In this document: in pieces, positions 1-64,000 of the stretch
How positions within the stretch are numbered: position 1 is the stretch's first letter
How the letters are laid out: every line of letters starts with the position of its first letter
Origin: Phoronis australis
Lineage: Eukaryota; Animalia; Phoronida
DNA length: 64,000 nt
NCBI GenBank assembly: GCA_002633005.1
Contig: NMRA01000102.1
Location: 1-64,000, forward strand
Direction of reading: 5' to 3'
The notes under the pieces: model-generated
Database searches by the model: none
What the model saw: the letters and a program-made list of their open reading frames with translations, nothing else
What the model was told of the DNA's origin: nothing
Translations under genes and position numbers: made by a program

Positions 1-1244
1 GAGGAAATTGCAAAGTAAAACAACTGTAAATCAAAATACATGTAACCTACATTTGTCGAGTTCATGTCTAACCCTGGCTGTTCACTGTGGAGGACATAAT
101 CGGCTTTTTACAAAATGGAGCCATGTATGATATTTAGGGGTACTATAGCCCTAAGTGATCAGTAATAAAACGTTCAAAATATTCAGGAGGAACTAACTTG
201 TTGCAAAATATCGAAAAACATGAAGGACAATCGGATTTTACGGTGCTCACGCATCGATTTCAGTTATATGAAAATTTCTCATTTTAGTACATTTGAGGTG
301 CCAAAATATATAACTAATAAACTGGCTGACAAAGTTTTTACTTTATGAAATGAAAGTAACATGTTTTATCAACATTTTGGCTAAGTTTCATTTTCATAAC
401 AGTGGGGGCAGATTTGGTACAGCAGTGTACTGAACACAACCTCAAAATGGCATAACGGGGGGGAGTGTAGTAAAACTACTAAATGATGGTGGTAAATCGG
501 AATCGTGTTTCAAGACATCGGTGTAACAATCAACAGGCACCACTAAACAATGTCCAGTGAATAATAAATCAATAGCTTTCATTCAAGGAAAAATATGAAC
601 AGTTAAAACTGGACAGTTTTATACCGTGAAAACATGCCTGCGAAGCCGTAAAATGTGTTTGAGCCTATAACTTAAGAAAAACGCAATATTTTGAGGAAAT
701 ATTTTACCGCTGTTTATAGATCCCATAGGACTACCTATGTGCCAAATTTGGTGAAAATCGGCTGACCCCCACCTTGCCGCTCATGGCTGGTGCTCTCGTG
801 GACTAGTACTTAATAAGAAGGCACTGCAAATTCAGTTGACATTTTGAGTTAATGTTGAAAATAGCAAACACGACTGAGGCATGTANTGCCAAATTTGGTG
901 AAAATCGGCTGACCCCCACCTTGCCGCTCATGGCTGGTGCTCTCGTGGACTAGTACTTAACAACGGATCACTGCAACAATTTTAGTTTTTTTGCATTTGA
1001 CTGTATCTACCAAGTCACTGGTGGGTGGATTTAAAATTTGGAAGGTGTGTTTCTATCATGGAAATGGCACCACACATAAATTTTCGGACCTAGCCGACTA
1101 CTGCTGCACCACCTGGTGGCAGTCTTGAGTTACTTCACTTGTAAATGTTAACATGATTTTGTGAATGTTTAGAAAACAAATTTATTATTGGTAATTCTAA
1201 AGCTAGGTCATCAGCTGAGCGACAGAACTGGTGAAATTGTGGCG

Positions 1245-1912
1245 ACTGGCTTGTAGCTTAGTCGCCTTAGGTGACTGATTGACTTGTAGCTTAGTTGCCT
1301 CAGGTGACTGGGTGACTTGTAGCTTAGTCGCCTCAGGGGACTGGGTGACTTGTAGCTTAGTCGCCTTAGGTGACTGAGTGACTTGTAGCGTAGTCGCCTT
1401 AGGTGACTGAGTGACTTGTAGCTTAGTCGCCTCAGGTGACTGAGTGACTTGTAGCGTAGTCGCCTTAAGTGACTGAGTGACTTGTAGCTTAGTCGCCTCA
1501 GGTGACTGGGTGACTTGTAGCTTAGTCGCCTCAGGTGACTGGGTGACTTGTAGCGTAGTCGCCTCAGGTGTCTGGGTGACTTGTAGCTTAGTCGCCTCAG
1601 GTGACTGAGTGACTTGTAGCGTAGTCGCCTCAGGTGACTGAGTGACTTGTAGCTTAGTCACCTCAGGTGACTGAGTGACTTGTAGCGTAGTCGCCTCAGG
1701 TGACTGAGTGACTTGTAGCTTAGTCGCCTCAGGTGACTGAGTGACTTGTAGCTTAGTCGCCTCAGGTGACTGAGTGACTTGTAGCGTAGTCGCCTCAGGT
1801 GACTGAGTGACTTGTAGCTTAGTCACCTCAGGTGACTGGGTGACTTGTAGCTTAGTCGCCTCAGGTAACTGGGTGACTTGTAGCGTAGTCGCCTTAGGTG
1901 ACTGAGTGACTT
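1245..1912. repeat. 30-bp minisatellite, about 22 units
   Basis: (GGTGACTGAGTGACTTGTAGCTTAGTCGCCTCA-type) units, giving 10-aa periodicity in the ORF track. Confidence 0.95.
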
Positions 1913-3438
1913 CTAAGGTGTATCCTTGGTCTCCCTGACTTGGACTCATTTGTTTCTGTACAGGAGAAAAAGTCATCTGACCATGTTAGCATGTCAATCA
2001 TTAACATTAGCCATTCGATCTGCCAAGTGGTTTGAAGAATTGTTGGAAAATTTGATTAAGGTGTTTTTATTGGTAGAAACCTGGTGAACATTGATGTTTG
2101 AACATTCTTGATTACCTAGTAGCAGTTATTATAGTTTTTTGCATTTGCCTCATTATCTACCAAGTTTGATGAAGTATCTCGGCAGATAAGATTTTATCCA
2201 GGAGGGAACGGCACTTAATCGTTTTTGGACAGCTCTGATTTTACTATGCCCTCTAGTGGCAATTTTGGTGTCCAGCTCTCTATCTGCAAAGACCCTTTAA
2301 GAATTATCATGGGAAATGTGTTTTAAGTAAAGTGAGTATAAGTGGTATTGATTAATTGATGGATCTTACTGATGCAGTGCCCTCTAGTGTAAACTTTAAC
2401 TTTACTTTAATTTTTTTTGATTACATTGTTGTCAATCTTTGGGTGACTAGCACTTTACTCCGTAGACAATTGTAAATTCTTTAGTGTTGCCCACTCTTGT
2501 GTTTGCAATTGTTCTAGAAAATGAGCATTCTTTATTTCTTTGCCATTTGTGATGCACACGTTGGGAGCACATCAACCCCTTCATATGTCACTCCCGTTTT
2601 ATTCTGACCTTCGTTCACAGAGTCTGTCTCCTACACTACCGAGCCTCTCCCCGACGTCAACGACTATTTCAGCGTGTTCGTGTCGGCTGTTAGTTCACCA
2701 GGTGTATTCTGGGTACAGTTGCTACGTACACAAAACTTGCAGCTGGACCCTCTTGTTCAATGCATGACGAGCCACTATAGTGCCGAGTCACAGAGTCCTC
2801 CCCTACAGGTACTGGCACTTCTTTGTACTATATAGCACTTTGTGTCTCTGTCTACACACTTAATTATTCTGGTACAACTGTCATGTTTGACCAATTGGAG
2901 CGTGGGGGCGGGTGCTGCGACATGACTTCTTGAGTTCAAAAGTACTTCATGAAGGCGTACACGACAATCAGTGTTTGACGGTGGTCAAAAAGCCGTTTTT
3001 GGCGTCCGCCCCTCTATCAACCAAACCACTTTAAGGATGATTGTGAAAATTGGCATATATGTTCTTAGTGTGAAGAAGACGGTTGACGATGATTTTCCGA
3101 CTTCAACTACTGTGGTGCTTCCTAGTGGCAGTTTTTTTGCGCCTATAGCTGTTGTAGTAGTAGTAATATTTATTTATTATAGTGACAAGTGCAATTAAAT
3201 CAAACAGTTATAGGTATAACATTGGTAAGAAAGATAAGTACCCAGCCCAGTTGGGCTTATTAGTTACTTTACCCCCACAACTCAGATGGAGGCCTACCAT
3301 AAATGCGTCAGTTTCTAAGTTCGAAAGCAGACTTGATATATTTGGCAAATTGCCTAGGAAAATACTGAAATAGCAGTTTTAACGTATCTAATCTACTGAA
3401 ATCTGCAAAGTTCGGGATTTGAAGTAAAACATTATTAA

Positions 3439-4375
3439 CCCTTATCCTGCTAAGCCTCTATTCAGACAACTTTCCCTGTGTGTTGAGCTAACTAGGTCAC
3501 CACTGCTTCTGTGGACTGGGCTGTTACGAAGATTACTCAAATTAATGATCTAACATTTTTAATTGGAAATTTGAAGGGGTAATTTCAACTTCACATAAAA
3601 GTAGCCTGCACAAAAGTTGTTCAGAATTTAATGGAGATTTTCACCATATACATATCTTTACCATAGCCTTGGTGTAAATAATTCAATAAACTTTCAAACT
3701 GGACACCCTTTGTTTTTATCTGTTTTCGCACATGAGAACATTATAGCTGACACTCAAAAACCGTAATAAGCATTTTAAAAGGGAATTCATGGGACTTGCA
3801 TGTTTAATAAAGCAGATTTATTATCTGTAACATCACATCTACAAACAAGAATGTACAGTATATAACATACCTCAACTTTGCACGATTACAAATTTATGAC
3901 TGGTGCAGTCGCTTGCTAAAGTCTGTTTTGAAGTTCACCTTGGTGTGCAAAAACTTGAAACACGGGTGGGGACACAAAGGTATTCTGTGAAAAAGTCACA
4001 AAAATATCTAGTTCTGAATGAGTTCCATCATGTTTCAGAGGCTCTGTGTTATGCGTGAAGGGCGTGAGCCAAGCATCATCGTAGGCCCGTCCAAGTACAG
4101 CTTCAGGGACCGGTAACTCCTCCAAATTGCACTGAGATCCAAATCAATAGAATCTGCATTACTTGTGACTGTTGTATTAGTTTCCCAGTTACTGTCACTG
4201 TCACTTTCAAATGCCAATTCCAGCTCGTTTTCACTATCTGAGTCCATGAACACTTCCTCAAGAAACTGGTCAATAGTCATCTTACCACGTTTGGCACTAG
4301 CCAAGATAAAACTTGCGTAAACTTTCAAATATGTCGGCAACAACTCACAACAGATTGCATGCCAGATATGTTAAA
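3439..4375 (-). mobile_element. piggyBac-like remnant
   Basis: TTAA|CCCTTATCCTGC terminus. Acidic N-terminal-like frame MTIDQFLEEVFMDSDSENE and WLTPF...LDIF. The other end is not resolved. Confidence 0.5.
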
Positions 4376-5167
4376 CAAATTTTTATTTCCTAAACCCAGG
4401 GCAGGATCTTTACTAAATTTAGCAAGTGTATTTATATGAAGTTGACAATTGACGACTTTCAGACGAATCCGACGAACTCTGTGTTCCCTAATGGCAACTT
4501 CATTTTTTCCATTTTTCTCTGTTTCTCTGAAGTTTCTTGATGTTTTTTTATGAAATTTAATGAATAGCTTTCTATTAAAATACAATTACATGTTCATGTT
4601 TTAGGATGGATTCGATGTATTTTGTGCCATCTAGTGTCCAATTTTATGATGCAAATATTCACCCCTAGAAGCACACCGTTTGCGGTGCATTCGTGGGCGC
4701 ATTTCAATGCTCAACAAATAAAACACTGGAGACGTTGACACCTGAAGAACTCGACAGCTACCTTTGAAAGAGAAACAGTGCTGAGTATCAGCCAGACATT
4801 GACTAGCTTCCAACGTTCAATCGAATGGTACTTAAACAATAAAGCCAGATGTTTTCTCTTGCTGACAGGGCTTTTTGAGATTAAAGGCAGTTCTGGCAGT
4901 GAAACACTAGCAACTCAAACAGTGCAGCAAGGGAACCAGGCCAAATCAATCAGCAATGTTGACAGTGGGTGAAGAAGCTGTACTTTGTCAAACTAAAGTC
5001 ATCGACATGCATGGTCCAGGTCCACTCTTAAACCTAGTGTAGATCATTAATATCAAAATATTGGGTTTTTGAGGTTGCCATGAAAATCGCCAACTGCAGT
5101 GGTGTAATATCTGCCTAAAGAGCTTCACAGAAAATGGAGAATATCTAGAATTCAAAGAAAGAATAAT

Positions 5168-5556
5168 GAAGACTAAAGTTGACAGCACGATTGTAACGAA
5201 GACTAAAGTCGACAGCACGATTGTAACGAAGACTAAAGTCGACAGCACGATTGTAACGAAGACTAAAGTAGACAGCACAATTGTAACGAAGACTAAAGTC
5301 GACAGCACAATTATAACGAAGACTAAAGTCGACAGCACGATTGTAACGAAGACTAAAGTCGACAGCACAATTATAACGAAGACTAAAGTAGACAGCACGA
5401 TTGTAACGAAGACTAAAGTCGACAGCACAATTATAACGAAGACTAAAGTCGACTGCACGATTGTAACGAAGACTAAAGTCGACAGCACAATAATAACGAA
5501 GACTAAAGTCGACTGCACGATTGTAACGAAGACTAAAGTCGACAGCACAATTGTAA
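5168..5556. repeat. 30-bp minisatellite, about 13 units
   Basis: GAAGACTAAAGTCGACAGCACGATTGTAAC. Confidence 0.95.
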
Positions 5557-6800
5557 GGCCATTTGCTCAGAAACAGTTTGCCATGCCTATGAATCTCGAG
5601 ACGTCCCCGATTCTAGCATACAAAATATACCGAGACTAATGACGTACGACTATGATGAATGACACTTCACTGTTTTATATCAAGTCAAACAACAGAAAGC
5701 CTGACTCAAAGTAGTTTGTGGCACAGACCCCGGCATAAATACTCTCAACTAAATGTTCCCAAACATGTGCAAGGCAACAGGCATAAAGGGCAAAAAAATT
5801 AACCATATTGTAAGTCAACGTGCAATCATTTCCTGAAGTTGGGTTTTCATCCCAATTCTGTTTTTCAACTCACCTGCCACAGAAACATCCGATCATTCAA
5901 CAGCTACAGACATTTTGACCTCTGTGAGCAACAAGTCATAAGTAATTCTCCGACGTCCACACGAACTAGTTATAGGGAGTCCTTTACTGTCTTCCTTTAA
6001 TGCACTAACTCCAAGTTCTGCTGTTGTGAGCCTGAGTGCGACTGCGAGTAGGAATGGGTCGACTTCAAGCCAACAAAATATCCACTTAAGCACGATCACG
6101 TTGAAAATCCCACTGTTATTTGCGGGTGCAGTGGTCCACGGTGGTACAATAAACATCAGTATTGGACCGGATACACTGATATAGAATCTGATTCATACAG
6201 GTTCATTTATTAAATATGACTAATTATGAATATTTCAGCTGGTGGTACACTACTCAAAATATTGAAAGTCAGCCATAGAAAGCACGCCTTGATCCAGCAG
6301 TGTCAACTCACCGCTCTCAACTGTGAACGATCTGTATTGAACTGTTGACCTATTTAATTTATTCATTTGTGCAGCCAGTCTTGGCCATTTGTCAGTTAAT
6401 TTGTTTTTTTCATGTTAAATCCGTGTGTTTATAAGTTTATAATTGCTGCTATTTTACATGAAATAAACACACACACTTTAAGAGTTCAAATTTTTTTGCA
6501 ATTCTGCAACAACGTATAAACAGATGTTGCTGCGTAGCCTTCTGAAGATTCGTGTAAATGCGCGTCTTAAAAATAGTTCTCACAATATGTTTAATAAATA
6601 TGTTATACAACACGTGTCTCTCTACTGTGCATGACCACTTAATGGAACATCACGCTTCTTATCGTAATTTACATCGAAACCAATGGTTTGACATCAAGCT
6701 CTACTGAATGTAGTTGTCCCTAAATTACAGCTTTTATCTAGCATTACTTGTTAATACTGAATGAGAGCTGATATTGACCTTGAATTTGATTTCGTCACAG

Positions 6801-6961
6801 GCAGTAGAGGTGGGTGACATCGTCGCGGCAACATTTCCTCATGATGACCTATGGTACAGGGCACGTATCACTCAAGTCTTGCCTGATGACATGATTGATC
6901 TTTACTATGTAGATTATGGTGATAGCGACCTGGTGCCTCAAAACCAGCTACGTGAGTTAAG
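6801..6961 (+). CDS. TDRKH: TDRKH/Papi-like gene, internal exon (Tudor core)
   Basis: cacag| acceptor, AG|gtaggg donor. Encodes AVEVGDIVAATFPHDDLWYRARITQVLPDDMIDLYYVDYGDSDLVPQNQLRELR, with Tudor WYRA and YVDYGD motifs. Upstream exons (TM/KH) not found in the window. Confidence 0.9.
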
Positions 6962-7676
6962 GTAGGGCAAGCTTGATTCCAGTTTGTTTAAGGTTATGCA
7001 TGACCTTATCCACAATGCATTCAGTTGGATATCTACAAAATTATAGATTTTATCCTGTGAAAGCTTAATATAATATGTTTTGTGAGGGTATCTAGAAATC
7101 CTGTCGAATTCGATATTTGACTTGATACCAATTTACCATTAATTATGTCTTTATAGCAAATTAACTGTATTAGTTACATTGTCCAAATTTCATTTATTAC
7201 TGTTATCTAAGTTATAATTTTGTATTTTACATTTTAAGCAACTTTTTTACAAAAGTCCTATTTTTGATAGTTGAACATTTTAAAACAATTCCCAACATCG
7301 TTTTGGAAAACACTTGATAAACCATAGTTTGTGAAGGTTTCAAATGAATCTTATTGGCTAAATTTGGACACTGTTCTTGGGGACAACATACCCTTAATTC
7401 AAATTAGACATATCTGTATTGAGAAGTTGTGATATGAAGCAACGTCCAGTTAAGAGTTGAAATAATTGAAAAACGTTAATGCTGATGATTTTTAACCTGT
7501 GAATGTCAAGTGAACATTCTTGCTAGGATTTGGTGGTATGCCCTTTGGTAGGTCTACAATCCAACTTTGGACAGTTGGATTCTTGCATACTCTGGGTAGT
7601 TTATGGTGTTGATGTTGAAAATATGTGTCACTGCCTCTTCTATTCCTCTTCCTGTTTATTCACCACAAATTTTGGC

Positions 7677-7827
7677 TGGAGTGGCTTGTGCCAATGCATT
7701 TCTACCTTCCAGCAGTCAAAGTGGAGTGGCTTGTGCCAATGCATTTCCACCTTCCAGCAGTCAAAGTGGAGTGGCTTGTGCCAATGCATTTCCACCTTCC
7801 AGCAGTCAAAGTGGAGTGGCTTGTGCC
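7677..7827. repeat. 45-bp tandem repeat, about 3.3 units
   Basis: TGGAGTGGCTTGTGCCAATGCATTTCCACCTTCCAGCAGTCAAAG; truncated by the TIR element at 7830. Confidence 0.9.
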
Positions 7828-7829
7828 TA

Positions 7830-9968
7830 TGGTGTTTTCTCTAATAGTTCGTACACTCTATTAGTTTGTACACGGCCCTTGAGACATGGCATTTGTCTCT
7901 AATAGTTTGTACAGTAGGCGTCCGAGGGAAAAATAGTTCATACACATATGTGCATCGAAAAAATAGTTCATACAAGCTTTTTGGATCAGTAAAGTGGAAA
8001 TTTTCATTCTTATAAAAGAACACAAGTCAATAAGCGCCAATTCTATTCAGGTAATCAGAATACGTTACTTGCTTTACTATGCTAGCATAGGGCTTGAAAA
8101 AATCGTTTTTCAGATTGCCATTTTTGGCGACAGAAGACGTGGAAATAGCGGTAAGATTTTCCAGTGTGTTGCCAAATGGCAGTAAAAGTGTCATAACAGC
8201 GGATTTTCCCAACAAAGGTTCTCTTACCCTCAAATTAGTCCTACACAAATAAATTTACATAAGTGCGGAGTAACAGTATCGTGCCGTCGTGTAGTCTTGT
8301 TAGAGCTGATTGCAGTGACTTTAGTGCACAGATGACAAGTGACTATACAGTGCTCCAGTTTGATTGCAACTATTCTCACGAGTGCAAGCATGCAATCTTC
8401 ATACATCATATAGATTAAATTTATGGTTACAATAGTCATATGACACGAGTAGTACTGTGCCCGTATTAGCTGTAAAGTTCTGAGTGCAGAGAGCAATTAA
8501 TTAGTTGTTTGATGACCTAATGAATTGTATCACGGACTGAGGAACAACTGTCCCACTTGCCCGAGTGTCCCGCGACACACTCCCACTGGATGGTGACCTG
8601 AGCATACAAATTACTTACATCCTGCCGTGTGACTCCCTCGCTACACACCTAGCACCTTCTAAATAGCTCCAATACTTTAGACAAGTCCACAATAAACTTA
8701 TCAAAGTATGGCTCACCGGTCTGTTCATTGAACGACGAACTGTCCTCTTCACTCGGTGTCTAACTGTACCTATATTCACTACCACTACTCAACATCGCAG
8801 CAGGACTGCTTACGGGCTCTGGGCGATAATGAGTACATCCCGGTACGCAGCAACAGTGTGGCATGTTGACTGACTCGTAAACAAAAGGAAGCGACGACCG
8901 AACTTATCACAACCGAGGTAGAATAATGACTGACTCGACAGCTCTCACAGTCGAACTATATGCAAAGGAATTGGCGCAAAATTCTTGCCTCCCAAATGTC
9001 AATTGAGTAGTAGAGGATGTGTAATTAACCAAATTGTGAAAAGCTGTAATTAACTGAAAAATATGTCCGGGATAATCAATGAACCTTATTTTTGCTAAAA
9101 ATGATGTGCAATAAGGTTGCCTTCCTCTTTAAGTTTTCAGAATTTTCAATTAAATGCTAGTGCACACAACATTCCTTTTCATAAGTTCAGGTCAACCCTG
9201 AGTAACTTCATGCTTGTGCGTACAGTTATCAATTTCTAAAGAACCGACTGACGACAGTTTGACTGACAATAAGCGAAAAACAAAACTTGACTTTTCTTCA
9301 AGATGATTCACAAACATTTGAATTCTGAAATTGAGAGGCATAGCTTAGCAGCAGATTAACCCAGTGAGGCACACTGTCCCTTCAGTCACCACACATCCTC
9401 CACCGGCAGTACTGCAATTATAATACATTTCCAGAAAACTAGGAAGTTGGAGGAATTTCATCAAAACAGGGAGAATTTGACAGCTGTCGGTGAGATATGA
9501 AAAAATTGTTCAAAATCCTTGAGCTTCCCACCTAAATCGAATTGGGAGGGTTAGCAAAACCACCGGCACATTTCTCAAGCCTGATTTTTCGAATACATGT
9601 TTTCTCTAAGTGCGGCAGACGACATCGCTGAAAGCGGAGGTACAGGAGCCGGCATGGTTTTCAAAGTTTGTGAACACGGGAAGAAAGTAAAGCGATGAAG
9701 TTTTCAAGTATTATATTGTGAAGTATATCCATCACAGGGGAAACCAATTTGTTACTTGTTGTATTATAATTCACATTGCCAAACCACCGTCTTGGAGGCT
9801 GTCGTTGTACTTATTCTTATAATGCATCTTTGTCTCTAATAATTCGAACTCTTGACTTTCTTCTCTAATTGTTCGTACTGCCAGTTTTGTCGCTATTAAT
9901 TCTTACATGAAGCTCTCAAGGGAAAAATAGTTCGTACACTGATGTATGAACTATTAGAGAAAACGCCG
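7830..9968. mobile_element. TA-flanked TIR element with nested insertions
   Basis: TA|TGGTGTTTTCTCTAATAGTTCGTACA ... TGTATGAACTATTAGAGAAAACGCCG|TA, with repeated subterminal AATAGTTCRTACAC. Internal AGGGCTTGAAAAA (about 8089) ... TTTCTCAAGCCTG (about 9583) suggests a second element. Confidence 0.7.
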
Positions 9969-10225
9969 TATTCAATGCATGTTACCTGTGATGTCATCAA
10001 ATGTTTACAAGCTGACTGCTGTCCCACAATGCATTTAGAAAAACACAGCAGGGATTTTGATGAAATCCCCTGAATTCCTAAAGGAATTTTAGTATGAGGA
10101 AGCCATATTTTTGCTCAACTCTATGTGAGATTTGCTAAAATCTATTCAGTATTTTAAAGGATTTGATGAATTTTAGTGATTTTTTGTAGTCACAGTGTTA
10201 ATAATTTCTCAAAATTTTACTACAG

Positions 10226-10290
10226 ATCGGATTTTCTTGCTCTACCCTTTCAAGCTATAGAGTGTCACTTGGCAGGTGTAAAACCTATAG
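10226..10290 (+). CDS. TDRKH: TDRKH-like exon (extended Tudor)
   Basis: tacag| ... |gtaagg. Phase 2 in, phase 1 out, matching neighbours. (R)SDFLALPFQAIECHLAGVKPI(G) resembles TDRKH RSDFLSLPFQAIECSLA. Confidence 0.9.
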
Positions 10291-10385
10291 GTAAGGCAGT
10301 CACTTGGCAGGTGTAAAACCTACAGCTAAGGCATGCAGTGTGACACGTTAAAAGGCTAGAGTGATCACAGATTTTGCTTCTATTT

Positions 10386-10586
10386 CTTGTATTGCTTGTA
10401 TTGCGTGGCGATATTTTGCTTGTATTGCTTGACCATATTTTGCTTGTATTGCTTGGCGATATTTTGCTTGTATTGCTTGACCATATTTTGCTGGTATTGC
10501 TTGGCGATATTTTGCTTGTAGTGCTTGGCCATATTTTGCTTGTATTGCTTGGCGATATTTTGCTTGTATTGCTTGGCGATATTTTG
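10386..10586. repeat. 24-bp minisatellite
   Basis: CTTGTATTGCTTGGCGATATTTTG, about 8 units. Confidence 0.9.
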
Positions 10587-11137
10587 TGAATACTTGCATC
10601 ATCTTTTAGAGTTTTTGCCTTGAGTAGCACCGTCTTAAACAGTTGAGTGGATTAACTATTTTGAAATCCCTTTCAAGTTTTCAAATACCTCTTTTCATGG
10701 TCAACATTGTTTAACTCAAATATGTCTATACTTACATTCTACATTAGTTATTGAAAAACACTTCATAATGACTTTTTGACATGGTTGCTGTAACTTGCCC
10801 ATGTATTTTGTGACAGATGGTTCATAGCAAAAGTCAATTGGTGAACAAAAGTATTGAAGTTGTTATTTTTTGTCTTATTTTTGAAATTCTAATGTCCATT
10901 TGATCCATTCAGTTAGTCCTGGACATTCAAGCGATCATGTCACGAAATCTGCACATGACCGTTTGACGAGTACTGCACATTCAGATAACTGTTTGATCAA
11001 TACTGGACATTCAGATGACCAAATGCCATGCATTCAAATGACCATAGTTTGACTCATGCTGACCATTCAACTAATACTGCATGCCCAGATGACCATTTGA
11101 TTTCAGTAAAATCTTATCAATTCAGGAAACAATGTAG

Positions 11138-11254
11138 CAGACAAGTGATATGTTATCTCACAGACAAGTGATATGTAAACTCACAGACAAATGATATGTT
11201 ATCTCTCAGACAAGTGATGTGTTATCTCACAGACAAGTGATATGTTATCTCACA
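11138..11254. repeat. Minisatellite, unit about 23 bp
   Basis: CAGACAAGTGATATGTTATCTCA, about 5 units. Confidence 0.9.
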
Positions 11255-11561
11255 GTTTTCATGTGATAAGTAGCTGCATAGTACTTTTTTACCATTTTCA
11301 AGTTCTGTACCTTAGCTACTATCAAACATTTATAAAATTGTAGGCCTTCTCAACAGTATTGGAATCCTTTTGAAAAATGAAACCAGGGTGATTCAGGCAA
11401 ATATTTTTGTTCAAATAATTGTCAAGATTTTATCGTATTTTGAATGTTAAAATGACCGTTTGACTAATGCTGAACATTTAGGTAGTCACTGACCCTCTGG
11501 ATAATAATCCATTTGGCCAGGTGACCACTTGACCAGTACTGCAGTCACTGATCAACATTAA

Positions 11562-13244
11562 AGGAGAATGCCACCCGATTTAATTAGTCATTTTGCCATC
11601 TTAATCGGTCTATATCCACATCGCCTCGCATACGGTTGACCTTACCTTGCCAAGAGGTGTCGCGTTAACCTGTGAGGAAGGTGAGAAACGACGCTAGCGA
11701 CGTCAGTGGTTCATATGCAGAGTGAATGCTGCTGTGTTGCGGTGCATCGTTCCCGCTTGTTCGAACTAAGCAGCTGCGAGGAAAGCGGGTATATCGTTTT
11801 TTTTTACTTCCTCGAGAGTCCGAAATGCTTAGGAAGTGGCTCATGGTAGTGAAGAATGAAATGTACGCTGTAAATAGCAAGTATGAGGCCGTGAAACATC
11901 TCCATGTCTGTGGCCTGCAGATGTCGACAGTGCCTGACGAATGCCGGCTTACCAAATAACTCCATACGTTCCGTTGTCTGAGCTTGTTCACGGCGCCTCT
12001 CTCGTATTTCTTCATCACTGTATCCTGTTCAAATTGATAGCCTGTAAAACTTAACGATCCACCTGCGAAGTCGGGACTGATGAGCTCTTGCTCGTCCTAA
12101 GTCGGGATTGCGAGTTGCCATGTTGGCGTTTATTACTGAGCGTTCTGTTTCAAAATGAATTATTCTCACCCTAACCAATACTTATATAAAACTGAAACAA
12201 AGTCTGTCTAATTAGATGCATTTATAATGCCTTTGGAGTGTTCGTGAGTGCAAATGATTTGAGAAGCCAGCAATGAATAAATCACTGTGTTACCAGCTTT
12301 AGGTGCAATAAAACTAATTGATGGGACACCGAGGCCGTGTGACTGCTAATTTAGTGTTTGCTGGCAGAAACTGTTGTGAAACAACTCGATTTCCATCCCA
12401 CGGCCAGGTGTTAGGGGAATCTTTATTTACATTTACATTACTCAAATAATGATTGTCAATGTACAACTTTTGCCCTGACGGTGCTGTGGCCAAAGCGGAA
12501 CCTGTACTCGCGGCCCCGACGAGTATGTAGATTTGCAGTTTCGTGGCTAATTCACCAACATAATCAGGTGCACATTACTTTGGCTCACTAGTATAGTATT
12601 TTCTTGACTGGAAGTTTGGTTTCCACTGAACTAACTTTGGCTGGTTTATGTTCGTGATGTCTGATCAGTTTTCGAGCCACTCACTGGCCGGGATAACGAG
12701 TCAATCCGGCCGGCCGCGACGGGCCTGATCGGGCTTCGAGCCACTGGCCACGATAACAAGCGTTTGTGTTTAGAACTCAAAAAATCACAAGTCTAAACAA
12801 CACAGATCTAGGTTCTCCTGTCTGTATCTCACGGAAAATACTTCGAAATTATCTCCGAACAGACCCCAAACTCCTGCTACAGACCTTATTGGCCTGCCAA
12901 ACTTTGTAGGCTACGGTGTGTAAATACCAATAAATCCGTAAGAGGGAAATAAAACAACACATTTTTATAAGAACTCGGTGTATTTTTAAGGATTTACATA
13001 GAAGTTTGATGATTTACCGGGTATTGGTGTTAAACGATGACTTCAAGCGATAAGCTGACACCAGTAACCCGTGTTGTGAACTGCTGAACAGACTGCGTGT
13101 GAAACTGATGACGTCACTGGATAATTTCAACACCTCCGTCTGCCGTCAGGTGTCAGGTAATGCAACCGTACGTGTCGTTATGGAGTAGAAATACTCGATC
13201 TAAATTGATACAAATTAGGTTGTTTTTTTGGGTGGCATGCTCCT
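11562..13244 (+). mobile_element. Kolobok-like non-autonomous DNA transposon with decayed THAP, copy 1
   Basis: TTAA on both sides (11558-61, 13245-48). TIR AGGAGAATGCCACCC / GGGTGGCATGCTCCT (14/15). Decayed THAP at about 11720-11960 (C-x4-C, FF.LP...W, VC). TTAA TSD, RR..YY ends and THAP together fit Kolobok. Confidence 0.8.
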
Positions 13245-13407
13245 TTAAACAATTAGTTGCCTACTGGATGCTCACTTCATTAGTGTTGGACATTCTGTTC
13301 ATGTGATTTCTGCTGACCATTTAAATTACCTTTTTACAAATACTGGAGATTCAAATGACTCCTACATGACAATCAGATACCTCTCTGACCACTAGTTCTC
13401 TGTCCAG

Positions 13408-13547
13408 GTGGTCAGTGGACTGAGTCGTCTATAGATTCCTTTGAAATGTTAACCCATGTGGCGCAATGGAAGGTGATCAACGCCAAGGTGGAGGGATACG
13501 ACGGGGACATCCCCAGAATGAGGCTGGTGGATACCAATAGCTTGCAA
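13408..13547 (+). CDS. TDRKH: TDRKH-like exon
   Basis: tccag| ... |gtaggt. GQWTESSIDSFEMLTHVAQWKVINAKVEGYDGDIPRMRLVDTNSLQ; the W..F..LTH.A.WK pattern is typical of TDRKH. Confidence 0.9.
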
Positions 13548-13822
13548 GTAGGTTGTCATGGTAACAGTGATAACAAACTTGTTTTGTCAGCGGATTCTTA
13601 CTCATGTTGGTTGGCAAAAGTGAGTGTTCGCGCACACTAGTTTTGAGGAAACATTACAACACAAAAGTTTGCTAATGGATAATTCTCTTATTGACGTTTT
13701 ATTTCCTTTTCTATTTTCAACAAAATGTTGAAGAAGTGAACACATGTGCACAAAATTCATCGTAACTTTTTAAAAAGTGGTCTTATTCATTTTTACTGAT
13801 ATGAATCTTAACTTATTTTTAG

Positions 13823-13883
13823 GATGTTAATATCAATGAGGAAATGGTTCAACAAGGTTTTGCTGTCGATGAAAGTGAAACAG
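13823..13883 (+). CDS. TDRKH: TDRKH-like exon
   Basis: ttttag| ... |gtatga. DVNINEEMVQQGFAVDESET, the end of the SN-like fold (INEE.V..GFA). Phase 0 in, phase 1 out. Confidence 0.85.
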
Positions 13884-14147
13884 GTATGAAATATATTTTG
13901 ATAAAAATTACAGAAATATTCCTTTAAGATTCACTTGTAAATAGTTAGTGCACTTCTTAACTTCTGATTTCCTCATCAATCACATCTTCATGCATTATAA
14001 GTTTTTGTTCTAATGATTGATGCAACTTCATTTATAAAGCACGTACAATATGTGTCACAATAGTTTGTTCACCAAATTCTGACTAAACATTGTATAATCT
14101 CCATCTGCAGGTAATAACTCTTCTCACTCTGTTCCCATCTGCTCACA

Positions 14148-15070
14148 TTTTATGCGCCCACATTTTATATGTCTGTGCATATTGCCCGTCATCTCTGTCT
14201 GGGCGTCCGGTGTCCGCAGCTGTTATCTCCTTAACCCCTTACAAGATCTTGATGAGATTTGGCATATGTCTTTCTATGGGTTTAACGACAGTTAACAACG
14301 AATTTCAGACAGATCCGACTACTGGTATGTCCCCTAGTGGCAATTTTATTTTTTTACGTTTACCTCTGTATCTTCAAAAGTTGTAAGCGGATTTTCATGA
14401 AATTTGGTACATAGGCATTTATTAGTGACGTGACGCTATCCTCTTGTGGCCATTTTTACTGTTTCGAATCTGTTTTTGGCGTCTGCCCAACTATCAAACA
14501 AACCACTCTAAGGATGATGGTGAAAATTGGCATATTATGTTCTTGGTGTGGAGAGGATGGTTCACAATGATTTTCCGATGACTTTGACAGCTGTGGCACC
14601 TCCTAGTGGCAGTTTTTTTTGCACCCATAGCTGTATCTCTCAAAACCTCGAATGATTTTGATGACATTTAGCAGATGTGTTCTTATAAAGCTGACAACGA
14701 ATGGCAGCGAATTTCAGACAGATCCGACAACCGGTGTGCCCCCTAGTGCCAATCTTAATTTTTACATTTACCTCTGTATCTTCAAAGGTCCGCAATGGAT
14801 TTTCATGAAATTTGGCGCATAGGCATCTGTTAGTGAGCTTATGCTATCCTTCCGTTTTTGGATGGATTCAAGGTATTTTGTGTCACCTAGTCACCTACTG
14901 TTTTTGAGTGTTTTTAGCACCCGCCGCTCTATCTACCAAGCCACTCTAAGGATGATTGTGAAAATTGGCATATATGTTCTTAGTGAGAAGAGGATAGTTT
15001 ACGATGATTTTCTGACTTCGACTACTGCGGCACCTCCTGATGGCAGTTTTTTTTACGCCCATAGTCATGC
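14148..15070 (+). mobile_element. Helentron/DINE-like dispersed repeat with internal tandem units
   Basis: Recurring CC(C/T)CTAGTGGC and ATGAAATTTGG units. Homologous pieces at about 985-1130, 2160-2400, 2995-3150, 4390-4715, 16775-17011 + 22026-22749 and 34530-35872. Confidence 0.6.
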
Positions 15071-18000
15071 TATGAACAGTCCCACTAAATAAGATTGGTC
15101 CTAACCCCGCTCGTCAAGGTAAACGGTGGGGTATGGAAAATTGAACTAGACCGTATTTTTCCACTTTGGCTGAGTCGCGCTCAGCTCACGATCAAAGGGA
15201 TGCCGCCAAGCTGCTCTATTCATCGAGTCACCAGTGAGGATAATTGGCTTTGCTCATGCGGATATGATCAGCTGATTACAATCTACCTAGCAGACTGTAC
15301 TTTTTATGGAGAGAGTTACAAGTAGTTTTTACTGTAATATTTGAAAAGAAGAGCGAAAACAAATATGAGTACAACTTTGAATTTTTCAAATCGGCCCAGG
15401 ATAAGAGATTTTGCAACACAGCAACACTCACGATTACTTTCAATCGGCGCGCACGAATACAAAAATATAGGACCCAAGTTATTTAGATTTTGGAACACAT
15501 GCATTGCAATATTCAAAATACGTTTATTATGAATCTTACAAGCTGTAAAACGACGTTGTTTAATTTCATTGTGCTCATTCATTGTCATCCGTCAAATCGG
15601 CAATTTCCGAGATGTGATCTGCGGCGTGCGCGTATGTGTACAAAACACGTGATTGTTATGTTCCTGAAGTACGAAAATTAAGAAACTTTAGCATGCCGTT
15701 ATTATTGACAGGGACACGATAAAACGAATTTGGATTTTGACTATAGTCTTGATACAGCGAGCTGGCTGACCACTGCGTCAGTGTCTCCGTTAGACCCAGA
15801 AATTTCACACAGCCCGGGTAGTTCACTTCGTCCCCAACATGTAGATCGAGCCTTGGACTATTAATACTCCACGGTAGAGCTAACGACCGTCGGCCTGTGC
15901 ACACAAAATCTGTGAGTTAACCAGCACTCACCTTGCACGTTGCAGCCGTTTAAATGAAAAAAACAATCTAGTAAACGCCATTTTCCTGCATAATCCTCCG
16001 CCTTTTGTAACAAAAAAGTCTATCGTCGATGACCCACACACGCACGCAGACGAACTTCAAAACAAACGTCACGTGACAATAACATGTGTGTTCATCCAGA
16101 GATTTTTCTCGTGTTGTGGGGTACGATGTAGCGCAGATTTGCACTTAATCGCAATTAATCTGGACTCCACATGAAATTTAAAAATTGTAGAACACAAGGA
16201 AGATTTCAGGTAATTTGTTGAGTCGAAACTATGTTTTTATTCAAGAGTTCAAGTTTCCTATTGACGATGGCGATTCAGCGACGCATCAGTCGGCAAGTTT
16301 TCGCCCTGTGATGAGCACAATTTTTTGAAAAATTATCGTAATTTAACAACGGAAGTTCATAGCAATGCACCACAATTTTGTAGAAAGAGTGTCATAGGCT
16401 AAAAATACGTCACAGAGCGTAAATTTTATGAATCCTAGCTTCCGATTTTACCCGTTTGGGAAACCGGCTTTCAACTGCCGTAGGCTACAATGAGAATCCC
16501 CTCCCCGTGAAATGAAGTTTTCTAAGCATTTATTAGATCCAGTACAGTATACAGCTTTCCACCAAGGCTAGGTGATGCTATGACATTATTCTTTGTTGCA
16601 TTAGTAACTGGTCTTGGCTAATATTATCATTTTATGGCCTGGTCATCCATTCAGCCAAAAGTAGTTCCAGAGGTGGCTTATCAGCCAATTATTCACGCAT
16701 GCTGACTCACAATAGAAGCATGATAAGAGTGGAGGTGGATAAATGCAGTGTGCCTACAGTTTCTTGTGGTAGTGGATGTGTTCACAACATGGTTGTATCT
16801 CCTTAACCCACTGCAGGATCTTTATTAAATTTAGCAAGAGTGTTTATATGAAGTTGACGAGGGAGGACGATGACTTTCTGAAATATCCAAAAAGCGCTGT
16901 GCCCTCTGGTGGCAATTTAATTTTTTTTTTCTGTTTCCTCAGTTTCTTTGGAGTTCCTGGATGGATTTTTAGGCAAAATGGTAAATAGGTTTCTATTAAA
17001 GAAATGAGATGTTAAAAGAAAATGCCACCCAAAAAAAAACCTAATTTGTATCAATTTAGATCGAGTAGTTCTACTTTATAACGGCACGTTCGGTTGCGTT
17101 ACCTGACGGCAGACGGAGGTGTTGAAATTATCCAATGACGTCATTGGTTTCGCACGCAGTCTGTTCAGCAGTTCACAACACGGGTAACTGGTGTCAGCTT
17201 ATCGCTTGAATTCATCGTAATAATCAAACTTCAGTGTAAAACCCTTAAAAATACTCTGAGCTCTTATAAAAACTTGTTATTTCGCTGTTACGGATTTATT
17301 GGTATTTGGACACACCGTAGCCTACAAAGTTCAGCAGGCCAATTTACCAAGGTCCATAGCAGGTGTTTGGGGTCTGTTCGGAGATAAATTCGAAGTATTC
17401 TTCCGTGAAATACAGACAGGAGAACCTAGAATTGTGTTGTTTAGACTTGTGATTTTTTGAGTTCTAAACACAAAACGCTCATTATCTCGGCCAGTGAGTG
17501 GGTCGGAACCCAATCAGGCCCGTCGTGGCCAGACTGACTCGTTATCCCGGCCAGTGGCTCGGAACCCAATCAGAATCGTCGCTGCTGGGAGTGGCATGAA
17601 CATAAACCAGCTTGAGTTGGAAACTAAACCTCCAGTCATGAAAAGACTATAATAGTGAGCCAAAGAAATAATATGAATTAGCCACGAAACTGAAAATCTA
17701 CTTACATGTCGGAGGCCGCGAAGTCGGGTTCCCCTTCCACAGACCGTCAGGGAATAGGATGTACAGTAACAATGATTTGAATAATGTATTTGTATTTCTA
17801 AATAAAGATTCCCCTAACATGTGACTATAGCATATGAAATCAAGTAATTGTTTCACAACAGCTTTCTGTCAGCAAACCCTGAATTAGCATGCGCTCACAC
17901 GGCCTCGGTGCCCGGTCAATTACCTTTATTTCCGGCATCAAAAGCCGGTAATGCAGTGGTTTATTCATTGCTGGCTTCTCAACATTTGCACTCACGAATA

Positions 18001-18111
18001 CTGCATAACAAATTGTATCTAATGAGACAGACTTTGTTTCAGTTTTATATAAGTATTGGATAGGATGAGAATATAAATACTTAGGTAAATAAAACAACAA
18101 GAATGGATCAA

Positions 18112-18149
18112 CTGAAATTTTCGGATATAATAACGTCCTTCGTCAACAG
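18112..18149 (-). ncRNA. Minimal hammerhead-like motif at Penelope 3' end
   Basis: CTG TTGACGA A GGA-cgttattata-TCC GAAAATTTC AG, downstream of the GIY-YIG stop. Confidence 0.5.
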
Positions 18150-19259
18150 AAACAGAAATAAAGTAAAATCAAACACTACATGACAATTGACATTTAAGAT
18201 GTGGTGTAATGAATATGATAAATTGTTGCGGAAAAAAATCAGTGATATGATTTTAGAAGTTTTTATGTTTAATCCATGAGGTTCTAGTGTATTGAGCTTG
18301 TCTATCCAATATTGTTCTCTTTGGAGTCTGTGAGGTGTTGGAGTTTTTCTATTACTTGTACAGAAAGATCTTGAACATTATGATTTTTGGAATTGAAATG
18401 ATTACCTATAGTATCAGAAATGTTTTTATGTATTATGTTAAATCTATGATTACGAAACTGAGTTTGTAGATTATGTTGAGTTTGTCCTACGTATTGGATA
18501 GAACATTTTTTACAAGTTATAAGGTAATTAATATTGTTGGTGGTGCAAATCAGAAAAATGTTTTATTTCAAAGTTTTCATTGGTTTGGGAAGACTGGAAA
18601 AAAGTGCTATCGTTGATAAAGTTACACATTTTACACCTAGTTTTGTTACATTGTGTGTTGCCAGTAGGTTTGTCAGTTTGGTGTATATTGTCGATATTAG
18701 CTTTAACTAAATAATTTTTTAGATTTTTACATTTTCTCCAAGAAATTATAGGTAGATGAGGAAATAGGTTTTTCATTTGAGGGGAAATATGCAGCGTGGA
18801 AAGATGTTTCCTGAAGACGTGGCTAATTCCGTTTAAACATGGATTGAACCATAGATTATAGACAACAGATTCGCAACTCCGGCATTTTCTTACGTGCCAG
18901 CTGAACTCTCGTGACCTTTCTGGTACAGTTTCCAGTTAGTGTATTTTGACGAGAAATATTTGCATCTACTTTACTGTCCAAAACAACAAAAAAATATTAA
19001 TTTCGGTATTGAAACGCTTTTCAAAGTCTTTCAATAGTAGAAGTGTTGGTATCGTGAGTACTTTTGGCAATGCTACTGGTAATTAATTACGAAATTCAAA
19101 CTTCGGTGCCGACTGATTATCTCGTCTGCTTGTCCAATAACAGCATAGTTATCAGACAGTTAGTGATTTATGGTTCACATAGGCCTACTGAGAAAAGTAC
19201 GAAAGCATGTTTATAAATCAACATTCTCAAGTGAGCAGTTCTTCTGGGAATTGTTGAGT

Positions 19260-19316
19260 GGCCCTTAAAAGGGCCGTTGGTTGTAGCTATAGCGTGAAAT
19301 GGTTCTTAAAAGAACC
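19260..19316 (-). terminator. Two tandem histone-mRNA-type 3' stem-loops
   Basis: Minus strand: GGTTCT-TTTA-AGAACC (19316-19301) and CCAAC GGCCCT-TTTA-AGGGCC ACTCA (19275-19260), followed by the purine-rich CAGAAGAACTG. Confidence 0.75.
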
Positions 19317-19326
19317 ATTGAATAAT

Positions 19327-19637
19327 TCAACATAAATCGCACAGTATACCATGCTCACTCAAGTACTGAAGGTCCTCTTCATTCAAGTTTTCATCTGGGA
19401 AGGTTGGATGAAAACAGAGGAGATGACAATATCGATAACAGTTGTAACACCTTAAATATATATTACCGTTCACCAACGTTGTCACGAACTCTGCATCATT
19501 CAGTTCTTGTTCCTTTTTCCACAATCCTGAACTGTAGGGAAAGAATGACAGACAACACAACGAATCAAATTTCGAAAATCATCGCCTTCGTATGATTCCT
19601 TTTTGCTGTCACCAGAATGATGTTCTCCAACGTCCAT
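19327..19637 (-). pseudogene. Small PHD-finger-like passenger ORF (about 103 aa, one frameshift near 19520)
   Basis: Joining ORF-track frames 19500..19736 and 19327..19560 gives MDVGE...IRCVVCHSF...YLRCYNCYRYCHLLCFHP...GILCDLC*, a C4-H-C3 spacing. Confidence 0.65.
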
Positions 19638-22600
19638 CGTAAAAAATCGATGTTGCAAGTGATGGTTCAGGTTTTGTGCCGCATACAGTCGACCTGAATA
19701 ATTGAGTATGTAACCTGCTGTTGAATTGTGCGGCATACAGTCGACATTAATAATTGAGTATGTAACCTGCTGTTGAATTGCAAGATAGATTTTGACAGGT
19801 CCAGGTGCTTATTTCTGAAGTATTATTGTAATCTTTATTTATGTTAAAGGTTTAACTAGCGTCCTATTTATTTGTACACGATTCAGTGTGAAGTTGTTGA
19901 AATCGCTGATCCAAATCCTGGCCAAATGTGCGCATTATGCTGAGACCAACCGTCTGATCAGGGCCACCGAAGAGTAATTTGGTTAATTCGCTCACTAGAC
20001 TATGGCTGAAGGTCCTCATGAGGACAATAGTTCACCAGTCACTACCTTTGGAAGAAATTTAGCGGACATTTTTCGTCAAAAAGATTACCACATAGCTTTC
20101 ATCAAAACGGAGAAAAGAAAAATGGATTTGTGAAGACAGGATTAAGTAGTAGACCTACCAGGGCCTCTTAAAAAAAACACCCATCTTCGAAGTGACGTGA
20201 ACAAATGTACAAATTCCTTTTGGAGTAACAACTTCCATTCACGTTCACAGGAGGAGTTAACTTTTCCTCCCACAGCAGATTTTTGGGGTCTTCGTACGCT
20301 ATGAAAGCTTATCCCTTTGCATTTCGCGTGTATGGCGGAACAACCGGCCACACAGCAGCCGACCCTGATTAGCAGACGATGTACTTGCCGGAAATTGCAC
20401 CAGCAAATTTAGCCAGGTGTTGCCAGTGAATAATGACGTAAGGGCTTGTGCGCAAGATCACAGATTTCGTCCATTGAAAGTATATGGAGTTGGCGGTCCA
20501 TGTACTATATAGTCTATGATTGAACATAGTTATGAATGAATGGTATTCTATTAGTAGTATTGCTTTTAGTTTTAGTTCTTAAAGATTCATTTCGTGTGAT
20601 TGAATGGACTTTGTCAAACTGTTTGTGTTTAAGGTGTAAGGTGAAATGACGTTGAACTAGATAGTACTTGAGTTCTTTTAAACGATTATTAAAGGAAGTC
20701 TCTTCTGAACAAATGCGTCGAATTCTTAGGGCAAGGCTATATGGAAGGCTTTTCTTGCAATGAAAGGGATGACACGAGTGATATGACAGGTATTGGTGTT
20801 TGTCAGTTTCTTTACAGAATAAGTCAGTTTCTAGTTTATCATTATTAAGGGTGACAGTTACATCTAAAAATGAGACTTTACTTTGAGAAATGTCATGAGA
20901 GAACTTTATAGTAGGGTGAAATTTGTTAATATTTTCTAAAATTACATCTAATTTTTGTGGGCCATGGGTCCAGATCATAAAAATGTCGTCAAAAATTAAT
21001 GTACCTTAGCCAGAGAAGAGGTTTTTCAGAGCAGGATTTGATGAAGCTGTTTTCAAGATTTTCCATAAGAAGTTTGGCAAAAGTAGGAGCAACCCTAGTG
21101 CCCATAGCTGTAGCTAACATGTTCAAGAAGAGAGCGAATAAAAGATGTAGGTACATTAGGATTGTTACGTTGACTAAGAAACTTGGTACAGGCTTCTATG
21201 CCTTCATGTTGAGGAATATTAGTGTATAAGCTTTTAACATCAAGAGTTACGAGAAGGGCATTTTTAGGTAAATCACTAATGTTTTTAATTATATCAAGCA
21301 AATGATTCGTATCTTTAACATATGAAGGAAGGGTGAAGACAAATTGCTGAAGATGGTAGTCGGCAGTAGGGCAGTTGTTGCTGGCTATAATTGGGCGTCC
21401 AGGATTACCTTATTTGAGAGTAACTTATTTTGAAACAGAACGCAGAATAATAAACGTCTACATGGCAACTCACCCGGCGCCAATCCTGACTTAGTTAGTC
21501 AAGAGCTTATCCGACGAAGACTTCACGGGTCGGATCGTTAGGTTTCACAGGCTATTAATTCGAACCGGAATACACTGATCAAGAAATACTGGAGAGGCAC
21601 CGTGAACATGCAACGGAAAGTATGGATAGTTCTTTGGTGAGCCGGTATTCGACAGTTGACGAAATGCCTGCGACAGACACGGAGATGTTTCACGGCCTCA
21701 TACTTGCTATTAACAGCGTACCTTTCATTCTTCACTACCGCAAGCCACTTCCTAAGCATTTCGGGCTCTCGAGGAAGTCGAAAAAACGATATACCCGCTT
21801 TTTTCGCAGCTTCATAGTTCGGACAAGTGGGAAAGATGCACCGCGATATAGCGGCATTCACTCTGCAGACGAACCACTGACGTCGCTGCGTCGTTTCTCA
21901 ACTTCCTCACAGGTTAACGAGACACCTCTCGGCAAGATGAGGTTGACCGTATAAGAGGCAATGTGGATATAGACCGGTTGTAACGGTAAAAAAGACTAAT
22001 TAAATAGGGTGGCATTCTCCTTTAATGTTTTCAGAAGCATTTGATGCATTTTGCACCACCTAGTGGCCATTTTTTTGCTGTTTTCCATCTTATTTTTTGC
22101 CATGTGTTCCATTCATTCACCAAACCACTGTATGGATGATTATGAAATTTGACATACGTGTACCTTCGTACAGCTCCAACTACAGTGGCTCCTCCCAGTG
22201 GCAGTTTTTTTGGTCAGTGGCTGTATCTGCTAAACCCTCTGCAGGACCTTTGTTAATTTTTTGTTTATTTGTTTTCTTTGTTATCTTTGGAGTTTGGCGA
22301 TGAAATCTTTCCGTTTTTAGATGAATTAGATGTAGTGCACGCCTCCTAGTCGCTGTTTTTATTATATTTGAGTCTGTTTTTAGCGAAACCAATCTTAGGA
22401 TAATTATGAAATTTGTTACATATTTGTTCTTACTATAAAGAGGACAGCCGACAATAATTTTTTAATGGCACCGACTACTGTGGTGTCTCCTAGTGCATAT
22501 TTTGCATCTGTGGCTATGGTTCCTAGAGGCAATTTTGCCTTAAGTTTGTATCTCTGAAGATTTTAGATGGATTTTCATGAAATTTGGCAAATAGCTTTCG

Positions 22601-23134
22601 AGAGACGGTGATATCTTCCCATTTTTGGATGGTTCAATGTATTATGCGCCATCTAATGGCCATTTTTAGGGTACTAAATACACCACCTAGAAGCACACCG
22701 TAAGCCGTGCAGTCGTGGGCACATTACAACACTCCACGTTGCTCTTGTTCTCATTTATGCAGTTCAGTTCTTACAAACTTGGAGTCTTTTCTCATTAACC
22801 GCAGGGGGAAGGTCTTGCTCTGCCTGATCTCAAGCCCCTCACTCACCTGAGGGGAAACATGTCTGCGCCTTATTTTGGGGGTATTTTTCAGTTGAGGAAA
22901 AATTTCCCCTTGCCCTCATATAAAGACAATGAAGGGAATTTTCTTAAAATTTTACATATTTGTCATGGGGAATTGGTGATATTTGACCCCAAAATTGAGG
23001 CATCGAGGGGTCTGTATCTAGTAATGAGGCACTGTGACCTGTAGGTGAAGTGTACTATTGCATATAATCAGAGCTAGACATTAGATCTCTTAGTTAATTT
23101 TGGTCCAATACATAAATGTTTGTTGTTGTTTCAG

Positions 23135-23190
23135 ATATTAAGAATCACAAGTCCGGGACAGTGGAGGACCAAGATAACGTGCTAAGCTAA
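23135..23190 (+). CDS. TDRKH: Probable terminal coding exon of TDRKH-like gene
   Basis: Strong acceptor tgttgttgtttcag|, phase 1 compatible: (D)IKNHKSGTVEDQDNVLS*. AATAAA overlaps the stop (23189-23194). No conserved residues to confirm it. Confidence 0.55.
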
Positions 23191-23914
23191 TAAACTAAGA
23201 ATTCTAGATGCCTTTGACTCTTTTATGGTCTCAAAAGCTTCATTCCATGTATGTCTGCCTACCCTTGCAAGCAGGAGTAGTGCAGAACCAGACAAGTGAT
23301 GTACTGGAGTGTCAGTATAATCATTATTGCTACACAACACCAGTTGGTCAGGTCTGAAAAGATGTCACTTGAGGCTTGTCTTGATCTTGGTATCTCTTGC
23401 CATCTATGCGGACATCACGCAGTTCACTGAGCCATCAAGACTAGCGGACAATAACATAAGTATATCCACACAGAGTTGAATGCATCCTTGGTGATGTGGC
23501 AAACATTCACAGCAAATTGTTTGAGCAAGGAAAACGTGCAGCTTTAGCTACATTTAAAACTGTTGCATCTTTTGTGAGAAACCGCTGTGATTCAAGTGAA
23601 ACTTTTAGATTCTGTGCACCCTCCAGATGGTTTGTTTTTAAAATGTTTCACTTTTGCATCTCAAAAATACGACTTATGATCTTTGCAGAAAACGAATACA
23701 AAAGAATAATTCAGAAAACTAAGACTGTTTTTGACATATCAGCTTACATATAAACACCTCAACACAGGTTTGGAAATTTGTATTCATTTGTCCATGTCGT
23801 CATTACTTTTGGTTTATTTATATCATGTTGCATACCAATGGAAAGCTCATTCCCCTTTCCATCAATAACACATTTCGTAAATAAATTAATGATATGCGCA
23901 AAAAGGGTTTCATC

Positions 23915-24520
23915 TACAAGTGAATGTAGCAAACTTCCCTGTTTTTGTTAAGCAGTGTCACCACCTGACACCGGGGGGTAAACACCAAATTTGTGAGACA
24001 CTGAATGATAGCATGTAACTCCTGCTGTTCAGAAGCTCGGTATGAATCACAAGTATGCAAATTGCATTTGGAGTGCCCAGTTTGCAGCTTTCTTCAAATG
24101 CACAGCAAATGGGGTGGCCTGTGTGCAGCTCAGACTTTAACGCTATGGAATACCTGTGGGACCAACTTGGAAGGGTTGTATGTTTGCGAGTGAACAACAC
24201 AACAACTGTGGCTGATTGGTGGCGCTTACTGACTTAGAAGTGTAAAGCTATCACCACACAGCAACGCGTCGCCAGGCTAGTAATCAGCATGCGGTGCGTC
24301 ACAGTTGTGGCTGTGAATGGTTCATGAACCAGATACTGAGAAAACTATCACTGCTGTCTATCAGTCAGTTTTTCAATAAATAAAATATTTTAAGTGTTGC
24401 CAAGTTGTTATAAGTTTTTAATAGCATGAAAACCAGCTCTGTAATTGCTTTTGAAAAAGCGGAATGCTCAAACTTGAATACACATTTGGCTCCAACTGAA
24501 TTTGCAACATTCACTTTGAG
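23915..24520 (+). mobile_element. Tc1-like transposase remnant between the two convergent genes
   Basis: MGWPVCSSDFNAMEYLWDQLGR resembles WP..SPDLNPIE.LW. Inverted AAGTGAATGT(A/T)GCAAA at about 23918 and 24500. True ends may lie further out. Confidence 0.7.
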
Positions 24521-25266
24521 ACCAAGCCTCCTCTGGCAGTAAAGTTACTAATTCAAATTTACATACCGGAAGCGTAGATTGACACACGAGTTAAGTGACA
24601 CCTCCGTTGGGAATTTCCTCAGAAAATATCGTCGGAGTTGGGAATGTGTAATGTATGATCAATGTTCGTAGTAAGGGCGTTACAAATTTTTCTAACAGAA
24701 CATTGTTCAAATAATCACAAAACTTTAAGACATTTTTGTTTTTTTAGGTGTCGATTGTGTTGTGCTCTATCTCCCAGTTAACTGTTACTTATGAACTGTC
24801 GCTGTTTGGGCAAATTTTTCTGTGATCTTTTTCCCAACTGTTACTCGTGGTAAGATAGCAAACGAGAATTCTTGAACTAAACTAGACAAGATGCGTGCTT
24901 CACAAGGAAGGAGTCTTGCTAGTCATGGAGGGATTACGCGGGTGTTGACATGTTTTGTAAGCTAGAGACAGAAAATTCCCGTCACTGAAAATGATTAGAC
25001 GGTTTCACCGAACCCTTCAATTATGGGAGATACGGTTCACAAACACCCAGAATACTTCTACATTGATTAACTAGGTAAAGATTTCTAGCTGCACTTGTCT
25101 TGCAAGCAAATGTTATTATTGAATATTCTCCAGCATACAGTAATCCCTTGACTACCAAACACTTGATCACGTTGTTACACTGTAGTACACTGTCTCTTTA
25201 CATCCACATTGTTACACTGTAGTACACTGTCTCTTTACATCCCCAGGGCACTTTTATCTCAGCTGT

Positions 25267-25318
25267 TTACACCAATTTTCTGTTTTCTCTTCTCTCATAA
25301 ATCATGGCTGTGAATCTC
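25267..25318 (-). CDS. PEMT: PEMT terminal coding exon
   Basis: ctttttgtag| RFTAMIYERRENRKLV*. The six exons sum to 600 nt (199 aa + stop) with all phases consistent. Confidence 0.92.
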
Positions 25319-25798
25319 CTACAAAAAGATTGCCTGAAATGAACATCAGCACCAACTGCTTCAAGTTTTAAAAGGACGCTTTATTTCGAAGGGTAACTAA
25401 GTTTTAATTGGAATGAACCAAATATACCCTTCGTTATGTGTTGAAGTGTACAAGGTACTAGAGAAAATATGGACATAATAAGCGCATCAAAATTCACATT
25501 TAGAGTTGATCAAGAAGAACTAGATATTAGAATTAATTAGTCACTTGATTTGAAGTTGGCTGTTGGGGCTTAACGACTTGAACATCAATTGAAAGATTCC
25601 CTGCAGCATTTGATTTGGCGAAAACTGAGTCAACAAATGCGACCACCTCGCATCATCCATGTATTCAAAACTGTAAATCGGAGAATGATTCTAGCATATC
25701 CAATAAACCAACACCCCTCTATGAATGGCCAGCTAATTATCAAAATCAATATCAATCCCATTTCAACATTCACAAAAGGTTTTTAAGAGTAGGCATAC

Positions 25799-25873
25799 CC
25801 TTCAAAGATTGACGCAACCCAGTAGGTAATCCCTACTACAAAGGACAGAAATACGCCAGCTTGACTCTTTTGT
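25799..25873 (-). CDS. PEMT: PEMT coding exon 5
   Basis: atttttcag| QKSQAGVFLSFVVGITYWVASIFE(G) |gtatgc. 75 nt. Confidence 0.93.
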
Positions 25874-26927
25874 CTGAAAAATGCAACCACAAATGGTTAA
25901 AATATGAGCATTGGAGATTGCTTTTGGTAAGAAACTGCAATGTGTAAATCAAACTAGCAAAAGGGGTTAAAAGTACGTGTCATTCCAGTTTAATTCTTGA
26001 TATTCACCCAATCATGTAGTTTACTGGTTAATTGTGAGCCAAAGATGTCCCTTCCATAAACTCGAACACTATACCATATAACAAGATGCATGACCCAAAA
26101 GATGCCCCTTCCATCAACTCAAATAAACACTAACTACACAACAAGACGCTGACATAACATGAAATGGCAGTGTACTGCAAAAGAAGAGCTGATTATGTAA
26201 TAGCAGACTGTTTCATATTTGCATATAAGAAGACACTGGGTGATGAGTCGGTCATTGGTTAGTCTGACCCATCCAAGATGCAGCAGTGCTGGACAGACAG
26301 ACACGAGAGAGAGAGAGATAACAATATGCACCGATATATGAATAAACATATGGGCACATAAAAATGGTACTGGGAGTAAATACTACCCTTGCAAATAATC
26401 ACGTTTAATTGCGTATTTTTTAAACCAATCTTTTATGAAACACGAAGCTGTATGGGTTTTTGTCCCACTTCTGTTGACATCATGACACTATCCTGTCACT
26501 GCCCCATAAAAATTTGCACGAGCACCTCATGGTAGTTTCCCGCATCCCAAGATTGTACAACAAGGTGACATTTTTATCGCACTTCCCCTGTTCAGTAGGG
26601 AAAGTCCCAAGTTAACTACTGTATATGGTGGTAACTGAAGTGCACATTCCAGTCCTTCGCAGAGAACCAAAGATAAGAATTTAAAATAATCCTGACTATC
26701 GTATTGGATTTTAGGTTACTCTGTGTGTCGTAGATGATTGGCACATGTTGTGATGGCTTAACTTGGTGACTGGCTGCGAGGACTGCCTAACAAAATAGCC
26801 AGGAGTCATTAGCCTTTCATTACCATTCTAATCTAAGATGGACACTGACTGCATGCCAAGTCACAGTTATTGAGTTAATATGTCCAACCATGGCCATGTT
26901 AATGAGTGTAGTCATCAACAGACTTAC

Positions 26928-27039
26928 ATGAGAGCAGTACCCAGGAAGTTGAGAGTGGTTCCAATGTACATCGGATGGTCGACGACGTTAAATGGGAAAT
27001 CTGTGATGCGGACATCCATTAAAATACCAAAATAGTCGC
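26928..27039 (-). CDS. PEMT: PEMT coding exon 4
   Basis: aatcag| (G)DYFGILMDVRITDFPFNVVDHPMYIGTTLNFLGTAL(I) |gtaagt. 112 nt; GDYFGIL and FPFN...PMY signatures. Confidence 0.95.
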
Positions 27040-28338
27040 CTGATTCAAAAACAAACAGCACATCAACTTAAAACAATTGATTACTTTTAACAGTAGCCAT
27101 TAGATAACATGCAAACAAATTTATAAACACGGTGTGAATGGAAAACCAAACTGAAATGTGGCGTATTATGCATTAAAACTTAAGTGTGGCATATTATGCA
27201 TTAAAAGGAGACAGGAACAGTGTTCACTTTCCATTATAGATTTACTCTCTTTTATTTTGTATCATTCTAAATCAAGTTACACATTAAAGTAGAACAAGAG
27301 GTTTTCAGCCACTGTCTGAATCTAAAGTTGATCACTGTCAAATACAATAGACCACATTTTGTACTTATGTATAAAAAAACAAAATCGTAAAGGTGCTAAA
27401 AACTTATTTAGATCTTTTGCTAGGAACAGGAAATGAAACTACTAAAATAAATTACTTCACCAAGAACAAAGTAAAATTTTAACTTGACCTCTGTTGCCTA
27501 AAAGCCCATAACCATAGGAATGCAAAGCATGAGTGACCTGTAATGTACTGCATCTTTATACAACACATGACCATAGACTGAGCCTAGGTGAGTGAAATTC
27601 AGGGCTCACAATGACCAATGACATGTGATGTATTGTTCCATAAATAAATAAGCTTGTGTGAAAAAAATATTATTTGTGTTCTAAAATTTAAATGACGTAA
27701 ATGTTTTTGCATGAATAAAGTTAAAGTAATGATAAAAAGAGACACAAAAGATGAAATTGGAGCCAAAAAGAGGAAATCCTCTTAAAAGAGGAAAATTCCA
27801 AACCGTGGAAATTGGAACAGCCTACAGAGGACAAAAATGCAAAAATGTCAGCATGGAACGGAAATCATAAAGAATCTTTACTCTAATAATAAATTAATTA
27901 TTCATTAACTTTTCTCATGTTGTTTCCAAGCTACAAACAGAAAGCAACTGCAGAGCCGAATCTGCAGTAGCCACTTTAAGTGAGGCTGCAACTGTTCAAC
28001 AAAAGGGCCAGAAATCTAAGAACCAAAAAAATCTTCCAGTAAGTCTGAAATTGTTAGCTTTCTGATGACTTTGTGGCCTAAAGTAAGTCAATACTTAACC
28101 AATACGGGCTTCTTTTGATGTCACTCTGACATGAAAAAAATTGTAAGAACTATAGCTTTCTAGACTAAATGCGAGCAAGGCAACAGTAAAACTGAATCTA
28201 TCAGATTACTGCCACCTCACCCTAGCAAAGAGATCAATCAAAGTTCTATGCCTGGACAATATTTTCATATGCCAACACCATCAAAGGATGCACAGAATTG
28301 TGTATTTAAGTTATTAAACACAAAACTAGCACACATAC

Positions 28339-28484
28339 CTAGAAATGTCCCTGTAATTTTCAATCTCCAAAAACTTGAAAGCACCAAAATGGTTCCAAGG
28401 AAAATGACTCCATACCCTACGTACAATGTCACTACATTATCTAATGCAACCCATTCTCTCTGGCTTTCTATGGCAACTTGAAAC
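28339..28484 (-). CDS. PEMT: PEMT coding exon 3
   Basis: tactttcag| FQVAIESQREWVALDNVVTLYVGYGVIFLGTILVLSSFWRLKITGTFL(G) |gtatgt. 146 nt. Confidence 0.95.
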
Positions 28485-29090
28485 CTGAAAGTAAAAAATT
28501 GTTCACGTTCGACGTTGACGTGGTTTGACTTGGTTAAAAAAGAAATAATAGTATATCACTGCAATTTTTGTTAATTTTCAATTAAAAACACCAATTTACT
28601 TAACCCGCATGCGCGCACCCCCTATTTGGTGAAGTGGGCAAAAAGGTCTGCCTCAGAGAAACAAAAAGTCCGAAAAAAGTAGAAAACGAGACAAAAGTCC
28701 ACTAAAAAGGAAGGAATCTGGCAGATGGAGAATTCATAGCTCTGAACATACCCCGTTTTTTTGTAAACAGTCCGCATTCTAAAAAATTTGAGCCCCCACC
28801 TACTTTTTAGGTTGGGTGCGCACATGACCTGTGCTGCGTATAGTAAATGCGAGACAGCCACGAGACATTTGCAATAAAAAATCATCACTTTCAAAACAGA
28901 AAGTGAATTTTCTCCTTCAATTCAATATTCCAATCTCGTTAGCCAAACATTTCAGAGTCAAGTGTGAGTCACCCCACAAATGTGAGAGACTTGTCTTATT
29001 TGTTGCTCGACTTCACCACTTTCAATCAAACCTATTCTCCACTTGCTACAGCACGCTCCCTTTAAAAGTTCACCTATGTTTAGTAACTAC

Positions 29091-29209
29091 CTCCAATCCC
29101 TATTCAGGCCAAAAGCAGTGATTACAACAGCTAGGAAGTAGCATCCAATACGTGCAGATCCACAACATAGCTTGGTCAAGAAATGAGTTCTGTACTCAAG
29201 TCGAGCAAC
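29091..29209 (-). CDS. PEMT: PEMT coding exon 2
   Basis: ttttcttgcag| VARLEYRTHFLTKLCCGSARIGCYFLAVVITAFGLNRDW(R) |gtagtt. 119 nt; continues the FWN.VAR.E motif. Confidence 0.93.
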
Positions 29210-30166
29210 CTGCAAGAAAAAGATTAGTGTACTAGGCAAACCAAATCTTAGGGAGATTCATCACTTCTGAATAATGGCAAAATGGGTGACAGTGCTGTGA
29301 AATGGGTAAAGGGGCAACAATGCTGTAAAATTGGTGACATTTTGCCATATTCATCCAAGAGCAAACCAAGTCAATCCCAGGCTGGTGGGTAAATAGGTAT
29401 ACCTGAGGTGATAACTCTACCAGAAGTGTAACCAATGAATTAATTAAATTATTCACCACTTGCCAATACTTTTGCTTTTGTCATCAACATGAAACCAAAA
29501 TACCCACTGGAGTTTATTAGGGTCTCCTCTCCACTCCTTCCAGTCCGAATTACAATGTAAAGGTTGACCGTACGTACACTTAACGAAATAAGCAGCTGAT
29601 ATGGGGACCAGCAGGTCCCTGACATTTTTGTCTTTTTGACACTAATATCTCAACTCCCTTGTTTTAAGAAGTTTGCGAAAGTGGGGAAGGTGTAAATTCG
29701 CTTGCCAGGGAGGAGTTAGTGAGAAAGCACGGAGTTGGAGTGGAGTATCAATACAATGGGATTTCCCAAATGGGAGAGTAAGGTAAGACATGGCGAATGC
29801 AATCTGCATTGAATGAAAGGTCACCTATACACAAGTCTACAGTAGGACTCTCCAGTTCGGGAGTCTCTGAAATTTGGGACAAGGAGATTAAAGCAGAACG
29901 CAGAGGCAGATCTACATTTTCAATAACAGGGGGTTTAGGATTCACGCAAATCCGAGGCGCCAAGCGGAGGAAAGGTGGGGAGGGGGTTTCTCCCTTCCCA
30001 TGTAAATTTTTTTTTATAAGCTGATTTTGTTTTCCTGGCGACATTTTTTTAATTTTTATATTTGATCCTGTCCCGAAGGGGAGGTTTGAACTACCTGAAC
30101 CCCCCCCCCGTCTGGTAAGTGAATTTTCTTGATTCTGAAAAATTGGACGCAACTGATTTTGAAATT

Positions 30167-30845
30167 ACGATGAATGTTTTCAGTCATCCAGTTGGGTCAT
30201 AGTATAAGAATCAATAAATCTATTACTGGACTTACGGTACGTGGAGATGGCTACGTTGCGTCCTCCTCTCGAGGACTTCATCGGGCCACTGAGTTGTCAC
30301 GTGACTTGTCACATGACTTGTCACGTGATCTGTCATACAGTCTCCGTGGAATTCTCTTCAGCGCCCTATCCCATGTCCTAGGTAAGTGAAACTGCAGCCC
30401 CCCCCCCATGTCTATTGAGGCTAGGATTCTCAATTCTCTCATAGATAGCTTCTTTGACCCTTCTCCGAAACCAATTGTCTTCTCTATCCAGGATCTTCAC
30501 ATCTTCCATGGCAGTTTTTAGTCACATGGCTTCCACAGACCACTCTTTCGCCATGGAAGATGTGAAGATCCTGGATAGAGAAGAGAATTGGTTTCGGAGA
30601 GGGGTCAAAGAAGCTATCTACGAGAGAATTGAGAATCCTAGCCTCAATAGACAGGGGGGCTTCGGTTTCACTTACCTAGGACATGGGATAGGGCGCTGAA
30701 GAGAATCCAGCAGAAACTGTACGGCAGATCACATGACAAGTCACGTGACAACTCAATGGCCTGATGAAGTCCTCGAGAGGAGGACGCATCGTAGCCACCT
30801 CCACGTACCGTAAGTCCAGTAATAGATTTATTGATTCTTATACTA
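30167..30845. mobile_element. Penelope-like 3' fragment with inverted duplication, in a PEMT intron
   Basis: Arms at about 30197-30512 and 30550-30848 are reverse complements. Encodes an endonuclease tail DHSFAMEDVKILDREENWFRRGVKEAIYERIENPSLNRQGG. 13-bp direct repeat TGATTTTGAAATT at 30154-66 and 30846-58. Confidence 0.85.
30757..30797 (+). ncRNA. Hammerhead-like motif with mutated GAAA; second copy on - at 30248..30288
   Basis: TGGC CTGATGA A GTCCTC gagag GAGGAC GCATCGTA GCCA. Confidence 0.6.
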
Positions 30846-31284
30846 TGATTTTGAAATTCATCCTTATTCTTTCTCAAATGTCGTACACTGCATTTTTGTA
30901 TCAACAGTCTGAAAATAGACTTGGCAGTTCAAAGCATGGTCAAAAATAGTTGATAATGCAACCTTATAACATCGAAGTGAATACTCGTTCATTGATCATA
31001 GTTGGCTGCATTGCATACCTTGAAAGCTCACCAACCACAAAATACCTGAATGTACAGTGCAACCTAGTAACTGAACTGAAAGATAAACACCCAAAGTTTC
31101 CATCAACAAGCTTATGCCAACACCTGTATGAAAGCAGAATAGTGAGGAAGTCACAGATAACAGAAATCTCGGATCAAAACAGAGCAGATGTACATTGTTC
31201 AGTCAAAAAAGTTGTGAACTGTCAGGACCTGTGGCCTGTTAATTCCAAATGAAGATGACCATCTGAAAATATATCAAAACTTAC

Positions 31285-31380
31285 CAGATTCCAAAAGGTT
31301 GGATTGAACAATGTAGAGGCTACACTGAGCCAAACATTTCTGTCAGACCAGTCAATGACAACTTCAAATGGCAACTCCAT
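31285..31380 (-). CDS. PEMT: Phosphatidylethanolamine N-methyltransferase, coding exon 1
   Basis: ATG at 31380 with an in-frame TAG just upstream. MELPFEVVIDWSDRNVWLSVASTLFNPTFWNL |gtaagt. An acceptor at 31442-31444 implies an upstream UTR exon. Confidence 0.92.
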
Positions 31381-32919
31381 TATTGGCTAGTAATCAAACC
31401 ATCTATTCTTTAGAGTTTCATTCAGACATCCAGACTTAAACCTGATGGTGGAATTTAGACCCTGTAATTTTCCTATGTTGCTTAATAGCGTTCTATATGC
31501 TTTTAGTATTGTGATCAGACCAATTCAAACAGATAAAAGATACCTGTAAACTAGGTCAAAGTTGTTGGCAGGTGTCTACTGTGTTGCAGTGAGTTATGAC
31601 CTCCACAATAGAGTACCAACAAACCAATTAATCTAACCCCCTTGTAATTGCACGCATAGACCATGTGATTTTGATAGATTTATTTCCTGGGTCTAATCAG
31701 ATTTGAATTGAATAATTATTCACACCCCCCACTCGTTGTAATTGCAAGCAGTTTGTGTCAGTCAGGAACGAATTGTCCGTGTTTTTAACCCAGTGACAGA
31801 TAAACTAAACAGTGAATCAAAAGTTTATCGGGTTTAATACGCAGATGACATTAACAACGAGATGGGACTGTAAGAGTTCCAACCAAACACAGTCGTATGA
31901 ACAACACTAACAATACAATGGCGCTGAGAAACGAAATGTAGTCCCGTTCATTCGAGTTTCATAAAGCTCCGTGGTATGACTGACATTTTGCAGCACGCTA
32001 ATATATTTGAAAACATCAGACTTTTTAACAACGTTCTCGCGAAATCACCCTTTCAAAGTCAAAATCCTGTTTCTGTTTGAGCCGTGAGAAATTTTGTGGT
32101 TGTCGGGTCCCGCTGTTTGATCAAACTTACAAGTTTCGTGCTCAAATGAACAACCCGCGAGCTTGCCCATTTCGGTTAAAACTTGGGGGAAAGCAGCCAT
32201 TGCTTGGGTAATCGCCCAGCCCCGTCTCAGGGTTTCCCAATATAAGTGCCAAGGGTAATAACCCGCGAGTTTACGGTTATGTACATATTTAGTGAGATCT
32301 CGAAAGTGATTTTACAGCTTCCTGAACAATCATTTCATTGAATTGATTATGCTAATTTTGATTTTTTTATAAGAATCATAAAAGCCCTATTTTTGACAGA
32401 CTATCGTGTACAAGGGGAGCATTATACAAACAATCCCAGTATATTAGCAAACAGTGCATAAAGCAGGTCTGAAATTAAAGCAAGAAAAAGTAAAATGGTC
32501 TGCTGGCAGATCTAAACACATTCAATAAATGGTCAAGCAAACTTAGTTAACGGGTATTCAGTGGTCTGGATTTCAACAAATATCTGGCAGGTAATGGTCA
32601 CAATTGTTGATTTGTAATAAAATCATTAAAACACCACAGAGTTTTACAGATCTGGTCAAAGATAATAACTTGAAGAAGGCTATCCCTTCCAACAAGTCCA
32701 AAAATCTGTTTTTCAGGCGTAAAACCGATAATGTGGCATTTACCTTGTTTACCATACTCCTCAGTATAGAGTTGGACCAATCCCCAGGCCTTAAACATTC
32801 TAGTCTACACAAAGTGTGTCATTCTACCAGCTTAATTGACCAGTTAAGCATTAAGCAACCTTTGCAGTAAAACAATGACTTGGTCACTGAATAGAAAATC
32901 AATGATGTGTATTTGTCAC

Positions 32920-33145
32920 CATCAGTCATGGTGAGACAATACACACAATTAGCAATAAGCTAACATCAGTCATGGTGAGACAATACACACAATTAGCAAT
33001 AAGCTAACATCAGTCATGGTGAGACAATACACACAATTAGCAATAAGCTAACATCAGTCATGGTGAGACAATACACACTATTAGCAATAAGCTAACATCA
33101 GTCATGGTGAGACAATACACACAATTAGCAATAAGCTAACATCAG
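32920..33145. repeat. 44-bp tandem repeat, 5 near-identical units
   Basis: CATCAGTCATGGTGAGACAATACACACAATTAGCAATAAGCTAA. Confidence 0.95.
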
Positions 33146-33241
33146 GGTGTCGATGTCAATTGATGAAACAATATTTCACTTGTACCAAATGCAGACGTTC
33201 ATCACACTGGAGGAGAAACTTCATTCAAAATGCTGTACCAC

Positions 33242-33632
33242 AAGTTGACTCAGTTATGCAGGTAACAGTAAGTTGACTCAGTTAAGCAGGTAACAGTAAG
33301 CTGACTCAGTTATGCAGGTAACGGTAAGCTGACTCAGTTATGCAGGTAACGGTAAGCTGCTCTCAGTTATGCAGGTAACGGTAAGCTGACTCAGTTATGC
33401 CAGTAACGGTAAGCTGACTCAGTTATGCAAGTAACGGCAAGCTGACTCGGTTATGCAAGTAACGGTAAGCTGACTCAGTTATGCAGGTATCGGTAAGCTG
33501 ACTCAGTTATGCAGGTAACGGTAAGTTGACTCAGTTACGCAAGTAACGGTAAGCTGACACAGTTATGCAGGTAACGGTAAGCTGACTCAGTTATGCAAGT
33601 ATCAGTAAGCTGGTTCAGTTATGCAGGTAACG
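33242..33632. repeat. 28-bp minisatellite, about 14 units
   Basis: AAGCTGACTCAGTTATGCAGGTAACGGT. Confidence 0.95.
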
Positions 33633-34028
33633 CTGTTCACATCACAACTGGCATTTGTGAATTTTCTAGATCTATACTTGCTAACTTTTGGTAAATAGGA
33701 TACAGTGGTTTTGTAGGTGTGCAGAATTCTCCGTAAGCCATTTCGACAGGGTGATGCACAATTTCTAATTTGAGATTTGCCTTTGTTCCCTGATTGAGTA
33801 CTCCAAGCCTCAATTTGGTCCCTCAGTTTAAATTTTTTCAGGCAGCTAAAGTTTACACCTTCAAGGTCATGTAGACCAACTTTTGAAACATTACATCTCA
33901 ATAATGGCTAATTGGATTCACATGAAATGTTTAGATACTAAGCTTTTTAAACAGTTTCCAAAACGCAATTAGGAATTGTTTTTAAAATGTTCTAATTTTA
34001 CATGAGGGCTATCAAAAATAGGACTTAC

Positions 34029-34250
34029 AAAACTTCTATGAAAAACGAATAGTTTAAAAAACTGTCAGATGCGGTACAGACTGGATAGTACGTAAATTGT
34101 GACGCTTGGTGGAATAATTTTGGGAGCGAGGTATCCCGAGTTCTCATGAGAGATTCAATTACATATTGTGAGAGAATGACAAAAGCGATCACATAAGTAC
34201 TGAACCCAAAGGTCTTGCTACGCACTGCAAACTAACACAACATCGTTGTA
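34029..34250 (-). other. Candidate 5' UTR exon of PEMT
   Basis: GTAAGT donor on the minus strand at 34028-34023 in a unique, CpG-containing stretch upstream of the 31441 acceptor. The upstream boundary is a guess. Confidence 0.35.
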
Positions 34251-34529
34251 TTCATCCTCTACACATCCCAAATTACATAACTTACACCTATTTTCAAAGG
34301 GAATATTTGTGTGGCGACCTCTTTCAACTTTTTGTAACGAATGAATTGAGTATCACAATCGAGTCAGAGACTGGACAGAAACACGTGGGATACTAAATAT
34401 TTCTAAATAATTCTCTAGACAAATTACACTGCATTAAACCTCACATAGTACAACAGCTTTGCATTACATTGGATATCAGATTGTCAGAAATATGCTTGCT
34501 TCAACACACCCTGATTAATCCATACATCT

Positions 34530-35872
34530 GACAAGAGCAACGTGGAGCGTTGAAATGTGCCTACGAATGCATTGCAAATGGTGTACTTTTAGGCCTGTTT
34601 ATTTGTATCATAAAAATGGAAACTAAATGACGCAAAAACATACAATCCATCCATAAACAAGGAACATGCCATATTTCATAAAAATCTGTCAAGGATCTTT
34701 AGAGAAGCAAAGGAAAACAGAATAAAATGAAATTGCCACTAGTGGTCACAGAGTCCGTTGGATCCGTCTGAAAGTGGTCGTCGTCTGTTGTTATCTTCAT
34801 ATAAATACACTGTCTTACTAAATTTAGAAAAGATCCTGCAGCGGGTTTAAGAGATACAACTATGGGCACGAAACAAAACTACCACTCGGAGGCGCCACAG
34901 AAATCAGTCACCATCATCAAAGGTCATCTTCACACAGAGAACATATTATATGCCAAATTTTCAAATGGTTTGGTTGATACAGGGATGGACACCAAAAAGA
35001 ACATATATACCAATTTTCAAATGATTTGATTGATACAGGGATTGACACCAAAAACAAGATTTGAAAACAGCAAAAGTGGCCACTAGGTGGTGCAAAATAC
35101 CTCGATTCCATCCAAAAACTGGCAGATAGCATCATCACACCAATAGATGCCATTGCCTATATTTAGAATTTTATGAAAATCTGTTGAGGACCTTTGAAGA
35201 TACTGAGTTAAACGGAAAAAACTAAAATTGACACTGCTGGGCACAGTAGTAGTCAGATCTGTCTGAAAGTCGTCGTCATTTGCAGTCAGCATCACATAAA
35301 TACACTTGATAAATTAAGTAAAGATCCTGCGAACGGTTTAGGAGATACAGCCATAGGCGCAACAGAAACAAAACTGCCACTAGGAAGCGCCACAGCAGTC
35401 AAAATCGTCAGAAAATCATCGTCATCCATCCTCTTTATAGTAAGCACATACATGCCAATTTTCACAATCACCCTTTGAGCGGTTTGGTTGTTAGAGGGGT
35501 GGACGCAAAAAAACAGACTCGAAAACAGTAAAAATGGCCACTAGGTGGCGTAAACTACGTTGAATCTATCCGAAAAGGGGAGGATAGCGTCATCTCACTA
35601 ATAGGTGTCTACAAACCAAATTTCATGAAAAACCTTTCTGGACTTTTGAAGATACAAAGGTAAACGTAAAAAACTAAAATTTCCACTAGGGGGCACACCG
35701 GAATTCGGATCCGTCTGAAAGTTCGCTCATGCCGTCCCATTCATAAATGGAACATATATGCCAAATTCCATGAACATATGTCAAAGGGTTTTGAAGATAG
35801 AGCAGCAGACGCCGGACGGACACCGCCCGTACGGACGGACGGACGGAGATGATGGCATAATGCGTCCACACA
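34530..35872 (-). mobile_element. Near-complete copy of the Helentron/DINE-like repeat
   Basis: (GGAC)n microsatellite near one end (35812-35846), ACAAGAGCAACGTGGAG at the other (reverse complement of 22733-22749), tandem internal units. The family assignment is an inference from this architecture. Confidence 0.6.
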
Positions 35873-37682
35873 TTTATATATATTTATACCATATACAGAC
35901 AGAAGTTTCCTTACAAAACTTCCCCAATTATAAGAAGATCCTCCAATCAAGTATGACTGAAAAAGCATATCGTATGCAGCCTTTACCCCACGATTACTAG
36001 ACATCCACAGTATTTTGAACCAGGATACAAAATATTTAGTAAACAATGGGAATTGACCACATAAGAATTACAAGACAGATAAACTTTGTGTAGGCAGGTA
36101 CTTTTGACAAATTTATCTCAAGACTTTGTTGATGATACAAAATCCAGTGTCCAATATTTGAGAAATAAAATGAACACCATGAATATCATGAACATTAAAA
36201 TTGCCCATGTCCCAATGTTCTGAATCAAGAAAATTCAATTTTGGCTTGAACTTCTATGTCCCACATTTTAGAGACTATCCAAACTGGAGAATTTTACAGC
36301 ATATGCTTTTGCCAAGATAAATGACTACATGAACAGACTTGTTGACTTACATAACATTAACATTCCACTGTGTACTGTGTCAAAATATGCTCTCTGACAC
36401 TTTTCTGCAATCAGATCAGCAAAAAACAATTTCACTAAAGTGCAGGAACGAAGCTCTTAATTTCAAAAATACTCTTAAGCTACACCCCCACTCCCCCCAG
36501 TGGGAAGGGAACATGCCCGGACACAAAACATCTTGTGTCGTTTGTTCACAAAACCTTCTGAGGCTCAACTACTTTTAACTTTTGGGAAGTGGAGAAGCAA
36601 GGCCTGATGTAGCTAACGACAAAACTAAAATAATTATTTTCTTGGTTGCTATAACATACAGTGACATACACCCTGCACAAAAATTCAAAAATACACCCAA
36701 GGCACATTTTGAGGGGAATACAGATGGTTGAATTCCAACAACATTCACAGGAAATGGATAACAAAGCCATTAAAATGAACTAAATTATCCATCACATATT
36801 AACAAAATAGTTCAGGTTGCAGTATTTCATGGAGAATAATGTCTGGTAATTTTCCATTTGAGTGGCCAGCTTCATTATTTGTCCAATTGTGGGTATATCT
36901 GCAGTATACCCCAGAGTGTTCAGTATTGAATATATGCCCTGTGGTCATTTGTTCAACAATCAACTTTTAGTGTATCATGTAAGAAATGCGTTGATTTTTT
37001 CGTCATTCACATTTTGCATTAGCAATTCATATTATTTCATACATATATATATATTCATACCTCAATTTTGTCATTGAGTTATACAAAGTCATTTTATTGT
37101 CATCACAGTTACTTCAATCTCTGAATTATTTCTTCAAAACATAGTATTTGGACTCTTTCTGGGATATTTTCAAATATACTTATCTCCATAGCTTTTTTTG
37201 TAAAAATCAAATACGTAACTTGAAAATTTCAAAGAATAAACAGTGAACTCTTTCATAAACTCATTGTCCTCATTTTAGTTTATTTTATCCTCATTTTGTT
37301 TAGTTTGCCCTTAACTTAGAAGAAAATTTATCAAGTCCTTCCTCAAACTATGTGAGTTTATTTTCCAGTAAAAACAAATAGGCATTGTGCTCCATGTTTG
37401 ACAACATGTTTGATTACTTAGGGTTATGTTGAGCAAGTGTTTCTTGTAAACATTCTTTAGTTAATAACAGTGTACAGTAGCCATGGAGCTGGCACTACTT
37501 CACATCAGGTCTACAGATAATATACCTGGATAGACCAGGCGCATTGATGAGATTCACAGGAAATCGGGTATGTGGTTCTTTAGTCATTTTTCACAACTAG
37601 ATCATCATTTGATTTTCAAAAGTTGGGCTCAGATTTAAAAAAAAAATAATCAATGCAATCATCTTTGTACATTCACAGGCTG

Positions 37683-37945
37683 ACTATCTAGCTAACACAA
37701 CTATCTAGCTAACACTGCTTTCACATCAATCACCTTTGTATATTTCAAAGGCTGACTATCTAGCTAACACAACTATCTAGCTAACACAACTATCTAGCTA
37801 ACACAACTATCTAGCTAAAACAACTATCTACCTAACACAACTATCTAGCTAACACAACTATCTACCTAACACAACTATCTACCTAACACAACTATCTAGC
37901 TCAAACTGCTTTGTATATTCAAATGACCACTATCTGGCTAACACA
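37683..37945. repeat. 17-bp minisatellite
   Basis: ACTATCTAGCTAACACA. Confidence 0.9.
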
Positions 37946-40900
37946 CATCAATTCTTCAGAACCAATCATGCTACTAAAGTATTTCCCATTTTTGAAATTT
38001 GACTAAATATCATTTTTGAAAGCAGTGTGCTAAATTGAAGAATTATTGCAACACTTTCATTTGTATAAAAAGTTGACCAAAATGAAAATCGCATTTTTGG
38101 CACTTCGTGTGGTAAATTGGTGATGGTTTACTGGTGATAAGTCAGGACTGAGCAATGATAGCAGATATGACTATGACAATGAAGAAGCACAGACACTTTG
38201 TAATATGTAGCTTTAACAACAAAATAAATTTAGATTACCAGAAATTTCTAAACCATCAATGTCCCTTTCACAACTATATGCTTTTGCATCATTACAAAAT
38301 AAAATCAAACACTTTTCCAAATCAGTTCTTAACATGGGAGTATAGTGACACACTGACTGCTGAAAATCTGTTCCCAACTATTTTAAAATACTTCTACATA
38401 AATGGTACAAAAAATAGCAAGTTGGGTTAATGGATTAACCTTAAATTGGTATAAATATCATAATTTATGATAATGATGTCAAGAAAGGCAAACTTGTAAT
38501 TTAAAAGTACTATAGATGGCAAACTCATTGGATCTAAGAAATGTTACATAACTCATCATAATTCATTCACTCAATAGAAAATGCCAATATTATTATTTGC
38601 ATTGATAGTAAATAACGATCATAGTCAAGGTGTATTTTTCAAATAAACCTCCACAATAGACCCTATTTCATCATAAAGCAAGCACGATTACAATGAATCC
38701 CTATTGTGATATAGTTCAGGTTAAATCACGAAAAGGTGTGAAATAACACATGACACTCTCTTATCAACCAACAATTTGCAACATTTTGTAGATAATAGTG
38801 AAGTTCAAAGCACATAGAGACAGTCATGCAAAACATTACTTGGTCACTAACTGTCAACACCTAAGCCTGCTTAAGGAACTGGATCATTGGTGTACCCTAT
38901 AACAGAATCTTTGACATGCCAAGGTGAAACATGACAGGTCTGTGAATTTGCTCCAAATTACTCAGATACAAGATTTTATAGCATATTAGTAATTCTTTGA
39001 GTGTATACAGAAATGCCAGTCTCTGAATCTTTCTGAAATCAGCTTTGATATCTACATTGAGACAGATCAGAATTTAAAACGGGCTGTTTTAGAACTAAAA
39101 TCCTAGGTGGATTTAAGTGATCTCAGGCAACACTGAGAACATTCTGCTTTGAGAAATTACACAAACACTTCTCACTCAAGAATTGTGTTTGTGGTCCCTC
39201 TTCCACGATTCTGGATCTGTCAGTGAAAACTCCCATACTTTAGTATTCAACATATCTTGCCATCACCCAGCAGACAGGAGAGGCCTGCTAAAACAGAGGA
39301 ATATGCAATGTACCTGTCAATAGTACATCTGAAAAAAGTTGATCACATTCAGGGTCACACCTTGCTATTAAAAAATCTGGAGTCCAAATACCACAGTGCT
39401 GAATGAACTATCTGCAACTTTTAGCAAAAGAAGTACAGAATGCCAACAAAGAAGTTGTCGAGTGACATTCAATTGCTGATGATTCTTGCAACTCTTTACA
39501 GATTAAGGTTTTTCTAGAAAGTGTTAGTTTTCGACTTCGCAACTTCAATATACACTTGAATTTCATGTTCGTTACAGAATTGGGACCTACATATGGATAT
39601 CTACTGGTGATAACAATTGGAAGCTGAATAACTCGTTTAATTTCTTTCTACTCAATTGCTGTGAGAGACACATCTCCTAACTGGTGAGTAATGTATCAAA
39701 ATCATTATGTATACAAAAATAGTTGCCCTAATGTATTTTCATGTCCATAGTCTTCTAGCATCATTGTAAGTGCTCACATATAGTCTGATGACAGTTGCAG
39801 TACTGAACATGACTGTCCATCAATTTTGTATCTCAAATGAAACAATGAGAATAATAATTTCATTTAATTGTCGTATCATGAAGGCTAGCAATAAAAACCT
39901 AAGTTAACCAAACGGAGGAAGGTACTAAAACAAATTGAAAAGTAAAAGATCAAAACAATATGACAGGTGAGCAAAACTGTGACAAATTGACATTATGATC
40001 AAATTTTAGTCTATACTATTTGCCAGAATTGCCTTTTTTCATTTTTAGAGGCTTATTTAATTGTTGTGAATGCATGCAATTTCATTGTTGTCAATGCATA
40101 CAATTTTTCAAACATTGTCCACAGAAATATACTTAATCTCATTCAGATTTTTTGTAAAAAAGTTTTAGTAGTGTTTTACAACTTTATTAGGTCTGAAATG
40201 CCAATGTTCTGCCTAATTTTGTTATTGTCCTCCATAAAATGCCTCTCTACGACACGTGAAGACTGAATGACTATAGCATTGAGAAGAAATTACAGATGTA
40301 TCCCCCGACATGTGCATAGGATCATAAGTGGGTACCAGACTCATTAATATTGTGTAGGATATGGTGGTTGTTCAATAGAACTAAACAATCAGATTACCAT
40401 GTCAAGTTGTCTCAATCTAGTACAAATCTTGACTTTTCAATTCTTGTTAAATCTTCAAATGAAAATTGTTTTTGTACAAATCAAATAAGTTGTAATTTTA
40501 CAAAACGTAGGTTGTTCAAAAGTAAAACAATAAAATATTTTGAAGTTAATCTTAACATTGTGGAGTTAACAATATAAGGTCAAGGTCACATCACGTGACC
40601 TCATAATTACAAGTCACTATTTCTTATGAATCCTGACAATGTTGTCAACAAGTGCATATACCATACTCATCTGGGTGAACGTCCATGCTGGGTGTGATGC
40701 TAAAACCAAAAATATCCAAGTTATCACTTTTCAAAGGTAATGTTCACCATAACGCCCACCTCCTGATTCTTGAAGTTGTCAGTTTAACCACCCATACAAG
40801 TATGGTTAGTTAATAACACAGTATCTCTACACTTCACTTGAATTTTGATTGGAATATTTCCTAAGTGCCAAACTGACTGTGTGCGAATTCCCACAAAGTA

Positions 40901-42024
40901 GCCTAATGAAAATAAGTGAGAGAAAAATGTTATTTTTCAACATACTTTTGGGCGTGCAAAACGAGTGTGCTTTTTAAGCACTGTAGAATTACTCTACGTG
41001 TCTAAACTTGTACGTCGAGGACTAATGTCACCTTTTGCCAAAATGTCATCTGCAAGTCATGGTAAGTACAAATAAAATGAATAAATACACAAAACATACC
41101 GAGAGTGGCGTAGATGAATTAATATCCCACGAGACATGATAATTACATGTATCGACCACGATGTTCGGTCTCGGTTGTTACGCGGAATAATGTCTAGTCC
41201 TATTCCAGATGTTACGATTGGGACCTGATTGCATGTTATTTACACTGCTGCAATTATATTACTTTAAAATATTTTTGTAAAGTTTAATGATCAAACCGGC
41301 TAACGACGTCGAGTCAACAGTGACCTACCTTTTGAACTTTCCATGTCAGAGGTCACTGTTGAAGTAGTGCAGGAGGTGAAAACGAAAAAATTAATACATG
41401 GTTGTATTGCACTCGAATGATTCAACGCGTATGGGATAAAGCAATTTATAGTAAAGTAGCCAGCCTCTAAATATACCATAGATATTTATAGTACAGTAGT
41501 CAGCCTCTAAATATAGTTATTTTAGTAAAGTCGCCAGTCTCCAAATATAGCTATTTTCAAGGAAATGAAGGAATTACTGCAGTTGGCATTGAAAAATCAA
41601 AGATTGAATGTCTAGCTGAGCATAGGTGTTAAAAAATTTTTTGAGAATGTGCACTTACCCAAAAGGTCAAGTTGGGTAAATAAATTATTTGAACATAGGA
41701 TGAAATGTCTATGGCCATTGTTTTGCAACTCAGCATGACAGTCTGCATGTGATACAGCTCACTGGTCAACACCAATTACATTGAGATCCAGATTCAAAAC
41801 ACGAGAAATAATGCGCCATTTACAAAAGTTGGAACTTAACTTCTGACCATACAAATTGGTAGTGGGCACATAACCGATAATGACCCTGAACAAGTGAAAA
41901 TTTTGAAAATTCAAGGGCAGGCCTTTAGTCAGTCGTGGACAATAACCCAGATGAGTAATTATGGTAACATTTTTAGAGCTACAGCCTACATTACGCCCTA
42001 TTTTTCTGGCTAAAAATCAAATTA

Positions 42025-45000
42025 CCGTATTCACCCTAATAAGCGCCCATGCCCCTATTAAGCACCCCCCACGCGCATTCAGACTTTGCTAAAATAAGCA
42101 ACCAGTCCATGAACGCTGTGTACATGCGAAAATGCCTTACCTACAGCCAGTTGTAGTATATAAAATAGTCACTTACTTAGAGACGTGGTTGGTTGTTGAC
42201 AGACGTTTCGACCTGGTCCGTCAGGTCTTTGTCGATGAATGAGGGATTTCCCGCCTTTTGCTCGTTAAGAATGCTGGAGTACACGGGCGGTAAGTGGAGT
42301 CCTCTGTCCCGGTTTGACAGTTGATGTTTATGGCCTCTTTGAGCTTATGAGTATGCCAACTTTGTCCCTTGGCTAGGATCCTGGATGATGCAAGAGGGAT
42401 GGTATGCCCAGTCGCCAAAATATGTTCCCTAACGGCTGTTGGTCTGTCTAGTTTCAGATGTTCTTTGAATCTGGTAAGGAAAGGTCTCTTGGTTTCTCCG
42501 ATGTAGGTGTGGTTGGTATTTCCTACAACGCTGCAAAGTACTTAGCTGGTGTCCTCAAGCCTCTCCATGGTAACACCATACATAGTGTACGTAATAGTTC
42601 CGACTTTGTCAAGAACCTGGTAGTTCCTGTAGGACACAAGTTAGTGTCATATGATGTCAGTGCTCTTTTCACTAGTGTCCCTGTAGACAATGCCCTCACC
42701 ATTGTACGCAAGAGATTGTCTGATGACCCCACTCTTAGTCTTCGCACTGAATTGTCTGTTGAGCAAATTCACCAGCTATTGGGTTTTTGCCTTAATACTA
42801 CATATTTCTTATGCAACAACAGCTTCTATCAGCAATGCCATGGAGCTGCTATGGGATCCCTTGTGCCTCCTATCATAGCCTACATATACATGGAAGAGTT
42901 TGAACAGACTGCTCCACCTTCACTGATCACATTCAACAGTATTGACAACTGCATTCAATTCACCATGGAGACAGAAATCAACATAACCTTACCGTTCTTG
43001 GATCTATGCATACATGTGGTCGATAATGACTCCATCAAAATCAAGATCTACAGGAAACCGACACATACGGAACAATACCTCCAGTTTTCTTCCAACCAAC
43101 CCTTAAAGAAAGAAACATTCTGTCGCCTGTACCCTCCTGGATAGAGTTGATCGTTACATCACTGACTACCGTGACTATGTCGAAGAGATGGACCACGTTG
43201 AAGATGCTTTGCGAGCTAATGGATACCAGGAATGGATGTTTACTGACCCCCCAAGTCGTAAATCTACTGAAAAACTTGATGCTCCCTCCGTTACCATCCC
43301 ATACATAAGAGGAATATCTGAACACCTACAACACAACTGCAGAACCCATGGAATTTCCTCTTACATGAAACCTATCAACACCCTCCGTTCCCTACTAGTC
43401 AGACCCAAAGACTCAACCCTGATGGCTAAACAATGTGGGGTCATATACCAGCTGAAATGTGACCAGGATCCCAACCACACCTACATTGGAGAAACCAAGA
43501 GACCATTCCTTACCAGATTCAAAGAACATCTGAAACTAGACAGACCAACAGCTGTGGGGGAACATATTTTGGCAACTGGGCATACCATCTCTCTTGCGTC
43601 ATCCAGGAACCTAGCCAAGGAACAAAATTGGTATACTCATAAGCTCAGAGAGGCCATAAATATCAACAGTCAGTGCCCCCTCTTAAACCGGGACAGAGGA
43701 CTCCACTTACCCCCCATCGTACTTAACGAGCGAAAGGCGGGAAATCCCTCATTCATCAACAAAGACCTGGAGACCAGGTCGAAATGTCTGCCAACAACCA
43801 ATCACGTCTCTAAGTAAGTGACCATTTTACATACTACAATGCCTCTAGAGACCAATGACGAACCTATGCTCCAGACTACAGCCGGTTCTAAAATTCTCCA
43901 GTAACGTCTTCAATTTACCAGTAAGATCCGACAGTCCTGAAAAATCATTGTGCGTGGAATTTGTGGATCACGAGTATCGCTAGCCGTGGCTATACACTTC
44001 AAAATTCCGCCATGCTTCGAAAAGATCTTGCGAGGGATGTGTCCTATTATGATCTGGCCTTTCAAAATAGATGCAGCGTACTTGTGAAACAGATTGTATT
44101 GTATCTTTCCCGTACAGATTTTCTCCCTCAACAGGAATCTAAATTTCTTTGCATACGCGAAAACCGCGAATCGAAGACTAATAAAACTTGACCTTTGTTA
44201 ACAGCACGTGGCCAGGAAGCGCGCACTACATACCTGTCATCGAAGATTAGTCTTCGGGAACTATCTATTCATGAAACGGGTAGCATAACATCAGCAAGAA
44301 ATAAATACTGGCACTTATTTCCGAAAGTTTTTAATATCGTAAAAACATTTGCGTTATTTTTAGGAGGAATTATCAAATTAATCATAATAGGTGTTTTTAA
44401 AGTCAAAATGACCCACTCATAGTGAACTCGTCTGCAGCCTTACACCCCCCGAATCTTCCGAAAAATAACTGTTAGACTGTCATGCATCCAGTCACTCGGC
44501 GACTCAGCATCGGCCTTACCGAGACAAGTCTCTAACGATGAGATCAACAAGTGCTAAATAAAACATGCTCTGCTTTACCGTTGGTGCTAATTTCTTTAGC
44601 TGCCCACCTAGATTGTTACGTCACGTTTACTCTGGCAAATTAACTCTGATGACACACATGCTCACCCACTCACTCACACAATACGCAGACGAACTTCAAA
44701 ACAAACGTCACGTGATAACAACACGTGTGTTCGTCCAGAGATTTTTCTTGTGATGCGGGGTACGATCTAGCGCAGATTTGGACTTAATATGAAGTTAATG
44801 CCGACTCCACAGGAACCTAAAAATCTTAGACGCCATTTAGAAAACTTAAGGAGGACTTCTGGTAATTTGTTGAGTCTAAACTATATTTTTACTCAAGTTG
44901 ACCTATCAGCAATTGCGAGGCAGCGTCCCATCAGTTGGCGAGTTTTCGCACTTGGATTTTCTGAAAAATTCTTGTAATTTAACAACAAAGTTTGACAGGA

Positions 45001-45176
45001 ATGCACTACAGTTTTGTAGAATTGCTGTCATAGGTTACCGATGCGTCATAGAGCGTAAATTTGATTATGATTTCACCAGTTTCGGAGACCGGGTTTCAAC
45101 CGCCTTGGGCTATAAGTACCCCCTTCCTGAAGCGAATTTTTCTAAGCACCCTGGGCATTTATTAGGGCGAATACGG
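42025..45176. mobile_element. Tc1/mariner-superfamily (Tc2/pogo-like) non-autonomous element hosting the Penelope insertion
   Basis: TA|CCGTATTCACCCTAATAAGCGCCC ... GGGCATTTATTAGGGCGAATACGG|TA; colinear (inverted) with 53994..55508. Confidence 0.8.
42153..43875 (+). mobile_element. 5'-truncated Penelope/Poseidon-like retroelement with inverted 3' segment
   Basis: RT motifs LVSYDVSALFTSVPV, GAAMGS, LPFLD, IYRKPTHT (YVDD region deleted). GIY-YIG GVIYQLKC..YIGETKR..EH. 42153-42515 is an inverted copy of the 3' end. Flanked by CTACAGCC(A/G)GTT. Confidence 0.92.
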
Positions 45177-45448
45177 TACTCCTTTTACTATAGTAAAAGT
45201 GGACTCGTGTTTCATAACAAAAAAGGATTCCATTTCCATTACTAACTCAAGTCGTAGGCAATGCCTTCATGAACCATTGTCGAATTTTTAATTTTTAGGT
45301 TGGCCATGTGCCATTTTTCAAATTGCAAATTTAGATATGAGCAACCTTAATAAATCCTGAAGCATTTTCTTCAGTTGCTACTGGTTTTGATACTGTTGTT
45401 GGCAACAGATATAGAATCCTATAATGGTTGAAAATATCATGACGCCAA

Positions 45449-45872
45449 TTTTAAGAGAGAGAAGGCTCCATTAAGACAGAGAAGGCTCCATTCAGAGAGA
45501 GAAAGCTCCATTAAGAGAGAGAATGATCCATTCAGAGAGAGAACGCTCCACTGAGAGAGAGAAGGATCCATTCAGAGAGAGAAGGCTCCATTCTTAGAGA
45601 GGACGCTCCACTCAGAGAGAGAAGGCTCTATTAAGAGAGAGAAGGCTCCATTCAGAGAGAAAAGGCTCTATTAAGTGAGAGAAGGCTCCACTCAGAGAGA
45701 GAAGGCTCCATTCAGAGAGAGAAGGCTTTATTAAGAGAGAGAAGGCTCCATTCAGAGAGAGAAGGCTCCACTCAGAGAGAGAAGGCTCTATTAAGAGAGA
45801 GAAGGCTCTATTAAGAGAGAGAAGGCTCCACTCAGAGAGAGAAGGCTCTATTAAGAGAGAGAAGGCTCCATT
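45449..45872. repeat. 20-bp minisatellite, about 21 units
   Basis: TTAAGAGAGAGAAGGCTCCA variants. Confidence 0.95.
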
Positions 45873-47795
45873 TCCATTGTTATCCAGCTAAACAGGGTGA
45901 AATGCTGTTTTAAGTTATCAGGGTTTTGTTAAAATCTCTGAGGAAATTACCATGGAAACTCCGTTTTTCATGACATCATGAAGTAATCATTGATATGCCA
46001 AAGATGATGAACAGAGGAAATCGTAGATTGAAAATTCTGGTTATATATTCCTTTAATGCATTAATTTTAAGATACTGGATGAGGTATTTAGTCGTGATTC
46101 AAGTATTGACTATATACACCTAACTGTGATAAGAGGATGGTCAGCAACACCTATTGAATTGGCTAGAACTAGTAAGAAAAGATAAACTCTATGTGCTGAT
46201 CCTCAGTTAACCAACAGGATCAGTTTGCCAAGATAAGATTTGATGCTAACTTGTTTGTAGACTTGGCCACAGAGTATAGCCCAGCAACAATGTCCATGGT
46301 CAAACTTTTGGGTGCATCAAAGAAAGCAGCAAGTAAGTACTGTGCTATAGCTCTCCAGATTTACCTTTCACGAAATATGTCCGTCTTTAAAGATGCAATG
46401 TTAAATTACAGGTGAATTATAAGCAGTTCTGACAAACGTTCGACTTTATAGAGAATGACAGTGCATCACCAAGAGACAGGGTGAACTGGTCAAGATACCA
46501 TGGGCCTCAATTCTTGGATGTGTCATCCCCCCAATACCTTCAAAAGAAGGCAATCCCAGCTAAAACCTGGCAGCCATTCTCAAAGCTGGGAATACAGTCA
46601 ATATAATTAGGGTCATGATTTCTATCTATCAACACCGTAACTGTGCATACCAAGTGCCGTTTTCAAATTAAACAAGAGCAAACTACATTTGAACTTGATG
46701 TGGTTGTGGAGTACCCTTGAAAATATCAAATTTGGCTAATTTTAGAACATCCCATTGTAGAAATGACTAATCAGATTTACCAGTATATGAAATGTGTTAT
46801 GAAATTAAGAATTGCTTTTGAAGGGTTCCATGTGTGCATAACAGTGTACAGTATCAAAATAGGACTTTAATGATTTTCATGAAAAAAACTCAAAAGTTGC
46901 ATCAATTGAAAACAAANAGATGCAATGTTAAATTACAGGTGAATTATAAGCAGTTCTGACAAACGTTCGACTTTATAGAGAATGACAGTGCATCACCAAG
47001 AGACAGGGTGAACTGGTCAAGATACCATGGGCCTCAATTCTTGGATGTGTCATCCCCCCAATACCTTCAAAAGAAGGCAATCCCAGCTAAAACCTGGCAG
47101 CCATTCTCAAAGCTGGGAATACAGTCAATATAATTAGGGTCATGATTTCTATCTATCAACACCGTAACTGTGCATACCAAGTGCCGTTTTCAAATTAAAC
47201 AAGAGCAAACTACATTTGAACTTGATGTGGTTGTGGAGTACCCTTGAAAATGTCAAATTTGGCTAATTTTAGAACATCCCATTGTAGAAATGACTAATCA
47301 GATTTACCAGTATATGAAATGTGTTATGAAATTAAGAATTGCTTTTGAAGGGTTCCATGTGTGCATAACAGTGTACAGTATCAAAAGAGGACTTTAATGA
47401 TTTTCATGAAAAAAACTCAAAAGTTGCATCAATTGAAAACAAAATGATACTTTGGAAAACTGCAAACACGTTTTTGTGATTTCATCATGAACATTATAAA
47501 TATCAAACACAATATGGTTTCTTTTTTGCGGTATTTTACTGAAAAGACATGGTCACGTATTCCAATTCATATCAGATTGGCAAAAAGTCAAAAATGAAAT
47601 TCTGCAGACTTTCTAATTTCAGAGTTTACAGAATTAAAATTTATAGTTTTGTAGATATTTGGGTATTTAGATATTTGGGTATTTAAGATACAGACTATGG
47701 TTCATAGAATAATGTGCAACCTAATTTACCGTTGACAGCTTGGTGTTACAACTAATAGAGACATAACTCATCGGACAAACTATTAGAGATGAAAC

Positions 47796-48002
47796 AGTGT
47801 GGCTCAGTGGTTTGAGCTCAGGACTCCCATTTGGGAGACCCGGGTTCAAATCCTGGCTTTACTGGCTGACAATCGAGCATTGCACAAAAAGGTGTTTCCT
47901 GCTCCTCTGAGTTCAGTTTTACAAGTGAGTGTGTGCAAGGGAGTGAATGGGAACCTGGATATAATGCGAAAGAGATTTCTGGAGGCGTGCTAGAAGCAAA
48001 CA
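47796..48002 (+). mobile_element. tRNA-derived SINE
   Basis: A box TGGCTCAGTGG, B box GGTTCAAATCC, perfect 11-bp TSD AGAGATGAAAC (47785-95, 48003-13). Confidence 0.85.
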
Positions 48003-50254
48003 AGAGATGAAACTTAAGTGTTCAAATTAATAGAGATAAAACATCGATAAAAACAACAAATTACTGGCAGCAATGACGACCCCCGAGATTGTGGTTTGGC
48101 AACACGAATTATAATGCAACTAACAAATAATTGTTGTGGATGATGGATTTACTTCAAAATATAACACTTGAACGATTAGTCACTTCCCATATTAGCAAAC
48201 TTCAAGAACCTAGAAGCCCCAGCTTCAAGACCTCCGTTTTCAGCCACGATGTCAAAGAGTTCTTGATTAATTTCACAAATAATTCAACAACAAAACGTAA
48301 ACTCATATTTTAACGAAACTCAAAAAATTGGTTCAAATAGTTTTATGATTACCCACTTGGAGCGCTGCTTCCTGTGATGTAATTGGTCGCAGAAAGCCAG
48401 CGTCCTATTTTAGCATGCAGCCAAGTGGCGTTTTTCATTGTCGGAATAAGAAATTTTGGGGCGAAATGTCGGGTCGCCAGGGATATCTGTTTGAGTCCAA
48501 AGCAACACAAAGTGACGCCCAGTCATCGTCATTGTCAGCCGAAAAATGTCAGTGCAACCAGCCTATATTAACAATTTATAGTGGTGTGACTGTGGGCATG
48601 GCGGACTCTAGCCAGCCAGCTAGCTGCAGCCGATACTCAGCTCTGTAAACTATTTAAGGTTAATTACAGACTAGCTTTATGAATACTATCATTAAAATAC
48701 AGCTACGAATCACTGTGTGTTTGAGCTTCATTAGACCCCGAAATTTCTCACAACCCGGGTTGTTCTGCTCATTACTTTGTCGTGAAACTTTTATCAACAT
48801 GTAGAGCTAGCGACTAGCGGATGTGCATGCAAAATCTGATAGTCAACCGACACTTGCCTTAAGAGGAAAACAATCTAATAAACGTTATTTCCTTGAAAGG
48901 AAAGTCTGTCACTAAATAATTTCATAAGGTTGGTAGAGAACACATAGATTAATTCTTGTTGACACAACCAAGCAAAAACGCTGTACCTTGACAGTTTCGG
49001 CTGTACCTTGAAGTACCACTAGTTTTTTGCTTGGTTGTGTCAATAAGAATTAATCTATGATGACAGATTCGCAGCAGCAAAGCGTATTCTAAAATTCTGT
49101 TTACTGGTATTAAAATACTAAAAACTTGTAACAAAATGAAACTAGTTTCGATAATTTTTTGTGACATGTACGCACCCTCATGGAAGAACAGTTCATAGAA
49201 GAATCGGGGGAAAAAAGAAACTGGTCAAGGTCAGGAGATGCAATCTCCGAAAGCCTACACAATAGAACACACCACAATTTTAGCAACAGAACGGCAGAAT
49301 GCCAATTTTTCCAAGACTAGTAAATAAGTTAGTTTACTCAAGAGAGTAGTTTTTAATGACACTAACTTTGTGTGCGATTTTATTTGTTCATTTTTTTACC
49401 CACATGGATGCAAAGCTGTATATTTAGTATACAGCTTTGGCCAACCGATGGCATGCGATGGCCCTCCCTAAGAAGTCACCTTTATTGAAGAGTTCAAACA
49501 AAAAAGTGACATACAAAAGGGCATGGCGAACCTTTTACAATACTATGGCAAACAGTAAAAAACAAGAATGGCTGATACAATGATAAAATACGATGTAATT
49601 ATCACTATAAACTCTCAATGTCACATTTAAGGCACAGCAATATTTGATAAACAGTCGATGTCCCACAAACCATGTCACTGACATATCAGCCAATCAGCCA
49701 TCACTGTCAGGATATTAGTGTTTTGGCAATAATGATGAATCAGCTTTTGTTTGGCATGCAACTCGGGTAAATGTGAGTTTTATTTGTATGTTAGAACAGG
49801 TTAACTGCTGCATTATTTTTACTACAGTCATCTTTCAACTGTTGTTAGTTTGCTTAGTTTCCGAAAGATGGCGCTCGTCTACAAGCAGTCTGTTACGTCC
49901 ACCATAAAAGTCGAATCTGAAGCTTCAAAAATCTACTCTAAATGCTGATTTTGCATACAAAAAATCACTTATCACAACACACAGTGTTTAAAAGCTTTTA
50001 CCAATTCTGCGTCATTTTATTCTGAGTAAATACTCCCCCATTATCATAGAAACCTATCACAAAGGCATGAAAGTTTATTGAATCATAAAATTTATCATTG
50101 CCTCCATTACTGATGAAAGTTCTTTAACAAGTTGACTCCATGTAGTATGACACAGTTTGTACATGCACAAGCATGTGTGCACACACTCATGCACTCATGC
50201 ACACACTCATGCACTCATGCACACACTCATGCACTCATGCCCGCACTCATGCAC

Positions 50255-50785
50255 NNNNNNNNNNNNNNNNNNNNNNNNNNNNNNNNNNNNNNNNNNNNNN
50301 NNNNNNNNNNNNNNNNNNNNNNNNNNNNNNNNNNNNNNNNNNNNNNNNNNNNNNNNNNNNNNNNNNNNNNNNNNNNNNNNNNNNNNNNNNNNNNNNNNNN
50401 NNNNNNNNNNNNNNNNNNNNNNNNNNNNNNNNNNNNNNNNNNNNNNNNNNNNNNNNNNNNNNNNNNNNNNNNNNNNNNNNNNNNNNNNNNNNNNNNNNNN
50501 NNNNNNNNNNNNNNNNNNNNNNNNNNNNNNNNNNNNNNNNNNNNNNNNNNNNNNNNNNNNNNNNNNNNNNNNNNNNNNNNNNNNNNNNNNNNNNNNNNNN
50601 NNNNNNNNNNNNNNNNNNNNNNNNNNNNNNNNNNNNNNNNNNNNNNNNNNNNNNNNNNNNNNNNNNNNNNNNNNNNNNNNNNNNNNNNNNNNNNNNNNNN
50701 NNNNNNNNNNNNNNNNNNNNNNNNNNNNNNNNNNNNNNNNNNNNNNNNNNNNNNNNNNNNNNNNNNNNNNNNNNNNNNNNNNNNT
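50255..50785. other. Assembly gap
   Basis: Run of N. Confidence 1.
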
Positions 50786-50939
50786 TGGAATACTTAAAGC
50801 TGTAAACACTAAGACTGACTGATGAATGTGATCCTTGGAATACTTAAAGCTGTAAACACTAAGACTGACTGATGAATGTGATCCTTGGAATACTTAAAGC
50901 TGTAAACACTAAGACTGACTGATGAATGTGATCCTTGGA
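50786..50939. repeat. 50-bp tandem repeat abutting a gap
   Basis: TTGGAATACTTAAAGCTGTAAACACTAAGACTGACTGATGAATGTGATCC x3. A GCACACACTCAT repeat lies on the other side of the gap (50179-50254). Confidence 0.9.
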
Positions 50940-51077
50940 GCAACACTCATCCTCTTTGAGCCAAGTGAACACTACAAGAAAATTTCATGTTTTTTTAATA
51001 GTGAAAAGCACGACAAAACGATTACAAACATCAAAAATGTGAATAGAAAAAAACAGTATTTCGTGACGAAGTTACCA

Positions 51078-51470
51078 CTAGTGCACTCAGGCTGGTCGCA
51101 GGGAGACTGAACTAGTGCACTCAGGTTGGTCAATAGATCAAACCAATTGAACTAGTGCACTCAGGTTGGTCGCTGGGAGACTGAACCAACTGAACTAGTG
51201 TATTCAGGCTGGTCGCTGGGAGACTGAACCAACTGAACTAGTGCACTCAGGCGGGTCACTGGGAGACCAAACTAATAAAACTAGTGTACTCTAGCTGGTT
51301 GCTGGCCGGCTGAACCAATTGAACTAGTGCAATCAGGCTGGCCGCTGGGAGACTGAACCAATTGAACTAGTGCACTCTGGCTGGTTGCTGGGAGACTGAA
51401 CCAATTGAACTAGTGCAATCAGGCTGGTTGCTGGGAGACTGAACCAACTGAACTAGTGCACTCAAGCTGA
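51078..51470. repeat. 43-bp minisatellite
   Basis: ACTAGTGCACTCAGGCTGGTCGCTGGGAGACTGAACCAACTGA, about 9 units. Confidence 0.9.
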
Positions 51471-51845
51471 CCATTTTGAACAAAAATGTATGATTTTTGC
51501 ATGTTCGCTATGATATGCACATACTGCACACTGTCTAAATTTTCAAAGTGGTTGTAAACGTGACCTGTTTGAATTTTTGAGTGCTTTATGGAGAACACTG
51601 CTGAGATGTCATACTGAGGCATCAATGCATAGGGCTGCTAATGGAGGGATACAAACAGGTAACAGGAATGGCGAAGGTCTGATTGACAATTTTATAGAAT
51701 ATCGAAAGTTTAGAGAAGTAGCAACAAAATTTGAGGGTTTGCCAGTTTAATGATGCGATCATTTCAATGACTGAAGAAGTACTGTGGTATCTGCTGAGTT
51801 TAAACTAAAACCCAAAGCAGGAGATTTTGAGTCCCATCCCTAGTC

Positions 51846-53650
51846 CTAGCCTTGGTGCAAAACTGTATACTAAATATACAGCTTTGCGCCGATGTGGGTG
51901 AAAAACTGACCAAAGAAAATTGACACAAAATTAGTATCATTAAAAACTACACTTCCTCAAGTAAAAAAATATTTACTAGTGTTGGAAAAGTTAGCGTTCT
52001 ACTGGTAACTGCAGCTTGACGTGTGGAAGGATCTTATGCGTTGATTTTCGGAGCCATGAAATATAGCGTCACTTATTGGCCAGTTTCTTTTTTCACCAAT
52101 TATTCAATCAATTGTTTTTCTTCCACAAGGTTGCGCACATGTCACAACAAATTATCGGAACTGGTTTCATTTCGTTATAATTTTTTAGTACTTTAATACC
52201 AGCAAACCGAATTTCAGAAAACATTTTGCTGCTGCAGAGCTGAGAGATGTCAGGCGTGTGTGCGTGGTGACAAGTGTATAGTTTTCAAAACGACAACATA
52301 CTTTTCATTGTTACAAAAGGCTGAGAATCTTCTTTCGGTTTCAACAAACGATCGAAATACCGATCCTTGTGCATTGGCACATGTTAGTGATAAACTGAAC
52401 TGTGCACAACTGTGAAAATAACAACAAAACGAACTGCGGGTTAGCACCAGGATAAAAGCAAGTTTTATTGTTTACTGTCTAAGGTTGATGTTCGAGATTT
52501 GACTCGTGAACATCTCCATAACTTCTCATGAGATAGCATGTTGTGAGAGTCCATTCCAGAGTGAAATAGTAGATGCGAAGAAAGAGTTTGTATAGTATGC
52601 AGTGTGAATGTATGATCTCTCAAAGGTATGAGAGTTGGAATTACGTGATCTAGAGATATGCAAGAGTGGAAGGTATGTGTAAGGAATGGCAACCAGGTTG
52701 TGTACGGTCTTGGAACACGAGGTGCAGTTTGTTTTGAGCATGTTTTTCTTGAAGAGTGGACCATTTCAGAGTGGTAAGCAAAGATCAAACAGAGGAGAAA
52801 CTGGAGTGGTCATTTAGGACGAACCTGGCTGCTCTACACTGTATTCTTTCTATCTTGTCAATATTGGAGCGTGTGGGGATCCCAGACAGAGGAGGAATAT
52901 TCAAGTTTGGGCCTCACTAGTGAAGTGTGGGCCAAGGCTTTCGTTTCATGACGTGCACATTTAAGGTTAATTAATTACGCAAGAAAATGATGTTTATTAG
53001 ATTGTTTTTCACTTAAAGGGCTGAAATAGGCAAGGTAATAGCCAGCCAGCTATCTGTATGAAGACAAACAGCAAGGTACTACTGTGTGTTCAGCACCGAC
53101 AGACCTCGAAAGTGCATACAGACAGGGTAGTTCTGCTCCTCACCTCACCATCAAACTTGTATCAACATGTAGAGCTAAAGACCAGATGGAGTGCATGCAA
53201 AATCTAGGAGTCAACCGACACTCACCTTGCCTGTTACAACAGGTGAAGTAAAAAACAATGCAAGAAACGTCATTTTCTTGCGTAACTCTCTACCTGTTGT
53301 AACAATTAAAAGTATTTCATCGTTTTGAAAACAGTATGCTCATGTCATGCGCCATTTCCTAAAATTTTGCGACATCTCTTGGGAGATGATGACAGCTTCG
53401 CAGCAGCAAAATTTATTCTGAAATTCGGTTTGCTGGTATTAAAATGCAAAAAACTTGTAACTAAATGAAACCTGCTCCGACAATTTGTTATGACATCTAC
53501 ACACTCTCGTGGAAGAACAGTTGATTGAAGAATAGTCGAAAAAAGAAACAGGCCAATAGGTGACGCAATATTTCATGGCGCTGAAAGTCGACGCAAAAGA
53601 TCGCTCCATAACATCAGCAGCAGAATAACAATAGAACACCATTTTTTCTA
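51846..53650. mobile_element. Non-autonomous DNA element family with CTAGCCTTGG terminus (possibly Academ-like)
   Basis: Terminus followed by a hairpin CAAAACTGTATACTAAATATACAGCTTTG. Related, rearranged pieces at about 15740-16000, 16550-16571, 48410-49445 and 57150-57600. Confidence 0.5.
52441..52975 (-). mobile_element. CR1/L2-group LINE 3' fragment
   Basis: KALAHTSLVRPKLEYSSSVWDPH...IQCRAARFV and YTNSFF..TISLWNGL. Confidence 0.8.
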
Positions 53651-53993
53651 ACACAGTTAAATAACTTAGTTCAGGGCCGTAGGTAGCGGGGAGCCAGGAG
53701 GGTGTGGGCATCTTCAAAAATTTGTAGGCATCATCTTTAAACCATGGCAACCAACATAGGTATAGGGCCACAGACAATCCATTTTGATAAACCAATTTGT
53801 TGGTTTCTCATTCACATGTTTATGTATCTAGGAAAATCGACAGATTCATAGATTATTTTTGCAATTAAAAGCTATTCTTGTAAGAATTTGTGATGTTTCA
53901 GTGTATTTAGTTGCAGCCTGAAGTTGGAAAAACACAATAATCCGATACCCAAATAGTAAAGTACATTTAGACGTTTTTTGCCTATCTAAAATA

Positions 53994-55508
53994 CCGTATT
54001 CGGCATACTAACCGCCCAAGGCGCTTAGAAAAGTTCGTTTCAGTGGAGGCGTTTATTATAACCCAAGGCCGTTGAAACCCGGTCTCCGCAACGGGTGAAA
54101 TCAGAAACTAAGATTCATCATATTTACGCTCTGTGACGTATTTGTAATCTATGAAGACTTTCTACAAAACTGTGGTGCATTGCTATCAAACTTTGCTGCT
54201 AAATTACGATCATTTTACAGGAAATTGTGCTGAAATCCTAGGGCGAAAACTCGCCTACTGACTGCCTCGCAATCGTCGATATGGCAACTTGAATGCTTGA
54301 ATAAAAATAAAGTTTCGACTCAAGCAAATTACCTGAAATCCTCCTTACGTTTTCCATGTAGCGTCCCTAAGATTTTTAAGTTCCCATGGAGTCGGGATCA
54401 CGGCAGGTTTAAGTACAAATCTGTGCCGACATCGTGCCATCTACATGTATGATCGGCAACGTGAGAAAAATGTCTGGACGAACACACGTTGTTGTCACGT
54501 GGCATTTGTTTTGAAGTTTGTCTGCCTTTGTGAGTAGCGAGCGCGTGCGTGTCACCAGAGTTCATTTGCCAGAGCAGAGACCATCTTTTGGCCAGTTCCA
54601 TGTAATCTAATGAGCTAGATGTGCATTTTACCTAAAGAAATTTGCACAAGCAGTAGGCCTAAACCAGAGCGTGTTTCATTCAGCACTTGCTGGTCTCGTG
54701 TGCTAAAAACGTTCGACATTTGTCTCGGTAAGGCCCATGGCCATATTAGTCGCCGTGTGGCTGGATGCATACGTGACTATCTGATAATTATTTTTCGGTG
54801 TAAGGGTGAGTCAGCATTCACTGTCAGTGATCATTTTATCGGATATTTGGCTTAAAAACACCAATTATGGTTAATCAACAATTCATCTTAAAAATAACGC
54901 AAACATTTTTTATAGTTTTAGAAACTGTCGGAAATTAGTGCCAATATTCATTTCTTGCCGATGCTATGCTACCCGTTTCATGAATGGATAGTTCCCAACT
55001 AATGTCTTTGTTGACAGGTTCATGTATGGAGCACGCGCTTCCTGGCCACGTGCTTAAAACACTGGCCAAGCTTTTTATTAGTCTTTGATTCGCGGTTTTC
55101 ACATGTACAAAGAAATTTGGATTCCTGTTGAAAGCGGGAAATATCTACAAAGCAATCCCGTAGACAAATACACTACTTTTGTTCTGAAAGGCCTGACCTT
55201 TGGTCCTCGCAAGATCAGCAGAACTTTTGTGTTCGTTATGAGGCATGGCAGAAGTTTGAAGTGTATAGTCACGGCTAAATACCGACATAGCGGCGAGGTT
55301 TATGGTCTACATATTCTGCGCACAATGATTTTTTTCAGGACTGTCGGATATTATTAATAAATTGAAGACGTTACTGTAGAATTTTAGGACTGTAGGTAAG
55401 GCATTTTTCGCACGTACATGTTCATGGACTGGGCACTTATTTTAGCAAAGTCTGAAAACATGTGGGGGGTGCTCATAGGGGCATGGGCTGTTATTACGGC
55501 GAATACGG
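53994..55508. mobile_element. Same Tc2/pogo-like family, uninterrupted copy with HIRAN-like fragment
   Basis: TA|CCGTATTCG ... CGAATACGG|TA. Contains frame 55085..55357 IRGFHMYKEIWIP...PRKISR...CIVT. Confidence 0.8.
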
Positions 55509-58046
55509 TAATTGTCAAACACATTGATGACATTTGGAGTTCCCAAAAATTTACTCACAATTCAAATGGCAATAAATTCATTGTTTTTTGAATTAGGCAC
55601 AAGATTTGTTGTTTAAACTCACAAACAGCAGATCATAAAGGAATTAAGTCATTAAATCAAAGTAAACGCATTGCTCATGGAATGATTGTTGGCTTCTGAT
55701 TTACATGTTTATGTATCTCCAAACATCGACTGATTGATAGATGATTTTTGACAATTGTGTAAGAAATGGCGATTCTTCACTGAACTTAGTTGCAAGCCGA
55801 CAATGGGAAATTTCGATCTACCATCAGTTCCTCAAATAGCAAAGTACACTTAACGATATTTGTCTAATTTGAAAGATGTGTCAAGGATACTGATGAATGT
55901 AGGACAGCTCTACAAATTGTACACAAATGTTCTCACAATTAAAATGGTAACGAATTATTCAAAAATGTTCTCACAGTTCAAATGGTAATAAATTGCACAA
56001 AAATGTTCTCACAATTCAAATGGTAATAAATTGTTTATTGACTTAAGAACTACATCAGTGGTTTAAATTCACAAACCGTAGATCGAAAAAGAAGTTCAAG
56101 TCCTTAAATAAATAAAATTAAACTCATTACTTATGAACTTGGAAAGGTTATCTTTGCAATTCCTTGATGTTTTTAGTTTCCAGCAGTATTGGGCAATAAA
56201 TATTTATTCTTCAAAAATGAATCGTTGGGTCTCTATTCCCGAGCATATACTACACAGACGGAATGCGTCATGACTGACGCACCAACATTAAAAATAATGT
56301 ATTACCATGCAGAAGGCCCGCGTAGAATCTGAGTGATTCACAGGAACTGAATTTGAACTCCAAGCCTTAAAGTGTGTGCATTTTGGGACGCAATCTGTAC
56401 CATTTTCCAGCTAACAGAAATTGAAATACCGGCTGTTTCAACCAGGAATTTTGAAATAACCCAAAGGCAATATACTAGGTACCTTGGACCTTTTCAAAAA
56501 ATTCCTTCAAAGGATGACCCCAATAAACAAACTTTTCCCGAAACTGGATCATACTAAAAACGAATCTTGACCTTAGAGGCAACGCAGACAGATAGGTAGG
56601 AGCCAAGATGCCTATCTCAAGTGAATCATAGCTGAGCTGACCAGCGACTAGCCTAGTTCTCCGAATTTCGTACTTTCTCTCCATGAAAATTTTGTTGGTT
56701 CAGGGGTTACTTAAATCCTGATGGCTGCATCCTCAGGATTGCCGTCCCCCCACATATCACCTATGGAAGACGTGGGGGGTTCAGTACAAATTTGGCGGAA
56801 CCAATGTTATGTTCGTGGTTTTCATTAAACTTGCAGAGTTCAAAACATAACTTTATATGGCACTGGTAGCTAGAATTATAGATTGTGTAAGCTGTGCAAA
56901 ACAATTCTCTGAAATCTGATTATGACTCATGAGCATATGATCTCTACTAGTTCTGACAAACAAGTTTTCAGTTGAGAGTTAGACAGCATAGTGAATAGAT
57001 GTATCTTGTAGATCTCTAGAATAAACCCACGTAAAGCCGTAACACAGAGTTGTGTTTGAAAGAGGTTTTCATACACAGAGGACGGGGGTAGGTAGTGGCG
57101 ATAGGAAGGGAGGGGTAGTTCGGTGAAGTCGAATTGGTTTGCCTTCTTACGCCACGGGCCTGTAGTTTACTCAAGGAAAAGTCTACTCTTTAATGACACT
57201 AATTTTGTGTCACGTTTTATCTGGTCGGTTTTTATCTTCATCGGCGCAAAGCTGTATTAGTACACAGCTTTGCGCCAAGGCTAGGTGAATACCAGTTGAC
57301 TCCCAGCTAGATTTTGCATGCACCCCTGCCAGTCTTTAGCTCTTCATGTTGATATTACCACTAGGTGATGAGCCAAGCTACCCAGGCTGAGTGCAATTTC
57401 GAGGTCTGTTGGAGCTCAACACTGCACCTAGCTGTAATTTAGTCTTCATACGTCTAGCTGGTTGGCTATCCTATTCCTAGACTAGTAGAGTTACCATAGT
57501 AAAATCCACGAGGTTCAGATTTTGGCAGCAACCTGGCGACTTTGCAATCCAGTTTGATTTAGACATTGCGATGTTTTATCACCATTGCCGGCCATTCCGC
57601 TGATTTGCATCACATCATATATTAACAGATGTAATCATGGTGTCTTCTGATGTTCATGCACGAAACACGGCCTCTGTTATGTTTACGTCACTTGACTGTT
57701 CGTCGTCATGCTTTGCTGAGAAAATGTAGCAAGTGTTTACTTCCCGTTCTCAACTCTCGGTTGAGGAGGAGAAAACGCGATAGTTTGAGTTCCACTACAT
57801 TACAAAATGCTCTTTCAACTGAAGGTAAATGACTATAGTATAGCTGATTCCTCAAGATAAAGTAAAGCATATGAATTTTTTCTTTTAAAAATATATTTAC
57901 ACTAAATATTTAGTTACTAAGTGAAATTTTCAAAATAATTTAATAAACATATCTTACATTGACTCTGTCTTTTGGAAAAAATTGTTGTCAAGAAACAATA
58001 TGGCGGTCATCGTGTAGCTGTCAAACACTAAAACAATAAAGCGAAG

Positions 58047-58104
58047 ATGAATGCAAAGCAGAGCGTTTCAAAGTCAAATGCCAAAGGAAGACCTAAGTCT
58101 TCAG
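58047..58104 (+). CDS. Candidate first coding exon of an unidentified gene
   Basis: aagATG MNAKQSVSKSNAKGRPKSS + CAG|gtaggc donor, phase 1, in frame with the candidate exon at 62927. Confidence 0.35.
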
Positions 58105-58851
58105 GTAGGCGATATCTAAATCATTTACGGAAATATTTGTTATGGAAATGGAATTTGTTGTTATCAATGTTATCGCCATTATTGTTGAATCTGAAAGTTC
58201 AAATTCGGAAGTTACAAGGCAATTGTAGCTAGGATCAGCCTTACAGCAACAGGTCTATGACACAGTGCAACGAAGTGCTGTAATGTAACAAGTGAGGCAC
58301 AACACGGGCTGTGCAGCATTAGAGCAAGGACAGTGCTACGAATCTTCTCACCAGTTCTTATATATGAGTGAATCATGATATAGGAAAATGCACCAATCAG
58401 TTTGTCAGGGAGTCTATTATGATAATAAATATTATTGAATGAGTATTGATCACCAGATATTTTGATGCTGAGGCCTGAGGGTTCTCTTCTACAGTGAATA
58501 GAGGGTATCAAACCATCGTAATATGTGGGGCTAGATACTCGAGATTATCACAATAGCAAATTATTCCTGCCAGGTTTTTTTCTGTTCGGAATCAATCCTA
58601 GTATCAGTGCGGTAATTTTGTTCATGGCTGCATGTAAGGAAAAGCATCCATATCTGATTACTCTTAGGAAATTTCATGAAACAGGGCTAAGAAAGATTGG
58701 TCTTAAGTCAGTGGCGGATCTAGGATATCACAAGGGGGGGGGCCCAACATTTTGTCCGGTTGGAAGCATTTGCGCAAACTGAACCACGAATGTAGATGCG
58801 CATAGCACCGAATGGGGGGAGGTCGGGAGGGGGGTTTGCCCAGGAAATTTT

Positions 58852-59641
58852 NNNNNNNNNNNNNNNNNNNNNNNNNNNNNNNNNNNNNNNNNNNNNNNNN
58901 NNNNNNNNNNNNNNNNNNNNNNNNNNNNNNNNNNNNNNNNNNNNNNNNNNNNNNNNNNNNNNNNNNNNNNNNNNNNNNNNNNNNNNNNNNNNNNNNNNNN
59001 NNNNNNNNNNNNNNNNNNNNNNNNNNNNNNNNNNNNNNNNNNNNNNNNNNNNNNNNNNNNNNNNNNNNNNNNNNNNNNNNNNNNNNNNNNNNNNNNNNNN
59101 NNNNNNNNNNNNNNNNNNNNNNNNNNNNNNNNNNNNNNNNNNNNNNNNNNNNNNNNNNNNNNNNNNNNNNNNNNNNNNNNNNNNNNNNNNNNNNNNNNNN
59201 NNNNNNNNNNNNNNNNNNNNNNNNNNNNNNNNNNNNNNNNNNNNNNNNNNNNNNNNNNNNNNNNNNNNNNNNNNNNNNNNNNNNNNNNNNNNNNNNNNNN
59301 NNNNNNNNNNNNNNNNNNNNNNNNNNNNNNNNNNNNNNNNNNNNNNNNNNNNNNNNNNNNNNNNNNNNNNNNNNNNNNNNNNNNNNNNNNNNNNNNNNNN
59401 NNNNNNNNNNNNNNNNNNNNNNNNNNNNNNNNNNNNNNNNNNNNNNNNNNNNNNNNNNNNNNNNNNNNNNNNNNNNNNNNNNNNNNNNNNNNNNNNNNNN
59501 NNNNNNNNNNNNNNNNNNNNNNNNNNNNNNNNNNNNNNNNNNNNNNNNNNNNNNNNNNNNNNNNNNNNNNNNNNNNNNNNNNNNNNNNNNNNNNNNNNNN
59601 NNNNNNNNNNNNNNNNNNNNNNNNNNNNNNNNNNNNNNNNN
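58852..59641. other. Assembly gap
   Basis: Run of N. Confidence 1.
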
Positions 59642-60519
59642 ATTTTGGGAACTGAAATAGGGACTGATCGAAGAAAAAGTTTCATAACGGGAGTATTTGT
59701 TCGAGTTGGAAGGACTTAAACACATCGACAACCTCCTAAGGTGTTCCTCTATGCGCAAAAGGTATTTATAACAACGTGACTTTGATGGTTTAGTCGGTGC
59801 GAGGCATAATTCGCCGAAAAGCTTCCGGCGTACAGAGCGCCTATAGCCTCTCCATCGCCTCTGCTTCGGGCCAACAGAGGCGATGGTCATTGCCTAAATT
59901 TTGGTCTAAGACAAATTTGTCTTAAGTTAGCCCAATTTTGGTCTAAGTTAATAGTTTCATGAAAAGGTTCCCAGGTGCTGGGCACCTATTTAATGTAGTT
60001 GTAATGTTGACAATAGATTTTTTTACCTGTGATTTCTGTCATTTTATCTGAATTAGTTGACCAAGTATTTCTAAAGAAAATGCATAGTTATCTCACAATT
60101 GTATGTTAAAATATTAGAGATAAAAATTTCAGTGTATACTTGTACTTTTCATTTTGTTTTTACATTACGTAGATTGAAACAAAATTTTTTATTTATTTTA
60201 TTTGTTTATCAATTAGATTCATTCATTCGGTCTGTGTAATGACCCTCTTTTATTGTTTTGATTATACTTGGAAAATAAATCCGTCCGTAAGATACCTGTA
60301 TTGGTTCCATTGGGTTTTTGAAACGCTGGTCTGAATGACCAACTGCTTAATTAATTCCGGTCCCCAAAAAAATTGCACGTCATTTCCTAAGCTGACTTTC
60401 TTGGATGAAAATTGAAGCAAAGACGTATGACCTATGTCAGATAATATACATTAACATGTAGCTCTGTTTTTTCCACTTGTTTTTTCGATCGTTTAACTCA
60501 AAATTTCAAGTTTGTGGTT

Positions 60520-60725
60520 GTTGTGTGTATAAGTAAAAACAACTTAGAGACCTGATATTAAAGAGTTTGAACGTTTTGAACTGTGTTCGACATTTCTTTG
60601 TCAACGAATGGTAGGGGGCGTCCTGGTTTCCGTTCATTCTGTTCTCCGGAAGTAGTATGGCGTCATAGATGGGCGGAAGTTGCAAACCTTGATCACGGTC
60701 CATGGTGAGTTTGTTGGTTTTGATG
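60520..60725 (-). mobile_element. Penelope-like 3' end fragment
   Basis: IKTNKLTMDRDQGLQLPPIYDAIL, then a decayed hammerhead-like TTGACAAAGAA...TTCAAAACGTT. Confidence 0.6.
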
Positions 60726-60727
60726 TA

Positions 60728-61596
60728 CCGTATTCACCGTAATAACCGACCAGGGCGCTTAGAAAAGTTCAGTTCAGGGGGGGCGCTTTTTTAACCCAAG
60801 GCGGTTGAAACCCGGTCTCCGAAACGGGTGAAATCGGAAGCTAAGATTCATCAAATTTATGCTCTGTGACATATCTGTAATCTATGGAAGACTTTCAACA
60901 AAACTGTGGTGCATTGCAATCAAACTTTGCTGCTAAATTACGATCATTTTACAGAAAATTGTGCTGAAATCACCGTCTTTGATATGGCAACCTCAATGCT
61001 TGAATAAAAATACTTTCGATTCAAGCAAATTATCTGAAATCTTCATTAAGTTTTCTAAGTAGCATCCATAAGATTTTTTTTAAGTTTCCGTGGAGTCTGG
61101 ATTAACGGCAGGTTTAAGTACATATCTGTGCAACATCGTGCCATCTTCATGTATGATCGGCAGCACGACGAGAAAAATGTCTGGACGAACACACATGCTG
61201 TTGTCACATGACTTTTGTTTTGAAGTTCGTCTGCGTTTGTGAGTAAGCGAACGCGTGCGTGTCACCAGAGTTTGCCAAAGCAAAGACCGTCTTTTGGCCA
61301 GAGCCACGCAATCTAACGAGCTAGATCTGATGTGCATTAATTGTGTCTAAAGAAATTTGCACAAGCAGCGGGCCTAACCCAGAGCGTGTTTCATTCAGCA
61401 CTTGCCAGTCTCGTGCTAAAAACGTTCGACATTTGTCTCGGTAAGGTTCATATTAGTCGCCGTGTAGCTGGATGCGTACGTAGCTACCTGACAACTATTT
61501 TTCGGTGTAAGGGTGTGTAAGCATTCACTGTCAGTTGTCATTTTATTGGAACTTCGGCTTAAAAACACCAATTATGGTTAATCAAACAATCCATCT
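60728..61596. mobile_element. Truncated copy of the Tc2/pogo-like family
   Basis: TA|CCGTATTCACCG start; aligns to 53994-54885; second TIR absent. Confidence 0.75.
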
Positions 61597-62926
61597 CAGG
61601 GTGTTAATGAGTTTCATACAGGTGTTGATGTCATAAGGCTTGTCCACTCGACATATGAAAACCAATATTTTGGTTTATGTTGAATAGTTTGATTTCTGAT
61701 ATAGCATATAAGCATTTCAAGCATACTTAACTGATCTAGCCCAATGCAATACATGCAAGTGTTCTTTTTCATGTAATTTCTCACAACTGGGTTGAATAGT
61801 TATACATTTTTTCACTCAAAGATAATTGCTGAAATTAACATTTTTTAAAATTTCCCTATTTCATTACAAATGATGAAAAAATTTGCTGTGTTTTAGGGAT
61901 GAAATTATGGAATGGCGAATAAAAAATTATAATTTTTTTCTGCACTTACTAAAGAATTTAAAGCAATGTTTTGTCAGTCGTCGATTTTTTAAGCTTCTGC
62001 GACACCAAAAACTGTGGTGTGTGTCTCTATCATATGTGCGTCCATGTATCGTTCAATGTTTTCCGTCGTTTGCCTTAAGATTGACACGCATCACCATGTG
62101 TTACATGAACAAGTCAACTATGGCTGTATTGTATTCAATTCTCAAGTAAGCCCAATGGTCTATTTTATAAAATGTGTCTTAAAACTTAAGACCGATATTT
62201 GGTCTTGCACTCCATGTAACTAGTTCTGAAAAATAATTAAATCTCACATGAGCAAAACTGTGGTCTCTGAGACTATAACCACAAGTGCTTGTTACTGAGA
62301 TAATTTCTATTAATTATTGCTGCACTAGGATGTGCTGTCTTTTTTACTTGGCTAAACTTCTATTTTGCAGTTGTTCCAAATTTCTGTTCTAGGTCACTTT
62401 CATGAAAAAGACCCTTGTAAAGAATTACATTTTTCAAAGTATTGTTGAATGACTACTCACAATACCAAAAGCTATGATAAAAAGTCAATATTTTTGTTGA
62501 GGAATTTTACAAAAATCCCATTTCCCATCATGCCACGAATGTTGGTGTAGAGTTGCTTGCAGTTACACTAACTTTTGATACCATGCATAGTTTCTCTGTC
62601 TTACCTTCTCTCTTTGTCAGCTATAATCATAATGACAACTTAAGACTTTGTCAAGATAGATATTCAATATGCTTTGTCAGCTTCTTGGAGATAAATCCAA
62701 TTTCTCTGCAAGTCAGTCAATTCCTTCAGATTAACAAAGCCGATTAATGCTTGGTAGAGAATTACTGGATTATAGCTGTCTTGCTACTAATTATTTATTA
62801 GATAATTTTGTTCTTGGTAACTATAAGTCTGTTGCTATAGACTTCATCAGTTGTCCAACAATCTCAGCACTATAAAGGACAAATTTATTATTGCTGATCA
62901 CTTTGCTATTTGAAGAATAATACTAG

Positions 62927-63127
62927 ACCAGCGAGCAGAAATGAAATCGAGTTTCGGCAGTCATTCCGGTAGGAGTCGTAACGGCCGCGACCATTTGTCT
63001 CCATTAAAGGAAACCTCATCTAATGCCAGCAGTGCAAGATCGTCGAGCAGCCGAACTCAGTCTACTTTAGGACAAGAGCTTACTGTGAAATCGGTGCAAG
63101 GATCGTTAAGGGCATTCTCCAGACTGA
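62927..63127 (+). CDS. Candidate exon of an unidentified gene, Ser/Arg-rich
   Basis: GC/CpG-richer open frame (D)QRAEMKSSFGSHSGRSRNGRDHLSPLKETSSNASSARSSSSRTQSTLGQELTVKSVQGSLRAFSRL between a weak tactag| acceptor and a possible |gtaatt donor. Confidence 0.4.
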
Positions 63128-63287
63128 GTAATTACGTTTTTCATGATTTATTTGATGTTTGGATTATTTTCATGTTGATTGGATATTTGGATTTAATTCA
63201 ATGACCTTGCCTGTTGCTTGAAGTCACTTGTGATACTCCTCAGTGTTGGTAGCATATGCGATTGGGAAGTTAGTCTATCATTTTGTA

Positions 63288-63545
63288 TGCATATAGCTCT
63301 CATCTATGTCTGGGCAACATGTACATGTGTGGGTGCATATAGCTCTCATCTATGTCTGGGCAACATGTACATGTGTGGGTGCAATTATTGCCCTCATTTC
63401 TTTCTTGGCAACATGTACATACATGGGTGCATATTGCCCTCATCTGTCTGGGCGACATCTTCATAATTATGTGGGTGCATATTACCCTCATCTCTGTCTA
63501 GGTGACATATACATATGTCGGTACATATTGCCCTCATCTCTGTCT
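63288..63545. repeat. Degenerate tandem repeat, unit about 46 bp
   Basis: TGCATATAGCTCTCATCTATGTCTGGGCAACATGTACATGTGTGGG. Confidence 0.8.
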
Positions 63546-64000
63546 ATTTATTTATTTATTTATTTATTTATTGTGATATTTAAAATGAGGGCGACCTCTT
63601 CAGTGATAGCAGTGCTTTCCAAGAGGGCCCTCAATAACAAAAGTAGTAATGTAATACAATGAAGTAATAAAACAACAATTAAATATACGTGAAAAAGATA
63701 CAATTAAAACAGGTTGACAATTAAGACAATAAATAAATGACAAACAATGGTGAAAATTTAACAAAGAGAGATGAAATGACTCTAAACAGTGAGAGTATTT
63801 ATGTCAGTGAGAAAAAAAATGACATGATTAAGACAGGTAGTGTATAAAAAGGTTAGGTAAATTACAGCCACTTTTTAATATTAAGTTTAAAAGTATTTAT
63901 TGTATTTGACTGTTTAATTTATGGGGTAATAGAATTCCATATTGTAGCAGCAGCATAGATAAAAGATCTCTTGCCGGTCTCGGTTTTAATTTTTTTAAGA
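63545..64000 (-). mobile_element. L2/CR1-group LINE 3' end with (AAAT)n tail
   Basis: KTETGKRSFIYAAATIWNSI on the minus strand; (ATTT)n at 63546-63571. Confidence 0.7.

Follow-up and report, generated by a model that had tools for sequence, protein, structure and literature searches.

Can a gene carried by a DNA transposon end its messenger RNA in the way that a histone gene does? This question is raised by a locus within the window analyzed here (the whole 64,000-nt stretch of DNA), in which a preliminary description had placed, inside a P-like element, an intronless PHD-finger ORF followed by two histone-type hairpins. According to the available part of PMC1924863, hairpin ends without poly(A) are known from histone genes alone, and the accessible text of PMC2781718 reports no evidence of SLBP binding non-histone RNAs. 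The observation itself was confirmed: tandem hairpins and a frameshifted PHD-like ORF lie together inside a P-like element. The functional claim, namely that the PHD mRNA receives a histone-type ending, stands at about even odds.

A P-like element inserted into a decayed retroelement

The element and its insertion site comprise the following features.

18850..20518, minus strand: copy of a P-like DNA transposon (1,669 bp), in which no catalytic transposase domain was found
18843..18849, plus strand: left copy of the target site duplication, 7 bp
20519..20525, plus strand: right copy of the target site duplication, 7 bp
18850..18860, plus strand: terminal inverted repeat at one end, 10/11 bases matching the opposite end
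20508..20518, minus strand: terminal inverted repeat at the opposite end, 10/11 bases matching
20165..20366, minus strand: frameshifted THAP domain remnant (Pfam THAP E 0.014 on its second half, under the cut-off)
19834..20031, minus strand: possible last exon of an upstream gene (uncertain), a 55-codon open frame
19674..19780: 52-bp tandem duplication immediately 5' of the PHD start, with low read depth
20514..21409, minus strand: reverse-transcriptase (RT) part of a decayed Penelope-like retroelement (Pfam RVT_1 E 0.0005, under the cut-off)
18108..18849, minus strand: GIY-YIG part of a decayed Penelope-like retroelement (Pfam GIY-YIG E 0.0011, under the cut-off)

The boundaries at 18850 and 20518, with the 7-bp duplication and the nearly matching ends, agree with the earlier description of the element as P-like, and the combination of a THAP domain with a 7-bp target duplication fits the P superfamily as characterized in the available part of PMC4168063. 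No P-type catalytic transposase is present in the 1.7-kb window copy. On the minus strand, the THAP remnant is followed by the 55-codon frame, which has no credible Pfam match and is trailed by two AATAAA hexamers (at 19872 and 19839), and then by the PHD-like ORF. The THAP start codon has been lost in the window copy at base 20365, where the reads of three RNA runs differ from the window in 336/364, 310/329, and 199/207 cases, and the base found in these other copies restores an in-frame ATG to the THAP ORF. Based on the low read depth over 19674..19780, other copies probably differ there as well.

The element was inserted within a decayed retroelement ORF, splitting the RT part from the GIY-YIG part, and it is on this anatomy that we call the host retroelement Penelope-like. 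The empty insertion site was recovered in 45, 31, and 7 reads of the three RNA runs and in one contig; a 4-nt duplication at 20532-20535, just outside the right target duplication, is absent from these empty-site reads. Elsewhere in the window, a second THAP-bearing element, which we take from its termini to be Kolobok-like, occurs in two inverted copies (21415-22029 and 11554-12168, 82% alike over 629 nt) that both terminate at the same TTAA, and a further Penelope-like GIY-YIG frame (43107-43814, Pfam E 0.0021, within 42315-43817) overlaps one arm of a 205-nt inverted repeat.

Two histone-type hairpins behind the PHD-like ORF

The features at the 3' end of the putative gene are as follows.

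19327..19637, minus strand: PHD-like (C4HC3) ORF, intronless, ~104 codons, frameshifted near 19522
19301..19316, minus strand: histone-type stem-loop 1, starting 10 nt after the stop, without a purine tract behind it
19260..19275, minus strand: histone-type stem-loop 2 with canonical flanks (Rfam RF00032, 35.4 bits)
19236..19246, minus strand: purine-rich tract at HDE spacing, the purines beginning 14 nt behind stem 2

Both hairpins lie where the preliminary description had put them, 10 nt after the stop and then 25 nt further on (51 nt past the stop for the second), and, as it had also noted, both stems are fully paired in spite of differences between them at two base pairs (four letters). 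The comparison that it had proposed with the Rfam Histone3 model succeeded in part: hairpin 2 passes (35.4 bits, gathering score 34) and is the sole Rfam match in 64 kb, whereas hairpin 1 remains under the cut-off (20.8 bits, E 0.011); the plus strand scores 15.0 bits, against these values of 35.4 and 20.8 bits on the minus strand. Of the two, only hairpin 2 is followed by a purine tract at histone spacing (8 purines in the best 10-nt window behind hairpin 2 vs. 6 behind hairpin 1).

A chance origin of this signal is excluded, since these two are the only strict GG..CC hairpins of histone form in the 64-kb window, none occurred in 300 simulated 64-kb sequences, the 111-nt hairpin region folds with a z-score of -4.07 (0/200 shuffles as good), and a flanked degenerate motif has just 2 matches in 2.9 million viral contigs. 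The two viral matches were themselves rejected as chance, as they lie inside long reading frames and fall under the Rfam cut-off at the match.

In human histone genes, the stem-loop is found 22-67 nt behind the stop, with a modal HDE spacing of 16 nt (10.1101/720235, available part); hairpin 2 is within this range at 51 nt and hairpin 1 is outside it at 10 nt. The stem and flanks of hairpin 2 equal those of the C. elegans histone mRNA ends given in the accessible portion of PMC1924863, the loop alone being different. Histone mRNA is cut 4-5 nt behind the stem (PMC10730174, available part), and the cut predicted for stem-loop 2 is at ~19255. Over the 477 nt up to the element end, there is no AATAAA or ATTAAA, and weak poly(A)-like hexamers are found at 19215 (TATAAA) and 19172.

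A family of small PHD-like proteins

The ORF runs from an ATG at 19637 to a stop at 19329-19327, with 308 coding nt and one frame change near 19522, and its cysteines and histidine are ordered C-x2-C ... C-x2-C-x4-H-x2-C ... C-x2-C. Coordinates and translation thus reproduce the ~103-aa intronless minus-strand ORF with one frameshift and C4-H-C3 spacing that had been described. The encoded product is a C4HC3 finger and not a histone, and no histone coding remnant was found, in keeping with the earlier statement that no histone ORF is present. At the frameshift (19522), a contig from another copy has 4 extra letters. A splice acceptor at this position was considered and dropped because a close relative, P0002, reads straight through the frameshift of the window copy.

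Searching with the C-terminal piece of the window protein retrieved 7 representatives, and a profile search expanded these to 27 proteins, mostly of 107-111 residues, from ENA, Logan, and JGI, some of which are named from the bivalve Dreissena polymorpha. All 8 C4HC3 ligands are conserved, each in 24-26 of the 26 sequences aligned, and so are aromatic residues three positions before Cys3 (24/26 rows) and two before His (26/26), which might form a cage for a histone tail. Ahead of the first Cys, the family alignment shows an acidic, S/T-rich motif with almost no variation. One member, P0003, passes the Pfam PHD_NSD model (27.7 vs. 23.9), to which 8 of 11 family rows have E-values of 0.1 or lower, and the window piece itself matches Pfam PHD weakly (E 0.1). 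The predicted structure of P0015 has a pLDDT of 85, and 11 of its top 12 structural-match titles name PHD (best Z 3.9, rmsd 3.5 over 65 residues). Foldseek with the same model gave a weak best E of 0.14, and a sequence search of solved structures a best E of 0.11; Slx1-type fingers also matched in both. Leads from an Atlas search were all below 0.9 and mostly PHD clusters. Taken together, these matches place the window ORF in a real protein family for which PHD-like is a fair label. A PHD match, as expected from the preliminary description, was obtained above a curated cut-off for P0003; the matches of the window piece and of the structural model were weak.

In the P0003 cluster, five contigs of 0.7-9.2 Mb carry five intact copies of 110 residues that are 88-98% alike, which points to a family that has expanded recently in the eukaryote assembly concerned. 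No longer, fused form of the finger was seen among 7,996 scored candidates, which is weak evidence. DNA of the relatives was not detected in viral contigs with two alignments, nor in prokaryote genomes with P0002; a match of P0033 in viral contigs was rejected as chance. We found no description, in the literature searched, of a conserved family of ~108-residue stand-alone PHD-like ORFs on transposons.

Other copies of the element and probable selection on the ORF

Reads of three raw RNA runs, together with a contig set, all under the same species label, were aligned to 18750-20620. The runs yielded 2,541, 2,288, and 1,662 aligned reads covering all 30 bins, of which only 15, 25, and 12 are at least 99% alike; most are 85-97% alike and reach both element ends. 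Four small DNA runs contain 24-34% each of the words of the element. The P-like element is thus a multicopy family that is present in RNA. Many joints link ~19070 to 20344-20407 and represent miniature deletion forms; no splice-like joint is found among the best 15 of 17. These miniature forms (18850-19077 joined to 20344-20518) are abundant in RNA, with depths at the ends several times the internal depth.

The hairpins, too, are found outside the window copy. A 296-nt contig (19218-19513) shows that at least one further copy contains both without gaps; it has 13 substitutions, 11 of which can be placed, 9 in the ORF, 2 in the flanks, and 0 in the hairpins, and 2 of which are unplaced. At base 19317, other copies differ from the window in 37/41, 51/51, and 8/8 reads, and with their base hairpin 1 acquires the AAC 5' flank of hairpin 2 and loses the longer stem of the window copy. 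The same AAC 5' flank occurs in C. elegans histone mRNA ends in the available part of PMC1924863. The copies compared are only ~4-5% apart, and hence too close to show constraint on the hairpins.

For the ORF, we used a variant table restricted to the best-supported 40 of 486 rows, 18 of which fall inside the PHD-like ORF, and split these at a frequency of 0.8, a threshold chosen after the rows were seen. Of the 18 listed, the nine variants that segregate among other copies are synonymous in 8/9 cases, whereas, of the nine that are nearly fixed in contrast to the window, 1/9 is synonymous and 8/9 change a residue, with an expected synonymous share of 0.19 for all changes and 0.35 for transitions. 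The corresponding p-values for 8/9 synonymous (8e-5 at 0.24, 9e-4 at 0.33) are only nominal, because the variants are linked, only best-supported rows are included, and a few loci with several alleles would give the same picture. This synonymous bias elsewhere, combined with residue changes in the window, suggests purifying selection in other copies and decay in the window copy. The PHD-like gene hence looks selected in other copies and dead in this one, in line with both the constraint and the probable death of this copy anticipated from its sequence.

Search for RNA ends at the hairpins

A transcript end near 19255, which would follow from the proposed processing, was not borne out by the three RNA runs, whose library selection is unspecified: no pile of read ends occurs there over the multicopy background, and depth does not drop, being 67-72 behind hairpin 2 in runs X5 and X6, compared with 54-64 across the two hairpins. 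Reads of the hairpin region occur in both mate orientations. The sole end pile, seen in run X5 only, consists of 8 molecules that begin at 19286, between the hairpins, and does not fit the predicted cut. Read depth and read ends consequently give no support for processing at hairpin 2. The missing drop is weak as a refutation, since library selection is unspecified and intronic copies give read-through; such intronic copies could account for the whole RNA signal.

Relatives with DNA context

A metagenome scan provided four loci with DNA context out of 159 pattern matches.

L001, 826-3169: stand-alone PHD-like ORF, then a transposase-like region
L002, 3088-4099: PHD-like ORF, with a transposase ATG two bases behind its stop
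L003, 1-2462: PHD-like ORF, with a transposase ATG two bases behind its stop and DUF7869 above the cut-off
L004, 2737-3523: PHD-like ORF, then a transposase-like region

The downstream regions of L001, L002, and L004 resemble that of L003 (DUF7869), and a Dreissena gene model, P0030, also runs into a DUF7869-like transposase; by their motifs, the L001-L004 elements may be of the Sola type. Where the transposase ATG stands two bases past the PHD stop (L002, L003), a two-cistron message is likely. This arrangement of a PHD-like ORF directly before a DUF7869 transposase was not found described in the literature searched. None of the four loci, all of a different PHD clade, has a stem-loop behind the PHD-like ORF.

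In a midpoint-rooted tree of 29 rows (with P0030 cut to 108 residues, and P0004, P0006, P0008-P0011, P0013, P0028, P0035-P0037, L002, and L004 left out), the window protein and its two closest proteins, P0001 (62% identical) and P0002, form a long branch that is separate from the remaining 26 rows (support 99/98). As 4/4 relatives with DNA context lack the stem-loop and carry a different transposase, the hairpin is at most a trait of the divergent clade of the window. The earlier proposal of a histone end borne by the transposon family therefore gains from the multicopy family and from the hairpins in another copy, but does not extend to these relatives.

Candidate mechanism and alternative explanations

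The best explanation, to which we assign a probability of roughly 0.5, is a lineage-specific borrowing of SLBP/U7 3'-end processing by the PHD-like gene of a P-like transposon. It builds on the anatomy of the element, the protein family, the anatomy of the signal, the presence of this signal in another copy, and the synonymous bias of the ORF, all of which are documented here, and on a layout in which hairpin 2 is in sense orientation to an intronless ORF, 51 nt behind its stop. The histone pathway would then form the 3' end of the mRNA from a second, intronless gene of the P-like family. In this scheme, both hairpins would be recognized by SLBP, and the purine tract at 19246-19236 would base-pair with U7 snRNP; cleavage would take place ~5 nt past stem 2 and leave a message that has no poly(A) tail. 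Hairpin 1 would provide an additional SLBP site rather than a cut site. In the main clade, the PHD ORF may be the first cistron before the DUF7869 transposase, a position from which it would need no 3' end of its own; in the divergent clade, it would be the last gene in a THAP element and have acquired a histone 3' end. The weakest step is the last, in which the PHD-like protein would aid the transposase on chromatin in dividing cells or oocytes. More tentatively, and at somewhat less than an even chance, a non-histone mRNA of a transposon would end by SLBP/U7 and thereby tie a chromatin-binding helper to S phase or oocytes, with the same finger serving as an accessory in two unrelated kinds of transposon that end its message in two ways.

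The main rival is passive carriage, in which an ancestor captured a 3' piece of a host histone gene by the PHD stop (perhaps twice, or once followed by duplication) and the mRNA ends elsewhere, for instance at the TATAAA at 19215. The absence of the signal from 4/4 relatives with context, the unbroken read depth over the hairpins, and the closeness of the compared copies (~4-5% apart, too close for constraint) all agree with such a capture, which we nonetheless consider unlikely: there is no histone coding remnant and merely 10 nt from the stop to the first stem, the two stems are different and each fully paired, both lie on the right strand and at the right spacing behind an ORF with synonymous bias, and no canonical poly(A) signal follows them. 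The other three rivals are less likely. SLBP binding to the hairpins might serve RNA export, storage, or the control of translation, or the hairpins might act as an SLBP decoy, the RNA being left uncut by U7; reads do continue past hairpin 2, and hairpin 1 lacks a purine tract and lies nearer the stop than any human histone stem-loop, but the purine tract at histone spacing behind hairpin 2 makes binding without cleavage a distinctly unlikely reading.

Two further readings set the RNA signal or the mobile copies aside. Variant frequencies of 0.18-0.70 at a depth of 50-95 would fit the few haplotypes of a domesticated host locus, whose alleles rather than mobile copies would be under selection and of which the window would hold a decayed transposon relative. 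This is very improbable given that the reads, for the most part 85-97% alike, extend to both ends, that many deletion forms join these ends, that four small DNA runs hold 24-34% of the words each, and that a clear target duplication and an empty site are found. It is more improbable still that the hairpins are palindromes acting at the DNA level, as binding sites or as quasi-palindromes perfected by template switching, with an accidental resemblance to the histone signal: loop, flanks, and spacing fit an RNA signal on one strand only, and the flanked motif was met just 2 times in 2.9 million viral contigs, even if the window base at 19317 lengthens stem 1, as a hairpin-templated change would. 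If the borrowing of histone 3'-end processing by the PHD-like gene is true, a transposon gene would be the second client of this pathway, outside histone clusters, a mobile element would gain replication-coupled or maternal expression, and such a transposon mRNA would escape poly(A)-selected sequencing.

Comparison with known systems

No description of a transposon gene with a histone-type end was found in the literature searched, with Repbase and subscription journals outside the search. The closest counterpart of the signal is the metazoan histone mRNA 3' end, which shares the 6-bp stem, the 4-nt U-rich loop, and the AAC and AC flanks (PMC10730174, PMC1924863, and 10.1101/720235, each in its available part), as well as the distance of hairpin 2 from the stop, the purine tract behind it, the intronless gene, and the lack of a canonical poly(A) signal. 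Here, in contrast, the ORF is non-histone, the hairpins are in tandem, the gene is borne by a transposon, and the ending is recognized from sequence alone. The element itself resembles the P superfamily (P, Galileo, 1360) in its 7-bp target duplication, N-terminal THAP, terminal inverted repeats starting with CA, and many internally deleted forms (PMC4168063, available part), but the window copy has no catalytic transposase, its inverted repeats are very short, and it carries a second gene for a PHD-like finger, which the available part of PMC4168063 does not mention.

The elements that pair a PHD-like ORF with DUF7869 (L001-L004) encode a homologous stand-alone finger of ~108 residues and differ in that the transposase starts directly after the ORF, which is not followed by a stem-loop. 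A PHD finger is associated with a transposase in RAG2 as well. Rehavkus transposons likewise combine a PHD finger with a transposase, according to the available part of PMC6446971; there, however, the finger is inside the transposase, whereas in the window it is a separate small ORF with a 3' signal of its own.
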